From Chloroflexota bacterium (GTDB lineage Bacteria > Chloroflexota > Limnocylindria > QHBO01), in contig JBBDNI010000049.1 of the NCBI GenBank assembly GCA_040877645.1, positions 632 to 64,631 of the forward strand: a DNA stretch of 64,000 nucleotides. Direction: 5' to 3'. Position 1 is the stretch's first letter. The number at the start of each line of letters is the position of its first letter. Of this stretch, positions 1 to 64,000 are shown one piece after another. The translations under genes and the position numbers were made by a program. The notes below the pieces were generated by a model that searched no databases, was not told the DNA's origin, and was given only the letters and a program-made list of their open reading frames with translations.

Positions 1-334
1 GGCCCCAGCCATTCACCCGGTCGGTGTTCTCGGTGCCGCTGTATGGACTCGGGAACCCGTTGCCGTGCCCGAGGTAGACGACGATGTTCGCGCCGTTGAC
101 GGCGGCTCTCACGTTGGCCCAGGTGGCGGCCGGCGAGTAGACCTTCACGACCGTCGCGCCGGTGGCCTCGGCGGCCGTTGCGATGTCGTCTCCCCTGCTG
201 CGGTAGTTATCGGTCTGGGCGCCGGTTGGGCCGACGATGATGACCACCTTCTGGGGCGTGGCAGCGCCAACAGGGACGACCGCCAGCATCGACGAAACGA
301 GGGTGAGGGTCGCGATGAGGGCGATCCGGAATCG
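1..334 (-). CDS. Secreted protein, N-terminal fragment only; the gene continues past the left edge of the window.
   Basis: The minus-strand reading from a TTG at about 334 gives LPRRFRIALIATLTLVSSMLAVVPVGAATPQKVVIIVGPTG...NIVVYLGHGNGFPSPYSGTEN with no stop before position 1. It has a signal-peptide-like N-terminus and a GAGGAA RBS 6 nt upstream. It is absent from the ORF track because it is truncated. Confidence 0.4.
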
Positions 335-530
335 GCGGGGCAACGGGCGTTCCTCGTGTTGTCGGAGCGCCTCGGCCTGGGTACGCGGCGGCTCAGCGGT
401 CCGGCTCCGCACCGTAGCCGTCAGGTGCGGCGACGCACATGCCCCGTTGGTCCGCGAGGGGACGGCGATCGGGCCATGTGCGTCGGCGCAACTCCCCGCG
501 GAGGGAGTCGCGGCGCGAGGCGGAAGGGTC

Positions 531-1400
531 CTAATCCTGGGTGAAGCGCAGGACGACGAGGAGTCGCTCGACCGATGGGAAGTCGATGGCCGGCCGAACG
601 AATGCTGTCTGGGTCAGGGCATTCGCATCGGCCTCCACGGCCTGGATGCGCCCGATCAGCAGCCCCTTCGGGTACGGGCTGCGGCCGACCGCGGCGCCGC
701 TCGCGTCGGCCAGCGTCAGACCGGCGGTGACCACCGTGTCCCCCGCCGCGACCACGTCGGTCGCGCGCAGCTGCCCCATCACCAGCTGCCCGCCGAGCTG
801 GCCTGTCACGAGCCCCAGCGCCCGCGTCTGCTGGTCGAGCGCCACCACGCTCGAGCGAGGGTCGATCACAAAGCGCACGGTCGCGCTGTCCGATCCCGCC
901 GCCACCACCGCACCGGCCAGCGCTCCGCGTCCGTTGGCCGCCCCGACCACCGGCATGCCGACCCGCACGCCATCGGCCGTGCCAGCGTCGATCGCCACCT
1001 CCCAGGTCAGGTTGCCAGGGTCGCGTCCCAGGATGCGCACCGGGAGCAGGTCCATCTCCAGGGTGCGGGTGAGACCGAGCAGGGAGCGCAGCTCGGCATT
1101 CTCGTTTGCCGCCTCGCCGAGCTCGGCGATCCGCTCCTCGGCCGCCGCGAGCGCGTTGCGCAGCTCCTCGTTGGTCGTTCGCAGGCTGCCGATCTCGCCG
1201 ATGGCGGCCCACATGTCAGCGATCCCCGCCCCGACCCCGGCCATGGCGCCGCGCACCGGATCGAGGGCACGCGCGGAGATCTGCTGGAGGGTCTGGGCTG
1301 GCGCGGTGCGCGAGGCGAGCAGCATCAGCAGCGAGAGGACCGTGGCCGAGGCGAACCAGAGGCCTGCCCGCGAGCGCCGGTGTGGACTGCCTCCGACCAT
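531..1400 (-). CDS. mreC: Rod shape-determining protein MreC
   Basis: 289 aa with an N-terminal TM segment and coiled coil (ELRNALAAAEERIAELGEAANENAELRSLL) followed by a beta-rich C-terminal domain. It lies directly downstream of mreB on the same strand. Confidence 0.8.
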   Translation of the reverse strand: MVGGSPHRRSRAGLWFASATVLSLLMLLASRTAPAQTLQQISARALDPVRGAMAGVGAGIADMWAAIGEIGSLRTTNEELRNALAAAEERIAELGEAANENAELRSLLGLTRTLEMDLLPVRILGRDPGNLTWEVAIDAGTADGVRVGMPVVGAANGRGALAGAVVAAGSDSATVRFVIDPRSSVVALDQQTRALGLVTGQLGGQLVMGQLRATDVVAAGDTVVTAGLTLADASGAAVGRSPYPKGLLIGRIQAVEADANALTQTAFVRPAIDFPSVERLLVVLRFTQD

Positions 1401-1424
1401 CCGTCGCGATCGATGCCGTCGCGC

Positions 1425-2480
1425 CTAGCGCGGCGCGCGGCTGAACTGTTCGCTGACCATGACCCGCTCCAGGGTGTCGAGCTCCTCGAGCACCTTCCCG
1501 CAGCCACGCACCACGCATGTGAGCGGATCGTCGGCGATGTGGACCGGCATCTGGGTCGCCTCGGCTACTCGCTTGTCGAGCCCGACGAGCAGTGCACCGC
1601 CGCCGGCCAGCACGATCCCCTGGTCCATGATGTCCGCCACCAGCTCCGGCGGGGTCTCCTCGATCGTCTCCTTGATGGCGTCGATGATGTGCGCCACCGA
1701 GGGCTCGAGCGCCTCCCGGATCTGGTCGCTCCCCACCTCAACGCTGCGCGGCAGGCCGGTCAGCAGGTCGCGACCGCGGAAGGTGACGGTTCGCGGATTG
1801 TCCATGGCATACGCGGATCCGACGGCGATCTTGATCTCCTCGGCGGTCCGCTCCCCCATCAGCAGGTTGTACTCGCGCCGCGCGAAGCTGACGATATCGA
1901 GGTCCATCTCGTCGCCGCCGATCCTGATCGAGCGGCTGACCACGATCCCGCCCAGGCTGATGACCGCGACCTCGGTGGTCCCACCGCCGATGTCCACGAT
2001 CAGGGACCCGGACGGCTCGCTGACCGGCAGCCCGGCACCGATCGCCGCGGCCATCGGCTCCTCGATCAGGCGCGCCCAGCGCGCTCCCGCGTTCAGGGTC
2101 GCGTCGCGCACCGCCCGCTTCTCCACCTCGGTCACGCCCGACGGGATGCCGACCAGGACCCGCGGTCGGGGGATGCGGGCGTATCGGTCATGCACCTTCT
2201 GGATGAAGTACCGGATCATCTGCTCGGTGACGTCGAAGTCGCTGATCACCCCGTCGCGAAGCGGCCGGATGGCGACGATGCTGGCTGGCGTGCGGCCGAC
2301 CATGCGCTTGGCCTCGGCACCGATGGCCAGCACGCGCCGCGTGCGCGTGTCCATGGCGACCACGCTCGGCTCGGAGATGACAATCCCCCGATGCCGCACG
2401 GTGACGAGGGTGTTGGCCGTGCCGAGGTCGATCCCGACGTCATGCGAGAGCAGCCCGAGCAGGCCGTCGAAGATGCCCAC
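1425..2480 (-). CDS. mreB: Rod shape-determining actin-like protein MreB
   Basis: Actin-fold motifs are present (GIDLGTANTLV, DIGGGTTEVAVISLGGIV, VLAGGGALL). The start is assigned to an internal GTG (VGIFDG...) with GGAGG 4 nt upstream. The 38 residues of the track ORF upstream of that are probably not coding. Confidence 0.9.
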   Translation of the reverse strand: MGIFDGLLGLLSHDVGIDLGTANTLVTVRHRGIVISEPSVVAMDTRTRRVLAIGAEAKRMVGRTPASIVAIRPLRDGVISDFDVTEQMIRYFIQKVHDRYARIPRPRVLVGIPSGVTEVEKRAVRDATLNAGARWARLIEEPMAAAIGAGLPVSEPSGSLIVDIGGGTTEVAVISLGGIVVSRSIRIGGDEMDLDIVSFARREYNLLMGERTAEEIKIAVGSAYAMDNPRTVTFRGRDLLTGLPRSVEVGSDQIREALEPSVAHIIDAIKETIEETPPELVADIMDQGIVLAGGGALLVGLDKRVAEATQMPVHIADDPLTCVVRGCGKVLEELDTLERVMVSEQFSRAPR

Positions 2481-2587
2481 GGTGCCTCCGATGGGTTGGT
2501 TTTCGGGTCCGGGCGGGCCGGTCGGCGCCTCTGGCAACCCTAGCACACCGCCATCGGCGCGGAGGCTCCACGCTAAGGTGTAGCGCG

Positions 2588-4531
2588 ATGCCACCCGCCT
2601 CCCGCTCCGGCCCCAATTCGCTGCCGCCTGGCGTCAGTGATGCCGACCTTCGCCAGATCGTCGACGGCAGCCACCCGCGGCCGTGGCAGGTGCTCGGCGC
2701 CCGTCCTGCGATCGCCGACGGGAGCGGCGGGGTCGTCTTCAGGGTGTGGGCACCGAACGCTCGCAGCGTGCGGGTGGTGGGAGCCTTCAGCGCCCGCCGC
2801 GGCGACGAGCGACCACTGGCCAGGCTCGGTGACTCGGGGGTGTGGGCCGGATTCGTGCCAGGCATCGGCCCCGGGGAGCGATACCGGTTCGAGGTGCATG
2901 GACGGGACCGCCGGACCCGGTTCAAGGCCGATCCCTACGGCTTCGCCATGGAGCGACCACCCGAGACCGCATCCCGCGTCGTGGCACAATCGGCGCACCG
3001 ATGGCGTGATGCGGCCTGGATGCGGTCACGCGCCGGTGCCGACCCGCAGCGCTCGCCGATGCACATCTACGAGGTCCACCTCGGCTCATGGCGCCGCCAT
3101 CCGGACGGGAGCTGGCTGACCTACGCCGAGATCGGCCCGCTGCTGGCCGAGCACTGCCATCGCTTCGGGTTCACGCACGTTGAGCTGCTTCCCATCGCCG
3201 AACACCCGTTCGATGGGTCGTGGGGCTACCAGGTGACCGGCTACTACGCCCCGACAGCGCGATTCGGCTCGCCGGACCAGCTGCGAGCGATGATCGATGG
3301 GCTGCATCGCGCGGGGATCGGCGTGATCCTGGACTGGGTGCCCGGCCACTTCCCGCGGGATGAGCATGCCCTCGCTCACTTCGACGGTACGTCGCTGTAC
3401 GAGCATGCCGACCCGATGCGCGGGGAGCATCCCGATTGGGGGACGCTCATCTTTGACTTCGGCAGGCCACCGGTCCGGAACTTCCTGATCGGCAACGCCC
3501 GGTACTGGCTCGAGGAGTTCCACGTCGACGGGCTGCGCGTGGATGCGGTGGCCTCGATGCTCTACCTCGACTACTCCCGCAAGAAGGGCGAGTGGAAGCC
3601 GAACGTCGAGGGCGGCAACCGAAACCTCGAGGCGATCGCCTTCCTGCGCGACCTCAACCTTGAGGTCCACGCCGCGGCACCCGGGATCACCACCGCCGCC
3701 GAGGAGTCGACCGCCTTCCCCGGCGTCACGGCGTCGGTGGCCGATGGCGGGCTGGGCTTCGACTTCAAGTGGGACCTGGGCTGGATGCATGACACGCTCG
3801 ACTACTTTGCGTCGCGGCCCAGCCGCCGCACGAAACGGCGCCGGCGCCTCACCTTCCGCGGCATGTACCTCCGCTCGGAGCGCTGGGTGCTGCCGCTCTC
3901 GCACGACGAGGTGGTGCACCTCAAGCGATCGCTGCTGGGGAGGATGCCCGGGCGACCCCCTCAGCGTTTCGGTGGCCTGCGCTCCCTGCTCGCAAACCAG
4001 ATCGGGCAGCCGGGCAAGAAGCTGCTCTTCATGGGTACCGAGCTCGCACCGAGCGGCGAGTGGAACCACGACGTCCAATTGCCGTGGAGCACGGCCTCTG
4101 ACCCCCTGCGCGACGGGCTGGCCAGGATGCTCGCCGATCTGGGCGTTCTGTATGGCGGCGAGCCGGCCCTCTGGTACGGCGATGCCGACGCGGCGGGCTT
4201 CGAGTGGATCGACGGCGGTGACGATCCGGACGACCGGACGATCGTGGCCTGGGTGCGGCGGGCGAGGCGAGGCGAAGGGCGGGATGACGAGCTGGTCGTG
4301 GTCCAGAACATGGGAAAGGCCGCGCGTGAGGGATATCGGCTCGGCCTTCCACGCGTGGGGCGTTGGGAGGAGGCCTTCAATACCGATTCGCGACACTACG
4401 GCGGGTCCGACGTTGGCAACCAGGGCCTCGTGGAGGCCACGCCCCACAGGCACGCCGGCCAGCCGGCCTCCGCCCTGGTCACCCTGCCGCCCTACGGCAC
4501 GATCTTCCTGCGTCCGCAGCGCCGGCCCTGA
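2588..4531 (+). CDS. glgB: 1,4-alpha-glucan branching enzyme
   Basis: 647 aa with GH13 catalytic motifs (GIGVILDWVPGHFP, HVDGLRVDAVASMLYLDY, EESTAFPGV) and the N-terminal CBM48-like region typical of GlgB. Confidence 0.9.
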   Translation: MPPASRSGPNSLPPGVSDADLRQIVDGSHPRPWQVLGARPAIADGSGGVVFRVWAPNARSVRVVGAFSARRGDERPLARLGDSGVWAGFVPGIGPGERYRFEVHGRDRRTRFKADPYGFAMERPPETASRVVAQSAHRWRDAAWMRSRAGADPQRSPMHIYEVHLGSWRRHPDGSWLTYAEIGPLLAEHCHRFGFTHVELLPIAEHPFDGSWGYQVTGYYAPTARFGSPDQLRAMIDGLHRAGIGVILDWVPGHFPRDEHALAHFDGTSLYEHADPMRGEHPDWGTLIFDFGRPPVRNFLIGNARYWLEEFHVDGLRVDAVASMLYLDYSRKKGEWKPNVEGGNRNLEAIAFLRDLNLEVHAAAPGITTAAEESTAFPGVTASVADGGLGFDFKWDLGWMHDTLDYFASRPSRRTKRRRRLTFRGMYLRSERWVLPLSHDEVVHLKRSLLGRMPGRPPQRFGGLRSLLANQIGQPGKKLLFMGTELAPSGEWNHDVQLPWSTASDPLRDGLARMLADLGVLYGGEPALWYGDADAAGFEWIDGGDDPDDRTIVAWVRRARRGEGRDDELVVVQNMGKAAREGYRLGLPRVGRWEEAFNTDSRHYGGSDVGNQGLVEATPHRHAGQPASALVTLPPYGTIFLRPQRRP

Positions 4532-4544
4532 CCGGCTGCCGCTC

Positions 4545-6506
4545 CTAGCGCGGCAACGCGAACATCGCGACGCTCCGACCGCGCAGCTCATAGGTGGAGC
4601 CGGGTGGATGCCACGTCCCCGCCTGCCCGTCGGGTGGGACTGCGGCGTCGGCGCTATCCAGCACCAGCTGCCACGGATCTGCGCTGACCTGGGCCAGGGC
4701 GACGGCATGGCGCTCATCGGTTGGATTCAGGACGAGCAGCAGGTGCGCATCCGGCCCGGGATCCTCGGCTTCCGCCGCCAGCTGCTGGGAGAGTAGCTCT
4801 CCATCGTGTGTCGCGGGTTCGGCAAAGCGGTCGGCTCGAAGGAGCGGATGTGTCCGACGCACCGCAACCAGGTGGGCGACGAAGGCCTCGAGGTCTCGAT
4901 CCGCGGATGCGACCTGCCACGACACCCAGCCGGTGGGGTTGTCCTGGGAATACGTGTTGTTGTTGCCGTGCTGGGTGCGACCGAGCTCGTCGCCGGCGAG
5001 CAGCATCGGCACGCCGCGGCTGAGCAGCAGCGCGGCCAGCAGCGCGCGCCGCTGCCGCAGCCGGAGGTTCACGATCCGCGGATCGTCGGTTGGCCCCTCG
5101 ACCCCGAAGTTCTGCGAGAAGTTGACCTCCTCGCCGTCGTAGCCGCCCTCGCCATTCGCCTCGTTGTGCTTATCGACGTAGCTGACCAGGTCGAGCAGGG
5201 TGAAGCCGTCATGCGCGGTCACGAAGTTGATTGAGGCCGATGGAGCCCGGCCCGCGGCCCCGAACAGGTCCGGCGAGCCAGCGAGGCGTGAGCCCAGCGT
5301 CGTCGCGCCGAGCCCCGCCCAGAAGCGTCGCGCGTCATCACGGAAGCGACCGTTCCACTCGCTCCAGCCGCTCGGGAACTGGCCGAGCCGAAAACCGTCG
5401 GGGCGCGCATCCCACGGCTCGGCGATCAGCTTCAGGCCGCCGAGCAGCGGGTCGGCGGTGATGGCTTCAAGGATGGGGGCCTCGGACGAGAAGCCCGACT
5501 CCGTGTGACCGAGGACGGTGGCGAGGTCGAAGCGGAATCCGTCGACCCCGTACTCGTCGGCGAAGACGCGCAGGCTGTCGACCACCAGGCGCTGCACCGC
5601 CGGATGCGATACATCGAGCGTGTTGCCGGTCCCTGCGTCGTTGACGTAGCGCGCTTGGTCGTCGGGGTCGAGGCGGTAGTAGGCCGCGTTGTCGATCCCC
5701 CGGAACGCGAGGGTGGGGCCCTGCTCGTCTCCCTCGCCGGTGTGGTTGTAGACGACGTCCAGGATCACCTCCACGCCGGCGGCGTGCAGCGCCCGCACCG
5801 CCTCCCGCAGCTCGGAGCGAGGGTCGTCGCTCGCGGCATAGCGCGGGTCGGGTGCCAGGAAGGCGATCGTGTTGTAGCCCCAATAGTCGCTCAGCCCCTG
5901 ATCGAACAGGAGTCGCCGGGTGACGTGCTGCTGGACGGGGAGCAGCTCGAGGGCGGTGACGCCCAGCGACCGCAGGTGGTCGGTGATCGCGGGGTGGCCG
6001 AGACCGGCGTAGGTGCCCCGCAGCGCCTCGGGCAGGTCAGGATGCAGGCGCGTCAGCCCCCTGACGTGTGCCTCGTAGATGAGCGAGTCCGCCATCGGGG
6101 TGCGCGGCCGCTCAGCATCGAAGACCGATGCGAGGGGTGACGCGACCAGGCAGTGAGGCATGAAGGGAGCCGAGTCGCGGTCGTCGGCATGCTCCGCGCG
6201 CAGCTGGATCGGCCCGGTCAGGCGCCTGGCGTGCGGATCGAGCAGCAGCTTGGCGGGGTTGAACCGATGTCCCTGCGCCGGCTCGTACGGTCCGTGGGCG
6301 CGATAGCCGTAGGCCTGCCCCTCGCCCACCCCGTCAATGCGAACGCTCCACACGTCGTCGGGGCCGCGGACCGACGGCACCCGGCTTTCAGCCCCATCGG
6401 CGTCGAAGAGGCACAGCTCGACGCCGGTGGCGTGCTGGCTCCAGATCGAGAAGGTGGTTCCGTTCGCGTCGACCGACGCGCCCAGCGGGGGCGGCGGGTC
6501 GGTCAT
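4545..6506 (-). CDS. glgX: Glycogen debranching enzyme GlgX (GH13 isoamylase-type)
   Basis: 653 aa. The N-terminus matches GlgX (GASVDANGTTFSIWSQHATGVELCLFD). GH13 motifs are VILDVVYNHTGEG, GFRFDLATVLG, EPWD and FVTAHDGFTL. Confidence 0.85.
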   Translation of the reverse strand: MTDPPPPLGASVDANGTTFSIWSQHATGVELCLFDADGAESRVPSVRGPDDVWSVRIDGVGEGQAYGYRAHGPYEPAQGHRFNPAKLLLDPHARRLTGPIQLRAEHADDRDSAPFMPHCLVASPLASVFDAERPRTPMADSLIYEAHVRGLTRLHPDLPEALRGTYAGLGHPAITDHLRSLGVTALELLPVQQHVTRRLLFDQGLSDYWGYNTIAFLAPDPRYAASDDPRSELREAVRALHAAGVEVILDVVYNHTGEGDEQGPTLAFRGIDNAAYYRLDPDDQARYVNDAGTGNTLDVSHPAVQRLVVDSLRVFADEYGVDGFRFDLATVLGHTESGFSSEAPILEAITADPLLGGLKLIAEPWDARPDGFRLGQFPSGWSEWNGRFRDDARRFWAGLGATTLGSRLAGSPDLFGAAGRAPSASINFVTAHDGFTLLDLVSYVDKHNEANGEGGYDGEEVNFSQNFGVEGPTDDPRIVNLRLRQRRALLAALLLSRGVPMLLAGDELGRTQHGNNNTYSQDNPTGWVSWQVASADRDLEAFVAHLVAVRRTHPLLRADRFAEPATHDGELLSQQLAAEAEDPGPDAHLLLVLNPTDERHAVALAQVSADPWQLVLDSADAAVPPDGQAGTWHPPGSTYELRGRSVAMFALPR

Positions 6507-6513
6507 GCTGGGG

Positions 6514-8583
6514 TCATCGGACGAGCGGCCGGAGCGTGAAGACGCGATACGGCAGCCTGGCGGGGTTCAGCTCCACCGGCACCTTCGCTCCACGCAGCCG
6601 CCGCGAGCGACCGGTCAGGAGGTCGACCATCAGGTACGGCTCTTCCCAACCGATCCCGATCGCTGGCAGGTCGGGGTGCAGGATCGCTCGCTCCGGCTCG
6701 GTGGGGTCGCAGTTGACCGCGACGTAGACCGGATCGCGCCACCGGTGCGGGAACCCGGTGAGCGGATCGACGGGGCCATCGGGCAGCGCCTTGCGGAAGA
6801 AGAGGGTGCGTTCGCCGGTCGCCGGCTCGAAGCGCAGGTTGTCCGACAGCCGCAGCGCCCGCCACTCCCCGCGCAGGCGGTTGAGACCGGCGATAAGCGA
6901 CCTGATGTTGCCGGGTGCCTGCCAGTCGCGCGCCCGGATCTCGTACTTCTCGCTGTGCCTGTACTCCTCTCGCTCGCCCAGCCGCCCCTGCTCGCACAGC
7001 TCGAAGCCCGAGTAGATGCCCCACGACGGCGACAGCGTCGCGGCCAGCACGGCCCGGATCTTGAAGGCGGGCCGGCCTGCGTCAAGGAGGTGGGGATTGA
7101 TATCGGGGGTGTTCGGCCACAGGTTGCCGCGGAAGTACTCCCGCATCTCGGTCTGGGTCAGCTCCTCGAGGTATTCGCGCAGCTCCTCGGCCGTCTCCCG
7201 CCAGGTGAAGTAGGTGTAGCTCTGCGTGAAGCCGGCCTTGGCCAGGGCGCGCATGCGCTTCGGCTTGGTGAATGCCTCGGAGAGGAAGATCACGTCGGGG
7301 TGCTCGCGCTGCACCTCGTCGATCAGCCACTGCCAGAACGCCAGTGGCTTGGTGTGCGGGTTGTCGATCCGGAAGATGCGGACACCGCGCCCGATCCAGG
7401 TGAGCACCACCTCGCGCCATGCCAGCCACAGCGCCTCACGATCGGCCGCCGCCGCGCCGCCGAAGTCGATCGGGTAGATGTCCTCGTAGCGCTTCGGGGG
7501 GTTCTCGGCGTGTTTGATCGTGCCGTGGGGAGCGTGGCTGAACCAGGCGGGGTGCTCGACGACCCACGGGTGGTCGGGCGACGCCTGGAGGGCAAGGTCG
7601 AGCGCGACCTCCATGTCGAGCGCTTCCGTGGCTCGCCGAAAATGGTCGAACTCGGCCAGCCCGCCGAGCTCGGCCGCGACCGCGGTATGCCCACCCTCGG
7701 ACGAACCGATCGCCCACGGCGAGCCGGGATCGCCCCGCCGGGCGCGGAGCGTGTTGTTGCGGCCCTTGCGGTTGGTTCGGCCGATCGGGTGGATCGGCGT
7801 CAGGTAGACGACGTCGAAGCCCATCGCCGCGATGTCGGTCAGGCGCCAGCCCGCGCCACGCAGGGTCGTCGGTGTCGGTCGCGCCGGATCACGTCCCTGG
7901 GAGCGCGGGAACATCTCGTACCAGGCGGAGCATCTGGCACGCTCGCGATCGACCATCAGCGGCAGCTCGGGCTCGGAGCGGGTTGCCGCCGAGCGATCGG
8001 CATGGCGCCGCGCTGCCGCAACGACCGCGTCCGCCGCGAGCGCGGCGGCACGGGTGCGCGGAGACCGCGCTCGGCCCTCGCGCTGCAACGCCTCGCGGAT
8101 GGTCCGTGCGTCACGGCCGCGGGAACGCGCCAGCGCGGCCTGCAGCAGCAGCCGGCCCTCCGCCAGCTCGGTATCGATCGCCATGCCGGCCGCCAGCTTC
8201 TTGACGGTCGCCGTCCGCCACGATCCGATCGCGTCGCGCCAGGCCTCGATCACGTACCGATGCCGCGCGTTGCGGGTCAGGGTCGTCGCCCCGCTCCAGC
8301 GGTCGTTGTCGACCAGGCGCATCGGCGTCTCGGTCCACGCCTCGTCGTCCTCGGCGCGCAGCAGTAGCACCGCGTCGAGCAGATCGTGGCCATCGGCAAA
8401 GATGTCGGCGGTCACCAGCAGGTCGTCGCCGACGACGCGCTTGACCGGGTAGCGGCCGCAGTCGAGCTCGGGGCTGATGTGCTCGATCACGATCGAGCGT
8501 CGGGTGCCGACCTCGCCCGGCCCGGGCTCAGCCGGGGTGGCCGCGTTGCTGCCGTGCCTGCGTATCGGTCGGGTGGTCGTCAT
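6514..8583 (-). CDS. glgE: Alpha-1,4-glucan:maltose-1-phosphate maltosyltransferase
   Basis: 689 aa. The N-terminal domain (IEHISPELDCGRYPVKRVVGDDLLVTADIFADGHD) and the GH13_3 core (VVYLTPIHPIG, VRIFRIDNPHTKP, FLSEAFT) match the GlgE family. Confidence 0.8.
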   Translation of the reverse strand: MTTTRPIRRHGSNAATPAEPGPGEVGTRRSIVIEHISPELDCGRYPVKRVVGDDLLVTADIFADGHDLLDAVLLLRAEDDEAWTETPMRLVDNDRWSGATTLTRNARHRYVIEAWRDAIGSWRTATVKKLAAGMAIDTELAEGRLLLQAALARSRGRDARTIREALQREGRARSPRTRAAALAADAVVAAARRHADRSAATRSEPELPLMVDRERARCSAWYEMFPRSQGRDPARPTPTTLRGAGWRLTDIAAMGFDVVYLTPIHPIGRTNRKGRNNTLRARRGDPGSPWAIGSSEGGHTAVAAELGGLAEFDHFRRATEALDMEVALDLALQASPDHPWVVEHPAWFSHAPHGTIKHAENPPKRYEDIYPIDFGGAAAADREALWLAWREVVLTWIGRGVRIFRIDNPHTKPLAFWQWLIDEVQREHPDVIFLSEAFTKPKRMRALAKAGFTQSYTYFTWRETAEELREYLEELTQTEMREYFRGNLWPNTPDINPHLLDAGRPAFKIRAVLAATLSPSWGIYSGFELCEQGRLGEREEYRHSEKYEIRARDWQAPGNIRSLIAGLNRLRGEWRALRLSDNLRFEPATGERTLFFRKALPDGPVDPLTGFPHRWRDPVYVAVNCDPTEPERAILHPDLPAIGIGWEEPYLMVDLLTGRSRRLRGAKVPVELNPARLPYRVFTLRPLVR

Positions 8584-8660
8584 CTTCTGGTTAGCGCAAC
8601 CGTACCCGATCCGATGCCACGCGCAACCGAATCAGCGCGGTCGGGGTAGTCTAGGAAGGC

Positions 8661-10034
8661 ATGCACTTCCGCCCCGTCCGTCCGCGCGCCGTCCCATTCG
8701 TGCTCGGCTGCGCGCTGCTGGTTGCCTGCGCGTCGTCGCCGTCCCCGAGCCCGGGAGGCTCCGGCTCTGCGTCTCCGGGTGGGTCGTCGACGGCCTCGCC
8801 CGGCGTCTCGGCCGAGTCCCGCGCCCCTTCTGCATCAGAGTCAGCCAGCCCATCCCCGACCGCCGCCCCGACCGCGACGCCCAGCCCGACCAGGACGCCC
8901 AGCCCGACCAGGACGCCAAGCCCGACTGCGGCACCGGTCCCGCCGGCGCCACTCAGGGTCGCGCTGGCGCTCGTCACCCTGGGGCTCAGCGAACCGATCG
9001 GGATCGCCAATGCCGGGGATGGCAGCGGCCGTCTTTTCGTCCAGGAGCGCGGCGGCAAGATCCGCGTGGTCGAGGCCAACGGCACGCTGCGTGCAGCTCC
9101 CTTCGTGGACCTCACCAACCGGGTCCTGGGCGGCGGCGAGCGCGGCCTGCTGGGGCTGGCCTTCCACCCCAACTTCGAGACCAACCGACGCCTCTTCGTC
9201 CATTACAGCCACGAAGGAGACGGCGCCACGGTCATCTCCGAGCTGACCGCCGCGGCCAACGGCAGCACCGCCGACCCGGCCAGCGAGCGAATTCTCCTGA
9301 CCATGCCCGATGAACTGAGCAACCACAATGGCGGGCAGCTCGCCTTCGGGCCAAACGGATACCTGTACATCGGCCTCGGCGACGGCGGCGGTGGCGGCGA
9401 CCCGTATGGCAGCGGCCAGAACCGGCAGACGCTGCTTGGCAAGATCCTCCGTATCGACGTGAACGGCCCCCACGCCGCCGGCAAGCAGTACGCCATTCCG
9501 GCCAGCAACCCGTACGCCTCGGGCGGCAGCTCGCCAGGCGCCGGCCTGCCGGAGATCTGGGCCTACGGCCTGCGCAACCCGTGGCGCTTCAGCTTCGACC
9601 GTGCCAACGGGGACCTCTACATCGGCGACGTCGGCCAGGGCAACTGGGAGGAGATCGACCGGCAGGCGGCGAGCTCAGGTGGTGGCGAGAACTACGGCTG
9701 GAACGCCTACGAGGGGAATCATTGCTACAGCTCCGCCTGCGCGCAGGTCACCGCGGTCCCGCCAGTCGCGGAGTACAGCCACAGCCTGGGCCGCTGCTCC
9801 GTCAGCGGGGGATACGTGTACCGCGGCAGCCAGGCCGCGCTCACGGGGCGGTACCTGTTCGGTGACTACTGCTCCGGCACGATCTTCAGCATTGCGGCTG
9901 GCGGTGGCGCGAAGGTGCCGGAGGCGGTGGGCGACAGCGGCAAGCAGATCTCCTCGTTCGGGGAGGGCGAGAACGGCGAGCTGTATCTCGTCGACCTCGC
10001 CGGCGGAGGACTCTACCGGCTGCTGGCCGAATGA
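8661..10034 (+). CDS. PQQ-dependent sugar (glucose/sorbosone) dehydrogenase family lipoprotein
   Basis: The signal peptide has a lipobox (LLVACAS), followed by a Pro/Thr/Ser-rich linker (PSPTRTPSPTRTPSPT). The soluble quinoprotein dehydrogenase beta-propeller shows motifs LAFHPNF, HNGGQLAFGPNGYLYIGLGDGGG and NYGWN. Confidence 0.75.
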   Translation: MHFRPVRPRAVPFVLGCALLVACASSPSPSPGGSGSASPGGSSTASPGVSAESRAPSASESASPSPTAAPTATPSPTRTPSPTRTPSPTAAPVPPAPLRVALALVTLGLSEPIGIANAGDGSGRLFVQERGGKIRVVEANGTLRAAPFVDLTNRVLGGGERGLLGLAFHPNFETNRRLFVHYSHEGDGATVISELTAAANGSTADPASERILLTMPDELSNHNGGQLAFGPNGYLYIGLGDGGGGGDPYGSGQNRQTLLGKILRIDVNGPHAAGKQYAIPASNPYASGGSSPGAGLPEIWAYGLRNPWRFSFDRANGDLYIGDVGQGNWEEIDRQAASSGGGENYGWNAYEGNHCYSSACAQVTAVPPVAEYSHSLGRCSVSGGYVYRGSQAALTGRYLFGDYCSGTIFSIAAGGGAKVPEAVGDSGKQISSFGEGENGELYLVDLAGGGLYRLLAE

Positions 10035-10061
10035 GCCGATGCCACACGCCGGGGCTGGCGG

Positions 10062-11048
10062 CTACCGTCCGTGGTGCTTCGCCTTGACCTCGCGCATGGC
10101 AACGTCCGCTCGCTCCGTCAGCTGATCGACGGTGTCGCCCTCGGCCAGGCCTGCGAATCCAACGCTGATGCCAACCCGCGTGTCCGACTCGATGGCAATC
10201 GCGATCGAGTCGAATCGACGCTGAGCCTCGGCTATGTCGGTCCCACCCAGCCCGCATACGAACTCGTCGCCGCCGTAGCGGAAGATCGGGTCAAACGTGC
10301 GTAGCCGTGTGCGGATCGCACTGACCACCGACTGCAGCACCCGATCGCCGGCGGCGTGGCCGTCGCGATCATTCACTTCCTTGAGCCCGTCCACGTCCAC
10401 GAAGGCCAGCACGAACCGACCGTCAGTCCGTCGCGCCCTGTCGATCTCGTGGGAGAGGGCGAGCTGTCCCATCTCGCGCCGGTAGGCGCCGGTCAACTCA
10501 TCGAGATGGGCGGATCGGAGCTCCGCCTCGAGGCGAGTCCGCTCGCGAGCCGCAGTCGCCCGATCGTGCGCGGCACGAGCCCGGTCGCTGGCCGCTCGTG
10601 CCGGGTCGGTAGCGGCCTGGGCGCCAAGCTCCGCAAGCTGCTTCATCAGCGACTCTTCGGGCTCGGCCATCGTTGGTGCAAGGTCAGCCTGTCGGGCATC
10701 GCGGGCGTGCCCGGTCGCGTCGCGCCGTTCGGCGCTCCGATCCCGCTCTTCGGCCGTCACCTCACGGTCGCCCGAGGTGCGGGCACGACGGATGCCGCTC
10801 CCGTAGCGCTGGATGGACTCGACCTCCCGCTCGTGGCGAGAGGCCTGGTAGTCGATCTCGTCCTCGGCGCTCAGGTCGGGATGAGCGGCATGATCGCGTC
10901 CGGCAGCCGCCTGGTCACGAGCCGAGGCGCGCTCGTCCAGATCGGCGCTCTGCTGATCTGCCGCCGAGGCGGTCTGGTCAGCGTCAGAAGACGTCTGGTC
11001 GGCATCGGCTGCCGAACTGGTCCTCATCTGCTGACGCCTGTTCAGCAT
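10062..11048 (-). CDS. Diguanylate cyclase (GGDEF) with a charged coiled-coil N-terminal region
   Basis: The C-terminal GGDEF domain (FVDVDGLKEVNDRDGHAAGD, RYGGDEFV) is intact. The N-terminal 150 aa are low-complexity D/Q/A/R-rich, and no sensor domain is recognisable. Confidence 0.8.
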   Translation of the reverse strand: MLNRRQQMRTSSAADADQTSSDADQTASAADQQSADLDERASARDQAAAGRDHAAHPDLSAEDEIDYQASRHEREVESIQRYGSGIRRARTSGDREVTAEERDRSAERRDATGHARDARQADLAPTMAEPEESLMKQLAELGAQAATDPARAASDRARAAHDRATAARERTRLEAELRSAHLDELTGAYRREMGQLALSHEIDRARRTDGRFVLAFVDVDGLKEVNDRDGHAAGDRVLQSVVSAIRTRLRTFDPIFRYGGDEFVCGLGGTDIAEAQRRFDSIAIAIESDTRVGISVGFAGLAEGDTVDQLTERADVAMREVKAKHHGR

Positions 11049-11249
11049 GGGCGGCTCGCCGAATGTCTCCGATCGACTGCTGATCGTCGACCTTCGGGGC
11101 GCCAGGAGTCTCGGGTTGGTCGCGGGCCCGACCGCGCCTATTCATTTTCCCCTCCCGCCGAAGTACGCGCGCGTGCGCCCGAATTTCGGCTTCGGCCGAT
11201 GGTACCACCGGCGTCGAGTACCTCCGGTTGGGCAGGGCAGATCTGAGCG

Positions 11250-11936
11250 TTACAACGCACCGAGCGCGCGTAAGCTGACCCAGCGCCCGTGCCCGATCAC
11301 CAGGTGGTCGAGCAGGTCGATGTCCAGCAGACGCCCGGCCTCGGCCAGTTCGCGGGTGATGCGCAGGTCCTCGGCCGAAGGCGACGGATCGCCGGAGGGG
11401 TGGTTGTGGACGACGACCATCGAGGCCGCCTGGCGGCGGACAGCGTCGCGGAAGACCTCCCCGATCCGGACCGATGAGCCGGCCAAGTTGCCCGCGTAGA
11501 CGGTCACCATCCCGGTCACCACGTTCTTGGTGTTGAGCAGCACCGACCGCAGCTCCTCGCGCTCCAGGTGCCCCATCGCCGGCAGCAGGCGCTCAGCGAG
11601 ATCGGCCGGCGAGCGGATCCGCCAGCCGGCAGGGGGCCACGCGCTCGCAACCCGCCGGCCGAGCTCGACTGCGGCGAGCAGGCGAAGCGTGCGCGTCCGT
11701 CCGAGCGGACCGAGGTCAGACGCGCTCGGCTCAGCGAGTCCAGCGATCCCGACCTCGTCGAGGATTGTGCGTGCGGCCGCCGAGGCCCCGGCTCCGCTCA
11801 GCACGAGGGCGAGCAGCTCGTCGTTGGGAAGCGCGCCCGGATCGAGGCGTATCGGTCCAGCCCGCGCTCGGGCACTGCCCACCGGGCGCAACGGGGCGAT
11901 GGCAGCGGTGTCGACCGCGCGCAGAAGGGCTGACAC
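11250..11936 (-). CDS. radC: RadC-like JAB-domain protein (UPF0758)
   Basis: 228 aa with the JAMM motif HNHPSGDPSPSAEDLRITREL and an N-terminal HhH-like region. Confidence 0.85.
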   Translation of the reverse strand: MSALLRAVDTAAIAPLRPVGSARARAGPIRLDPGALPNDELLALVLSGAGASAAARTILDEVGIAGLAEPSASDLGPLGRTRTLRLLAAVELGRRVASAWPPAGWRIRSPADLAERLLPAMGHLEREELRSVLLNTKNVVTGMVTVYAGNLAGSSVRIGEVFRDAVRRQAASMVVVHNHPSGDPSPSAEDLRITRELAEAGRLLDIDLLDHLVIGHGRWVSLRALGAL

Positions 11937-11989
11937 GGCGCGAGACTAGACCCGTCCCGCTGACTGCACCCTTATCCGGTGGTTATCGG

Positions 11990-12895
11990 TCAGGTAGGGA
12001 GAGATAGGATCCCCAGGCGATCCAGGAGCGTGATGCCAACCGAGATTGCATTGAAGCCTGCGTGCATCGCCATCGCCGCCAACAGGCTTCCCGTTCTGCG
12101 GTAGACGATCGCCAGCGACACGCCCAGGGCGAAGATCGGCACTAGGGCGAAAAGGCTGGTGTGGATGATGGCGAAGAGCGCCGCCGAGCCAAACAGCGCG
12201 ATCCGGGGACCGCGCTCGCGAAGCCAGGCGTTGTAGACCACGCCCCGGAAGAAGAGCTCTTCGGCCGCCGGCGCGACCACGATGAATGCGACCAGCACCA
12301 CCGTGGGATCGCCGCGGGCGAGGACCGTGTCGGCAACACCGGCCTCCTGCGTGAAGCCGATGGCTTCCAGCGCGATCGCGGCGACGGCTGCCAGCACGGT
12401 CGCCGCTACCCAGGCGGGGACGGCGAGGGCCAGGCCGATGAGCATGGAGCGAGCTGCCCCCGACGGCGGGGTCAGCCGCAGCCCGGCCAGCGCCTTCGGC
12501 GCCACGATCAGGGCACCGGTGACGGTCAGCAGCCCGATCTGGGTCGAGGTGAGCAGGATCAGCGTGCCCAGGATCGACAGGTCGCCGCCATCGAGCAGCG
12601 CGAGCGCGGTCTCACCCGACCCGAGTGCGACGACCGTCCCGACGATCAGCGCCAGCAGGAGCAGGACGACGACTGCCGGGCCCCGATAGCGTTCCGGGGC
12701 CAGCTGCCCACGGACGATCACCGCTCGCACCGCGTTGGTCACCAGCCCGGCAAGCAGCAGCAGGCCTCCGAGCGCGATGAGCAGCAGCTGGCCCAGCAGC
12801 CGCTCGACGTCGTCGATCGAGGCTGAGGCGAGCAGGTTGGGATTGCCGAGCAGGACCGCCGTTGGGAGGAGCAGCCCTGCCGCGATCATCAGCAT
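11990..12895 (-). CDS. CPBP family intramembrane glutamic endopeptidase (CAAX protease/Abi family)
   Basis: Polytopic membrane protein with the motif-1 EELFFRG and downstream FxxxH-type motifs (FAIIHTS, AMHAGFN). Confidence 0.75.
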   Translation of the reverse strand: MLMIAAGLLLPTAVLLGNPNLLASASIDDVERLLGQLLLIALGGLLLLAGLVTNAVRAVIVRGQLAPERYRGPAVVVLLLLALIVGTVVALGSGETALALLDGGDLSILGTLILLTSTQIGLLTVTGALIVAPKALAGLRLTPPSGAARSMLIGLALAVPAWVAATVLAAVAAIALEAIGFTQEAGVADTVLARGDPTVVLVAFIVVAPAAEELFFRGVVYNAWLRERGPRIALFGSAALFAIIHTSLFALVPIFALGVSLAIVYRRTGSLLAAMAMHAGFNAISVGITLLDRLGILSLPT

Positions 12896-12990
12896 CGAGG
12901 CGATCTGCAGGCCGCGATGGCGGCTCAGGATCTGGCGGTCAGGAGTGGCTGGCGGCTCGTCACCCGGCTCCGTCGCCGGGAGGGGAGGGA

Positions 12991-13581
12991 TCAGGGGTTC
13001 GAGGCGGGACGGAGCCCTGGCTCAGCGCCCATCTCGGGAGCTCGCTCGGCTGGCCTCAGTGCGGGAGCATATTCCGGCTGCCGCTCCAGGATGCGCTGCG
13101 GCGCGCGCTGGAACTCATGCCCGCAATAGGCGCACAGCGGCCACTCCGGGTCGGCGAGCCGGCTGCACGACGGGCAGACGCGGTGCAGGCGCGTGCGACA
13201 GTTGGGGCAGACCAGCCAGTCGGCATGCACCCGGTCGCGGCAGACGGGACAGAGCTCGTTCTTCTCCACCTCGGCCAGCAGCGACTCCTCCGCCAGCGAT
13301 CGCTCGTAGACCTCGGCCAGCGACTCGCGCGGCCGCACGATCATGTACAGCACAACCGCGAACAGGAAGAGGAGCGGCGTAAAGAAGATGATCAGCGCCG
13401 AGGCGAAGTACGGCAGGATCGGGTTCTCGCTGCGTGCCTGCATGTCGCGGAACGCCCAATAGGCGGTGCCCAGCCAGAGCAGGACCACGTAGATGACGAT
13501 CAGCGTGCCCGCGGTCTGGACCAGCGGGTTGGTGATGAAGTCGTTCCAGATCTTCCCCGGATCCGGCAGGCCGTCTGGCAT
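12991..13581 (-). CDS. Double zinc-ribbon (DZR) domain membrane protein
   Basis: About 3 TM helices are followed by four CxxC pairs (CPVCRD...CPNCRT...CPSCSR...CAYCGHEF). Confidence 0.6.
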   Translation of the reverse strand: MPDGLPDPGKIWNDFITNPLVQTAGTLIVIYVVLLWLGTAYWAFRDMQARSENPILPYFASALIIFFTPLLFLFAVVLYMIVRPRESLAEVYERSLAEESLLAEVEKNELCPVCRDRVHADWLVCPNCRTRLHRVCPSCSRLADPEWPLCAYCGHEFQRAPQRILERQPEYAPALRPAERAPEMGAEPGLRPASNP

Positions 13582-13600
13582 GGAAAGGAGCCTCTCCTAG

Positions 13601-14221
13601 TTACCGCCGTGCGCGAATTGGCGCCCGCGACGCGGCGGTCATGCTAGCAGATAGGCGTGCAAGCACCTCCACCACGGTCCGATGCTCGACCTCGAGGACG
13701 CGCTCGGCGAGCTCGGCGGCCGTGGTCCCGGCCTCGACCGGGATCCGGACCTGGGTGATCGCCAGGCCACCGTCGAGCTGCTCGGTCACCTCGTGGATCG
13801 TTACGCCCGTCTCGGTCTCCCGCGCGGCCAGCACGGCCTCGTGGACGGCCAGCCCCATCATCCCTCGCCCTCCGTGCCGCGGCAGGAGGGAGGGGTGGAC
13901 GTTGATGGTGCGGCCGTCGTACGCGGCGAAGTACGGGCGCCGCAGAAGCTGGTCGTAGCCGGCCAGCAGCGCCAGCTCGCAGCCCGCCCCGCGCAGCGCC
14001 GTCCCAATGGCCGCATCCCGCGCATCGGCGTCAGCGAAGTCGGCCGCGGCCATGACCTGCCATGGGACGCCGAAGCGAGCCGCGACCTCGAGCGCCCGGA
14101 TTGCGGGGCGGTTGGCGATCACGATGGCCGGCTCGACGGCCGGCAGCCGTCCCTCCGCGACCGCGCGCAGGACCGCCTCCAGATTCGAGCCTCGTCCTGA
14201 GACGAGGATGCCGAGCCGCAT
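13601..14221 (-). CDS. purN: Phosphoribosylglycinamide formyltransferase
   Basis: MRLGILVSGRGSNLEAVL...INVHPSLLP, about 200 aa. Confidence 0.9.
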   Translation of the reverse strand: MRLGILVSGRGSNLEAVLRAVAEGRLPAVEPAIVIANRPAIRALEVAARFGVPWQVMAAADFADADARDAAIGTALRGAGCELALLAGYDQLLRRPYFAAYDGRTINVHPSLLPRHGGRGMMGLAVHEAVLAARETETGVTIHEVTEQLDGGLAITQVRIPVEAGTTAAELAERVLEVEHRTVVEVLARLSASMTAASRAPIRARR

Positions 14222-14224
14222 CGG

Positions 14225-15256
14225 TCAGGCGAAGGAGACGCGCGGATCGCCCGCCTGACAGCTGACGATGGTGCCGACCCGCCGCGCCTCGGGCAGGGCG
14301 CGCTGGACCACCTCCGCCATCTCCGGCCGGACGACGCAGGTCAACCCGATGCCGAGGTTGAAGGTCCGCACCATCTCGTCGTCGCCGATGTCGCCGTGCT
14401 CCTGGAGCATGCTGAAGATGAGCGGCACAGGCCATGACCCGAGCTCGACCTGGGCGCCGAGGCCCGCCGGCAGGGTGCGCGGGATGTTGTCGACCCAGCC
14501 ACCGCCGGTGATGTGGGCCAGCGCGAGGAGGTCGCCTCCGGCCTCGCGCAGGGCTCGACGCGTCAGCCGGATCTCGTCCAGGTACGAGCGGTGCGGCTCC
14601 AACAGCTCCTCCCCGATCGTCCGCTCCAGGCCGGGGGCGGTCCGCCGCCAGTCGTCCTCGGTGAAGATGCGGCGTGCCAGCGAGTATCCGTTGGTATGCA
14701 GCCCGCTCGACGGCAGCCCGATCAACACGTCGTCGACTTGGACGCTCGCCCCGTCGATCACGTCGGCCCGGGAGACCACGCCCACGATGAACCCGGCCAG
14801 GTCGAAGTCATCGCCCTGGTACAGGTCGGGCAGCTCGGCTGTCTCGCCGCCGACCAGCGCAACGCCGGCCGCCGCGCAGGCGTCCGCGATCCCCGACACG
14901 ATCTCGGCCGCGATCTCGGCACGGAGCCTGCCTACCGCGAGGTAGTCCAGGAAGAAGAGCGGATCGGCTCCGCATACCGCGATGTCGTTGATGCAGTGGT
15001 TGACGACGTCCACGCCGATGCTGTCGTATCGGTTCAGCGCGATCGCCAGCTTGAGCTTCGTCCCCACCCCGTCGGTCGATGCCACCAGCACCGGGTCATC
15101 GTGCGTGGTCGGGTCGAAGCGGAAGAGGCTCCCGAAGCCGCCGACCCCCCTGATCACCCCCGGCGTGGCGGTGGTTGCCGCCGCTCGGGCGATCAGCTCA
15201 ACCGCTCGTTGCCCCTCGGAGATGTCGACCCCCGCGGCGCGATAGCGGTCGCCCAT
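14225..15256 (-). CDS. purM: Phosphoribosylformylglycinamidine cyclo-ligase (AIR synthetase)
   Basis: 343 aa. DIAVCGADPLFFLDYLAVG, GGETAE and HITGGG are AIRS motifs. Confidence 0.9.
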   Translation of the reverse strand: MGDRYRAAGVDISEGQRAVELIARAAATTATPGVIRGVGGFGSLFRFDPTTHDDPVLVASTDGVGTKLKLAIALNRYDSIGVDVVNHCINDIAVCGADPLFFLDYLAVGRLRAEIAAEIVSGIADACAAAGVALVGGETAELPDLYQGDDFDLAGFIVGVVSRADVIDGASVQVDDVLIGLPSSGLHTNGYSLARRIFTEDDWRRTAPGLERTIGEELLEPHRSYLDEIRLTRRALREAGGDLLALAHITGGGWVDNIPRTLPAGLGAQVELGSWPVPLIFSMLQEHGDIGDDEMVRTFNLGIGLTCVVRPEMAEVVQRALPEARRVGTIVSCQAGDPRVSFA

Positions 15257-15262
15257 CGGTGC

Positions 15263-16795
15263 CTACCCGCGCTCGAGGGCGAACTTGTCGACGTCGAGCG
15301 GCACGTCGACCGGGTAGCGGCCGTCGAAGCAGGCGGTGCAGTGCCGCCGCTCGTCGCCGCCGACGGCGGCCAGCAGCCCGTCCTGCGACAGGTAGCCGAG
15401 CGTGTCGGCGCCGATCGCCTGCCGGATCCCGTCGAGCGAGAGGTTGGCGGCAATCAGCTCGGCACGCCGGCCTGTGTCGACCCCCATGTAGCACGGGAAC
15501 TGCATCTGGGGTGAGTGGACGCGCACGTGGAGCTCGCGTGCTCCGGCGCGACGAAGCATGGCGACGATTGGTGCCAGGGTCGTGCCGCGCACGATCGAGT
15601 CGTCGACCACCACCACGCGCTTCCCGGCCAGCACCTCGGGGAGCGGGTTGAACTTGAGCCGGACCGACGCCTCGCGGGAGCTCTGGCCGGGCTGGATGAA
15701 GGTGCGCCCAACGTATCGGTTCTTGATCAGCCCCTCGCGGTACGGAAGGCCGGACTGCTCGGCGAAGCCGATGGCGGCGGGAATGGCCGAGTCGGGCACC
15801 GCGATCACCAGGTCTGCGTCAGCGGGCTGCTCGACGGCCAGGCGACGCCCCATCCGCATCCTGGCCTCGTACAGCAGGCGCCCGCCGATGACGCTGTCCG
15901 GTCGCGCGAGGTAGACGAACTCGAAGACGCACAACCGCTCCCGCGCATCGCTCGCCTCGGCGCTGACGCCGGGGCGGTGGGAATGGACCCCGTCGTCATC
16001 GATGGTCAGGATCTCGCCCGCCTCGACGTCGCGCACGAAGGTGGCGCCGATCGCGTCGAGCGCGACGCTCTCGGATGCCACCGCCCAGCCGACCGGCCGG
16101 CCATCGTCGTCATGCAGCCGGCCCAGGGCAAGGGGCCGGAACCCGACCGGATCCCGAGCTGCGATGAGCGCTCGAGCGGTGAGCATCGTGAAGGTGAAGG
16201 CGCCCGACGCGCGGTGGAACGCGTGCTCGACGCGGGGGGCCCAGGCACGCCCCGGCGCGTGGGCAATCAGCTTGGCCAGCACCTCGGTATCGCTGGCGGT
16301 GATGAAGTCGACCCCCTGCTCGGTCAGCGCGTCGCGCAGCCAGGTGGCGTTCGTGAGATTGCCGTTGTGCCCCAGCATCAGCTCGCCGAGATCGCTGTCG
16401 GCGTACACCGGCTGCACGTTCGGCAGGCTGTTCGAACCGGTGGTGCTGTAGCGCGTGTGCCCGATCGCCATGCGCGCCGCGTGGGCAGATCCGCCGTCAT
16501 CCGCCTCGGAGTCCAGGCGGCCGAGCGTCTCCTCGTCGAAGACCTGGCCGACGAGGCCCAGTCGCTTGTGGAGGGTGAGCCGCGCGCCGTCCGACACCGC
16601 GATGCCGGCCGATTCCTGCCCCCGGTGCTGCAATGCGTGCAGACCGAGCGCGGTCAGGTGCGCAACCGGCAGCCCTGGTGCGTGGATGCCGACCACACCG
16701 CACTCCTCCCGTGGCCCATGAGGCTCGTAGATGGGGAGCTCAGATGGGTGCAGTTCGGCCTCGGTTCGGGCGACGGGAGCGGCAGTCCGTCGCAC
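15263..16795 (-). CDS. purF: Amidophosphoribosyltransferase
   Basis: The Ntn catalytic Cys (ECGVVGIHAP), the PRTase motif VVVVDDSIVRGTT and a C-terminal Fe-S cysteine region are present. The start is assigned to an in-frame GTG about 31 codons before the catalytic Cys, implying a long propeptide. The longer track ORF (to 17029) is probably overextended. Start is uncertain. Confidence 0.85.
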   Translation of the reverse strand: MRRTAAPVARTEAELHPSELPIYEPHGPREECGVVGIHAPGLPVAHLTALGLHALQHRGQESAGIAVSDGARLTLHKRLGLVGQVFDEETLGRLDSEADDGGSAHAARMAIGHTRYSTTGSNSLPNVQPVYADSDLGELMLGHNGNLTNATWLRDALTEQGVDFITASDTEVLAKLIAHAPGRAWAPRVEHAFHRASGAFTFTMLTARALIAARDPVGFRPLALGRLHDDDGRPVGWAVASESVALDAIGATFVRDVEAGEILTIDDDGVHSHRPGVSAEASDARERLCVFEFVYLARPDSVIGGRLLYEARMRMGRRLAVEQPADADLVIAVPDSAIPAAIGFAEQSGLPYREGLIKNRYVGRTFIQPGQSSREASVRLKFNPLPEVLAGKRVVVVDDSIVRGTTLAPIVAMLRRAGARELHVRVHSPQMQFPCYMGVDTGRRAELIAANLSLDGIRQAIGADTLGYLSQDGLLAAVGGDERRHCTACFDGRYPVDVPLDVDKFALERG

Positions 16796-17034
16796 CGCGA
16801 TCAGTGTGCGGAGCGGCAGCGAGGCACACCGCGATGATAGCCGAGCCGGCCCGGTGCGCGGGCGCTCCGGGACCGCCGTACCCGGCCGGTACTGCATCGC
16901 ACCGCACCTGGCACTCGCCGCCGCCCCGAGGCCGGGTGCAGGCATGCAACGCCTGACGATCGGGTCATGGCAGGTACCGCCGGCGCCGCCCATTCTCGTG
17001 TGAGATCGATCTCGTCCCGAGGAGCCCAAATTAG

Positions 17035-18729
17035 ATGCTGCGAATCGTCCGGGCGCTGGGCTTTCTGGCCCCCCTCCCGGTCGCCCTGCTGGCGATGGTC
17101 AGCCTCACCATCGTGCCCGAAGCGGACCCACGCCAGCGTGGCATCTTCCTTGGGCTGGTGGTGCTTGCCGCGGCCGCCGGCGCAACGTCCATGGCGCTCG
17201 CCTGCTGGAGCTTCCTCGGATGGCGCCTGGGTCGCCTGGCCGCCGCCCTCGAGGCGACCCTCGACTCCGAGAGCCCCGTCCGACTTCGCGAAGCGGGGAT
17301 CCCGGCCGAGCGCCGCCTCGCACAGGCGATCAACGCCGCGTCCGGCGCCTTCGTCCAGGTCGAGGCACGGGCCGCCCACGACCGACTGACGGGCGTCGCC
17401 AACCGCGAGACGCTGCTGACCACGCTGGCGTCGGAGATCGAGCGCGCCACGCGCCACGAGAAATGGCTCTCGGTCGCCTTCATCGACATCGATCGCTTCA
17501 AGCCGGTCAACGACACCTACGGCCATCACGCGGGTGATGCGGTGCTGCGCCAGATCGCCAAACTCATCACGGACAACATCCGGGCCAGCGATACGTTTGG
17601 CCGCTACGGCGGCGAGGAGTTCATGCTGATCCTGCCCGAGACCACGCCTGACGAGGCCGCCGTGCTCGCGGAGCAGCTCCGCACCCTGGTCATGGAGCAG
17701 CCGATGCTCACCGCCCGCGACCAGTCGCTGCGGGTCACGATCAGCATCGGCGTGGCAGGCGACCGCGGTTCGCAGCTGCTGGCCGACAGGCTCGTCGACC
17801 AGGCCGATGCGGCGATGTACGCCGCCAAGTCACTGGGACGCAACCGCACGTACCGCTACCGCGCGGTCGATGAGAACGCACCGGTTCGACGGGCCCCGAT
17901 CTCCGCCGATCGGCGGGCGGCCGCCACGGCGATCGGTCGCTGGGCCAGCGACACCGCCGCAGAGGCGCTGGCATCGGTCCTGGCTCCGCAGCCGCACCAT
18001 CGCGGACAGCCGTCGGACATGATCGCATCGCTGGCGACCGGGATGGCCCTCGAGCTGGGGCTCCCGCCCGAGGAGATCGAGCGGATCCGGATCGCCAGCC
18101 TGCTGCACGATCTCGGCAAGCTGGCCGTGCCGGCAGAGATCCTTGACAAGCCGTCGAACCTCACCGATCGGGAGTGGCAGTCGATCGGGGAGCACCCGCG
18201 CATCGGACAGGTCATCCTCGAGCAGGCGTCGTCGCTTCGCGAGGCCGTGCCGGTCGTGCTGCACCACCACGAGCACTACAACGGAGGCGGGTATCCGCAC
18301 GGCCTGCGCGGCAACGAGATCCCGCTCGGAGCGCGCATCGTGGCCGTCGCCGACGCCTATCACGCCATGATCCACGACCGCCCGTACAAGACCAAGCGCG
18401 GCCACCGCGAGGCGCTGGACGAGCTGCGCAAGCACGCGGGCACCCAGTTCGACCCCGACGTGGTCGGGATCTTCTGCACCCTCTTCGCCGAGGGCGTGCC
18501 GCCCGACGGCCTGGACGAGGTCTACAACCTCCATCAGCGAGCGCGTGGCGGCCTGCGCAAGCTCGAGCCGCGGGCGGCGGCGGCGATCCTGGGCGTGGTT
18601 GCCAACGGCGTTGTGCCGGCTCACGATCACCACCACGACGGGCTGCCACCGCGACGGGCTGCCCGGACGCGGCGGAAGATGCCCGCTGCCGCGACGGCGC
18701 CGGCCAGCCTCGACGAGGCGGCCGGCTAA
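17035..18729 (+). CDS. Bifunctional c-di-GMP protein: GGDEF (GGEEF) diguanylate cyclase fused to an HD-GYP phosphodiesterase, with 2 N-terminal TM helices
   Basis: RYGGEEFMLIL (GGDEF domain). HD-GYP signatures are HDLGK and HHHEHYNGGGYPHGL. Two hydrophobic segments lie at the N-terminus. Confidence 0.8.
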   Translation: MLRIVRALGFLAPLPVALLAMVSLTIVPEADPRQRGIFLGLVVLAAAAGATSMALACWSFLGWRLGRLAAALEATLDSESPVRLREAGIPAERRLAQAINAASGAFVQVEARAAHDRLTGVANRETLLTTLASEIERATRHEKWLSVAFIDIDRFKPVNDTYGHHAGDAVLRQIAKLITDNIRASDTFGRYGGEEFMLILPETTPDEAAVLAEQLRTLVMEQPMLTARDQSLRVTISIGVAGDRGSQLLADRLVDQADAAMYAAKSLGRNRTYRYRAVDENAPVRRAPISADRRAAATAIGRWASDTAAEALASVLAPQPHHRGQPSDMIASLATGMALELGLPPEEIERIRIASLLHDLGKLAVPAEILDKPSNLTDREWQSIGEHPRIGQVILEQASSLREAVPVVLHHHEHYNGGGYPHGLRGNEIPLGARIVAVADAYHAMIHDRPYKTKRGHREALDELRKHAGTQFDPDVVGIFCTLFAEGVPPDGLDEVYNLHQRARGGLRKLEPRAAAAILGVVANGVVPAHDHHHDGLPPRRAARTRRKMPAAATAPASLDEAAG

Positions 18730-20957
18730 AAAGGCGTTTCCCAGGCCGCTCGCAGCTCGGCGAGCCCGCAGGCAACCTGCGTGAGGCCTGTCGAGAGCAG
18801 CAGGTCTTTGCCACCGGCGACTCCCAGGCGCGCCGCCGCTACCCCGGCCGCCTCGGCCGCGGCCGCCAGCTCTCCGCTCTGCTCGGGCGCGACCGCGACC
18901 ATGACCCGGCCAGTCCGCTCACCGAACAGTGCGGCCGTCGGAACGCTTGCCGCTGCTGGCGGCAGGTCGAGGACGGCCCCCAGCGACGATGCGAGGGCGA
19001 GCCGTGCCGCGGCGACCGCCAGGCCACCGACCGACAGGTCGTGGGCACCGGCCAACACTCCGGCACGCGCCAGCCGGTTGAGCAGCGAGACCAGCCGCGC
19101 GCCGGCCGCGTGGTCCCGCGACGGCTCCCCGCCCATCTGCCCGCGTCGCCAGGCCAGCTCCGAGGCGGCCAGCGCGCCGCGCTCCCAGGCCGGCTCGCCG
19201 AGCAGCCAGATCTCGTCGCCGTCGTGCCACCGCATCGGCACCACGGCGGAGCGGTCCTCGAACAGCCCAACGGTGCCGACCACCGGCGTTGGCAGGATCG
19301 ACCCATCCGGTGTCTCGTTGTACAGGCTCACGTTGCCGGACACGATCGCGATCCCGAGCGCCCGGCAGGCGTCGCCCATCCCGCTCGTCGCCTCGGCCAG
19401 CTGCCAGTAGCCGGCCGGCTCCTCCGGCGAGCCGAAGTTCAGGCAGTTGGTGATGCCGATCGGCGTCGCGCCCGAGCAGGCCACGTTCAGGGCGCCCTCG
19501 AGCACGGCCGCGCCGCCAGCCAGCCGCGGGTCCAGCGCGCCGAGCCGGCCGGGGCCGTCGACCGAGAGGGCGATGGCGCGACGGGTGCCCTTGATCCGCA
19601 ACACGGCGGCGTCGCCCGCGCCCGGTCCGACGAGCGTGTTCGTCCCGTTCATGTGGTCGTAACGGCGCCATACCGGCTTCCGGCTGCGGGCGTTGGGGCT
19701 TGCCAGCAGCGCCAGCAGCGTGTGGCGCGACGGAACTTCGCCGGCGAGGGCATCAAGCCGCTCGGCACGACGGGCCGCCAGGTCGGCTGGGGGTGCTGAC
19801 GGTGGGACGTAGCGCGGCGCCTCGTCGACCAGGGCGTGGCCGGGCACCTCGCACACCATCACTCCACGCGCGGTGGCCCGCACCATCGGCTCGCTGATGA
19901 TGCGTCCGATCGTCACCGCGTGCAGCTCGTAGCGATCGAAGGCCTGCTGGACCTCCGCCTCGCGTCCGGCACGAACCACCAGCAGCATCCGTTCCTGCGA
20001 CTCGCTCAGCAGCAGCTCGTACGGGCTCATGCCTGCTTCACGCGTGGGCAGCAGGTCGAGATCGACCTCGGCGCCGCAGCCCCCGCGCGCCGAGAGCTCG
20101 GCCAGCGCGCAGGTCAGGCCGGCGGCGCCAAGGTCCTGCATGGCCACCACGGCATCGGAGCCGGCCAGCTCGAGACAGGCCTCCATCAGCAGCTTCTCCA
20201 GGAACGGGTTGCCAACCTGCACGGCCGGGCGCTGCTCGTCGCGGTCATCGCCGAGCGCCGCCGAGGCGAAGCTGGCGCCCTGGATCCCGTCGCGCCCGGT
20301 CGCCGCGCCCACCAGCAGGAGGGCATTCCCCGGACCGGCGGCGCGGGCCAGGATCACCTCGTCGTGGCGGGCGATCCCCACGCACATGGCGTTCACCAGC
20401 GGGTTGCCGTTGTAGCTCGGGTCGAAGAGCAGCTCGCCGCCGACATCGGGGATCCCGATGCAGTTGCCGTAGCCGGCGATGCCGGCGACCACGCCGCCGA
20501 ACAGGTAGCGGTTTCGCGTGGCGGTCTCGGTATCGGTCCCACCCGTCGCATCCTCGGATGGGTCGAGCGGGCCGAAGCGGAGCGAGTTGAGCAGCGCGAT
20601 CGGCCGAGCGCCCATGGTGAAGATGTCGCGGATGATGCCGCCAACACCGGTCGCCGCGCCCTGGTATGGCTCCACCGCGCTGGGGTGGTTGTGCGACTCG
20701 ATCTTGAATACCACCGCCAATCCATCACCGATGTCAATGGCACCGGCGTTCTCCCCCGGGCCGACCAGCACTCGGTCGCCCTGTGTCGGCAGCTGGGCAA
20801 GCAGGGGACGAGAGTGCTTGTAGGCGCAGTGCTCGCTCCACATCGCGCCGAACATGCCCAGCTCGACCGAGTTCGGCTCGCGGCCGAGCGCGATCGCCAC
20901 CAGCCGATATTCGTCGTCGGTCAGCCCGTGCCGTTCGACGGGCAGGGTCAGGCTCAC
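18726..20957 (-). CDS. purL: Phosphoribosylformylglycinamidine synthase subunit PurL (FGAM synthase II)
   Basis: 743 aa. N-terminus MSLTLPVERHGLTDDEYRLVAIALGREPNSVELGMFGAMWSEHCAYKHS, with duplicated AIRS-like domains. Confidence 0.9.
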   Translation of the reverse strand: MSLTLPVERHGLTDDEYRLVAIALGREPNSVELGMFGAMWSEHCAYKHSRPLLAQLPTQGDRVLVGPGENAGAIDIGDGLAVVFKIESHNHPSAVEPYQGAATGVGGIIRDIFTMGARPIALLNSLRFGPLDPSEDATGGTDTETATRNRYLFGGVVAGIAGYGNCIGIPDVGGELLFDPSYNGNPLVNAMCVGIARHDEVILARAAGPGNALLLVGAATGRDGIQGASFASAALGDDRDEQRPAVQVGNPFLEKLLMEACLELAGSDAVVAMQDLGAAGLTCALAELSARGGCGAEVDLDLLPTREAGMSPYELLLSESQERMLLVVRAGREAEVQQAFDRYELHAVTIGRIISEPMVRATARGVMVCEVPGHALVDEAPRYVPPSAPPADLAARRAERLDALAGEVPSRHTLLALLASPNARSRKPVWRRYDHMNGTNTLVGPGAGDAAVLRIKGTRRAIALSVDGPGRLGALDPRLAGGAAVLEGALNVACSGATPIGITNCLNFGSPEEPAGYWQLAEATSGMGDACRALGIAIVSGNVSLYNETPDGSILPTPVVGTVGLFEDRSAVVPMRWHDGDEIWLLGEPAWERGALAASELAWRRGQMGGEPSRDHAAGARLVSLLNRLARAGVLAGAHDLSVGGLAVAAARLALASSLGAVLDLPPAAASVPTAALFGERTGRVMVAVAPEQSGELAAAAEAAGVAAARLGVAGGKDLLLSTGLTQVACGLAELRAAWETPF

Positions 20958-20992
20958 GCGACTCGGCTCACGCGCTGCTGCGCCCGATCACC

Positions 20993-21997
20993 TCAGCCCC
21001 GCCAGAGGCGCGTGGCCGACCCGATCACCACGATCAGGCCCGCCAGCAGGAAGATGATCCCCGCCGGCGAGAGCGCGCGCAGGATGGCGACCAGGTCGCC
21101 TCCCGGGCCAGCGAGCAGCTCGACCACGACGAACATCGCCGCCAGGCCGAGTGCCCACAGCAGCGTCACGATCAATGCGGCGCGCTGGACACTGCCCGGG
21201 GCGGCACGCATGACCCCGGCGCCGGCCAGCAGGACGAGCAGGACTAGCAGGATCGGCACCGGTGCCGCCAGGCCGAAGTAGGCGGACTCGACGAGGCTGC
21301 CCCCGGCCGGATAGCCGGTCCAGAAGGCCGCCCCGTATCCGCCCGGCGCGCCGAAGGAGCGATCCCAGAGCGAGGCGCCGCCGAAGCCGAAGGGGAGCAG
21401 CCAGGCGGTCAGCATGCCGGCAGCACCGATCAGGAGCACCACCGGCCCCAGCACCGCGCGGCTCGCGGCACGGCGTGGTGCGGGCGTATCCGGCTCGCCC
21501 TCTGTCGGCCGCAGGTTGGCGCCACAATTCTGGCAGAACGCGACGCCAGCGCGGTTGTGCGTGCCACAGCGCGGACATCCCGCGGTTCCGTCCAGCACCG
21601 CCGGGCGCTCGACCGCTGAAGGAGCGCCGGCCTCGATCAGCCGCTGTCCGCAGCTGCTGCAGAAGGCGATCCCGGGGCGGTTCTCCGTTCCGCAGCGGGA
21701 GCAGCGCGTTCCTTCCCCGAGGGGCGTGGCGGGCACCGAGTGCGCCGGGATCGCGCCGGAGGCGCCCGGGTCGGCCGGCGTCGGGGCGACCCAGGCCTCG
21801 GCGTCGCTGGGGGGTGGCCCGGCGTCCTCGCCCGGCGGCCTCGGCGAAGTCGGGGCGACTTCCTCGGCGGCGCTCTGCTCGACGACGTCCTTGACGCTCT
21901 CGTCGGCCTGCTCGTCCGGCGGCTGGTCCGGCGGCTGGTCCGACCCGGCGTCGCGCGGGTCCCGCTCGTCATCGTGCATGAGGCGATGGACCTCCAT
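20993..21997 (-). CDS. Double zinc-ribbon (DZR) domain membrane protein with an acidic disordered N-terminus
   Basis: Two zinc ribbons (CSRCGTEN...CSSCGQRL; CPRCGTHN...CQNCGANL) are followed by 3-4 TM helices. The N-terminal 90 aa are D/E/P-rich. Confidence 0.6.
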   Translation of the reverse strand: MEVHRLMHDDERDPRDAGSDQPPDQPPDEQADESVKDVVEQSAAEEVAPTSPRPPGEDAGPPPSDAEAWVAPTPADPGASGAIPAHSVPATPLGEGTRCSRCGTENRPGIAFCSSCGQRLIEAGAPSAVERPAVLDGTAGCPRCGTHNRAGVAFCQNCGANLRPTEGEPDTPAPRRAASRAVLGPVVLLIGAAGMLTAWLLPFGFGGASLWDRSFGAPGGYGAAFWTGYPAGGSLVESAYFGLAAPVPILLVLLVLLAGAGVMRAAPGSVQRAALIVTLLWALGLAAMFVVVELLAGPGGDLVAILRALSPAGIIFLLAGLIVVIGSATRLWRG

Positions 21998-22021
21998 CAG
22001 GACCGGCTGGGACGGCCAGCA

Positions 22022-22759
22022 TCATAGCCGACGCTCGGCGACCGCCGGCTGGGCGACGAGCCAGCGGTCGAGTGATCGGAGGAGCCGGATCCCGTCGCTG
22101 CCCCCCACCTCGTCCTCCATGGCGCGCTCCGGATGCGGCATCAGGCCGAGCACGTTGCCGCGCTCGTTCACGATGCCGGCGATCGAGCGCAGCGAACCGT
22201 TCGGATTGCCGCCGTTGCCTTGGCCGCCAGCCGCCTCGTCCGCATCGGCGTAGCGGAGAGCGACTCTGCCGCTGCGCTCCAGCTCGTCGAGCACCCCCTC
22301 GTCCGCGTAATACCGGCCCTCGCCATGCGAGATGGGGAGCCTGATCGATTCGCCCGACTCGAGCTCCCCGAGCCACGGCCCATCGGTGACCTCCACGCGC
22401 AGCGACTGCCAGTCGCAGCGAAACTCGAGGTGGTCGTTGCGCAGCAGCGCACCGGGCAGGATCCCCGCCTCGGTCAGGATCTGGAAGCCGTTGCACGAGC
22501 CGAGCACCGGCCCGCCGGCCGCGGCGAACGCCTCCACGGCTCGCATGGCCGGCGAGAAACGGGCGATCGCCCCGGTCCGCAGATGGTCGCCATGTGCGAA
22601 GCCACCGGGCAGGACCACGGCGTCAGGTGCAGGCAGGTCGGTCTCGGTGTGCCACACCAGGCTCGCCTCCCAGCCGAGGAGCGTGGCGGCATGCGCGAAA
22701 TCGCGGTCGCTCCAGGTGCCGGGGAAGACGATCACCGACACCCTCGGCCCCCGGCTCAT
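22022..22759 (-). CDS. purQ: Phosphoribosylformylglycinamidine synthase subunit PurQ (glutaminase)
   Basis: Class-I glutamine amidotransferase (VSVIVFPGTWSDRD, GSCNGFQIL, catalytic H/E near MPHPER). The ATG chosen overlaps the purS stop as ATGA. The longer track ORF is probably overextended. Confidence 0.9.
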   Translation of the reverse strand: MSRGPRVSVIVFPGTWSDRDFAHAATLLGWEASLVWHTETDLPAPDAVVLPGGFAHGDHLRTGAIARFSPAMRAVEAFAAAGGPVLGSCNGFQILTEAGILPGALLRNDHLEFRCDWQSLRVEVTDGPWLGELESGESIRLPISHGEGRYYADEGVLDELERSGRVALRYADADEAAGGQGNGGNPNGSLRSIAGIVNERGNVLGLMPHPERAMEDEVGGSDGIRLLRSLDRWLVAQPAVAERRL

Positions 22760-23034
22760 GCGCTGCGCTCCTCCGCCGCGTCGTCGGCGGGGCGCAGCTC
22801 CCAGTCGGCGGTCTCCATCACCGGGTTGGCCAGGAGCCTCGCGCACATCTCGCGCAGCGTGGCCTCGGCGGCGCCACGGTCAGCAGCCTCGAAGCTCAGC
22901 CGCAACAGCTTTCCGGCGCGCACCTCAGCCACCGAGTCGTAGCCAAGGGCGCGCAGCCCACCGGCGATCGTCTGACCCTCCGGATCGGCGATGCCAGGAC
23001 GGAGTCGTACATGGACCTCGGCCAGCCAGTGCAT
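22756..23034 (-). CDS. purS: Phosphoribosylformylglycinamidine synthase subunit PurS
   Basis: 92 aa (MHWLAEVHVRLRPGIADPEGQTIAGGLRALGYDSV), the typical PurS size and sequence, positioned immediately upstream of purQ. Confidence 0.85.
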   Translation of the reverse strand: MHWLAEVHVRLRPGIADPEGQTIAGGLRALGYDSVAEVRAGKLLRLSFEAADRGAAEATLREMCARLLANPVMETADWELRPADDAAEERSA

Positions 23035-23933
23035 CAGGCCGATCCCTCGACGCCCCGCCAGGGCTCGCCGGTCAGCCGCTCGTAGGCGGTCGCGTATCGG
23101 GCCTGGGTCCCGCTGATCACCTCATCGGGCAGCGCCGGCGCCGGCGGCTCGCGGTCCCAGCCCGAGCCGGCGACGAAATCCCGCACGTACTGCTTGTCGA
23201 ACGACGGTGGGCTGGCGCCCGGCGCGTACTGGGCCGCGTCCCAGAATCGGCTCGAATCGGGCGTCAGCAGTTCGTCGATCAGGGTCACCGCGTCGTCAAC
23301 CCAGCCGAACTCGAACTTGGTGTCGGCCAGGATCAGTCCGACCTCGTTCGCGCGGGCCGCGCCCGCGGCATACAGCGCCAGTGAGCGCTCCTCGAGCTCG
23401 CGGGCCAGCACCGTTCCCACCATCGCCCCCAGAGCCTTGCGGCTGATGTTCTCGTCGTGGCCGACCTCGGCCTTGGTCGACGGCGTGAAGATCGGCTCGG
23501 GCAGACGGTCTGCCTCGCGCAGGCCGGCCGGCAGGCGGTGCCCCCCAATCTCGCCAGTGACACGGTACTCGGCCCATCCGGACCCGGCCAGGTAGCCACG
23601 CACCACGCACTCGGCGTCGATCCGCTTGGCGCGGCGCGCCAGCGTCACGCGACCGGCGAGCTCCGGCGATCGGGCGGCCTCCGGCAACTCGGCGGCATCG
23701 GTCGACAGGAAGTGCGTCGGTCCCAGCCCGTCCAGGCGGGTGAACCAGAACGCCGAGATGGCGGTCAGCAGCCGGCCCTTATCGGGGATCGGCTGGTCGA
23801 AGACGACGTCGAACGCCGACAGCCGGTCGGTGGCGACCAGCAGGAGCCGATCCTCGCCAATGGCGTAGGTCTCCCGCACCTTGCCGCGATGCACGAGGGA
23901 GAGCCCGGGAATGGACGATTCGGCCAGGATCAC
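23034..23933 (-). CDS. purC: Phosphoribosylaminoimidazole-succinocarboxamide synthase (SAICAR synthetase)
   Basis: The PurC core runs from VILAESSIPGLSLVHRGKVRETY to the C-terminus (about 299 aa). The start is taken as an internal GTG abutting or overlapping the mgtC-like stop. The upstream part of the 476-aa track ORF is an antisense shadow over mgtC. Start is accurate to about 3 nt. Confidence 0.85.
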   Translation of the reverse strand: MILAESSIPGLSLVHRGKVRETYAIGEDRLLLVATDRLSAFDVVFDQPIPDKGRLLTAISAFWFTRLDGLGPTHFLSTDAAELPEAARSPELAGRVTLARRAKRIDAECVVRGYLAGSGWAEYRVTGEIGGHRLPAGLREADRLPEPIFTPSTKAEVGHDENISRKALGAMVGTVLARELEERSLALYAAGAARANEVGLILADTKFEFGWVDDAVTLIDELLTPDSSRFWDAAQYAPGASPPSFDKQYVRDFVAGSGWDREPPAPALPDEVISGTQARYATAYERLTGEPWRGVEGSA

Positions 23934-24430
23934 GGCAGGTCGTCCAGCATGCCGTCGTCGCGCTCGGTGTGCGGCGGGTCGCCGGCGATTCCCATCCGCG
24001 CCTTGGCGAACGCCTCGACCCGGTCGAGCAGCGCCAGCACCACCACGATCAGCACGGTGCCGATGGCGGCCATGGCCAGCATCCCCGCCCCCGCCGCCAT
24101 GCCGACGGCCGCCACCGACCAGAGCGATGCGGCCGTCGTCAGACCGCGGATGTTGCCGCGGTACTGGAGGATCGTCCCCGCGCCGATGAAACCGATCCCG
24201 GACACGATCTGGGCGGCGATGCGGGTTGGATCGACCGCGGCTCCGGCGAAGCCGTAGGCCGAGATGATGGTGAAGAGCGCGGCTCCCAGGGCCACCAGCG
24301 AGTGGGTGCGAAAGCCGGCCGGCTGCCGGTGCAGCTCGCGCTCGAAGCCGATGATCGCGCCAAGCACCAGCCCGAGCGCCAGCCGTCCGGCCAGCTCGAG
24401 CTCCTTCTCGAAACCGAGGTACGGGGTCAC
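23930..24430 (-). CDS. mgtC: MgtC/SapB family membrane protein (short form, about 167 aa)
   Basis: TPYLGFEKELELAGRLALGLVLGAIIGFERELHRQPAGFRTHSLVALGAALFTII is the MgtC N-terminal membrane domain. The GTG start has GGAGG 5 nt upstream, and the stop abuts the purC start. Confidence 0.7.
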   Translation of the reverse strand: MTPYLGFEKELELAGRLALGLVLGAIIGFERELHRQPAGFRTHSLVALGAALFTIISAYGFAGAAVDPTRIAAQIVSGIGFIGAGTILQYRGNIRGLTTAASLWSVAAVGMAAGAGMLAMAAIGTVLIVVVLALLDRVEAFAKARMGIAGDPPHTERDDGMLDDLP

Positions 24431-25323
24431 GTTTCCTCCTCTGGTGCGGCTGGCGGCGCAGCAAGCTCGAGCGACCACCATGTCGCGGTCCATGCGCGAA
24501 GGGCTCCCCAGAACAGCACGAGTGCCAGCCAGATGGCGACGAACCCGGTCAGCAGCAGGAGCGCCTGCGGGCTGACCAGCCGCCCAGCGGCCAGATCGAA
24601 GCCGATCGGTGCCCACAGGATGCGGAGCAGTGCGAGCGCGAAGACGATGGCCACCATGTCCGCGAGCGTGCCGATGGCTGCGATGCCGAGGCGCCGCAAC
24701 GGGTTGCGCACGACGTCGGCAAGGCCACCGCGCAACGCGGCGCCGACCACCTCACTACCGGACAGGGCCCGGCGCACGGATGCGGCGCCGAATGCCTGGC
24801 CGACCACCACCGTCGCGACGAGCAGCAGGAGGAGCGGCAGCAGCCGCATCGCCACCCTGAGCATCGCCGGCGCGCCGGTATCCGGGGCAGCAAATTCGGC
24901 CGGCGCCACCGCGGCGATGCCGAACCCGATCGCGACCAACGCGGCCAGCGCCGGCAGTGCGGCGATCAGGATGACGCCGAATGCCACCTCGGTGTCGTGG
25001 GCCAGCGAGCGATCGGTCCCGGCGCCCGTGGCGCGCAGGACGACCGCCTCACCGAGTGCCGCCACCAGGCAGCCGACGAGGACCACCAGCCCGGCGAGGC
25101 TCGCCAGCAGGAGCACATTGAGGGGGAACGATCCCGAGCTGAAGAGCCGCGCCCCGGCGAAGGAGAGGTCGCTCTCGCTCGGCAGGCCAGCCACGGTCAC
25201 CAGCAGCGGGAGCCAGGCGAGGTAGCCGAGGGCGGACAACGAGCCCGGCAGCCACAGGTCGGCCCGCGCGCCCGCCACGTTGGCAGCCGCCACCGCGTCG
25301 CCGACCCAGCCGCGCCGGCTCAT
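24427..25323 (-). CDS. Hypothetical polytopic membrane protein (about 299 aa, 8 or more TM helices)
   Basis: The start ATG overlaps the purB stop as ATGA, and the stop overlaps the mgtC-like GTG as GTGA. The protein is very hydrophobic with repeated GAA/LLL helices. The N-terminal 240 aa of the 538-aa track ORF are an Arg-rich antisense shadow of purB. Confidence 0.55.
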   Translation of the reverse strand: MSRRGWVGDAVAAANVAGARADLWLPGSLSALGYLAWLPLLVTVAGLPSESDLSFAGARLFSSGSFPLNVLLLASLAGLVVLVGCLVAALGEAVVLRATGAGTDRSLAHDTEVAFGVILIAALPALAALVAIGFGIAAVAPAEFAAPDTGAPAMLRVAMRLLPLLLLLVATVVVGQAFGAASVRRALSGSEVVGAALRGGLADVVRNPLRRLGIAAIGTLADMVAIVFALALLRILWAPIGFDLAAGRLVSPQALLLLTGFVAIWLALVLFWGALRAWTATWWSLELAAPPAAPEEET

Positions 25324-26639
25324 CGCACCGCCTCCCGCGCATCGGTGAGGCCCAGCGCCCGATAGGTGACGTCGATCCCCGCCAGGTGTGCCTCCAGGTC
25401 CATCGCCCGCTCGATCTCCCCGGCCTCGAGCCAGCGGCCGACGCCGTCGTCGGCGAGCAGCTCCTCCCGGAAGGAGCCGCTGCCGCCCCATGCCCGTTTG
25501 GCGGCTCCCTGTACCAGCCGATACGCCTCCTGGCGATCGGCTCCCTTGGCGATCATTGCCAGCAGAAGCGCCTCGGAGTAGACCATGCCGTCGAGCAGAT
25601 CCAGGTTGCGCGCCATCCGCTCGGCATCGACCTCCAGCCCCCCGAGCAGATCGGCCAGGGTGCGTGTGGCATAGGCGGCCACGCCCAGCGCCCGCTCGAA
25701 GACGAAGCGCTCGGCGCTGGAGTGGCTGATGTCCCGCTCGTGCCAGAGGGCCATGTTCTCGAGGGCGACCAGTGCGTCCCCGCGCAGCAGGCGCGCCAGG
25801 CCGCTGACCCGCTCGGCGAGGATCGGGTTTCGCTTGTGCGGCATCGCGCTGCTCCCCTGCTGGCCGGCGCCGAACGGCTCGAATGCCTCGCCGACCTCCG
25901 TGCGCTGCAGATGCCGCACCTCGACCGCGAAGCGCTCCAGCGTTCCGCCCAGGATGGCCAGCGTCACGATCAGCTCGGCGTGCCGGTCGCGGCTCACGAC
26001 CTGGGTCGCGGCCGGATCTGCGGACAGCCCGAGCGCCTCGCACACGAACCGCTCGACGTCAGCGGATACGTGGGCATGGGTGCCGACTGCGCCCGACAGC
26101 TTGCCAACCGCGATCCCCTCGCGCGCTCTCGCGAGCCGGATCCGATCGCGTTCCAGCTCCGCATACCAGCCCGCCGCCTTGAACCCGAAGGTGATCGGCT
26201 CGGCATGGATCCCGTGGCTGCGACCGACCATCGGGGTGGACCGATGCTCGGCAGCCAGCCCAGCGACCACCGACGCCAGGCGCTCCACCTCGCCCTCGAG
26301 GAGTTGCGTCGCATCCCGTAGCACGACCGCGGTCGCCGTGTCGAGGACGTCGGAGCTGGTCAGTCCGAAGTGCAGCCAGCGACCCTCGGGACCCAGCCGC
26401 TCGGTCACGGATCGTAGGAAGGCGATCACGTCATGTTGCGACTCCTGCTCGATCGCGCGCACCCGCGCCGGGTCGACCGCGCCGATACCCGTCCGAATCC
26501 GATGCCAGTCGTCGTCCGGCACCACGCCCGCCGCATGGAGAGCCTCGGCCGCGAGGAGCTCGATCCGCAGCCAGAGCTCGAGCTTGTGCTGCTCGCCGAA
26601 CAGGGCTCGCAGCTCGGGAAGCGCGTACCGCTCGATCAC
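25320..26639 (-). CDS. purB: Adenylosuccinate lyase
   Basis: 439 aa of the fumarase/aspartase family (GTHAHVSADV, SSAMPHKRNP signature). Confidence 0.9.
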   Translation of the reverse strand: MIERYALPELRALFGEQHKLELWLRIELLAAEALHAAGVVPDDDWHRIRTGIGAVDPARVRAIEQESQHDVIAFLRSVTERLGPEGRWLHFGLTSSDVLDTATAVVLRDATQLLEGEVERLASVVAGLAAEHRSTPMVGRSHGIHAEPITFGFKAAGWYAELERDRIRLARAREGIAVGKLSGAVGTHAHVSADVERFVCEALGLSADPAATQVVSRDRHAELIVTLAILGGTLERFAVEVRHLQRTEVGEAFEPFGAGQQGSSAMPHKRNPILAERVSGLARLLRGDALVALENMALWHERDISHSSAERFVFERALGVAAYATRTLADLLGGLEVDAERMARNLDLLDGMVYSEALLLAMIAKGADRQEAYRLVQGAAKRAWGGSGSFREELLADDGVGRWLEAGEIERAMDLEAHLAGIDVTYRALGLTDAREAVR

Positions 26640-27148
26640 CGCTCAGGCCGCCCCGCGGCGCGCGGATCGATGCCCACCTCGGCGCCGCCGGCCTGCTCTG
26701 CCCGGAATGCCTGCACCCGCTCCGCCAGCTCGGGGTCGGCGAGCGCCAGGATGCGCGCCGCCAGGTGGGCTGCGTTTTTGGCCCCGGCCGGCCCGACCGC
26801 GACCGACGCCACAGGGACCCCCGGCGGCATCTGGACCACGCTGTAGAGCGCGTCGGCGCCACCCAGAGCTCCGGCGTCGAGCGGGACGCCGATCACCGGG
26901 CGGGTGGTGAGCGAGGCGACCACCCCGGGGAGGTGTGCCGCCATCCCCGCCGCTCCGACGAAGAGCCGAACCCCGCGCGCCTCCGCATCGTGGACGTAGG
27001 ACGCCAGCGCCTCGGGCTGGCGATGGGCGCTGATCACGCTCGCCTCCCACGCGATCCCGTATCGATCGAGCGTGTCGAAGCAGCCCTGCAGGGCGGGCAG
27101 GTCGGAGCGAGAGCCGCAGATGACGGCGACGCTGGGGGCGGGGGTCAT
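26636..27148 (-). CDS. purE: N5-carboxyaminoimidazole ribonucleotide mutase
   Basis: 170 aa (VAVICGSRSDLP...GAAGMAAHLPGVVASLTTRPVIGVP). The stop overlaps the purB start. Confidence 0.9.
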   Translation of the reverse strand: MTPAPSVAVICGSRSDLPALQGCFDTLDRYGIAWEASVISAHRQPEALASYVHDAEARGVRLFVGAAGMAAHLPGVVASLTTRPVIGVPLDAGALGGADALYSVVQMPPGVPVASVAVGPAGAKNAAHLAARILALADPELAERVQAFRAEQAGGAEVGIDPRAAGRPER

Positions 27149-27202
27149 CGGGCCTAGGATACCCGCGAGGGCCGATCGTGCAGGTCGGTCGGAGACCCGA
27201 AC

Positions 27203-28474
27203 CTAGAGCTCTCGCAGCGCGATGTCGCTTCGCGACTGGCTCCCCTCCAGCCGGCATCCGGCGACGCCGGCGGCGACAACGGCGCGGGCGCGCGCGAGGT
27301 CTGGACCGATCCCCACGAAGGTCACGACGCGGCCCCCCGTCGTCCGATACGCATGGCCCTGCCGGGCGGTGGCGGCATGGAAGCAGAGTAGCGGCCCTGC
27401 GTCGTCGCGGCCGGACGGCTCCGCCCCGGCCAGCGGAACCGATGGCGAGGCGGTGGTCGGGTATCCGGCGCTCGCCACCACCACCCCGACCGCCGCTTCG
27501 TGACGGAGCGCCAGCCCTCCGCTCATCCCGGAGCGGTTGCCGGTCGCGACCGCAAGGAGCATGCCGGCGAAATCGCCGTCGAGCAGGGGCAGCAGGACCT
27601 GTGCCTCCGGGTCGCCGAAACGCGCGTTGAACTCGAGCACCATCGGGCCGGCCTCGGTGAGCATCAGCCCGGCGTACAGCACGCCGCGGTACGGTGCCCC
27701 GTCACGCGCCATGCGCCAGGCGATCGGCTCGAAGATCGTCGCCACCGCCTCCTCGATCTGGGATTGGCCGAACCACGGAACCGGGGCGTACGCTCCCATC
27801 CCGCCGGTGTTCGGCCCCCGGTCGTCGTCGAGCAGCCGCTTGTAGTCGCAGGCCGCCGCCAGCGGGACGACCGCCTCGCCGCTGACCAGCGCGAAGACCG
27901 ATACCTCCCGACCCTCGAGCCGCTCCTCGAGCAGGACCCGCGCCCCGGTCTGTGCCCCGGCCAGCAGCTCCCGGACCGCGGCCTCAGCCGCGTCGTGATC
28001 GTCGGCCACCACCACGCCCTTGCCGGCCGCCAGGCCATCGGCCTTGACGACCGGGACCGACTCGCTGGCACGCACGTGCGCCACCGCCGCCTCGACCTCG
28101 TCGAAGCTGGCGCTCGGTGCGGTCGCAACGCCGGCCCGCAACAGCTGCTCCTTGGCGTAGACCTTGCTCGACTCGAGCCGTGCTGCCGCTCGCGACGGGC
28201 CGAAGACCGGGATCGAGGCGCGCTCGAGCGCGTCGGCCACGCCGGCCGCCAGCGGCGCCTCAGGCCCGATCACGACCAGGTCGTACCGCTCCCGGGCAGC
28301 GTGGCGCGCCACCGCGGCCGGATTCAGGCTGTCCAGGTCGGCGATGGTCGAGGCCACGGCCGGCGTGCCACCGTTGCCGGGGGCGATGCTGACCTCCCTG
28401 ACCGACTCGTCGCGGGAGAGTCGCCAGGCGAGCGCGTGCTCGCGGGCAGCGCCGCCAAGGACCAGGACCCGCAT
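27203..28474 (-). CDS. purD: Phosphoribosylamine--glycine ligase
   Basis: 423 aa with an ATP-grasp fold (MRVLVLGGAAREHALAWRL, VVKADGLAAGKGVVV). Confidence 0.9.
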   Translation of the reverse strand: MRVLVLGGAAREHALAWRLSRDESVREVSIAPGNGGTPAVASTIADLDSLNPAAVARHAARERYDLVVIGPEAPLAAGVADALERASIPVFGPSRAAARLESSKVYAKEQLLRAGVATAPSASFDEVEAAVAHVRASESVPVVKADGLAAGKGVVVADDHDAAEAAVRELLAGAQTGARVLLEERLEGREVSVFALVSGEAVVPLAAACDYKRLLDDDRGPNTGGMGAYAPVPWFGQSQIEEAVATIFEPIAWRMARDGAPYRGVLYAGLMLTEAGPMVLEFNARFGDPEAQVLLPLLDGDFAGMLLAVATGNRSGMSGGLALRHEAAVGVVVASAGYPTTASPSVPLAGAEPSGRDDAGPLLCFHAATARQGHAYRTTGGRVVTFVGIGPDLARARAVVAAGVAGCRLEGSQSRSDIALREL

Positions 28475-31420
28475 CTACCCCCCGGGCGACGGGGAGGGCG
28501 ACGGCACGGCACCGACTAGCTCGCCGAGGGCCTCGATGACGCGCGCCAGCTCGTCGATGCGCGCCTGGTAGGTCCCCAGGTCGCCGGCGGCCAGGGCGGC
28601 CTGGGCCGCGTCGTACAGGCGCTGCGCCTCGGTTACCAGCGAAGCGACGTCAGATGGCAGCTCACCACCACCGCCACCGCCACCCTCGGGCGGTGGAATC
28701 GAGGCCTCGCCGAGGAGCTGGCGGATCCCCTGTTCGATCGTCTCGGCGAAGGCGAGGCGGTTCTGGCTGGCCAGGATGACACGCTTGAACTCGGGGAATG
28801 ACGATTCAGTGGAGCGCAGGAAGATCGGCTCCACGTACAGGATCGAGTCGCCCATGGGCAAGACCAGCAGGTCGCCGCGCACGACGCTCGAGCCGGCCCG
28901 CGACCAGAGCGTGAACTGGGCGCTGATGGTCGAGTCCTGGTTGATGCGAGCCTGGATCTGCGCCGGTCCCAGCGTGGTCGAATCGGACGGGAAGCGGAAG
29001 CTGATCCGCTCGCCGTAGTGGCCCGGATCCATGCGGGCAGCGACCCAGCTGATCATGTTCGGCCGTGATGCAGCGACCAGCGGCTGGATCAGGATGAACT
29101 CAGGCTCGTCCTCGCCGGGCAGCTTCATGATCACGTAGTAGGGCTCGATCTGCCGTCCCTCCCCCTCGACATCGGTCTGCTGGCTCGGGAACGACCAGCG
29201 GTCCTCCTGCTTGTAGAGGGCCTCGGCGCCCTGCTCGTCGGCGTCGACGTGGTACAGCAGATAGGCCTCGTTCTGGGCGGTGAACAGGTCCTCGGGGTAG
29301 CGCAGGTGCGCCTGCAGCCCTGCCGGCATCGCTTCGAGTGGCTCGAGAAGCCCGGGGAAGATCCGGCTGTAGGCCTGGATGATCGGGTCGGAGGGATCGC
29401 TGATGAAGAAGCGGACCGATCCGTCGTAGGCGTCGATCACCACCTTGACCGAATTCCGCACGTAGTTCGCACCGGGGAAGATGTCGGCCAGCGGCTGGGC
29501 GTTGGGATACCGATCGGTGGTGGTGTAAGCGTCCCACATCCAGACCAGGCGCCCCTCGGCGCTGACCAGGTATGGGTCGCGGTCGTAGGCGAGGAAGGGC
29601 GCCAGCTCGGCGAGCCGTTCGTCGATCTGCCGGCGGAAGAGGATCTGCGACTCAGAGGTGAGCTGGTTGCTGATCAGCAGGTTGAGGTCGCCGAAGCGGA
29701 GCGCGAAGAGGAATCGGCTGATCGGGTTCCCAACCGACACGCCGGTCGTCCCGTCCCAGGTGGTCGTCTCGCCCCCCTGGTCGCCGAGGGGGTAGTCGAA
29801 CTCGTCGGTATCGGTCCCCACCACCACGTACGACGAGGCCGCCTCGCCGAAGTACAGCCGCGGCTCGCCCACCGGCAGCTTGGGCTCCTGGTTGATGCCG
29901 CTGACCAGGTAGTCGGGCTGGCCTTCGGGTGTCACACCGTTGACCGGCACCGCCGTGATCCCGTAGCCGTGCGTGTAGACCAGCCGCTCACTCGTCCAGG
30001 TGCGCGCGTTCTCGGGCAGATCACCGATCTCGCGCCCCGACAGCATGATCTGGCGCGGCTCGCCATCGACCAGGTAGCGGTCGATGTCGACGTCCAGGAA
30101 TTGGTAATACTGCCGCAGGATCTGCTGCTGCCCGAAGGTGGTCAGGAGCGGGCGGTAGTCCCACAGCCGCATGTTGTCCAGGGTGGCCTGGTTGGCGTCG
30201 ATCAGCGAGCGTCCCAGCGCCTGCTCTCCGGTGAAGGGCCGCACGTCGATCGCATCCAGCCCATACGCCGCGCGGGTGGCGCCGATGTGGTCGGCGATGT
30301 ACGGCCGCTCGAGCGCCAGCTCGTTCGGCTCCACGTTGAAGCGCTGGACGATCCCCGGGTAGACGCCGCCCACCAGGACCGACACGACGATCCAGGCCCC
30401 GCCGGCCAGCGCGATGGCCCACAGCGTCTTGAACCAGATGTTGGCCAACAGCAGCACCGCGGACGCGAGCGCCACGACGGTCAGGATCGCGTAGGCCGGC
30501 ACCTGCGCATGCACGTCGGTGTAGGTGGCGGCCTGGATCGTGCCGGTGATCCCGCGGGTCGAATAGACCAGCTCGGCGCTGTCGAACTGGTAGCCGGCCG
30601 CGATCGCCACCAGCAGCAGCGCGCCGAGGGTCGACAGGTGCGCGCGCACCGGGGCGCTCAGCCGGAACTGCCAGCGCAGCGCACCGGCGGCGTAGGCGCC
30701 CAGGCTGAGCAGGATGACGACGAAGAGGGTCACCACCGACCAGCCCTGCGCGAAGCGCCAGAAGGGCAGGTCGAAGACGTAGAAGCCGATGTCGCGGTTG
30801 AAGGTGGGGTCGGTCGATCCGAAGGGGCCGCCATTCACGAACAGCAGGACCGTCTGCCAACTTGCGCTCCAGGCGGCGCCCGAGATCAGCGCCAGGACGA
30901 GCACCACGCCCGCCAGGACGAGCGTCACCACGCGGCTCACATCCGGCAGTTCGAGCGTTCCGATCCTGCGGATGGGGACCTGCGGCGCGATCCGCCGAGC
31001 CAGCCAGATGCTGGCCAGCGCAGGCAGCGCGAAGGCAATGAAACCGATGAGGAAGAGCGCGACCTGGGCCCACAGCCGCGTGGTCAGGACGTTCTGCCGG
31101 CCAAGCGCGTCGTACCACATCAGGTCGGTCAGGAGGTCGACGATGCCGCCCAGCAGGCCGAACAGGAAGAGCGCCACCACGATGGCGCCGACGATCAGCC
31201 CCCAGCGCGGCTGGCGGCCGGTGCCGTCCGGCCGCAGGACGCGAGGACGACGGGGACCTTCAGGCTCGCCGTTGTCGCGCGACTCGTCATGGGGCGCCCC
31301 ATTCCCGTCACCGTTCACGCGGCGAGGGCGAGGCGGAACGGGGCGCCCTTCGCGGCGGGCGTCCTCATCTGCCTGCCGGCGTTGCAGTTCTTCCAGCAGC
31401 TTGTCAAACCAGCTCGACAT
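28475..31420 (-). CDS. UPF0182 family large membrane protein (981 aa)
   Basis: An N-terminal cluster of about 7 TM helices is followed by a large, probably extracytoplasmic domain. The size and architecture are typical of actinobacterial UPF0182 proteins. Its stop is directly adjacent to the purD start. Confidence 0.7.
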   Translation of the reverse strand: MSSWFDKLLEELQRRQADEDARREGRPVPPRPRRVNGDGNGAPHDESRDNGEPEGPRRPRVLRPDGTGRQPRWGLIVGAIVVALFLFGLLGGIVDLLTDLMWYDALGRQNVLTTRLWAQVALFLIGFIAFALPALASIWLARRIAPQVPIRRIGTLELPDVSRVVTLVLAGVVLVLALISGAAWSASWQTVLLFVNGGPFGSTDPTFNRDIGFYVFDLPFWRFAQGWSVVTLFVVILLSLGAYAAGALRWQFRLSAPVRAHLSTLGALLLVAIAAGYQFDSAELVYSTRGITGTIQAATYTDVHAQVPAYAILTVVALASAVLLLANIWFKTLWAIALAGGAWIVVSVLVGGVYPGIVQRFNVEPNELALERPYIADHIGATRAAYGLDAIDVRPFTGEQALGRSLIDANQATLDNMRLWDYRPLLTTFGQQQILRQYYQFLDVDIDRYLVDGEPRQIMLSGREIGDLPENARTWTSERLVYTHGYGITAVPVNGVTPEGQPDYLVSGINQEPKLPVGEPRLYFGEAASSYVVVGTDTDEFDYPLGDQGGETTTWDGTTGVSVGNPISRFLFALRFGDLNLLISNQLTSESQILFRRQIDERLAELAPFLAYDRDPYLVSAEGRLVWMWDAYTTTDRYPNAQPLADIFPGANYVRNSVKVVIDAYDGSVRFFISDPSDPIIQAYSRIFPGLLEPLEAMPAGLQAHLRYPEDLFTAQNEAYLLYHVDADEQGAEALYKQEDRWSFPSQQTDVEGEGRQIEPYYVIMKLPGEDEPEFILIQPLVAASRPNMISWVAARMDPGHYGERISFRFPSDSTTLGPAQIQARINQDSTISAQFTLWSRAGSSVVRGDLLVLPMGDSILYVEPIFLRSTESSFPEFKRVILASQNRLAFAETIEQGIRQLLGEASIPPPEGGGGGGGELPSDVASLVTEAQRLYDAAQAALAAGDLGTYQARIDELARVIEALGELVGAVPSPSPSPGG

Positions 31421-31444
31421 CGCTGCAATCCTATCCGGGATCGG

Positions 31445-33175
31445 CTACTCCCACTCGATCGTGGCGGGAGGCTTGGAGCTGATGTCGTAGACGACCCGGT
31501 TCACGCCGCGCACTTCGTTCACGATCCGGGACGAGATGCGGGCCAGCAGGTCGTAGGGAAGGCGCGCCCAATCGGCGGTCATGCCGTCCTCCGAGGTCAC
31601 AGAGCGCACCGCCACCACGTTGGCGTAGGTCCGGAAGTCGCCCATCACGCCGACCGACAGCACCGGCGTCAGGATCGCGAATGACTGCCACAGGGACCGA
31701 TATAGCCCGGCGGCCTTGATCTCGTCGATCACGATCCAGTCCGCCTCGCGCAGCGTCTCAAGGCGATCGGCCGTCACCTCGCCGATGATCCGGATCGCAA
31801 GCCCGGGGCCGGGGAACGGCTGGCGCAGCACCATTGCCTCCGGCAACCCGAGCTCGACCCCGACGTTGCGCACCTCGTCCTTGAACAGGTAGCGCAGCGG
31901 CTCGATCAGGCTGAAGCGCAGGTCGGCCGGCAGGCCGCCGACGTTGTGATGGGTCTTGATCTTGGCCGCCGCCTTGGTCTCGGCGGTCTTCGACTCGATG
32001 ACATCGGGATACAGGGTGCCCTGGGTCAGGAAGTCGATCTGCCCCAGCCTGGCCGCCTCCTCCTCGAAGACCCGGATGAACTCGTCACCGATGATGCGGC
32101 GCTTCTCCTCCGGATCCTCGATCCCGGTGAGGCGGAGGAGGAATCGGTCCCGGGCGTCGACCATCACCAGTCGCATGCCCAGGTTCTCGGCGAAGGTGGC
32201 GCGCAGCAGCTCCGACTCGCGCTTGCGCATCAGGCCATGGTCGACATAGATGCAGGTCAGCTGATCGCCAATGGCCCGATGCACCAGCGTCGCCGCCACC
32301 GCCGAATCGACCCCGCCCGACAGGGCGCAGATCACCTTTCCGTCCCCGACGCGCTCCCGGATCTCGGCGATCGTGGACTCGACGAAGCCGGCCGGCGTCC
32401 AGGTCGGGCTGGCGCCGGCGATCTCGACCACGAAGTTGCGCAGGATCTCGCGACCCGCGGGGGTATGAACCACCTCGGGATGGAACTGGATCCCGTACAG
32501 GCCGCGCGCCGGGTCGGCGAGCCCCGCGTAGGCGCTCGACTCGCTCCGTGCGGTCGGCTCGAACCCGGTTGGTGGGCGGACGATCTGGTCGCCGTGGCTC
32601 ATCCACACGGGCTGGACGCGCTCGAGGCCGCGGAACAGCCCATCCTCGGTCGTGATCTCCAGCGATGCGGGCCCGTACTCCCGCATGGCGCTCGGTGCCA
32701 CCTCCCCGCCGAGCTGCTGGGCCATCAGCTGCACGCCGTAGCAGATACCCAGCACCGGGACACCGGCGGCCCAGATCGCCGGATCGGGGTGCGGCGCGCC
32801 CTCGTCATAGACCGATGCAGGGCCCCCGGACAGGATCACGGCCTTCGGCCGCCGCAGCATGATCTCGCTCCACGGCGTGTCGTGCGGCAGCAGGACGGAG
32901 TACACGTTCAGCTCCCGCACGCGCCGCGCGATCAGCTGGGCGAACTGGCTGCCGAAGTCCAGGATGACGACGGTATCGGGCTCGGTTGGCGCTGCGGCGT
33001 CGGTGCGAGTCGGCGGTGGCGCATGGAGCGCCTGCTCCAGGTAGGCCTCGACCTCGGCGTCGTCGGGGGCCAGGACTCGGTGGCCCGCGTTGGCCGGCTC
33101 ACCGTGCACCGTGCGGCCACGTTGGCTGCCCGGTGGCTGTGCCACCTCCTTGGGCGGCGTGTCAGCCTCGCTCAA
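31445..33175 (-). CDS. guaA: GMP synthase (glutamine-hydrolysing)
   Basis: GATase domain ([25 protein letters not shown]), ATP-PPase motif SGGVDSAV and a C-terminal dimerisation domain. The track ORF carries a 65-aa N-terminal extension that may not be translated. Confidence 0.9.
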
Positions 33176-33181
33176 CCTGAC

Positions 33182-33721
33182 TCAGCTTGCGAGCGCCGCT
33201 TCGGCGATGGCGGATGCGGCATCCAGCAGGGCGGCGGCATCTGCTCCGTCGCTGGCGTTGATGCTGACCGTCACGCCCCGACCGTCGGCCCACGCCGCAA
33301 CGGAGACACCGGCGAGGCCCATGATCGAGCTCGCGCGCTGGAACGCGACCTCGCCGACCCCGCTAAGCGGCTGGTCCATGAGGAGCCTGGCTGCCAGCGC
33401 CTCGAGGTCCTCGCGGGTCATCTCGTTCAGCTGGGTCTCGACGTTGAAGTTGGCGTCGGCGGCCAGGGCGTAGTGGCAATAGATGCCGGCCGGGCGCGGC
33501 AGGACGTCGCCAAACGACGGCTCGGCCACGTCCCCGCCAAGGGCCGCCACGGCGAGCTCCTCGCTGACGGCATCGCACAGGTTGCTCGGCAGGCCACCGC
33601 CTCCGGTGCCCGCTCCCGGACCGGTGCTCTCGGTGGACCCTCCCGTGCTCTCCCCCGGACTGCCCGGCGAGCTGCACGCGGCCAACAGCAGCACGGCGAT
33701 CACGGCGAGGCGAGCGATCAT
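33182..33721 (-). CDS. Hypothetical lipoprotein (about 180 aa)
   Basis: The signal peptide MIARLAVIAVLLLAACSS carries a lipobox. GAGGAG lies 10 nt upstream of the ATG. No recognisable domain. Confidence 0.5.
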   Translation of the reverse strand: MIARLAVIAVLLLAACSSPGSPGESTGGSTESTGPGAGTGGGGLPSNLCDAVSEELAVAALGGDVAEPSFGDVLPRPAGIYCHYALAADANFNVETQLNEMTREDLEALAARLLMDQPLSGVGEVAFQRASSIMGLAGVSVAAWADGRGVTVSINASDGADAAALLDAASAIAEAALAS

Positions 33722-33737
33722 TCGGACACGTCTCCTC

Positions 33738-34982
33738 TCATCGGGCATCCTCGCTCCCGGCCAGCTGCCAGGACTTGCCCTCGGTGGCGATCGATGGGGC
33801 GATGACCATCTCGACGCCATGCATCTCGCGGATGGTGCTGGCGCCGAGTGCGGCCATCGACTGGCGCAGCGCGCCGACGAGGTTCTGCGTGCCGTGGGTG
33901 GTATGTGCCGGACCGAACAGGATCTGCTCCAGGGGAAGTCGCTCCCCGACCCGGATCCGCGTCCCGCGCGGCAGGGTCGCGGACGGCGCGGCCATTCCCC
34001 AGTTGACCCCCAGACCCGGCGCCTCGATCGCCGCAGCGAACGGAGAGCCGAGCATCACCGCATCGGCCCCCGACGCAATCGCCTTGGCGATGTCGCCACC
34101 GGTCTTCATGCCGCCGTCGGTGACGATTGGCACGTAGCGACCGGTCTCCGCAGCAAAGCGGTCGCGTGCGGCCGCGACCTCGAGCGTGGCGCTGACCTGC
34201 GGCACACCGATCCCCAGCACCTCGCGGGTCGTGCACGCAGCGCCTGGTCCGACACCGACCAGGATGCCGGCCGCGCCCTGCTGCATGAGCTGGTAAGCAG
34301 CGTCGCCGCTGACCGTGTTGCCGACCAGGACGGGCATCTTCAGCGCCCCGGTCAGGTCCGCCAGGGAGAGCACGCGGCCACCGGTCGAGATGTGCCGAGC
34401 GCTCGAGACCTGGGATTGGACCAGCAGCAGGTCCGCGCCCGCTGCTGCTGCGAGCTCCGCGTGCTGCCACGCCGACGCCGGGGTGGTCGCCACACCGGCG
34501 ATCCCGCCCTGGGCCTTGATGCGAGCGATGACCGAGCTGATCAGGTCTTCCTGAATCGGCGCCGCGTAGGCGTCGGCCAGGACCTCGGCAGCCTCGCGCG
34601 CGGTGGGTGCGGCAGCGACCCGCTCGATGACCGGCGCGGCGTCCGGGTACCTGGTGTACAGCCCCTCGAGGTTGACGAAGGCAAGTCCGCCGTGCCGGCT
34701 CATGTGCACGGCGAAGTCGGGGTCGGAGACGGCATCCATCGCTGCGGCGATGAAGGGGATCTCGAGTCGAATGCCGCCGATCTCGCTCGCCAGCTCGACC
34801 TCGGCGGGGTCGATCGTCACCGCCCCGGGGACCAGCGCGACCTCGTCGAAGCCGTATGCACGTCGCAGGCGCGTCGCGGCGGCGTCAGGAGCGAGAGTCG
34901 ACGGGTCGATCAACGACGGCCTCCGCGGAATGTCGAGCGAGTATAGGCGCGGCCGCTCATGGGATCCGCCACCGGATTGCAT
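33738..34982 (-). CDS. IMP dehydrogenase family protein lacking the CBS subdomain (GuaB3-like)
   Basis: TIM-barrel IMPDH/GMPR family (GIRLEIPFIAAAMDAVSDPDFAVHMSRHGGLAFVNLEG, GSP..., GGIAG). The start is uncertain (an ATG at 34982 is chosen). Confidence 0.7.
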   Translation of the reverse strand: MQSGGGSHERPRLYSLDIPRRPSLIDPSTLAPDAAATRLRRAYGFDEVALVPGAVTIDPAEVELASEIGGIRLEIPFIAAAMDAVSDPDFAVHMSRHGGLAFVNLEGLYTRYPDAAPVIERVAAAPTAREAAEVLADAYAAPIQEDLISSVIARIKAQGGIAGVATTPASAWQHAELAAAAGADLLLVQSQVSSARHISTGGRVLSLADLTGALKMPVLVGNTVSGDAAYQLMQQGAAGILVGVGPGAACTTREVLGIGVPQVSATLEVAAARDRFAAETGRYVPIVTDGGMKTGGDIAKAIASGADAVMLGSPFAAAIEAPGLGVNWGMAAPSATLPRGTRIRVGERLPLEQILFGPAHTTHGTQNLVGALRQSMAALGASTIREMHGVEMVIAPSIATEGKSWQLAGSEDAR

Positions 34983-35514
34983 CGAGGAAGCCAAGGAAGG
35001 CGGCGCGCGTCCCATCGCTGGGGTCGCGGGAACAGGCCATCAGCACGTCCACCCGCTGCGGCGTGACGGACACGTGCCAGGCTGATATCTCGGTGGAGCC
35101 GATATCCGGGCATCCGGCGTCCATCGGGGCGTTGACTCCCTGCCGGTTGCCGATGGTGATGAGTCGCCCCGGCGGCAGGTCGCATCCCCGGGCGACACAC
35201 GACCTGACCACCCAGGTGACGAGCATCGCTCCCGGACGGAGCCCCCCATCGATCGGAGGGGAGCAGGTGACCCCGGTCGCCTCCTCCGCGCAATCATCCC
35301 GCAGCTCCTGGTTGGCGAGGTACACGACGCGTCGCGAGGCGCCAAACGAGACTTCCGTCGAGGAGCGCACCTGCCAGCCGGTCGGCGCCACGAAGCGGAA
35401 GTCGTCACGCTCAAAGGAGGCTCCGCCGGGAACCGGATGCGGACTGGTGGATCCGCAGCTCGCGAGCAGCGCCACGCAGACCAGGACACGCGCTGCCCCA
35501 AGTGCGACGCTCAT
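34957..35514 (-). CDS. Hypothetical lipoprotein (185 aa)
   Basis: MSVALGAARVLVCVALLASCGS lipobox signal. No recognisable domain. Confidence 0.5.
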   Translation of the reverse strand: MSVALGAARVLVCVALLASCGSTSPHPVPGGASFERDDFRFVAPTGWQVRSSTEVSFGASRRVVYLANQELRDDCAEEATGVTCSPPIDGGLRPGAMLVTWVVRSCVARGCDLPPGRLITIGNRQGVNAPMDAGCPDIGSTEISAWHVSVTPQRVDVLMACSRDPSDGTRAAFLGFLDAIRWRIP

Positions 35515-35521
35515 CCCATCC

Positions 35522-36844
35522 TCAGCCAGTCGCGCGCACGATCATCTGGTCGCGCTCCGGTCCGACCGAGATGAGCCCAATCGGAGCCCCGGCCAGCGCC
35601 TCGAGCCGCTCGACGTAGGCGCGTGCGGGCGGTGGCAGGTCGTCCCAGTCGCGGCAGCCGGTCGTATCGGTCGCCCAGGCGGCGAGCTCCTCGTAGATGG
35701 GCTCCAGCCGTTCAAAGACCGATGTCGAGGCGGGCACCGTCGTCAGCTCCTGGCCGGTGGCCGGGTCCCGGTATGCCGTGCAGACCCTGATCCGCTCGAG
35801 CCCGTCGAGCACGTCGAGCTTGGTCAGCGCGATGCTCGAGTAGCCGGCCAGCCGAACGCTGAATCGGACCGCCACCGCGTCATACCACCCGCAGCGACGG
35901 GCCCGGCCGGTGGACGTGCCGTACTCGATGCCACGCTCGCGAAGTGCTTCGCCGTCGGCGTCGAGCAGCTCGGTCGGCAGCGGGCCGGAGCCGACCGCGG
36001 TGGTGTAGGCCTTGGCCACGCCGATCACGCGGTCGATCGCCACTGCCGGCAGCCCGGCACCGATCGACGCGCCGCCGGGGATCGGGGACGACGAGGTGAC
36101 GTAGGGATAGGTCCCCCAGTCGATGTCGCGCATGGTGCCAAGCTGCCCCTCGAGCAGGATCCGCTCGCCGATTGACATGGCCGCATCGACCAGCGACTGG
36201 CCGTCGACCACGTGGCGACGCAACCGCTCGGCCGCCGCGAGGTAGTCGTCCGCGATCCTCGCCTCATCGGTCGCCTCGTCGATCGCCGAGTGCAGCTCGT
36301 CATCCTCGCCGCCCGCGGCGAAGTAGCCCGCCACCAGGCGTCGAACCCGGTCCAGGGCGGACTGGAGCTGCGCTCGGAAGGCATCGGGCTCCATCAGATC
36401 GACCACGCGGATTCCTCGCCGCGCCACCTTGTCGACATAGGCCGGACCGATGCCACGGCTGGTGGTGCCGAGCCGGGCGTCGCCGCGCTCGCGCTCCTCG
36501 AGCTGGTCGAGCAGGACGTGGTAGGGCATCACCAGGTGGGCGCGGTCGCTGATGAACAGGTTGGCGCAGTCGAAGCCCGCGCCGGTCAGGCCATCCAGCT
36601 CGCGGACCAGGGCAGGGGGGTTGATCACCACGCCGTTCCCCAGCAGGTTGCGCGTTGCCGGATAGAAGATCCCCGACGGGATCAGGTGCAGCTTGAAGTG
36701 GCCGTGCGGGTTGACCACCGTGTGGCCGGCGTTGTTGCCGCCGCCGTAACGGATCACCAGGTCGGCATCCGCAGCGAGGTAGTCGACCACTCTGCCCTTC
36801 CCCTCGTCGCCCCACTGGGCTCCGACGACGGCGATCACGGACAT
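35522..36844 (-). CDS. purA: Adenylosuccinate synthetase
   Basis: 440 aa with a P-loop (VVGAQWGDEGKGRVVDYL) and GTP-binding motifs. Confidence 0.9.
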   Translation of the reverse strand: MSVIAVVGAQWGDEGKGRVVDYLAADADLVIRYGGGNNAGHTVVNPHGHFKLHLIPSGIFYPATRNLLGNGVVINPPALVRELDGLTGAGFDCANLFISDRAHLVMPYHVLLDQLEERERGDARLGTTSRGIGPAYVDKVARRGIRVVDLMEPDAFRAQLQSALDRVRRLVAGYFAAGGEDDELHSAIDEATDEARIADDYLAAAERLRRHVVDGQSLVDAAMSIGERILLEGQLGTMRDIDWGTYPYVTSSSPIPGGASIGAGLPAVAIDRVIGVAKAYTTAVGSGPLPTELLDADGEALRERGIEYGTSTGRARRCGWYDAVAVRFSVRLAGYSSIALTKLDVLDGLERIRVCTAYRDPATGQELTTVPASTSVFERLEPIYEELAAWATDTTGCRDWDDLPPPARAYVERLEALAGAPIGLISVGPERDQMIVRATG

Positions 36845-36997
36845 GGGCGGGCGCTGACCTCGGGCTGGGGGCGGATGAGCGTCACGCGGGACCGGGGCAT
36901 CCTAGCGCGCCGGCAGTTGCAGACGCCCGGAGACGCGACGAGCGCCGCTCCCGTGGCGGCGCCCGTGATGCGATTGATGGACCGATGCGGAGATCGG

Positions 36998-37327
36998 TCA
37001 GGTGCGCATGGCGCGCACCTTGTCGAAGCAGCTGCTGCAATAGACGGGTCGGTCGTTGCGCGGCAGGAAGGGCACGAGTGCCTGTCCACCGCACTCGGCG
37101 CAGACCGCGGCGTGCATCTCGCGCTGGCCGCCCGATCCACCGGTGGAGCTGATCCCCAGCGCCCGATTCTGCTTGGCCACCGCCCGGCAGCTCGGACAGC
37201 GCTGTGGCTCGTTGACCAGTCCCTTCTCCGCGTAGAACTGCTGCTCCCCGGCGGAGAAGACGAAGTCCATGCCGCAATCGCGGCAGCTGATCGTCTTGTC
37301 GGCGTACACCCTGCCCCTGCCCTCCAT
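36998..37327 (-). CDS. Duplicated zinc-ribbon (CxxC-x17-CxxC, zf-trcl-like) small protein
   Basis: 109 aa with two repeats: CRDCGMDFVFSAGEQQFYAEKGLVNEPQRCPSCR and CAECGG...PVYCSSCF. Confidence 0.6.
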   Translation of the reverse strand: MEGRGRVYADKTISCRDCGMDFVFSAGEQQFYAEKGLVNEPQRCPSCRAVAKQNRALGISSTGGSGGQREMHAAVCAECGGQALVPFLPRNDRPVYCSSCFDKVRAMRT

Positions 37328-37393
37328 CGTCGAACGTTAAGCCCGACGTTTCCGCGGCCGACTATACACACGGCTTCGCGGCCTGCCTAGAGG

Positions 37394-38743
37394 CTAGTAG
37401 GTCACCGCTTCGGTCTCGCGCGCCGCCATGGTGTAGAAGCGGGTGTTGGTCTTGCGGAACTGGAGCGGGACCTCGCCGATCGGTCCGTTGCGATGCTTGG
37501 CGACCTTGGCCTTGATCAGCTCGACGTCGCTCTCCTGGTTGGCCTCTCCGTCGCGGTACAGGAAGATCACCACGTCAGCGTCCTGCTCGATAGATCCGCT
37601 TTCGCGAAGGTCACTGAGCCGCGGCTCCGCGCTGCCGCGCTGCTCCACGCCACGCGACAGCTGCGAGAGGGCGATCACCGGCACCTTGAGCTCGCGCGAC
37701 AGCTGCTTCAGCCCGCGGCTGATCTCGCTCACCTCCTGCACCCGGTTCGGCTCCTTGGCCGAGAAGCTGCCCTGCATCAGCTGCAGGTAGTCGACGATCA
37801 GCAGGTCCAGGCCGTGCTGCTCCGCCTCCAGCCGGCGCGCCTTGGTGCGCAGCTCCAGCACGGTGAGCACCGGCGAGTCGTCGATCCACATCGGCGCGGC
37901 GTGCATCAGGTTCATCACCTGGGCGATCTTGCTCCAGTCCGTCTCGTCGACGAAGCCGCTCTGCAGGGGGCGTGGATTGATCCCCGATTCGGCCGAGAGG
38001 AGCCGCAGAGCGAGCTGCTCCTTGCTCATCTCGAGCGAGAACACGCCGACCTTCTTGCCCTCGTGGACCGCGGCGTGCTGCGCGATGTTGAGCGCCAGGC
38101 TCGTCTTGCCGACGCTCGGCCGGGCCGCCAGGATGATCAGATCCGACGGCTGGAATCCGCCGAGCAGCGCATCGAGCTGCGAGAGGCCGCTCGGGATGCC
38201 CAGGATCTGGCCGCGATGCTCGTGCAGGTACTCGAGCCGGTCGTAGGCCTGGCCGAGGAGGGTGGCCAGCGACTCGAAGCCGCCCACCGTTCGGCGCTGG
38301 CTGATCTCGAACAGGATCCCCTCGGCGCGGTCGATCGCCGCCTCGGCGTCATTCGCCTCCTCGTACCCGACCGCCGCGATCTTGCCGGCTGCGCCGATCA
38401 AATTGCGCAGCACCGCCTTGCGTTCGACGATGCGGCCGTAGTGCTCGACATGGACCGCGGTCGGCACCGCGTTCATGAGGCTCGCCAGGTAGGCCGGTCC
38501 GCCGATCGGCTCGAGTCGGTCCCGGCGCCCCAGCTCGTCCCCGAGCGTCACCAGGTCGATCGGCTCGCGCTGGCCGTGCAGGCCCAGCATCGCCTCGTAG
38601 ATATCGGCGTGCTGCTGCCGGTAGAAGTCGGCCGGATGCAGGAACTCGGCAACCTTGAGGATCGCCTCAGGGTCGATCAGGATCGAGCCCAGGACGCTCT
38701 GCTCGGCTTCGACGGCCTGGGGCGCGAGTTTGTCGATGCTCAT
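37394..38743 (-). CDS. dnaB: Replicative DNA helicase
   Basis: 449 aa with the DnaB N-terminal domain and a RecA-like core (Walker A GKTSLALNIAQH). No intein is present. Confidence 0.9.
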   Translation of the reverse strand: MSIDKLAPQAVEAEQSVLGSILIDPEAILKVAEFLHPADFYRQQHADIYEAMLGLHGQREPIDLVTLGDELGRRDRLEPIGGPAYLASLMNAVPTAVHVEHYGRIVERKAVLRNLIGAAGKIAAVGYEEANDAEAAIDRAEGILFEISQRRTVGGFESLATLLGQAYDRLEYLHEHRGQILGIPSGLSQLDALLGGFQPSDLIILAARPSVGKTSLALNIAQHAAVHEGKKVGVFSLEMSKEQLALRLLSAESGINPRPLQSGFVDETDWSKIAQVMNLMHAAPMWIDDSPVLTVLELRTKARRLEAEQHGLDLLIVDYLQLMQGSFSAKEPNRVQEVSEISRGLKQLSRELKVPVIALSQLSRGVEQRGSAEPRLSDLRESGSIEQDADVVIFLYRDGEANQESDVELIKAKVAKHRNGPIGEVPLQFRKTNTRFYTMAARETEAVTY

Positions 38744-38979
38744 GGGGGCATCGCCAGACTACGGTCGTCGCGTCGCGCAGCGGGCCGGTTACCAACGCGC
38801 GTCGAGGCACTTTCCCACAGGCGGCGGGATTGGTCGGGGATAACTAGCCCGATCCTGTGGACGCGCCCGACGCAACCGGGCTGGCACCGCTGCCGTGGCC
38901 GCTGCATGCGTGCAGTCGACCAGCCCGATATGACAGGTTGGACGTCGCGGACGGCCTGGTCCGTGGCGCGGGTCGGGGT

Positions 38980-39380
38980 CTAGCGGCCCCAGTTCTCGGG
39001 CGGGGTCACGTGCTCACTGGCCTGGTTCCACGTGTCGCGCTGCTCGACGACGAGTCCGTCGGCGTCAAACCGAATGGTCGAGGTCCCGACCAGGCTGGTC
39101 TCGGCGCCATCCTCGAGGAGTGTGGCCCACCATTCGATCGACGCCCGCTGGCCTTCCACCACCGGCTCGGCGAACCAGGCGCGGACCCCGTCCTCCTCGC
39201 CGAAGGTGCGCACGAAGTAGCCGCGGACCTCGCCGATGCCACGCAACGGCTCGCGAAAGGGCTCACCTGCGTACGGCACGGGTCGGGGTGGTAGAGCGCG
39301 GCGACGGCCTCGACGTCCCTGGCCATCCAGCCGCTCAGCCAGGTGTCGGCCCAGCGTCGCGCCGCGTCGACTGCGTCCAT
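38980..39380 (-). pseudogene. SnoaL-like (NTF2 fold) protein disrupted by a frameshift near 39285
   Basis: The N-terminal half (MDAVDAARRWADTWLSGWMARDVEAVAALYHPD) is in one frame (track ORF 39006..39380). The C-terminal half (PYAGEPFREPLRGIGEVRGYFVRTF...) is in another (track ORF 38980..39279). Together they make one typical SnoaL polyketide-cyclase-like protein. Confidence 0.5.
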
Positions 39381-39383
39381 CGG

Positions 39384-39833
39384 TCAGGCCGGGAGGGCTA
39401 CCACGTTGATGGTGAGCTCGGCGTCCACGCCCGGCAACAGGCGGATGTCGGCCTTGAATTCGCCGAGGGTCTTGATCGGCTCACGCAGGTGAATCGCGTG
39501 GCGGTCGACCTCGATCCCCTCCTTCGCGATCAGCTCGGCGATCTCGCGGTTGGTGACCGAGCCGAAGAGCCGATTCTTCTCGCCCGCCTTGACGGCCACC
39601 TCGAGCTTCAGCTCTCGCAGTCGCTCAGCCTGGGCTTCGGCATCGGTGCGCAGGCCCAGCTCGCGCGCCTCGCGCTCGCCGCGGTGGCGCTCCCAATTGG
39701 CGAGCGCCCCGGCATCGGCGATCGCCGCCGCACCGCTCGGCAGCAGAAGGTTGCGCGCATAGCCGTTCTTCACGTCCTTGACGTCGCCGGCGTGGCCGAG
39801 GCCCTTCACGTCCCGCTTGAGGATCACCTTCAT
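39384..39833 (-). CDS. rplI: 50S ribosomal protein L9
   Basis: MKVILKRDVKGLGHAGDVKDVKNGYARNLLLP, 149 aa. Confidence 0.9.
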   Translation of the reverse strand: MKVILKRDVKGLGHAGDVKDVKNGYARNLLLPSGAAAIADAGALANWERHRGEREARELGLRTDAEAQAERLRELKLEVAVKAGEKNRLFGSVTNREIAELIAKEGIEVDRHAIHLREPIKTLGEFKADIRLLPGVDAELTINVVALPA

Positions 39834-39859
39834 GCTGTCAGCCGGTCCCTTTCCGTTGG

Positions 39860-40426
39860 CTAGTTGAGCTGCGCATCGCCGCGCCCGCCGGCGACCTGCA
39901 GCTCCAAGTTGTCGTCGAGCGCGTCGGTCGTGTCGGTGGATGCCGCATCGGCCACTCGTGAGTCGCCGGTTCGTGTGGTGCGCAGCTTTGCCAGCAGCTT
40001 CTTCACCGCGCGTGGGTCGCGCAGGTCGCCATAGCGCTCCAGCAGCTCAGGCAGGCTGTCGCGGATCTGGTCGTAGCGATCGCCCATCAGCGAGCGGAGC
40101 CGGGCGAGGTCGCGGTCGAGATCGGCGGTGCCATTCTTGGCCCGCTCCAAGTGGTCCTTGCGGACCTCAGCCGGCGCATTGGCGATGAACAGGTCCAGGA
40201 CCAGCATCAGGACGGTCAGGTCATCCGCCTGGCCCAGGATCGGGATCGCGTCGGGGATCAGGTCGAACGGCACGACCAGGTAGACGAGCGCCGCGCCAAG
40301 CAACGCCTTCAGGTGCACGGGCGTGCGCGGGTCGCGGACGATGCCCCAGATGACGCGCGCGTACATCGGGAGCTTCCAGATCAGGCGTGCCATGCGCACG
40401 GTGCGCCATCGGCCGGAGATGTTCAC
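39860..40426 (-). CDS. DUF1232 (YkvA-like) membrane protein
   Basis: Conserved VPFDLIPDAIPILGQADDL motif. Confidence 0.7.
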   Translation of the reverse strand: MNISGRWRTVRMARLIWKLPMYARVIWGIVRDPRTPVHLKALLGAALVYLVVPFDLIPDAIPILGQADDLTVLMLVLDLFIANAPAEVRKDHLERAKNGTADLDRDLARLRSLMGDRYDQIRDSLPELLERYGDLRDPRAVKKLLAKLRTTRTGDSRVADAASTDTTDALDDNLELQVAGGRGDAQLN

Positions 40427-40487
40427 GGGGAGCCTCCGGGTTCCAATCGGGGTGGGGGCCGATGATAACAGGCCACCGGTCCCATGG

Positions 40488-40517
40488 TTGACATTAGAAC
40501 GTCTGTTCTGCTACGGT
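40488..40517 (+). promoter_or_regulatory. lexA promoter (-35 TTGACA) with an embedded LexA Cheo box AGAACGTCTGTTCT (about 40496-40509)
   Basis: TTGACA, an 18-nt spacer, then TACGGT. The spacer contains GAAC-N4-GTTC, the Gram-positive/actinobacterial LexA consensus. It lies 45 nt upstream of the lexA TTG start. Confidence 0.7.
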
Positions 40518-40553
40518 GCTCGCGATGTCCCTGCACCGCAAAGGAGCCGCCCG

Positions 40554-41237
40554 TTGACCAGGCATGACGCCGAGCGTCGCAGGAAGATCCTGGACTGCAT
40601 CGCCCGCACCGTGGCGGAGCGAGGCTATCCGCCCAGCGTCCGCGAGATTGCCGAGGCTGTCGGCCTCGCGTCCCCGTCCGCGGTGCACCACCACCTGACC
40701 GCCCTCGAGCGCGACGGGCTGCTCGAGCGCGGCTCCCATTCGTCGCGCGCTGTGCGCCTCACGGTCCGGGGCGAGGCCGAGCTGGGACTCCCGGCGCGGC
40801 GGCCGGTGCCGGCCGAACGGAGCCGGGTGACGCCATTCCGGATGCCGATCGAGCGAGACTACCTGGCCCTGCCGGTCGTGGGCGAGATCGCCGCCGGCCA
40901 GCCGATCGAGGCGTATGCCGAGGGAGCCGAGACGCTCGACGTTCCGCGCACGATCCAGGCCCGCGACGACTCGTATGTCCTGCGGGTGCGGGGCAAGAGC
41001 ATGATCGACGCGCTGATCGACGATGGCGACTACGTCGTCGTCCAACCCCAGGCCACCGCGACCGACGGCGACATCGTGGTCGCGCTGCTCGAGGACAACG
41101 GCGTGACGCTGAAGCGCTTCTATCGCGAGAAGGACCGCATCCGACTCCAGCCCGCGAACGCCGAGATGGAGCCGATCTACGCGTCCGACGTCCAGATCCA
41201 GGGCAAGGTGGTCGGGGTCATCCGCAAGCTGAGCTGA
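40554..41237 (+). CDS. lexA: LexA repressor
   Basis: 227 aa from a TTG with AAAGGAG 7 nt upstream. Winged HTH (SVREIAEAVGLASPSAVHHHLTALERDGLL), S24 peptidase Ser/Lys dyad (RVRGKSM, LKRF) and cleavage site VVGEIAAG. Confidence 0.9.
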   Translation: MTRHDAERRRKILDCIARTVAERGYPPSVREIAEAVGLASPSAVHHHLTALERDGLLERGSHSSRAVRLTVRGEAELGLPARRPVPAERSRVTPFRMPIERDYLALPVVGEIAAGQPIEAYAEGAETLDVPRTIQARDDSYVLRVRGKSMIDALIDDGDYVVVQPQATATDGDIVVALLEDNGVTLKRFYREKDRIRLQPANAEMEPIYASDVQIQGKVVGVIRKLS

Positions 41238-41294
41238 GCCACACCCATTGACCGATGGCCGCCCGCCGGCGGCCAGTACGCTGGTGGCGTAACG

Positions 41295-42503
41295 ATGCGC
41301 ACCATCCTGCACGCCGACCTGGACGCGTTCTACGCCAGCGTCGAGGTGCTCGACGACCCATCACTGCGCGGCACGCCGGTCATCGTCGGTGGTGACCGCG
41401 GAACGCGTGGCGTAGTGATGGCGGCCTCGTACGAGGCCCGCAAATTCGGCGTCCACTCGGCAATGCCGCTGCGCACCGCCGCCAGCCTGTGCCCCACCGG
41501 CGTCTTCCTCCCCGGCCGGCCGGACCGCTATCGGGAGCTGTCGATCCAGGTGATGCGCATCTTCGCCTCATTCACGCCGATGGTCGAACCGATCAGCCTC
41601 GACGAGGCGTTCCTCGACGTCACCGGCAGCCTGGCCGTCTTCGGCGACGGCGAGACGATTGGGCGGCGCATCAAGGAGCGGGTGCTGGACGAGGCCGGAC
41701 TGGTGGTGAGCGTCGGCGTGGCGACTAACAAGCTGTGCGCCAAGGTGGCGTCGGACCTGCGCAAGCCCGATGCCCTGGTCATCGTCCCGCGCGGAGGCGA
41801 AGCGGAATTCCTGGCCCCGCTGCCGGTCAGCCGGCTGTGGGGCGTCGGCCCGCAGTCGCGGCAGGCGCTGGCCGACTATGGCGTCACGACCATCGGCCAG
41901 CTGGCGGGGCTGCCCGAGGGAACCTTGCGCCGTCGGTTCGGCACCCACGGCCTCGACCTCGCGGCACGAGCGCGCGGGATCGATCCGTCACCGGTGGTCA
42001 CCAGCCAGGCACCGAAGTCGATCGGTCACGAGCTGACGTTCGACCGCGACGTGTTCGATCGGGCACGCCTCGAGGCGACCCTGCTCGACCTGGCGGAGTC
42101 GGTGGCCAGCCGGCTGCGCAACCACCACATGGCGGCCGGAGCGGTGCAGCTCAAGCTGCGCTACGAGGGCTTCGAGACGCTGACACGGCAGATGGGCGTC
42201 CCGCGCCAGACCCGCGAGTCGGAGCCGATCTACGCCGCCGGCGTCGCCCTGCTGCGCAAGACGCTGGTCCGCGATCGCGCCGTGCGGCTGATCGGCCTGA
42301 CCGCCATCAACCTGACCGATGCCCAGCAGCTGACCCTGTTCGACGCCCCTGACAAGACCGATCGGATCACCAGGTCGATCGACGCGGTGCGCGAGCGCTT
42401 CGGCGACAAGGCGATCACCCGGGCGCGGCTGATCGGGCACCGCGACAAGCGCCGCTTCGACTTCGGGGAGCGACCCGAGGCACCAACCGACGACGAGCGA
42501 TGA
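41295..42503 (+). CDS. dinB: DNA polymerase IV (Y-family)
   Basis: MRTILHADLDAFYASVEVLDDPSLRGTPVIVGG...SLDEAFLDVTGS, 402 aa. Confidence 0.9.
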   Translation: MRTILHADLDAFYASVEVLDDPSLRGTPVIVGGDRGTRGVVMAASYEARKFGVHSAMPLRTAASLCPTGVFLPGRPDRYRELSIQVMRIFASFTPMVEPISLDEAFLDVTGSLAVFGDGETIGRRIKERVLDEAGLVVSVGVATNKLCAKVASDLRKPDALVIVPRGGEAEFLAPLPVSRLWGVGPQSRQALADYGVTTIGQLAGLPEGTLRRRFGTHGLDLAARARGIDPSPVVTSQAPKSIGHELTFDRDVFDRARLEATLLDLAESVASRLRNHHMAAGAVQLKLRYEGFETLTRQMGVPRQTRESEPIYAAGVALLRKTLVRDRAVRLIGLTAINLTDAQQLTLFDAPDKTDRITRSIDAVRERFGDKAITRARLIGHRDKRRFDFGERPEAPTDDER

Positions 42504-42508
42504 GGGTC

Positions 42509-42561
42509 TTGACATATCGAACAGATGTTCATATGCTCCACTCACATAGAACGCCTGTTCG
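42509..42561 (+). promoter_or_regulatory. Promoter (-35 TTGACA, 17-nt spacer, -10 TATGCT) with two tandem LexA Cheo boxes: TCGAACAGATGTTC in the spacer and AGAACGCCTGTTCG at about +10
   Basis: Both elements match GAAC-N4-GTTC perfectly, 17 nt apart. They lie 40-85 nt upstream of the ATG at 42601. Confidence 0.7.
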
Positions 42562-42600
42562 GTGCCCGAGGAGGCGGCGTGAAGGAGCAGAAGAAGAGAG

Positions 42601-42861
42601 ATGGCACTCACCAAGATCACGCCGACCACCGCGCATGTCCGCTGGGATCGTGCGCGCGGGCGACCCGCCGCGGTCCGCGTCGGCGGCCGCCAGCTGATCG
42701 TCACCGAGCTCGACGCCGTGCGTGACGAGACAGCCGCCTACCCCGCCGATCGCGGGCCCCGTATCACCTACATCGTGGAGACGGACGCGGGCCAGGCCTC
42801 ACTCGTCTACGACGAGCGCCGGCGCCGCTGGTTCGTCGACGCGCTCGACGAGGCAGCCTGA
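42601..42861 (+). CDS. Small hypothetical protein (86 aa), predicted SOS-inducible
   Basis: The ORF follows the dual-LexA-box promoter, with GAAGGAG 13 nt upstream. The product is soluble, has no TM segment and matches no family I recognise (MALTKITPTTAHVRWDRARGRPAAVRVGGRQLIVTELDAVRDE...). Confidence 0.5.
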   Translation: MALTKITPTTAHVRWDRARGRPAAVRVGGRQLIVTELDAVRDETAAYPADRGPRITYIVETDAGQASLVYDERRRRWFVDALDEAA

Positions 42862-42864
42862 GAC

Positions 42865-43716
42865 TCAGTCGACAGGCGCTGACTCCACGACCCAGAGCGG
42901 CTGCCCGTCGCCGGCCACGACCCGAATGGCGTCGCCGCCCGGGTCGGTGAGGCTGGTGTGGACCAGGCGAACGCGGCGGCCGTCGAGCTCGGCAATCGGG
43001 CCGGCCACCGGGGACAGGTCGAAGGTGAAGGCCCAGGCCCGCACCTGGTCGTGGATACGGCGAGCCGGCTGGCTCCAATCGACGGTGGCGTAGTCCTCGC
43101 CGAAGTGCCCGGCCCAGGTGATCCCCTCGGTCGACTGCGGGTCGCCGGGGTCGCCGGCCGCGAGGCGCCGGAAGACCTCGGGCAGCAGGCCGAGCGCGAT
43201 CGCGCCCATGCGTGGGCCAACGACGTCGATGCCGTGGTCGTCGTCGAGCATCGGCACCGGCGCCTGCGCCAGGATCGCCCCGGTGTCGAGGTCGGCGTCC
43301 ATCCGATGCCAGGTCACCCCGAACTGGCCGTCGCCATCGCGGAAGGCCCAGGCCATCGGGATCGGCCCACGATGACGCGGGAGCATCGCCGGATGGCAGT
43401 TGACCGAGCCGAGCGGCGGGACCTCGAGCGCTGACTGCGGGATGCGCCACGGAAAGCCCCAGCACAGCGCCAGGTCCGGGCGGGTTGCGCGCAGCAGCGG
43501 CTCCACGGACCATTTGTCGCGCGCCAGCAGCACGTCGACGCCCGCCGGGGCAGTCTCGTCCCCCATCGGCTGGCGTCCCGCGGGAGCCGGCTGCCGGCGA
43601 CGCGCGCTGATGACCGCCACCGGGTCGTGGCCGAGCTGCTGGAGGAAGGGGACCATGGCGTGGGCCACCGGCGGCACGGTGGTGATCAGGGCGATGCGCC
43701 AGCCGGTCTCCTTCAT
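42865..43716 (-). CDS. Formyltransferase family protein (Fmt/PurN-like, both domains)
   Basis: 283 aa. The N-terminal formyl-transferase fold includes SVNCHPAMLPRHRGPIPMAWAFRDGD (cf. HxSLLPxxRG), followed by the C-terminal Fmt-like domain. Confidence 0.65.
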   Translation of the reverse strand: MKETGWRIALITTVPPVAHAMVPFLQQLGHDPVAVISARRRQPAPAGRQPMGDETAPAGVDVLLARDKWSVEPLLRATRPDLALCWGFPWRIPQSALEVPPLGSVNCHPAMLPRHRGPIPMAWAFRDGDGQFGVTWHRMDADLDTGAILAQAPVPMLDDDHGIDVVGPRMGAIALGLLPEVFRRLAAGDPGDPQSTEGITWAGHFGEDYATVDWSQPARRIHDQVRAWAFTFDLSPVAGPIAELDGRRVRLVHTSLTDPGGDAIRVVAGDGQPLWVVESAPVD

Positions 43717-43802
43717 GGCTTTCGGAGTCTAGCCCGTACAATCCGGGCCACGGCATTCCCATGCGGGGCCCCCTCCCGCACTGCGCACGAGGCACTTCGC
43801 CG

Positions 43803-44453
43803 ATGGGCGATACCACCCGACTCACCGATCTCACCGTCCGCGACCTCACCGAGCGCCTGGCGAGCCGCGAGCCGATCCCCGGTGGCGGCAGCGCGTCGGC
43901 GCTTGCCGGTGCGTTGGGTGCCGCCCTGGTCGCCATGGTGGCCGAGCTGTCCATCGGTCGACCGGAGTCGGTTGAGCACGAGGTTGCCGCTCGCGAGCTG
44001 CTGACCGCCGGGCAGCAGCGCTGCACCGAGCTCCTCGAGCTGGCCGAGCAGGATGCGGCCGCGTACCAGGCGGTCGTCAACGCGCGCCGCCTCCCCAAGG
44101 ACTCCGAGGCCGACCGCGAAATTCGGACCGCAGCGTTGTCATTCGCAATGGTCGAAGCGGCCCGGGTGCCACTCCAGACCGCAACCGTCGCCGCCGAGGT
44201 GCTCGACCTGGCGGAACGGATCGCGTCGATCGGCAACCGGAACGCGGTCAGCGACGCAGGCGTCGCGGCCCAGCTCGCCGTTGCCGCCTTCCGTGGCGCG
44301 CTGCTGAACGTGCAGATCAACCTGCCGTACCTGCCTGACGACCATCCGCTGCGCCACTCCGCGCCGGGGGAGATTGCGCGCCTCGAGGGACTCGCCGCAG
44401 AGCGCGCGGACGGAGCGATGGCAGCGGTCAACGCACGGATGGTGGCCGCGTGA
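43803..44453 (+). CDS. Formimidoyltetrahydrofolate cyclodeaminase / methenyl-THF cyclohydrolase family (FtcD C-terminal-domain-like)
   Basis: 216 aa, all-helical cyclodeaminase fold (LASREPIPGGGSASALAGALGAALVAMVAELSIG...NVQINLPYL). The stop overlaps the folD start. Confidence 0.7.
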   Translation: MGDTTRLTDLTVRDLTERLASREPIPGGGSASALAGALGAALVAMVAELSIGRPESVEHEVAARELLTAGQQRCTELLELAEQDAAAYQAVVNARRLPKDSEADREIRTAALSFAMVEAARVPLQTATVAAEVLDLAERIASIGNRNAVSDAGVAAQLAVAAFRGALLNVQINLPYLPDDHPLRHSAPGEIARLEGLAAERADGAMAAVNARMVAA

Positions 44454-45370
44454 GCGCCAAGATCCTGGACGGCCGGACCGTGGCGTCGCGCCTGTGGCGC
44501 GATCTGTCGGACCGCATCGCCGACCTGCACGAACGAACCGGAGCCACGCCGCGCCTCGCGATCGTTCGCCTCGACGCCCGCGGCCCGTCGGCCGTCTACG
44601 CGGCCAGCGTCTGGCGCGCGGCGCGCAGCGTGGGGGTCGATGCATTCGAGGTAGCGCCACCGGAGGGCGTGACCCTCTCCGACCTGGCGGCTCGCATCGG
44701 CGCCCTCAACCGCGACCCGAGCATCGCCGGCATCGTGGTGGCGCAGCCGATCCCCGCCCACCTCGATTCGAACGCCGTGGTCGAGCTGATCGACCCGGCC
44801 AAGGACGTGGACGGCGCCACCCCGCTGAACGCCGGGCGGATCGCCCGCGGCGAGCGGACCTTCGTGCCCGCAACCGCCCTCGCGGTGATGGCCATCCTGC
44901 GCAGCTACGAGGTGCCCATCGCCGGGAAGCGAGCGGTCGTCATTGGTCGCTCCGCGGTGGTCGGTCGTCCGGCTGCTGCCCTGCTGCTGGCTGCCGACGC
45001 GACGGTGGTCATCTGCCATCGGCGCACCCGCAATCTCGCCCGCGAAACGCGGCGCGCCGAGATCCTGGTGGTCGCCGCCGGGGTGCCGAACCTCGTCCGC
45101 GCCGAGATGGTCAACCGCTCGGCGATCGTGATCGACTGCGGCATCAACACCACGCCGGAGGGGATCGTGGGCGACGTCGAGTTCGCGACCGTCCGCCCGG
45201 TGGTGACCGCCATCACCCCGGTTCCGGGGGGCGTGGGGCCGGTGACGACCATGATCCTGCTGCAGCAGACGGTCGATGCCGCCGAGCGCGCGGAGTCAGA
45301 CGACGAGCCCGCGCTGGACCGATACGCCCTGCCCGACCTCAGCTCGGTGCCGATCCGGACCGAACGCTAA
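44450..45370 (+). CDS. folD: Bifunctional methylene-THF dehydrogenase / methenyl-THF cyclohydrolase
   Basis: MSAKILDGRTVAS...RLAIVRLD..., GIVVAQPIP, VVIGRSAVVGRPAA; 306 aa. Confidence 0.9.
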   Translation: MSAKILDGRTVASRLWRDLSDRIADLHERTGATPRLAIVRLDARGPSAVYAASVWRAARSVGVDAFEVAPPEGVTLSDLAARIGALNRDPSIAGIVVAQPIPAHLDSNAVVELIDPAKDVDGATPLNAGRIARGERTFVPATALAVMAILRSYEVPIAGKRAVVIGRSAVVGRPAAALLLAADATVVICHRRTRNLARETRRAEILVVAAGVPNLVRAEMVNRSAIVIDCGINTTPEGIVGDVEFATVRPVVTAITPVPGGVGPVTTMILLQQTVDAAERAESDDEPALDRYALPDLSSVPIRTER

Positions 45371-45373
45371 CGC

Positions 45374-46357
45374 TCAGACATCCGTGGAGAGCACGTCGGT
45401 GAGCATCTCCCCGAGCGGTATCGAGCCATCGATGAAGCCGAGGCTCCGCATTGTCTCGTAACCGCTGACCCAGACCGATGTGTTGATGAGGCCCGTCAGC
45501 GGGCCCGACCCACCGCCCCAGAGATCGACGGTCGCCTCCAACACGGCCAGGGCGGTCTCGCGATCCTCGCCGATGGCGGGCACCGCCGCCACCGCCGCAT
45601 CCAGCCCGAGCTGGGGGTCCTCCGCGATGGCCTGTTGTGCCCGCAGGGTTGCGCTGGCGAATGCGATCGCGAGCGAAGCGTCGGAGGAGAGCAAGTCGTC
45701 CCCGACGATCACGCCCGGACCCGGGAGCGGCGCGATCTCGTCGACCGTCAGCAACTCGACCTCCAACCCTTGCGCAGCGAGCCTGAGTGGCTCGTTGTTG
45801 CGAAAGCCGGTGATCAAGTCGACGTCGCCATTGAGCAGCCCCTCGACCTGGTTGAACTGCGGATAGGTGCGGATGGTGACGTCGTTGGGGGTCAGGCCGC
45901 CCGCCTCGAGGAGCGCCAGCAGCGCGTGCCAGGACGAGCCAAACTCCCCGGGTGTCCCGATCCGCATGCCAGCCAGTTCGGCAGGATCCGATGGGACCGT
46001 CCCCGTGGGGCCGATGAGCGCCACCGGGAAACGGTCGTACAGGGTCGAGATGTACTTCACCGGAATGCCCGACGTGCGCGCGATCATCACATCGGTCGCA
46101 TCGGCCACCCCGAACTCAGCCCGCCCGTCTGCTACCAACACCAGGACATCCGTGCTGTGCTTGATCGTCACATCCAGCCCGGCCTCTGCGAAGTAGCCGG
46201 CCTGCTGCGCCAGGTAGAAGGGCGCGAATTGCACATCCGGCCGGAAGCCGAGCAGCAGGGTGACCGGTCGGAGCGCGGCCGATGGGGACGGCGACGGGCT
46301 GGCACACGCGACCAGGAGCATGGCGATCAGCGGGATGGCGAGGCGGCGCGAGGGCAT
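45374..46357 (-). CDS. ABC transporter substrate-binding lipoprotein, NMT1/THI5 (NitT/TauT, ThiY-like) family
   Basis: Lipobox LLVACAS followed by a PSPSPS linker, then an SsuA/ThiY-like periplasmic binding fold. Confidence 0.75.
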   Translation of the reverse strand: MPSRRLAIPLIAMLLVACASPSPSPSAALRPVTLLLGFRPDVQFAPFYLAQQAGYFAEAGLDVTIKHSTDVLVLVADGRAEFGVADATDVMIARTSGIPVKYISTLYDRFPVALIGPTGTVPSDPAELAGMRIGTPGEFGSSWHALLALLEAGGLTPNDVTIRTYPQFNQVEGLLNGDVDLITGFRNNEPLRLAAQGLEVELLTVDEIAPLPGPGVIVGDDLLSSDASLAIAFASATLRAQQAIAEDPQLGLDAAVAAVPAIGEDRETALAVLEATVDLWGGGSGPLTGLINTSVWVSGYETMRSLGFIDGSIPLGEMLTDVLSTDV

Positions 46358-46369
46358 CGGTCTTCCTTT

Positions 46370-47113
46370 CTAGGTGGTCATGACAACGCGGCGCTCGATC
46401 GACACGACCAGCCCGTGCAGGCCGATACCGATGACCGCCAGCGTGGCGAGGGCGACGAACATCAGGGGCGTGTCGAAGAGCCCCTGGTCGGCGATGTTGA
46501 TCAGGACGCCGAGGCCGCTGCTGGCCCCGGCCCATTCGGCGACGACGGCGCCGATCACCGCCAACGTGACCCCCACCCGCAGGCCGCCGAAGATGACCGG
46601 CAGGGCCGATGGGATCTCGAGGCGAGTCGTCAGCTGACCGGGCGTGGCGCCAAGGGAGCGGAACATCTCGCGCAGCAGCGGGTCAGCCGAGCGGATGCCG
46701 ACCATGGTGGCGATGGCGATCGGGAAGAAGACGATCAGGGCGCAGACCAGGACGCGAGCCAGCAGCCCGCCGCCAAACCAGATGTCGAGCAGCGGGGCGA
46801 GGGCCAGGATCGGCACCGATTGCGCCGCCACGATGTACGGCGACAGGACCCGCTCGACGACCACGCTCTTTCCCAGCGCAGTGCCGACGACGATGGCTGA
46901 GATCGCACCCACCGCCAGGCCGAGCAGGATCTCGGAGAGCGTGACCGCGGTGTGCTCCCAGAGCAGCCCGGAGCCGATGGCGCGCAGCGCCCGTTCCGCG
47001 ACCACCTCGGGGGCCGGCAGGATGTAGTCGGGCGTGCCGGTCACCACGGTGAGCAGCTTCCAGGCGGCGAGGAAGGCAGCCATGGATATGAGGGTGGTGG
47101 CGAGACGCCTCAT
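46370..47113 (-). CDS. ABC transporter permease (SsuC/TauC/ThiX-like)
   Basis: The ATG overlaps the ATPase stop as ATGA. 247 aa with 6 TM helices and an EAA-like loop. The upstream part of the track ORF is an antisense shadow of the ATPase gene. Confidence 0.8.
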   Translation of the reverse strand: MRRLATTLISMAAFLAAWKLLTVVTGTPDYILPAPEVVAERALRAIGSGLLWEHTAVTLSEILLGLAVGAISAIVVGTALGKSVVVERVLSPYIVAAQSVPILALAPLLDIWFGGGLLARVLVCALIVFFPIAIATMVGIRSADPLLREMFRSLGATPGQLTTRLEIPSALPVIFGGLRVGVTLAVIGAVVAEWAGASSGLGVLINIADQGLFDTPLMFVALATLAVIGIGLHGLVVSIERRVVMTT

Positions 47114-47955
47114 CGGTCGACCCACGGAGTCAGCTCGGGCGGATGCACCTCGGCCAGCGCCGCGCGCGTGGCTGCATCGATGCTCATCGCGGCGGGGTCG
47201 CCGGCCACGGTTGCAGGCCTCGGACGTGGCAGGTCGACCGAGATGATGCGCGCCACGCTGCCGGGCCGGGCGGTCATCACCACGATCCGATCCGCCATCC
47301 GGATCGCCTCGCTCACCGAATGCGTGACAAGGACGACGGTCCGCGGCCGATCCATCCAGAGGCGCTGCAGCTCCCCGTCGAAGGCCTCGCGGGTGAGAGC
47401 GTCGAGCGCACTGAATGGCTCGTCCAGCAAGAGGATCGGCGGATCGGTGATGAGGGCGCGCGCCAGACCCGCCCGCTGGGCCATTCCCCCTGAAAGCTGT
47501 GCCGGGCGCAGATCCGTGGCCTCTCCCAATCCCACTCGTTCGAGTACCTCGACCGCCCGCTGCCTGGCCTCGACAGCCGGCGTCCCGGCCAGGGTGAGCG
47601 GGAGCGCCACGTTGTCGAGGGTCGAGAGCCACGGCACGAGGCGCGGCTGCTGAAAGGCCAGCCCGACCCGCCCATCGCCCGCTCGGGGCGTATTGGCGGC
47701 ACTCTCGCCGACCAGGACTCGGCCACTGGCTGGCTGGAGGAGCCCAGCGATGAGCCGCAACAGCGTGCTCTTGCCAGACCCATTCGGACCGATGATCACG
47801 GTCAGGCTGCCGGCCGCGATTTCGAGGGTCAGCCCACGGAGCGCTTCGACATTAGCTCCCGCCGCCGGGAACTGGACGGTGACATCCGCGAGTCGCAAGG
47901 ACAGGCCGGCGGGCATCGATGCCCCGCCCGACTTCGTCGCCGCCTCGGTGATCAT
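47110..47955 (-). CDS. ABC transporter ATP-binding protein (NitT/TauT family)
   Basis: Walker A GPNGSGKST, signature LSGGMAQRAGLARAL, Walker B ILLLDEPFSALD. The start is at MITEA... with GGGAG 6 nt upstream. Confidence 0.85.
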   Translation of the reverse strand: MITEAATKSGGASMPAGLSLRLADVTVQFPAAGANVEALRGLTLEIAAGSLTVIIGPNGSGKSTLLRLIAGLLQPASGRVLVGESAANTPRAGDGRVGLAFQQPRLVPWLSTLDNVALPLTLAGTPAVEARQRAVEVLERVGLGEATDLRPAQLSGGMAQRAGLARALITDPPILLLDEPFSALDALTREAFDGELQRLWMDRPRTVVLVTHSVSEAIRMADRIVVMTARPGSVARIISVDLPRPRPATVAGDPAAMSIDAATRAALAEVHPPELTPWVDR

Positions 47956-48099
47956 CACTCGCTCCCGATCGCGCCTGTTTGGCATCGCTCGGGGCATCAA
48001 CCGCGGAACTCTCCAGCTCGACTCTCTCAGGCGCGCAGGCGCGCGCCATCGGTCTGTCGATGCGTCGGAGAACGCCTCGCGGTCGCCTTCTCCCATCCG

Positions 48100-48275
48100 G
48101 ACTGTGACCGTCGGCCCTGTCTGCCGTCGAGCGTCGCGCTCGCCGGATCAGGTCGGCCCCGCCAGGTTCGCCCCTTCCGCCGCTCCTCGGCGTCCAGGCC
48201 CGATGGGGTTCGCGGGCTGGCTCGCCTCAGCGAGCCGACCGCCGGTGGGGACTTTCACCCCGCCCCGAAGGCGAT
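48100..48275 (-). promoter_or_regulatory. GC-rich, riboswitch-like structured 5' leader of the ABC transporter operon; class unresolved
   Basis: The minus-strand sequence reads GGGGUGAAAGUCCCCACCGGCGGU...GGCUCG-CUGAGG-CGAGCC...GACCUGAUCCGG...GUCACAGUCCGGAUGGGAGAAGGCG. It carries TPP-like fragments (GGGGUG, CUGAGG, ACCUGAUCCGG) and a B12-box-like fragment, but fits no consensus cleanly. Confidence 0.25.
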
Positions 48276-48384
48276 GAATCGTTCAGTTGCGGCCAGCGTG
48301 ACATAGGCCGGTGGGCTGGTCAACCAAACTCGAGCTTCGGGGAAGCATCAGGACCACACGGCTTCCCGTGATCCTCGTCAGGAG

Positions 48385-48735
48385 TCAGTGGTCGCTTAGC
48401 TGTTCGCGGGAGGGAAATTCCTGAGGCATCTCATCAGTCATCCAAGCGTGCTCGACCGACTCGAGGTACCCGTCCTTGACCCACAGAATGAGGAACCCGG
48501 TCGGCTCGCCAGAGGGCGACATGGCGACAGCGTCACCCGGGAGCGGGCCATCTTTGCACGTTGCCGGTGGCGCGCCAGAAACTGCCAAGTGAAGATAGGT
48601 GGGCATTGCCGGCATCCCCTCGACGACTTGCGTGAACGGAATCTGCGCCTGGAGGGCGTCGGCGTCGGGGATTCTCGGATCATCGAGCAGCCAACCCAAA
48701 AGGTCGCGCTCGTTGGAGGTGAGATCCCTGCCCAC
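48385..48735 (-). CDS. Hypothetical protein (about 116 aa if started at the GTG at 48735)
   Basis: No recognisable domain (ERDLLGWLLDDPRIPDADALQAQIPF...FLILWVKDGYLESVEHAWMTDEM). The longer track ORF overlaps dedA. Start is uncertain. Confidence 0.35.
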   Translation of the reverse strand: MGRDLTSNERDLLGWLLDDPRIPDADALQAQIPFTQVVEGMPAMPTYLHLAVSGAPPATCKDGPLPGDAVAMSPSGEPTGFLILWVKDGYLESVEHAWMTDEMPQEFPSREQLSDH

Positions 48736-48736
48736 G

Positions 48737-49414
48737 CTAAGCCGCCGCTGCGTCCCTTGAGCCGCCTCGCCCGCGAAGCCATCGGTAGATGACGTAGGCC
48801 CCGCCCACCAGGACGACGGCGTAGATGAGGTATTCGAACGGGCGAACCGCCTCGTACAGGCGCTTGTAGTTCTCCCCGAGCAGGTAGCCACCAAGGAGAA
48901 GTCCCGCATTCCATGGCAGGGAGCCGAGCGCACTGAAGAACAGGAAACGGCCGACCGGCATGCGGGCCACGCCGGCCGGGTAGTTGATCAACGCCCGCAG
49001 CAGCGGTACCAGCCGGGCGAAGAAGACGGCGCGATCGCCATAGCGGGCGAACCAGGCATCGGCGCGGTCGAGATCATCGGGCTTGATGTGGACGTATCGC
49101 CCCCATCGATCCAGCAAGGGTCGACCGCCCCAGGCACCGATCAGGTACCCGGCCAGCGACCCGAGCACCGCCCCCACTGTGGCGATGATCAGCACCGCCA
49201 CAAAGCTCCAGGGCGCGTTCGTAAGCGGCTCCAGCACGGAGGGATCGGCCGCCGATTGGCTCACCTTCCAGCCGGCCATCGGCACGATCACCTCCGAGGG
49301 GATGATCGGGACGAAGGTCTCCAGGCCGATGGCGATGGCCACCCCCAGGTAGCCGATCGCGTCGTACAGGCCCAGGAAGAAGGGGATGACGGTCCGATCG
49401 ATGAAGTCCAGCAT
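48737..49414 (-). CDS. DedA/SNARE-associated family membrane protein
   Basis: MLDFIDRTVIPFFLGLYDAIGYLGVAIAIGLETFVPIIPSEVIVPMAG, 225 aa. Confidence 0.8.
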   Translation of the reverse strand: MLDFIDRTVIPFFLGLYDAIGYLGVAIAIGLETFVPIIPSEVIVPMAGWKVSQSAADPSVLEPLTNAPWSFVAVLIIATVGAVLGSLAGYLIGAWGGRPLLDRWGRYVHIKPDDLDRADAWFARYGDRAVFFARLVPLLRALINYPAGVARMPVGRFLFFSALGSLPWNAGLLLGGYLLGENYKRLYEAVRPFEYLIYAVVLVGGAYVIYRWLRGRGGSRDAAAA

Positions 49415-49417
49415 CGG

Positions 49418-50170
49418 TCAGGCGCGAACCCGTCCGTCGACCGCCAGGGAGTAGACCGCCACCAGGACCGCCAGCAGTGCGCCGCCGGCCATCCAGCCGC
49501 CGAGCAGGTCGATCGGGTAGTGGGCGCCGAGGTAGAGGCGGATCAGGCTGATCGCCGCGATCAGTCCAACCGCGACTCCATACGCGATCATGCCGCGCCG
49601 TCGGTCGGTCGCCAGGTGCGCCACGCAGAAGGCGAGCAGGCCGTAGAAGACAGTCGCGCGCAGGGCGTGCCCAGCCGGGAAGTCGGCGAGGTCGTCGAGG
49701 CCGACGCCGCGGACGTTGAAGAGGGCGGTCCCGAGCTGCGCCAGGCTCATCTCCGGGATGGCGGTGAAGTACTTCAGCGCCCACTCGATCGGGAAGGCGA
49801 GCGTCCCGGCCGCCAGCAGCAGGGCCAGGTCGATCCGCCGCCGTGCCAGGACCACAATGCCCGCAACGCCGAACCCGAGCGCCACGAACCAGCCGGAGCC
49901 GAGGCCGCTGATCCCGATCAGGAGCGAGTCGAGTGCCTGGGCGTGCTGCGCGACCCAGTCCTGGATCGGGGGCACCACGTTGCCCATCAGCCACTCCTCG
50001 GGGATGGTGTGGTCGGTGGTGCGCTTGAAGGTGACCAGCCAGAAGAGGCTGGGGAGCGCGATCAGCGCCAGCAGGAAGGCGAAGGCCGGGCTCGGGACCG
50101 CGCTCCCGCCCGGATCGGCTGCGTCCGCGGCCGCTTCGGGACGGGTCGGGGGGTCCGGGACTCGTCGCAC
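49418..50170 (-). CDS. PAP2 superfamily membrane phosphatase
   Basis: Motifs PAGH (cf. PSGH) and GAHYPIDLLGG (SRxxxxxHxxxD-like) with multiple TM helices. Confidence 0.7.
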   Translation of the reverse strand: MRRVPDPPTRPEAAADAADPGGSAVPSPAFAFLLALIALPSLFWLVTFKRTTDHTIPEEWLMGNVVPPIQDWVAQHAQALDSLLIGISGLGSGWFVALGFGVAGIVVLARRRIDLALLLAAGTLAFPIEWALKYFTAIPEMSLAQLGTALFNVRGVGLDDLADFPAGHALRATVFYGLLAFCVAHLATDRRRGMIAYGVAVGLIAAISLIRLYLGAHYPIDLLGGWMAGGALLAVLVAVYSLAVDGRVRA

Positions 50171-50218
50171 GCTGCGTAGTATAGGGACGGCCCCCGGCCC
50201 TCCCGGAGGTCAGATCCG

Positions 50219-51779
50219 ATGCCGGGCCACCGCCGAAAGGAGCCGCGCCACGCTTCCTGCGCCGACCTCCCCGCTGCTCGTCACCGGTCGAGACCTGACC
50301 GTTTCGGACGTCGCCGACGTGGCGCGCGCAGGGCGGTCAGTCACACTCGCGCCGGATGCCTCCCAGCGGATGGCAGCGTCGCGGGCGGTGATCGAGCGGC
50401 TGGTTGCCGAGGGCCAGACGGTCTACGGCGTGACCACCGGATTCGGTGACCTGGCCAACGTGCGGATCGAGCCGGAGCAGGTCGCCGAGCTGCAGCGCAA
50501 CCTGGTCCTGTCGCACACCGCCGGCGTCGGCGAGCCGCTCCCCGCCGAGGTGGTGCGGGCGATGCTCCTGCTGCGTGCCAATGCCCTGGCGATTGGCCTC
50601 TCCGGCGTGCGGCCACAGCTGGCGGAGCTGCTGTGCGGGATGCTCAACGAGGCTGTGCACCCGATCATCCCGTCGCGCGGCAGCGTGGGGGCCAGCGGCG
50701 ACCTGGCTCCCCTCGCGCACCTCGCCGCGGTGTTGATCGGCGAAGGAATGGCCGACACACCTGCAGGACCGATGTCCGGCGCTGAGGCGCTCGGCGCTGC
50801 CGGCCTGGTCCCGATCGAGCTGGGCGCCAAGGAGGGGCTCGCCCTCCTGAACGGGACGCAGCTGATGAGTGCCATCGCGGCGCTCGTGCTGCATGACGGG
50901 CAACGGCTGGCGGCCTCGGCCGACGTCATCGGCGCCATGAGCCTGGAAGCGATGGAGGGCACCGCCGCCGCCTTCGATGAGGAGCTGATCGGTGCCCGGC
51001 CGCATCCCGGCCAGGTCGCGGCCGCGGCCCACCTCCGCACCCTGCTGGGTGGCAGCCAGATCGGTGCGTCCCATGCGGAGAGTCCGCATCGGCTCCAGGA
51101 CGCCTACTCGATTCGCTGCATGCCGCAGGTCCATGGGGCGGTGCGCGACGCGCTCGACCAGCTGGGCCGCGTGCTGGCGGTCGAGATGAATGCGGCCACC
51201 GACAACCCGCTCGTCTTCGCCGACGGCCGCGTCGTCTCCGGCGGCAACTTCCATGGCGAGCCGATGGCACTGGCGATCGACTACGCCAAGATCGCCCTGG
51301 CCGAGCTGGCGTCCATCTCCGAGCGACGCACCGCGCGACTGGTGGACTCGCACCTCTCCGGGCTGCCGCCGTTCCTGTCCGAGGCGCCGGGACTGCGCAG
51401 CGGACTGATGATCGTGCAGTACACCGCCGCCGCACTCGTGAACGAGATGCAGACGCTCAGCCATCCGGCATCGGTCGACACCATCCCGACCAGTGCCAAC
51501 CAGGAGGACCACGTCAGCATGGGAGCCACCGGGGCGCTCCACCTGCGGGCCGTGCTCGAGAAGGCTGAGACGGTCCTGGCCATCGAGGCGTTGTGCGCCG
51601 CCCAGGGATTGGACTTCCGGGCACCGATGCGCCCGGGCATCAGCCTCGCGCGCGCCCACACGCGCGTGCGCGACCGCGTTCCGCACCTGGGGGAGGATCG
51701 GTCGCCCGCACCGGACATTGCCGCCGCCGTGGAGCTCGTGCATTCCGGCGCCCTGCTGATGGCTGCGGACGGCGCCTGA
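50219..51779 (+). CDS. hutH: Histidine ammonia-lyase; the 5' end is probably frameshifted
   Basis: MIO-forming ASG motif (GSVGASGDLAPLAHLA) and conserved VYGVTTGFG, LQRNLVLSHTAGVG. The only good RBS and start (GGAGG, 9 nt, then ATG at 50219) is in the +2 frame relative to the HAL frame. The HAL frame itself has no ATG, GTG or TTG for more than 150 codons upstream of the first conserved residues. Confidence 0.8.
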
Positions 51780-51782
51780 CCG

Positions 51783-52529
51783 ATGGCCGTCGCAGGCCTG
51801 GCCTTCACCCTCATCGACGCGGAGTCGTTTGACTCGATCCCGGCACCTGCCGAGCCGGGTGCTCGCTGCCAGACCTGCGACTACTGGGAGCGGCTGGATG
51901 GGCACCGCGAAGCCTTGGACTCGGAGGCCGCGGCCGATCTGAAGCTGAACCGCCTGATGGCCGGGGCTCGGCTGGCAGGCGCCTACGGCATGCTCGCCTG
52001 GCGCACCGATGCCTCTGGCGACCGTGTCGCCATCGGCTGGGCCCAATTCGGACCGATCTCCGCCTACCCGCGTGCCCAGGCCATCCGCGAGCGCTACCCG
52101 TCGCTCCCCGACTCGCCGGCCCCATGGGTGGTGACGTGCCTCCAGGTCCCAGCCGACACGCCGGACCGCGAGGCGGTGGCGGCCGCGCTGCTCTCCGCCG
52201 TCTGCGACGAGCTGGACCGGCGCGGGATCATCGCGGTGGAGGGGTACCCCGAAGGCGTGCCCGACCACTGGTCCCTCTCACCGGGACCCGCTTCCGTGTA
52301 CGAGGCCGCTGGCTTTGGCCGCGCCGCGGGAGACGAACGGTATCCAGCCTATCGGCGGGAGCTCGAAGGGGCTTCCGCCGACGTCGGATGGGGCGATCTC
52401 CTCTCCCACACCCGCGCGCCGGACGAGGGCGAGGAGTGGCCGCTGCCGCTCCCCAAGGGGCGGAGCGAGGAGGATCTCTTCCGCCTCCCGCAGAAGCCCT
52501 CCCGCCCCAACCCCTTCGGCGACGACTGA
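51783..52529 (+). CDS. Hypothetical protein, possibly GNAT-like
   Basis: 248 aa starting 4 nt after the hutH stop. It has weak acetyltransferase-like features (VTCLQV...LLSAVCDELDRRGIIAVEGYP). Confidence 0.35.
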   Translation: MAVAGLAFTLIDAESFDSIPAPAEPGARCQTCDYWERLDGHREALDSEAAADLKLNRLMAGARLAGAYGMLAWRTDASGDRVAIGWAQFGPISAYPRAQAIRERYPSLPDSPAPWVVTCLQVPADTPDREAVAAALLSAVCDELDRRGIIAVEGYPEGVPDHWSLSPGPASVYEAAGFGRAAGDERYPAYRRELEGASADVGWGDLLSHTRAPDEGEEWPLPLPKGRSEEDLFRLPQKPSRPNPFGDD

Positions 52530-52532
52530 CCG

Positions 52533-53258
52533 ATGCTCGAGGCAGGACTCTGGGGACTGGCTGCGGCATCGGCGCTGGTAGTCGGTGCGCTGATCGGCCT
52601 GGCAGGCCGCGTGCCGCGCAAGGCGGTGGCGCTGGCGATGGCGTTCGGGACCGGCGCTCTGATCAGCGCCCTGGCCTTCGACTTGACCGAGGATGCCTTT
52701 GCGCACGGCGGCACGGTGCCGGTCGCTGCCGGGCTGGCCGCCGGTGCGCTGGTCTTCTTCGCCGGCAACCAGCTGCTCCAGCGCAGAGGTGCCGCGCGGC
52801 GTGGGTCGCGGATGACGCCGGCGGAAGGAAACGGGCCGGCGATCGTGCTCGGCGCCCTGCTCGACGGCATCCCGGAATCCGTTGTGCTCGGTTCGACGCT
52901 GCTCGCCGGGACCGGGGTGGGCTTTCCATTCCTGGCGGCCGTCTTCTTGTCGAACGTTCCCGAAGGACTATCGGCGGCGAGAGATCTGAAGCGAGAGGGA
53001 CATGAGCCGACGTGGATCATCGGCCTGTGGGTGGGCGTGGCGCTTGTCTCCGGCCTGGCAGCAGCCCTTGGCTACGGGCTGGTCAGCGGAATGGGTGACG
53101 ACGCGGTTCCACTCCTCCAGGCGTTCGCTGCCGGCGCGATCCTGACCATGTTGGCTGACACCATGATTCCGGAGGCCTACGCCGACGGTGGTGACCTGAC
53201 CGGGCTGGCCACCGTCTTCGGCTTCGCAGCCGCATTCCTGCTGACGAAGGTCAGCTAG
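52533..53258 (+). CDS. ZIP family metal (Zn/Fe) transporter
   Basis: 8 TM helices with the HxxxE-type metal motifs of ZupT-like proteins (AFAHGG, VPEGLSAA). Confidence 0.8.
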   Translation: MLEAGLWGLAAASALVVGALIGLAGRVPRKAVALAMAFGTGALISALAFDLTEDAFAHGGTVPVAAGLAAGALVFFAGNQLLQRRGAARRGSRMTPAEGNGPAIVLGALLDGIPESVVLGSTLLAGTGVGFPFLAAVFLSNVPEGLSAARDLKREGHEPTWIIGLWVGVALVSGLAAALGYGLVSGMGDDAVPLLQAFAAGAILTMLADTMIPEAYADGGDLTGLATVFGFAAAFLLTKVS

Positions 53259-53695
53259 GCGCTTCCTCGCCTGCCGGCACCAGCACTGCCGAGCTCGTAG
53301 GCCTCGGTCAGCCAGATGCGCAGGTCGTCGGGCAGCTGCTCGGGATCAGCCACCTCCAGGATGTGGACATGCCGGCCCCCGTATGAATCGACGTGCAGGC
53401 GCGCGTCGTCGAGGCGTCGGGCGAGGACGAAGATTGCGCGCAGGGTCGACTGGGTGAAGCTCGCCCCGGCGAACGTCGAGCGAGCCTTGAAGCCGATGCG
53501 GCTCTTGAGCGGCTCGACCTTGATCGGCCCGATCTCGCGGACCATCGCCTCGAACTTGTGATAGGCGTCGATGACCTCCGGTGGCTTTCCGGCCAGGTGA
53601 TCGTCGACGGCGCGGCCGCTCGTGCAGGAGTGCCAGCCGTTGGGGATATGGAACTCGCGGCCGCAGTCCGGGCAGGTCCACATCGGGCGGTCCAT
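53255..53695 (-). CDS. Small zinc-ribbon + DUF5655-like protein (146 aa)
   Basis: [24 protein letters not shown]... The real start is an internal ATG. The upstream part of the 258-aa track ORF is an antisense shadow of hutU. Confidence 0.5.
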
Positions 53696-53730
53696 GCGGT
53701 GAGGGTATCGCGCGGGCCTATCATCGGTCC

Positions 53731-55410
53731 ATGACTGCGACCGCCAAGCCGACCTCGGGCCCGCGGCCCGTCCACGCGCCGCGGGGTACGGAGCTCTCCT
53801 GCAAGGGCTGGGGCCAGGAGGCGGCGCTGCGGATGCTGATGAACAACCTCGACCCCGACGTCGCCGAGGACCCCGACCACCTGATCGTCTATGGCGGCAC
53901 CGGGCGGGCGGCGCGCAGCTGGGAGGCGTTCGACGCCATCGTCCGTGAGCTGCGGCGCCTCGAGAACGACGAGACCCTGCTGGTCCAGAGCGGCAAGCCG
54001 GTTGGAGTCTTCCGCACCACCACCGAGGCACCGCGGGTCCTGATCGTCAATGCCATGCTCGTCCCGCACTGGGCCACCTGGGAGCAGTTCCGCGAGCTGG
54101 AGCGGGCCGGCCTGACTATGTACGGCCAGATGACGGCCGGGTCGTGGATCTACATCGCCACGCAGGGGATCATCCAGGGCACCTACGAGACCTTCGCCGA
54201 GTGCGCCCGCCAGCACTTCAACGGCTCCCTCAAGGGGACGGCCACGCTGACCGCGGGGCTCGGCGGGATGGGCGGCGCGCAGCCGCTGGCCGTCACCATG
54301 AACGACGGCGCCGTGCTGGCCATAGAGGTCGACCCCGCCCGCGCGGAGCGGAGGCACCAGGCCGGCTACGTCGACGAGCTGACGATCGACGTGGACGAGG
54401 CGGTCCGCCGGGTCGACGCCTGGCGCGCATCCGGCGAGGCTCGCTCCGTTGCCCTCATTCGCAACGCCGCCGACGTGGAACCCGAGCTCGTGCGCCGTGG
54501 CTGGCACCCCGACATCGTCACCGACCAGACCAGCGCCCACGACCCGCTGGGTGGGTACGTGCCGGGAGGCATCGGCCTGGCAGAGGCGCTCGCGCTCCGC
54601 GAGCGCGACCCCGCGGCGTACACCCGCCGCTCCATGGCATCCATCGCCGAGCACGTGCGGGCGATGCTCGCCTTCCATCGGTCCGGCTCGGTCGTCTTCG
54701 ACTACGGCAACAACATCCGGAACTTTGCCCGCGAGGCTGGCGTGACCGACGCCTTCGACTTCCCCGGCTTCGTGCCGGCCTTCATCCGGCCGCTCTTCTG
54801 CGAGGGGAAAGGGCCGTTCCGCTGGGCGGCCCTGTCGGGCGACCCGAACGACATCCTGAAGACCGATGCGGCCCTGGCCGCCCTCTTCCCGGAGGACGCA
54901 TCACTGCACCGATGGCTGCGCCTGGCCGAGGAGAAGGTGCCGTTCCAGGGGCTGCCGGCGCGCATCTGCTGGCTCGGCTACGGCGAGCGGGCGAAGGCCG
55001 GGCTGAAGATCAACGAGATGGTGCGATCGGGCGAGCTGGCGGCGCCGATCGTGATCGGGCGGGACCACCTGGACGCCGGCTCGGTCGCGTCGCCGTACCG
55101 CGAGACCGAGGGGATGAAGGACGGGTCGGACGCGATCGCCGACTGGCCGATCCTGAATGCGCTCGTCAACACCGCCGCCGGCGCCACGTGGGTCAGCGTC
55201 CACCACGGCGGTGGCGTGGGGATCGGGTACAGCCTGCATGCCGGGATGGTGGTGGTTGCCGACGGGACCGATGAAGCGGCGGCTCGCCTGGAGCGCGTGC
55301 TGACCACCGACCCGGGGATGGGCGTCATCCGCCATGCGGACGCTGGATACGAGCGCGCCCTGGAGGTCGCCCGCGAGCGCGGCGTGCGCGTCCCCATGGC
55401 GGAGGGCTAA
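53731..55410 (+). CDS. hutU: Urocanate hydratase
   Basis: 559 aa ([49 protein letters not shown]-binding [10 protein letters not shown]). Confidence 0.9.
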
Positions 55411-55866
55411 TTACTCGCCGATATCCTCGGTCCAGACCTCGGGATGCTCGGCGATGAACTCGTTCATCAGCTGCAGGCACTCCGCTGAGTCGAGGTTGAC
55501 CACCTCGACGCCTCGCGAGCGCAGGTAGTCCTCGCCGCCCACGAAGGTGCGGTTCTCACCCATCACCACGCGCGGGATGCCGTACAGCAGGATGGCGCCG
55601 GTGCACATGTCGCACGGCGAGAGGGTGGTGTACATCGTCGCTCGACGGTAGACCGATGCCGGCAGGCGCCCGGCTTGCTCGAGCGCATCGGTCTCGCCGT
55701 GCCGGATGGCACTGCCCTGCTGCACCCGGCGGTTGTGACCGAGCCCCACCACCTCGCCATCGACCACCAGCGCGGCACCGATCGGCACACCGCCCTCCGC
55801 GCGGCCGATGCGAGCCTGCTCGATCGCATGCGCCAGGAACTCACCGTCACGCTGGTTGGTGCCCAT
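55411..55866 (-). CDS. CMP/dCMP-type zinc deaminase (nucleoside/guanine deaminase-like)
   Basis: HGETDALE...PCDMCTGAIL zinc-binding signature; 151 aa. Confidence 0.75.
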   Translation of the reverse strand: MGTNQRDGEFLAHAIEQARIGRAEGGVPIGAALVVDGEVVGLGHNRRVQQGSAIRHGETDALEQAGRLPASVYRRATMYTTLSPCDMCTGAILLYGIPRVVMGENRTFVGGEDYLRSRGVEVVNLDSAECLQLMNEFIAEHPEVWTEDIGE

Positions 55867-56964
55867 CTAAGCGAGCAGCTCCGGCGTCAGGTCGGCCACG
55901 CTCGCCGCGCCCGACAGGGCCATGGCCAGGTCGAGCTCGACGGTGAGCAGGTCCAATACATTGCCGACGCCCGCCTCGCCGTCCACGGCCAAACCCCAGA
56001 TGATCGGTCGCCCGATCCCGACGGCTGTTGCCCCGAGCGCCAGTGCCATGACCGCGTCCGTGCCACGCCGCACGCCGCCGTCCAGCAGCACCGGGACCTC
56101 CCCTGCCACCGCCTCGACGATCGGCGTCAGGGCGTCCAGGCTGGCGATGGCGGCGTCCAGCTGGCGGCCACCGTGGTTGCTGACCTGGATCGCGGCCGCA
56201 CCATGCTCGATCGCCAGCCGCGCGTCGTCGGGATGCAAGATGCCCTTGACGACGACCGGCAGCCCGAATCCGGCGAGCCACTCGAGATCGGTCCAGGTCA
56301 GACGGTCCAGGAAGGCGACCGATGCAGCGTCTGCCGGCGCGACGCCGGCGGCGAGTCCCACGTTGGGAAGCTCCACGCCCTCCGGGATCGTGAAGCCGAC
56401 CCGCAGGTCTCGCTCGCGGCGGCCGAGCCGGGGCACGTCGACCGTCAGCACCAGTGCCTCGTAGCCGTGTGCCACCGCGCGCTCGACCAGGGCGCGCCGC
56501 GCTCCCGGATCGGCGAGCAGGTAGACCTGGAACCAGCGCGGCCCGCCAAGGGCGGCCACGTCGGCCAGGTCCGTGCTGGCCGAGGTCGAGAGGGTGTAGG
56601 TGATGCCGCGAGCCGCTGCCGCCCGGGCAACGGCCAGCTCCCCGTCAGGGTGTGCCATGCGGTTCAGAGCTGTGGGGCACACGAAAAGCGGCCACGACCA
56701 GAGCCGGCCGAGCACGTCGACGCTGTGATCGACCGACGAGACGTCGCGCATGACCCGCGGCACGATCCGGCGGCGAGCGAAGGCGGAACGGTTGTCGGCG
56801 AGCGTTCGCTCGTCGTCAGCACCGCCCAAGAAATAGGCGAGCGGGCCAGGCGCTAGCCGTTCAGCGGCCACGCGTTCGTAGTCGGCGACGTTCAGCAGGT
56901 TCGGGTCGGCCGGAAGGACCGGCTCGAAGGATGCGCGCGGCGGGATCGGCAGGCTCGACGGCAT
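55867..56964 (-). CDS. FMN-dependent alpha-hydroxy acid dehydrogenase (LldD/glycolate oxidase family)
   Basis: About 366 aa from an internal ATG. TIM-barrel FMN motifs are present (VSNHGGRQLD, catalytic His). The upstream 168 codons of the track ORF are probably not coding. Confidence 0.75.
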   Translation of the reverse strand: MPSSLPIPPRASFEPVLPADPNLLNVADYERVAAERLAPGPLAYFLGGADDERTLADNRSAFARRRIVPRVMRDVSSVDHSVDVLGRLWSWPLFVCPTALNRMAHPDGELAVARAAAARGITYTLSTSASTDLADVAALGGPRWFQVYLLADPGARRALVERAVAHGYEALVLTVDVPRLGRRERDLRVGFTIPEGVELPNVGLAAGVAPADAASVAFLDRLTWTDLEWLAGFGLPVVVKGILHPDDARLAIEHGAAAIQVSNHGGRQLDAAIASLDALTPIVEAVAGEVPVLLDGGVRRGTDAVMALALGATAVGIGRPIIWGLAVDGEAGVGNVLDLLTVELDLAMALSGAASVADLTPELLA

Positions 56965-57019
56965 CGCTGAGAGGTTAGCCGAGCGTGGCCGCAGCCGGGC
57001 CGCGTAGCATCGCGGCAGC

Positions 57020-58180
57020 ATGCCCATCTTCGATCCCAAGACCCCACTCCCCGACGCGCCAGACCCGTGGGCCGGCTCCGAGATGCCAGCCGGGCGTGAC
57101 GGGCCGCCGTATGCCATGACCGAGATGATCGCCGCCGAGCCGGCCCTCGCCGAGCGGCTCGTGCAACGGCTGCAGGACGACCCCACCTCCGCACGCGTGG
57201 CGGATGCGGTTCGCGGGGCCGCTGCCGAGCACAGGCCGATCATCACGACCGGCTGCGGCACGAGCGAGCACGCCGCCATGGTCGCCGCCGAGCTGCTGAC
57301 AGACGCCCTGGCGGGCACGACCGTCTGGCCGATGCAGGCGCTCGAGATGGCAAGGAGACCTCCGACCGGCGGCGTGGTTGTCGCCATCTCGCACGAGGGG
57401 GGCACATGGGCCACCAACCTGGCGCTCAGCGAAGCGCGAGCGGCGGGTGCGAGCACGGTGCTCATCACGGTCAGCGATCGCTCGCCGGGTGCGCGCCTCG
57501 CGGACCACGTCCTGACGACCGGGGAGCAGGATCAGAGCTGGTGCCACACCATCGGCTACCTGTCACCGGTGATCGCTGCGGCCGCCCTGGCCGCAGCGGT
57601 GCGCGGCACTCCTATCGACCCCCTGGCGGCACGCACGCTCGTCGGCCTGGGCGACGACGAGTCCGGGGCGGAGGCGGTTGCCGGCGCCCTTGCCAGCTGC
57701 AGCCGACTCCTGATCGTGGGCTCGGGGATCGACTACCCGGCGGCGCGCGAGCTCGCCCTCAAGATCGAGGAGGGTGCCCGTCTGCCGGCATCGGCGATGC
57801 AGCTCGAGACGATCCGCCACGGCCACCTGGCGGCCGCCGACGAAGATACCGGCCTCGTCATGGTCCTGACGGACGGCGAGGCGTGGGGCGAAACGATCAT
57901 CGATCGGGCACGCGCAGTGCTCCGCTCGGCCACCGCCCTGGGCATGGCCGCGGCCGGGATCGTGGGGGCCGACCTCGGCGACGACATCCCGCTGGACCTC
58001 ACCCCCGCGGGCCGGCTGAGCGTGCCGCTCGCCGGCGGGCTGCCGCGGATCGTCGGTGCGGCCATCGGCTCGGCCGTCCCGCTCCAGCTGCTGGCGGAGC
58101 GACTGGCAAGGGCACGCGGCAAGAACCCTGACAGCATCGGCCGGGAGGATCCACGCCAGGCGGCCGCCGCTGACGCCTGA
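57020..58180 (+). CDS. SIS-domain sugar-phosphate isomerase/deaminase family protein
   Basis: Two SIS-like domains (ITTGCGTSEHAAMVAAELL, LIVGSGIDYPAARELALKIEE), 386 aa. Confidence 0.65.
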   Translation: MPIFDPKTPLPDAPDPWAGSEMPAGRDGPPYAMTEMIAAEPALAERLVQRLQDDPTSARVADAVRGAAAEHRPIITTGCGTSEHAAMVAAELLTDALAGTTVWPMQALEMARRPPTGGVVVAISHEGGTWATNLALSEARAAGASTVLITVSDRSPGARLADHVLTTGEQDQSWCHTIGYLSPVIAAAALAAAVRGTPIDPLAARTLVGLGDDESGAEAVAGALASCSRLLIVGSGIDYPAARELALKIEEGARLPASAMQLETIRHGHLAAADEDTGLVMVLTDGEAWGETIIDRARAVLRSATALGMAAAGIVGADLGDDIPLDLTPAGRLSVPLAGGLPRIVGAAIGSAVPLQLLAERLARARGKNPDSIGREDPRQAAAADA

Positions 58181-58234
58181 GCGGGGGCTCGCCGTTATCA
58201 TCGGTCCACCCAAGCCACGCCCAACGAGGACCGC

Positions 58235-59149
58235 TTGCCCAGCCTGATCGAGTGCGTCCCGAACTTCTCCGAGGGGCGGCGCCCCGAGGTGGTCGAGGAG
58301 ATCGTCCGTGCGGTCCGCCAGATCGACGGCGTGACGCTGCTCGACTTCTCGCGTGACGAGACGCACAACCGCAGCGTGGTGACATTCGCCGGCACGGCTG
58401 AGCAGGTCGTGCGGGCCGCGACGGCGGCGGTCGGGCGCGCCCTCGAGCTGATCGACATGGAGCAGCACACGGGAGCGCATCCGCGCATCGGGGCGGTCGA
58501 CGTGATCCCGTTCGTGCCGCTCGGCGCGACACGCATGGAGGAGTGCGTCGACCTGGCCCGTCGCTTCGGTGAGCAGATTGCCAGGACCTTCGAGCTGCCG
58601 GTCTACCTGTACGGCGAGGCGGCGCTGCGTCCCGGCCGCGAGCGCCTGGCCGAAGTGCGGCGCGGGCAGTACGAGGGGCTCAAGGCCGAGCTGGGTGTCG
58701 AGACCGAACGCGATCCGGACTTCGGACCCCGCCGCATGCACCCGCGCGGCGGCGCCGTGGCGGTGGGCGCCCGCAAGCCGCTGATCGCCTTCAACGTCAA
58801 CCTGGCGACCGATGACCTGACCATCGCGCGGCGCATCGCCGAGACGATCCGCGAGTCGTCTGGCGGCCTGCCGGCGGTGCAGGCGATGGGCGTGCTGCTC
58901 GAGAACCCCGGTGAGCCGCGCTACGCGCAGGTCAGCATGAACCTGGTCGACTGGGAGCGGACCGGCATCGCCCGCGCGGTGGCCGAGATCCGCCGCCTGG
59001 CACGCGCCTCCGGGGTCGAGATCGACCACTGCGAGCTGATCGGGCTGGCGCCGGCCGGGGCCCTCCTCGAGGTCGCCGCCGACTCGCTGGGCCTGCGCGG
59101 CTTCTCGGCCGACCAAGCCTTGGAGCTGCGACTGGCGCGCGAACGGTGA
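58235..59149 (+). CDS. Glutamate formimidoyltransferase (FtcD N-terminal domain only)
   Basis: MPSLIECVPNFSEGRRPEVVEEIV...THNRSVVTF...HPRIGAVDVIPFVP; 304 aa with no cyclodeaminase domain attached. Confidence 0.8.
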   Translation: MPSLIECVPNFSEGRRPEVVEEIVRAVRQIDGVTLLDFSRDETHNRSVVTFAGTAEQVVRAATAAVGRALELIDMEQHTGAHPRIGAVDVIPFVPLGATRMEECVDLARRFGEQIARTFELPVYLYGEAALRPGRERLAEVRRGQYEGLKAELGVETERDPDFGPRRMHPRGGAVAVGARKPLIAFNVNLATDDLTIARRIAETIRESSGGLPAVQAMGVLLENPGEPRYAQVSMNLVDWERTGIARAVAEIRRLARASGVEIDHCELIGLAPAGALLEVAADSLGLRGFSADQALELRLARER

Positions 59150-59162
59150 GCGGGGGCGAGCC

Positions 59163-60824
59163 ATGAGCACCATGCGCGAGGCGCTGCGCGCCGCGGTCGA
59201 AGCCGCGATGACCGCCGCCGAGGACGCGGGCGACCTGCGTCGACCCGAGAGCGCAGCGTGGCCAACCGTCAGCATCGAGCGTCCGGCAAGGCCCGAGCAC
59301 GGCGACTACGCCACCAACGCGGCCATGCAGCTGGCACCGGTCGTCCACGACGCCCCACTCCGGATCGCGGAGACGCTGAAGCGCCATCTCGGCCTGCCCG
59401 ACGGCGTGGCGGAGGTCAGCGTGGCGCCGCCCGGCTTCCTGAACCTGCGCCTCGATCCGGCATGGGTTGCCGGCCAGGTGGAGGGCATCCTCGCCGCCGG
59501 TCCGCGCTTCGGCGAGGTGCGGGTCACGACCCCACGCCGCATCAACGTCGAGTTCGTCTCAGCCAACCCCACTGGGCCGCTGCACATCGGCAACGCGCGC
59601 GGTGCGTTCGTGGGCGACCTGCTGTGCCGGGTGCTCGCCGGAGTGGGGCACGAGGTCACGCGCGAGTACTACTTCAACGACTCGGGTGCCCAGGTACGGA
59701 ATCTTGGCCTCTCGGTGCTGGCCGTGCGCGACGGGCAGCCTTTCCCCGAGGACGGTTACCACGGCGACTACGTGGCCGACCTGGCGGCCGCCATTCCCGA
59801 CGACCTCCTCACCACCGCTCGTGCGAACGAGGATCCCGGCTGGGTCATCGGTGCGTGGGCGAGCGAGCATGTGCGGGCCGGGATCGAGACCAGCCTCGTC
59901 CGGCTCGGAGTGCAGTTCGACGTGTGGCGCGGCGAGAAGATGCTGCACGCCGACGGCTGGGTGGCGCGTGCGGTCGAGCGGATCAGCGCATCGGGCCATG
60001 TCTTCGAGGCCGATGGGGCGACCTGGTTCAGGTCAACCGCCTACGGGGACGACAAGGACCGCGTGATCTATCGGTCCAACGGCGAGCCGACCTATTTCGC
60101 CGCCGACATCGGCTACCTGACCGAGAAGTTCGGGCGTGACTTCGACGAGCTGATCTACCTGTGGGGAGAAGACCACCACGGCACGGTGGCCAGGCTGCGC
60201 AACGCGGCCGAGGCGATGGGCTTCGATCGGGAGGCGGTGCAGGTGCTGCTGATGGCCTGGGTCCGCTTCGTGCGCGACGGCCAGGAGATCAGCATGAGCA
60301 AGCGCAGCGGCGAGTACATCACCCTGGACGAGCTGCTGGCCGAGATCGGGGCCGATGCCGCCCGCTGGTTCTTCGGGTCACGCGCGCTGACCACCGGGAT
60401 CGACTTCGACATCGAGCTGGCCAAGAAGCAGAGCGCCGAGAACCCGGTCTACTACGTGCAATACGCGCATGCGCGCTGCAGCTCGATCCTGCGCAAGGGG
60501 GCCGATGCGGGGGTCGCCCCCGACGCGAGCAAGGCCAGCACGCTCCTTGCCCACCCTGCCGAGCAGACGCTCATTCGGCGCCTGCTGGCACTGCCCGAGG
60601 TGCTGGCTGACGCGGCCGACCGCCGCGAAACCCACGAGGTGACCCGTTACTGCCTGGAGGTGGCGCAGCTCTTCAGCCAGTTCTACCGCGACTGCCGGGT
60701 CCTTCCCGATGGGCCCGATGAGGTGCCCCTGTCCCAGGCACGCCTCGCCCTGACCGATGCCGCACGCCAGGTGCTGGCCAACGCCCTCGGCCTGCTCGGC
60801 ATCGCCGCCCCGGAGTCGATGTAG
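59163..60824 (+). CDS. argS: Arginine--tRNA ligase
   Basis: 553 aa, class I aaRS (SANPTGPLHIGNARG HIGH motif, KMSKR-like MSKRSGEY). Confidence 0.9.
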   Translation: MSTMREALRAAVEAAMTAAEDAGDLRRPESAAWPTVSIERPARPEHGDYATNAAMQLAPVVHDAPLRIAETLKRHLGLPDGVAEVSVAPPGFLNLRLDPAWVAGQVEGILAAGPRFGEVRVTTPRRINVEFVSANPTGPLHIGNARGAFVGDLLCRVLAGVGHEVTREYYFNDSGAQVRNLGLSVLAVRDGQPFPEDGYHGDYVADLAAAIPDDLLTTARANEDPGWVIGAWASEHVRAGIETSLVRLGVQFDVWRGEKMLHADGWVARAVERISASGHVFEADGATWFRSTAYGDDKDRVIYRSNGEPTYFAADIGYLTEKFGRDFDELIYLWGEDHHGTVARLRNAAEAMGFDREAVQVLLMAWVRFVRDGQEISMSKRSGEYITLDELLAEIGADAARWFFGSRALTTGIDFDIELAKKQSAENPVYYVQYAHARCSSILRKGADAGVAPDASKASTLLAHPAEQTLIRRLLALPEVLADAADRRETHEVTRYCLEVAQLFSQFYRDCRVLPDGPDEVPLSQARLALTDAARQVLANALGLLGIAAPESM

Positions 60825-60826
60825 GG

Positions 60827-62152
60827 CTAGCCCCCGGCGAGCTGTGTGATCTGGTCGAGCAGCTGCTCCGAGGACGCATGCAAGACGATCGTTTCGCGCT
60901 CCGAGGCGTGGACGACCCTGATCGCAAACGGCAGGCTGGTCGCAGCGCCCGCATAGGCATCCTCGAATTCGGTCGCCTCGATCGGGGCGTCCCAGGCGAT
61001 CCGCCAGCCGAGCGCCCAGCCAAGGTCACCGCCGTCGGCAACCGCGACCCAATCGCCGCCCCAGCCGTCAGCTCCCCGGGCGGCAAGCGTCGCATCGACG
61101 CCGATCCCCTCGAGCCAGATGCGGATCCAGGCCTCGCCGAGTGTCGTCTCGGTGGCATGCGCCCAGTCGTCGCCGAGGGTCGTCCACAGGTCGAGGCCGT
61201 CGACCTCGAGCGGCGCCTCGCCGTCGATGTAGGCGTCGGGGTGCAGGACCTGCTCGGTCGACGACGGAGGATCGGCGTATGCCTCGTTGACGGCGTCCCA
61301 CCCCCCGGAGGCCCATAGCTGGCCGATGAACTGCGCGCCGGACAGGTATGGGAACTCGAGGAACCTGACCATCCAGTCGGGGATGCCGGTCATGTCAGGC
61401 AGCGGCGTCTCGGTGATGCCCACCATCTCCTCGGGTGTCAGGTGCGCGATGGCCCACAGGACCATGGCCGTGGTCGCGTCCCCCTCTTCCAGCGCGATGA
61501 GTGCCAGCTCGCGATCCTTCTGGCCGACCAGCGCCTCGTGCGCGGCGGCCGTGTCGAAGGCCGCGTCCTGCATGGCGTGCGTGTACTCGTGGGCGTAGGT
61601 GATGCGAGCCTGCGGGGTCAGGCCGGCGTCACTGACGATGACCATCCGCTTGGCGTCGGGGTCGTAGAAGCCGAGCACCTGGGCGGTGTACAGCTGCTCG
61701 GTCAGGTCGACGATGTCCTGGTCGGCGGTCAACAGGCCGAGCGCCCGCAGCGTCACATTGTCGAGCGGCGGTTCGAGAAGGTGGGGCAGGATCACGGCCA
61801 GCTCGGCGCGGGTCAGCACGTCGGGCGCGCCGATGCTCGCGGCGGGCAGCTCGCGCAGGGCGCGGACCTCGCGCTCGATCTCGGCGAAGACGACCAGCGG
61901 GTCCTGGGAGGCGGCGGGGCTGCCTGAGGGCGATGCGGAGGCGCTTCCCTCCACCGGCGGGGCGCTGGCGAACGGCCCGAACCCGACCTGGAAGCCCATC
62001 CCGCGGAGGGCGAGGACGGCCACGATCGCGAGGCTCAGGAGCAGGACGGCGACCGCCGCCAGGCGCCGGGGCAGGGAGGGCATCGGCCGCATTGTCGCAC
62101 CCGAGGCTGGCCGATTTGGTTCAGGTTTCTTAAGCCAAGCCCCCCTTTTCAA
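60827..62152 (-). CDS. Secreted or membrane-anchored putative zinc metallopeptidase (HExxH)
   Basis: An N-terminal signal/anchor (AAVAVLLLSLAIVAVLAL) is followed by a Ser/Ala linker and a HEYTHAMQD zincin-like motif. 441 aa. Confidence 0.5.
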   Translation of the reverse strand: MKRGAWLKKPEPNRPASGATMRPMPSLPRRLAAVAVLLLSLAIVAVLALRGMGFQVGFGPFASAPPVEGSASASPSGSPAASQDPLVVFAEIEREVRALRELPAASIGAPDVLTRAELAVILPHLLEPPLDNVTLRALGLLTADQDIVDLTEQLYTAQVLGFYDPDAKRMVIVSDAGLTPQARITYAHEYTHAMQDAAFDTAAAHEALVGQKDRELALIALEEGDATTAMVLWAIAHLTPEEMVGITETPLPDMTGIPDWMVRFLEFPYLSGAQFIGQLWASGGWDAVNEAYADPPSSTEQVLHPDAYIDGEAPLEVDGLDLWTTLGDDWAHATETTLGEAWIRIWLEGIGVDATLAARGADGWGGDWVAVADGGDLGWALGWRIAWDAPIEATEFEDAYAGAATSLPFAIRVVHASERETIVLHASSEQLLDQITQLAGG

Positions 62153-62287
62153 TTCATGGTTGGCCGATAGGGTTCACGGTGCGAGTTGGAGACCAACGGG
62201 TTTCCGCCTCCACCCTCCCTCCTTCGAGCGCCGGTGTCATTGGGCGGGCACCGGCGCTCGTACTTTTCCGGTAGGATCGGCCATCCC

Positions 62288-62932
62288 ATGGAGATCACCT
62301 GGTACGGGCGTGCCTGCTTCCGGCTGAAGGGGCGCGAGGCGACGGTCATCACCGATCCGTGCCCCCCGGCGACCGGCTTCGTGGCGGGCAAGCACGACGT
62401 CGACCTGCTGACGATGTCGCACGCCCATCCCGATCACTCCTACACCCGCTCGATCACGGCCGATCTGACGCTGACCCGGCCGGGCGAGTACGAACACCGC
62501 AACCTGCTGATCACCGGTGTCCGGACCTTCCATGACGGTGCGCGCGGCGCCGAGCGCGGCGAGAACGTGATCTTCGCGGTCGAGATCGACGGGGTGCACG
62601 TCTGCCATCTGGGCGACCTAGGGCACCTCCTGACCGAGGACGAGCTGGGTGAGCTCGGCCCGATCGACGTGCTGCTGGTCCCCGCCGGCGGCAACTTCAC
62701 GATCTCGCCGGCCGAGGCCGCGGAGGTGGTCGCCCAGGTCAGCCCCAAGATCGTGATCCCGATGCACTTCGCCACCGATGGCGCCTCTGCGGACCTGCTC
62801 GGCCCGGAGCGATTCCTCCATGAGCTGGCGGTGGGTGAGCCGATCCGACAGCCGAAGGCCGTCGTGCACGCCTCCTCACTCCCCGAAGAGACCCAGGTGG
62901 TCCTGCTCGAGGCACGCGGCCGAACCGGCTGA
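62288..62932 (+). CDS. MBL-fold metallo-hydrolase
   Basis: HAHPDH motif and beta-lactamase-fold signatures. 214 aa from the ATG at 62288. Confidence 0.7.
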   Translation: MEITWYGRACFRLKGREATVITDPCPPATGFVAGKHDVDLLTMSHAHPDHSYTRSITADLTLTRPGEYEHRNLLITGVRTFHDGARGAERGENVIFAVEIDGVHVCHLGDLGHLLTEDELGELGPIDVLLVPAGGNFTISPAEAAEVVAQVSPKIVIPMHFATDGASADLLGPERFLHELAVGEPIRQPKAVVHASSLPEETQVVLLEARGRTG

Positions 62933-63140
62933 CACCCTCTGGTACTGGGTGGGTCCCGTTATTCCCGTTGCGCCTCGGCAACGCGCGCGCACCTGACCTC
63001 ACCAGACCGCCCTCCGAGCTCGGATAAGGTGGGTCTTGGGTACTAGGCCGGGCCAGTACCTCCGTTGTACGTTGCCGTTCCAACCGCATCCCAGGCACGG
63101 GTGGTCCGTGCACCGCACATCAGGGGAGCTGGAACGAGCA

Positions 63141-63920
63141 ATGAGGAATTCATCGGTGAACGTCCAGGCGAAGGCCGCGTCGCGGCCAACCATCCTTCTC
63201 GCAGCCACGGCCGCGATCGCGCTGTCGATGCTGTACCTGGTCGTGCCAGTTATGGCCAACGACCTTCACCAGACGGCTGACCTGCCGATCAGCTGGGACA
63301 ACCCGGACTTCCAGGGCAATAGTGACGAGTGCAAGGACGCAGACCTTGAGCCCGGTGAAGTCCTCTGGCATTTCGTCCACACCGGCAACGACGGTAGCGA
63401 CCTGCCGGCCACCCTGGACGCGAACTTCGAAACAGCCGGCGACCAGCAGGCGGACGGGTACAGCAACGGCGACGGCAACGCCACGCTGATGTACGACATC
63501 ATCACGGGCCACGACACCCTGAATTCGGCCAGTGACTCGATCGACGACGACAACCTGCTCAACCTCAGCCACATCTGTGGTGGTCCTGAGCAGTCGGTCG
63601 ACGAGTCGGTCGCCGAGTCGGTCGAAGAGTCGGTTGCCGAGTCGGTCGAAGAGTCGGTTGCCGAGTCGGCCGAAGAGTCGGTTGCCGAGTCGGTCGCCGA
63701 GAGCGTCGAGCAGTCGGTCGCCGAGTCGGTCGCGCAGAGCGCCGAGGAGGAGATCGAGGCCGGCACCGGCACTCCGGATCCTGAAGAGAGCCAGCCCGAC
63801 ACGGCCCTGGGCGTCGTCGGCAGCAACCCGCTGCCAACCCTCGGCTTCGGCCTGATCCTTCTGGCCTCACTCACCGGTCTCGCATTCGCGAACGTCAAGG
63901 CGGCCCGCAACCGCAGCTAA
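63141..63920 (+). CDS. LPXTG cell-wall-anchored surface protein with an acidic SVAE tandem-repeat region
   Basis: Signal peptide, an Asp/Asn-rich domain, about 12 ESVAESVE repeats, then NPLPTLG (LPxTG) + a hydrophobic helix + a basic tail (KAARNRS). Confidence 0.65.
   Translation: MRNSSVNVQAKAASRPTILLAATAAIALSMLYLVVPVMANDLHQTADLPISWDNPDFQGNSDECKDADLEPGEVLWHFVHTGNDGSDLPATLDANFETAGDQQADGYSNGDGNATLMYDIITGHDTLNSASDSIDDDNLLNLSHICGGPEQSVDESVAESVEESVAESVEESVAESAEESVAESVAESVEQSVAESVAQSAEEEIEAGTGTPDPEESQPDTALGVVGSNPLPTLGFGLILLASLTGLAFANVKAARNRS
63589..63748 (+). repeat. Tandem 12-nt repeat (gagtcggtcgcc-like, about 12 copies) inside the LPXTG gene, encoding (E/Q)SVA
   Basis: Direct inspection shows gagtcggtcgacgagtcggtcgccgagtcggtcgaagagtcggttgcc... 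with period 12. Confidence 0.8.
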
Positions 63921-64000
63921 CCCCCAGATCCGGCCCTGGGCCGGCGGTTACCGAGCACAGCCCCCGCAGTACGCGGGGGCTGTGTTTTGTGTCCCGCTAG

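Follow-up and report, generated by a model that had tools for sequence, protein, structure and literature searches.

A small gene behind two predicted LexA operators beside dinB in Limnocylindria most likely encodes a divergent free-standing ImuB-C domain

What might a small gene do that lies directly downstream of lexA and dinB and appears to have an SOS promoter of its own? The locus that raises this question lies in a stretch of 64,000 nucleotides of DNA from a Chloroflexota bacterium, which has a G+C content of 70% and is called the window here. The elements needed for the argument are as follows.

40497–40508, forward strand: predicted LexA box of the Cheo type, GAACGTCTGTTC, which follows a TTGACA by 3 nt in the promoter of lexA
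40527–41237, forward strand: lexA (Pfam LexA_DNA_bind and Peptidase_S24), start approximate (first GTG past the operator)
41295–42503, forward strand: dinB, encoding a Y-family DNA polymerase IV (Pfam IMS, IMS_HHH, and IMS_C)
42354–42422, forward strand: RecA-NT-like motif KTDRITRSIDAVRERFGDKAITR in the C-terminal extension of DinB (hhalign)
42509–42514, forward strand: −35 hexamer TTGACA of the small gene's own promoter (promoter scan)
42519–42530, forward strand: predicted LexA (Cheo) box 1, GAACAGATGTTC, within the promoter spacer
42532–42537, forward strand: −10 hexamer TATGCT (promoter scan)
42549–42560, forward strand: predicted LexA (Cheo) box 2, GAACGCCTGTTC, 30 bp from box 1
42582–42587, forward strand: putative Shine-Dalgarno sequence AAGGAG, 13 nt before the ATG (from sequence)
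42601–42861, forward strand: coding sequence of the small gene, for an 86-aa protein with a predicted six-strand, all-beta structure, probably a divergent free-standing ImuB-C domain

The small gene and its promoter

Comparison with related sequences showed that the small gene is genuine and under purifying selection, and the 86-aa soluble open reading frame (ORF) proposed in the initial annotation is real, as its GC3 of 0.87, its third-position bias, and its more than 680 homologues indicate. The G+C content by codon position across 42601–42861 (0.75/0.55/0.87) resembles that of lexA, dinB, and the downstream gene, and the overlapping alternative frames do not have such a coding-type pattern. 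Against three orthologues of 70–83% identity, there were 25–29 synonymous and 15–26 nonsynonymous codon differences, with 35–44 changes at third positions versus 10–16 at positions 1 and 2. A word-indexed search yielded 188 close homologues, of which the top 120 were at least 69% identical and nearly all 86 aa long, and profile searches yielded 684 and 469 homologous proteins. The sequence (A/G)AAGGAG is kept ahead of the ATG in seven loci of a more distant group (L006–L012). An N-terminal extension or upstream ORF starting from a conserved GTG in the 5′ untranslated region was considered and rejected because its frame is not consistent among the loci.

A near-consensus promoter carrying two perfect GAAC-N4-GTTC boxes had been described ahead of this gene, and it is present there. 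The sigma70-like arrangement TTGACA-17-TATGCT at 42509–42537, in which 10 of the 12 hexamer positions match, was the single site returned by the promoter scan between 39500 and 44500, where 0.2 were expected; box 2 begins about 5–6 nt past the expected transcription start. Four copies of GAACNNNNGTTC occur in the 64-kb window versus 0.35 expected. The box at 40497–40508 is, by its position, the predicted autoregulatory operator of the lexA-dinB unit, and a lexA-adjoining box was found in the equivalent place in L001–L007, L010, and L012. The fourth copy, at 3200–3211, falls within the coding part of glgB and specifies a conserved AEHPFDG stretch there; it was taken as a chance match. No tRNA or tmRNA genes were found in the window, and an Rfam scan of the region gave no match.

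The strongest argument for LexA control comes from comparison across loci. Our set of 19 consisted of the twelve loci found via the small protein alone (L001–L012), eight gene-carrying loci from a dinB-based scan of GTDB genomes (L022–L024 and L026–L030), and the window, minus the near-duplicates L003 (of L002) and L005 (of L004). Among these loci, the identity of the small protein to that of the window falls to about 40%. The −35 element, box 1, a −10-like element, and box 2 are nevertheless all kept in 18 of the 19, the exception being L011, in which box 1 has one mismatch and the other box is perfect; box 2 is thus kept in all 19 loci and box 1 in 18. The spacing from box to box ranges from 27 to 35 bp, a TTGAC(A/G/T) lies 2–5 nt 5′ of box 1 in all related loci, and the −10 element reads GTATGCT, GTATAGT, or GTATGAT in close relatives and is TCTAGT-like in distant ones. 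The surrounding intergenic DNA diverges and is poorly conserved, while the promoter and boxes are kept. Two Limnocylindria-like dinB loci that do not carry the small gene (L025 and L031) do not carry the boxes either.

The lineage's LexA motif is therefore seen in the promoter of the small gene, upstream from lexA, and in the orthologous promoters. We regard this cross-locus conservation as strong comparative evidence for LexA control, from which binding and damage induction are predicted. Since the promoter with its two operators is real and strongly conserved, the tight repression that the initial annotation had predicted from a double operator is well founded as a prediction. A check had also been suggested of whether orthologues in related genomes sit behind Cheo boxes beside dinB or lexA, and they do: two boxes were found in 18 of the 19 loci, with dinB upstream in every one.

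Genomic neighborhood and distribution

The gene dinB lies directly 5′ of the small gene in 19/19 loci. It is also directly upstream in all 12 loci that were found via the protein alone; in L011, a small ORF was called on the opposite strand between the two genes. The surroundings of this pair are variable. The left neighbor of dinB may be lexA, an AlkZ-like gene, rplI, or unrelated opposite-strand genes. The lexA gene (whose orthologues encode 216–239 aa) adjoins in the window and its close relatives, and the distant subgroup has it in inverted orientation and at a displaced position. The right neighbor of the small gene is usually ftcD-folD, with insertions of a formyltransferase-like gene in the window and L001 and of a nucleotidyltransferase/HepT pair in L008. 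The dinB-small gene pair thus survives rearrangement on both sides, and dinB is the only constant DNA repair neighbor of the small gene in the lineage. The downstream ftcD-folD genes are also conserved, and part of the linkage to dinB could therefore be inherited synteny. No imuA or dnaE2 was found in the neighborhood of the small gene, and no antitoxin-like partner gene is present at the locus.

In four loci of the distant subgroup (L006–L009), no Cheo box with up to one mismatch was found directly upstream from dinB; dinB and the small gene are therefore not always coregulated. Judged by the placement of the boxes, it is the small gene, not dinB, that appears to be the tightly LexA-controlled unit in these four loci.

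The DinB protein of the window has its catalytic acidic residues intact in translation (HADLDAF..., SLDEAFLD). Its tail contains the motif KTDRITRSIDAVRERFGDKAITR, which hhalign aligned with residues 7–29 of Escherichia coli RecA (P = 0.003). Pfam DUF4113, searched for on eight DinB tails, gave one weak match, in one orthologue.

The family appears to be confined to a single lineage. All source names of the homologues were Chloroflexota, Candidatus Limnocylindria, or Limnocylindrales, and the host organisms are uncultured. When 1.84 billion cluster representatives were searched exhaustively with a hidden Markov model (HMM), only 105 members came up, 37 of them below 1e-10; the family is therefore narrow. 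A tblastn search against phages and plasmids gave no match. Longer proteins among the HMM matches, considered as possible new architectures, were rejected as fusions with neighboring dinB or ftcD gene calls.

Relationship of the protein to ImuB-C

Three features of the protein bear on what it might be.

42721–42762, forward strand: invariant loop motif R41-D-E43-x-A-A46-Y-P-x3-G52-P53-R54, between strands 3 and 4
42829–42831, forward strand: codon for the near-invariant Trp77, paired by alignment with the C-terminal Trp that is conserved in ImuB-C
42853–42858, forward strand: codons for a near family-wide C-terminal Ala-Ala, a putative ssrA-like degron

AlphaFold2 (AF2) modeled the protein as six beta-strands without a helix (pLDDT 85, pTM 0.71). 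It is a soluble protein lacking any transmembrane (TM) segment (maximum KD19, 0.62), with a pI of 8.2 and 13 Arg residues. The earlier descriptions of a protein with neither a TM segment nor a LysM domain, the latter in keeping with its having no Pfam match, and with no recognizable family both hold: scans of Pfam, NCBIfam, PHROGs, and PADLOC returned no family above threshold for it. A sequence profile search of the PDB gave noise only, no structural neighbor of the predicted fold was found in the PDB, and structure searching recognized no nucleic acid-binding fold. A Peptidase_S6 match, seen in 8 of 112 family members, covered only a fragment of the protein and was judged spurious. A reading of Q65-ASLVF as a beta-clamp motif was also rejected, as the stretch is part of strand 5 and members of the distant subgroup do not have the Gln.

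The invariant or near-invariant positions of the family are P22, R41, E43, A46, G52, P53, R54, and W77. The local pLDDT dips at the RDE-x-AAYP-x3-GPR loop, which is probably an interaction surface. W77 was invariant in four alignments and reached a conservation of 90% or more in the 112-member set (the family made nonredundant at 80% identity). Of 120 close members, 118 end in Ala-Ala, as do 103 of 118 profile matches, and the tails that precede these two residues vary in length and sequence; the family-wide conservation of this ending suggests removal by ssrA-like proteolysis.

A relationship to a known domain is suggested by Pfam family DUF6504. In ImuB proteins taken from imuA-imuB-dnaE2 cassettes on plasmids, DUF6504 matched the extreme C termini (31.8 bits in L016, 25.2 in L020, 22.9 in L019, and 17.9 in L014), and PF20114/DUF6504 is therefore the ImuB C-terminal domain (ImuB-C). 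With matches counted at an E value of ≤1, DUF6504 was by far the commonest family in the 112-member set, matched by 21 members, all below the Pfam gathering score. The best match, that of P0185, had an E value of 1.7e-4 and 22.3 bits versus a cut-off of 24.2, with residues 18–80 aligned to positions 24–100 of the 103 in the profile. The window protein and four family consensus sequences had no DUF6504 match.

Alignment of the family by hhalign against 6 and then 13 ImuB C termini was collinear and full length (72–77 columns), with P values of 0.0014–0.0073 and hhalign probabilities of only 2–18%. None of 150 column shuffles reached the observed score (22.1–22.9, versus a shuffle mean of 10.8–11.7, a standard deviation of 2.2–2.3, and a maximum of 21.9), and the reversed template scored 13–14. 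The alignment pairs PREITWG..rLpV with PP..f.WRG..r.V, GPR-T-x-F-x-V-x-T with (V)RDYF.VE, and RRW.VE with hRWF.HG. These pairings place R54 opposite the Arg of RDYF and W77 opposite the invariant Trp of ImuB WF(L)HG, so that both fall on conserved ImuB-C residues.

Other searches did not recover this similarity. A direct comparison of the family HMM with proteobacterial ImuB C termini gave no significant score, and the HMM search of 1.84 billion representatives returned only Limnocylindria-like small proteins and no recognized ImuB. A search of 70 dinB loci of other phyla for a standalone ImuB-C beside dinB found none. ImuB C termini do not end in Ala-Ala, unlike the small-protein family. No ImuB was found by sequence in the PDB, which accounts for the blank fold searches.

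As defined by Aravind et al. (2013, PMC3765255), ImuB-C spans about 80 residues, is rich in beta-strands, and has a C-terminal Trp that is highly conserved along with two or more conserved basic residues; a 2026 survey models it as a beta-barrel of novel fold without PDB relatives (PMC12926913). The present protein has the descriptive features of ImuB-C: it is 86 aa long and beta-rich, with a conserved C-terminal Trp, the basic residues R41 and R54, and adjacency to dinB and lexA. Taking the profile, residue, and neighborhood evidence together, we consider that the small protein is most likely a divergent free-standing ImuB-C domain, and we would put homology of the family to ImuB-C at about two in three.

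Possible function and alternatives

Standalone ImuB-C proteins occur most often beside dinB and often beside lexA (PMC3765255). Timinskas and Venclovas described systems of an active PolY with a standalone ImuB-C, with or without RecA, in which the polymerases carry a RecA-NT-like motif; the Geobacter lexA-imuB-C-polY operon is cited there as damage induced (PMC6511836). The present protein resembles this free-standing kind, whose prototype is Geobacter sulfurreducens GSU0042, in its size (about 80–90 aa), its all-beta character without a catalytic motif, its conserved C-terminal Trp and basic residues, and its having no structural relatives in the PDB. It likewise adjoins an active Y-family polymerase and lexA, with SOS control predicted here, and its family has a weak but reproducible profile similarity to ImuB-C. 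To our knowledge, no free-standing ImuB-C has been characterized experimentally, and the partnership with a polymerase has been a prediction since 2013.

There are also differences. The present family falls below the Pfam threshold, with the window protein having no match at all, and is set apart by its invariant RDE-x-AAYP-x3-GPR loop, its Ala-Ala tail, and its confinement to Limnocylindria. In Geobacter, lexA-imuB-C-polY forms a single unit, whereas the present gene follows dinB and has a separate promoter with two operators. [quoted passage not shown] UmuD′ and YolD-YqjX, of Pol V-type mutasomes, are likewise small, beta-rich, SOS-induced accessory proteins of Y-family polymerases, but the present protein has no sequence or fold relationship to them, is not an S24 peptidase, and has no cleavage site.

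Taking all of this together, we lean, with moderate confidence, toward the view that the small protein is a LexA-repressed, ImuB-C-type accessory subunit or regulator of Pol IV, acting together with RecA. In the undamaged cell, each of the two Cheo boxes, the first in the −35/−10 spacer and the second at about +5 to +17, would be bound by a LexA dimer, and the strong promoter would be kept shut; at 27–35 bp apart, the boxes would be separated by about three helical turns. DNA damage would lead to RecA-stimulated cleavage of LexA and release of the promoter, and a small, soluble, beta-barrel-like protein would then accumulate. This protein might act noncatalytically on the Pol IV/DinB encoded upstream, joining it, and possibly RecA, in translesion synthesis (TLS); DinB carries the RecA-NT-like tail, which makes RecA a likely third partner. 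The terminal Ala-Ala would allow ssrA-like recognition by ClpXP-type proteases, and through such recognition the factor would be quickly gone once LexA re-represses its promoter.

The most serious alternative is a lineage-specific SOS effector unrelated to ImuB-C, for example, a cytoplasmic inhibitor of division or replication serving as a checkpoint, a functional analogue of SulA. Such a protein would be tightly repressed by LexA and cleared via its Ala-Ala tail, and its adjacency to dinB would be inherited synteny only. The double operator would serve to hold it off as harmful, e.g., because it blocks division or replication, and a double operator together with a degron is indeed typical of harmful, transient effectors. 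Its family, confined to one class, has no thresholded family match and no structural neighbor, and the synteny of the downstream genes and the cases in which dinB is not box controlled fit this reading as well. We nevertheless consider it unlikely. DUF6504 matches recur in 21 of the 112 members, the full-length, collinear hhalign alignment outscores every one of 150 shuffles, the conserved Trp and Arg residues fall opposite their ImuB-C counterparts, and the pair formed with dinB outlasts rearrangements on both sides. Nor is there any resemblance to SulA, YneA, ChiZ, or SidA: like these and DivS, the present protein is small and would be LexA repressed and transient, but it has no TM segment, LysM domain, or SulA fold, and its genomic partner is a polymerase. 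Should the ImuB-C signal be convergent or spurious after all, which we think unlikely, the protein would represent a new Limnocylindria-specific family of cytoplasmic SOS checkpoint effectors with a new beta fold and an ssrA-like degron.

Somewhat less probable still is that the protein is indeed of the ImuB-C type but serves as a sensor or binder of damaged DNA that recruits repair and tolerance enzymes in general and is not a dedicated subunit of Pol IV. Aravind et al. proposed that ImuB-C binds DNA lesions, and they linked it to Ku/ligase, SplB, and SRAP in addition to polymerases (PMC3765255). The Arg-rich composition of the protein (13 Arg, pI 8.2), its invariant Arg residues, and its own promoter, separate from that of dinB, would suit such a role. 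[quoted passage not shown]

A modulator of the RecA filament or a toxin-like SOS product, as DinI, RecX, or SymE, seems improbable. The protein is small, SOS controlled by prediction, and probably short-lived, and the RecA-NT-like motif of the neighboring DinB would bring RecA nearby; however, it has no similarity to DinI, RecX, SymE, or any PADLOC or toxin-antitoxin model, no antitoxin-like partner gene accompanies it, and its all-beta prediction is unlike DinI or RecX. Finally, many spurious ORFs arise in high-GC DNA, but a chance ORF next to boxes that regulate something else is effectively refuted by the coding-type codon-position GC and third-position substitution bias, the hundreds of homologues with common invariant residues, the conserved ATG start, a Shine-Dalgarno sequence kept in the distant group, and the AF2 pLDDT of 85.

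Of the functions that the initial annotation had listed for the protein, a TLS accessory factor is thus the one favored here, at the expense of a division inhibitor or toxin. Its broader suggestion of an undescribed SOS effector survives only in part: no family reaches threshold, but the evidence points to ImuB-C instead of an effector of the division inhibitor or toxin type. The best reading is that the kind of protein has already been described in the literature, computationally only, and that the present family is a lineage-specific, divergent variant of it.

The design of the control, with a strong promoter, two operators, and a conserved terminal Ala-Ala, is a clear one and has precedents. 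E. coli recN has three SOS boxes, and its product carries a ClpXP signal at the C terminus (PMC10714372); the level of UmuD′ is limited by ClpXP proteolysis (PMC6590174). RecN is an unrelated, SMC-like protein; it resembles the present case in that multiple LexA boxes and a C-terminal ClpXP signal confine it to the damage period, and in the present family the degron is suggested by conservation of the terminal Ala-Ala alone. The two operators and the Ala-Ala together would strictly limit the factor to the period of damage, as with UmuD′ and RecN in E. coli.

If the small protein is ImuB-C, the module of PolY and ImuB-C would extend to a class of Chloroflexota that is abundant in soil and freshwater, and the RDE-x-AAYP-x3-GPR loop and Trp77 would offer direct targets for mutagenesis in asking what ImuB-C domains bind.

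Cheo boxes and leader of the small gene

In L006-L009, which belong to the distant subgroup of loci carrying the small 86-aa gene (L006-L012), the position of dinB downstream of lexA has been lost, and no Cheo box (GAAC-N4-GTTC) with one mismatch or fewer was found directly upstream of dinB; two perfect boxes are retained at the small gene. The 5' untranslated region of the small gene carries a near-invariant GTGCCCCGG throughout L006-L012, located about 8 to 14 nt past the second box (columns 83-93 of A6, the alignment of their upstream regions), to which GGTGCCCGAGG at 42561-42571 of the window is a weaker counterpart. This motif does not always share the reading frame of the ATG and therefore does not represent an N-terminal extension of the small protein.

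A tandem partial duplication was observed in another related locus, L023 (3727-4930), in which the second copies, placed after the first, comprise the dinB 3' end, two Cheo boxes (4518 and 4550), and a small-gene copy that is decaying.

Variation in the surrounding genes

The following features lie within or beside the lexA, dinB, and small-gene region.

Window 42354-42422: RecA-NT-like motif SIDAVRERFGDKAITRARL in the C-terminal extension of DinB
Window 42865-43716, reverse strand: formyltransferase-like gene, convergent with the small gene
L002 3557-4711 and L003 2358-3512: AlkZ-like gene (DNA glycosylase family), between lexA and dinB
L008 6545-7739: nucleotidyltransferase (Polbeta/NTP_transf_2) and HepT-like toxin-antitoxin pair, an insertion that separates the small gene from ftcD

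The RecA-NT-like motif is followed by a conserved RRFDFGERP in the close relatives, versus PFERDP in the distant ones. The stop codons of the small gene and the formyltransferase-like gene lie just 3 nt apart, and no intrinsic terminator was found between these convergent genes in the window; the formyltransferase-like gene occurs in the window and in L001, but L002, L004, and the distant loci lack it at the corresponding site. The AlkZ-like insertion occurs in one sublineage (L002 and L003), where the gene presumably becomes part of the LexA-controlled unit.

Other Cheo boxes in the window

A fourth perfect GAACNNNNGTTC, at 3200-3211, lies within the coding sequence of glgB (branching enzyme), where it codes for some of the residues in a conserved AEHPFDG stretch; the match is most likely coincidental, not an operator. 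The TTGACA-N3-Cheo-box arrangement of the small gene is found again in the lexA promoter (40487-40508), in an intergenic region shared with a divergent gene.

Window 39860-40426, reverse strand: DUF1232 membrane-protein gene, divergent from lexA

Because this divergent pair recurs with its intervening box in L001-L007, L010, and L012, the DUF1232 gene may be under LexA control as well.
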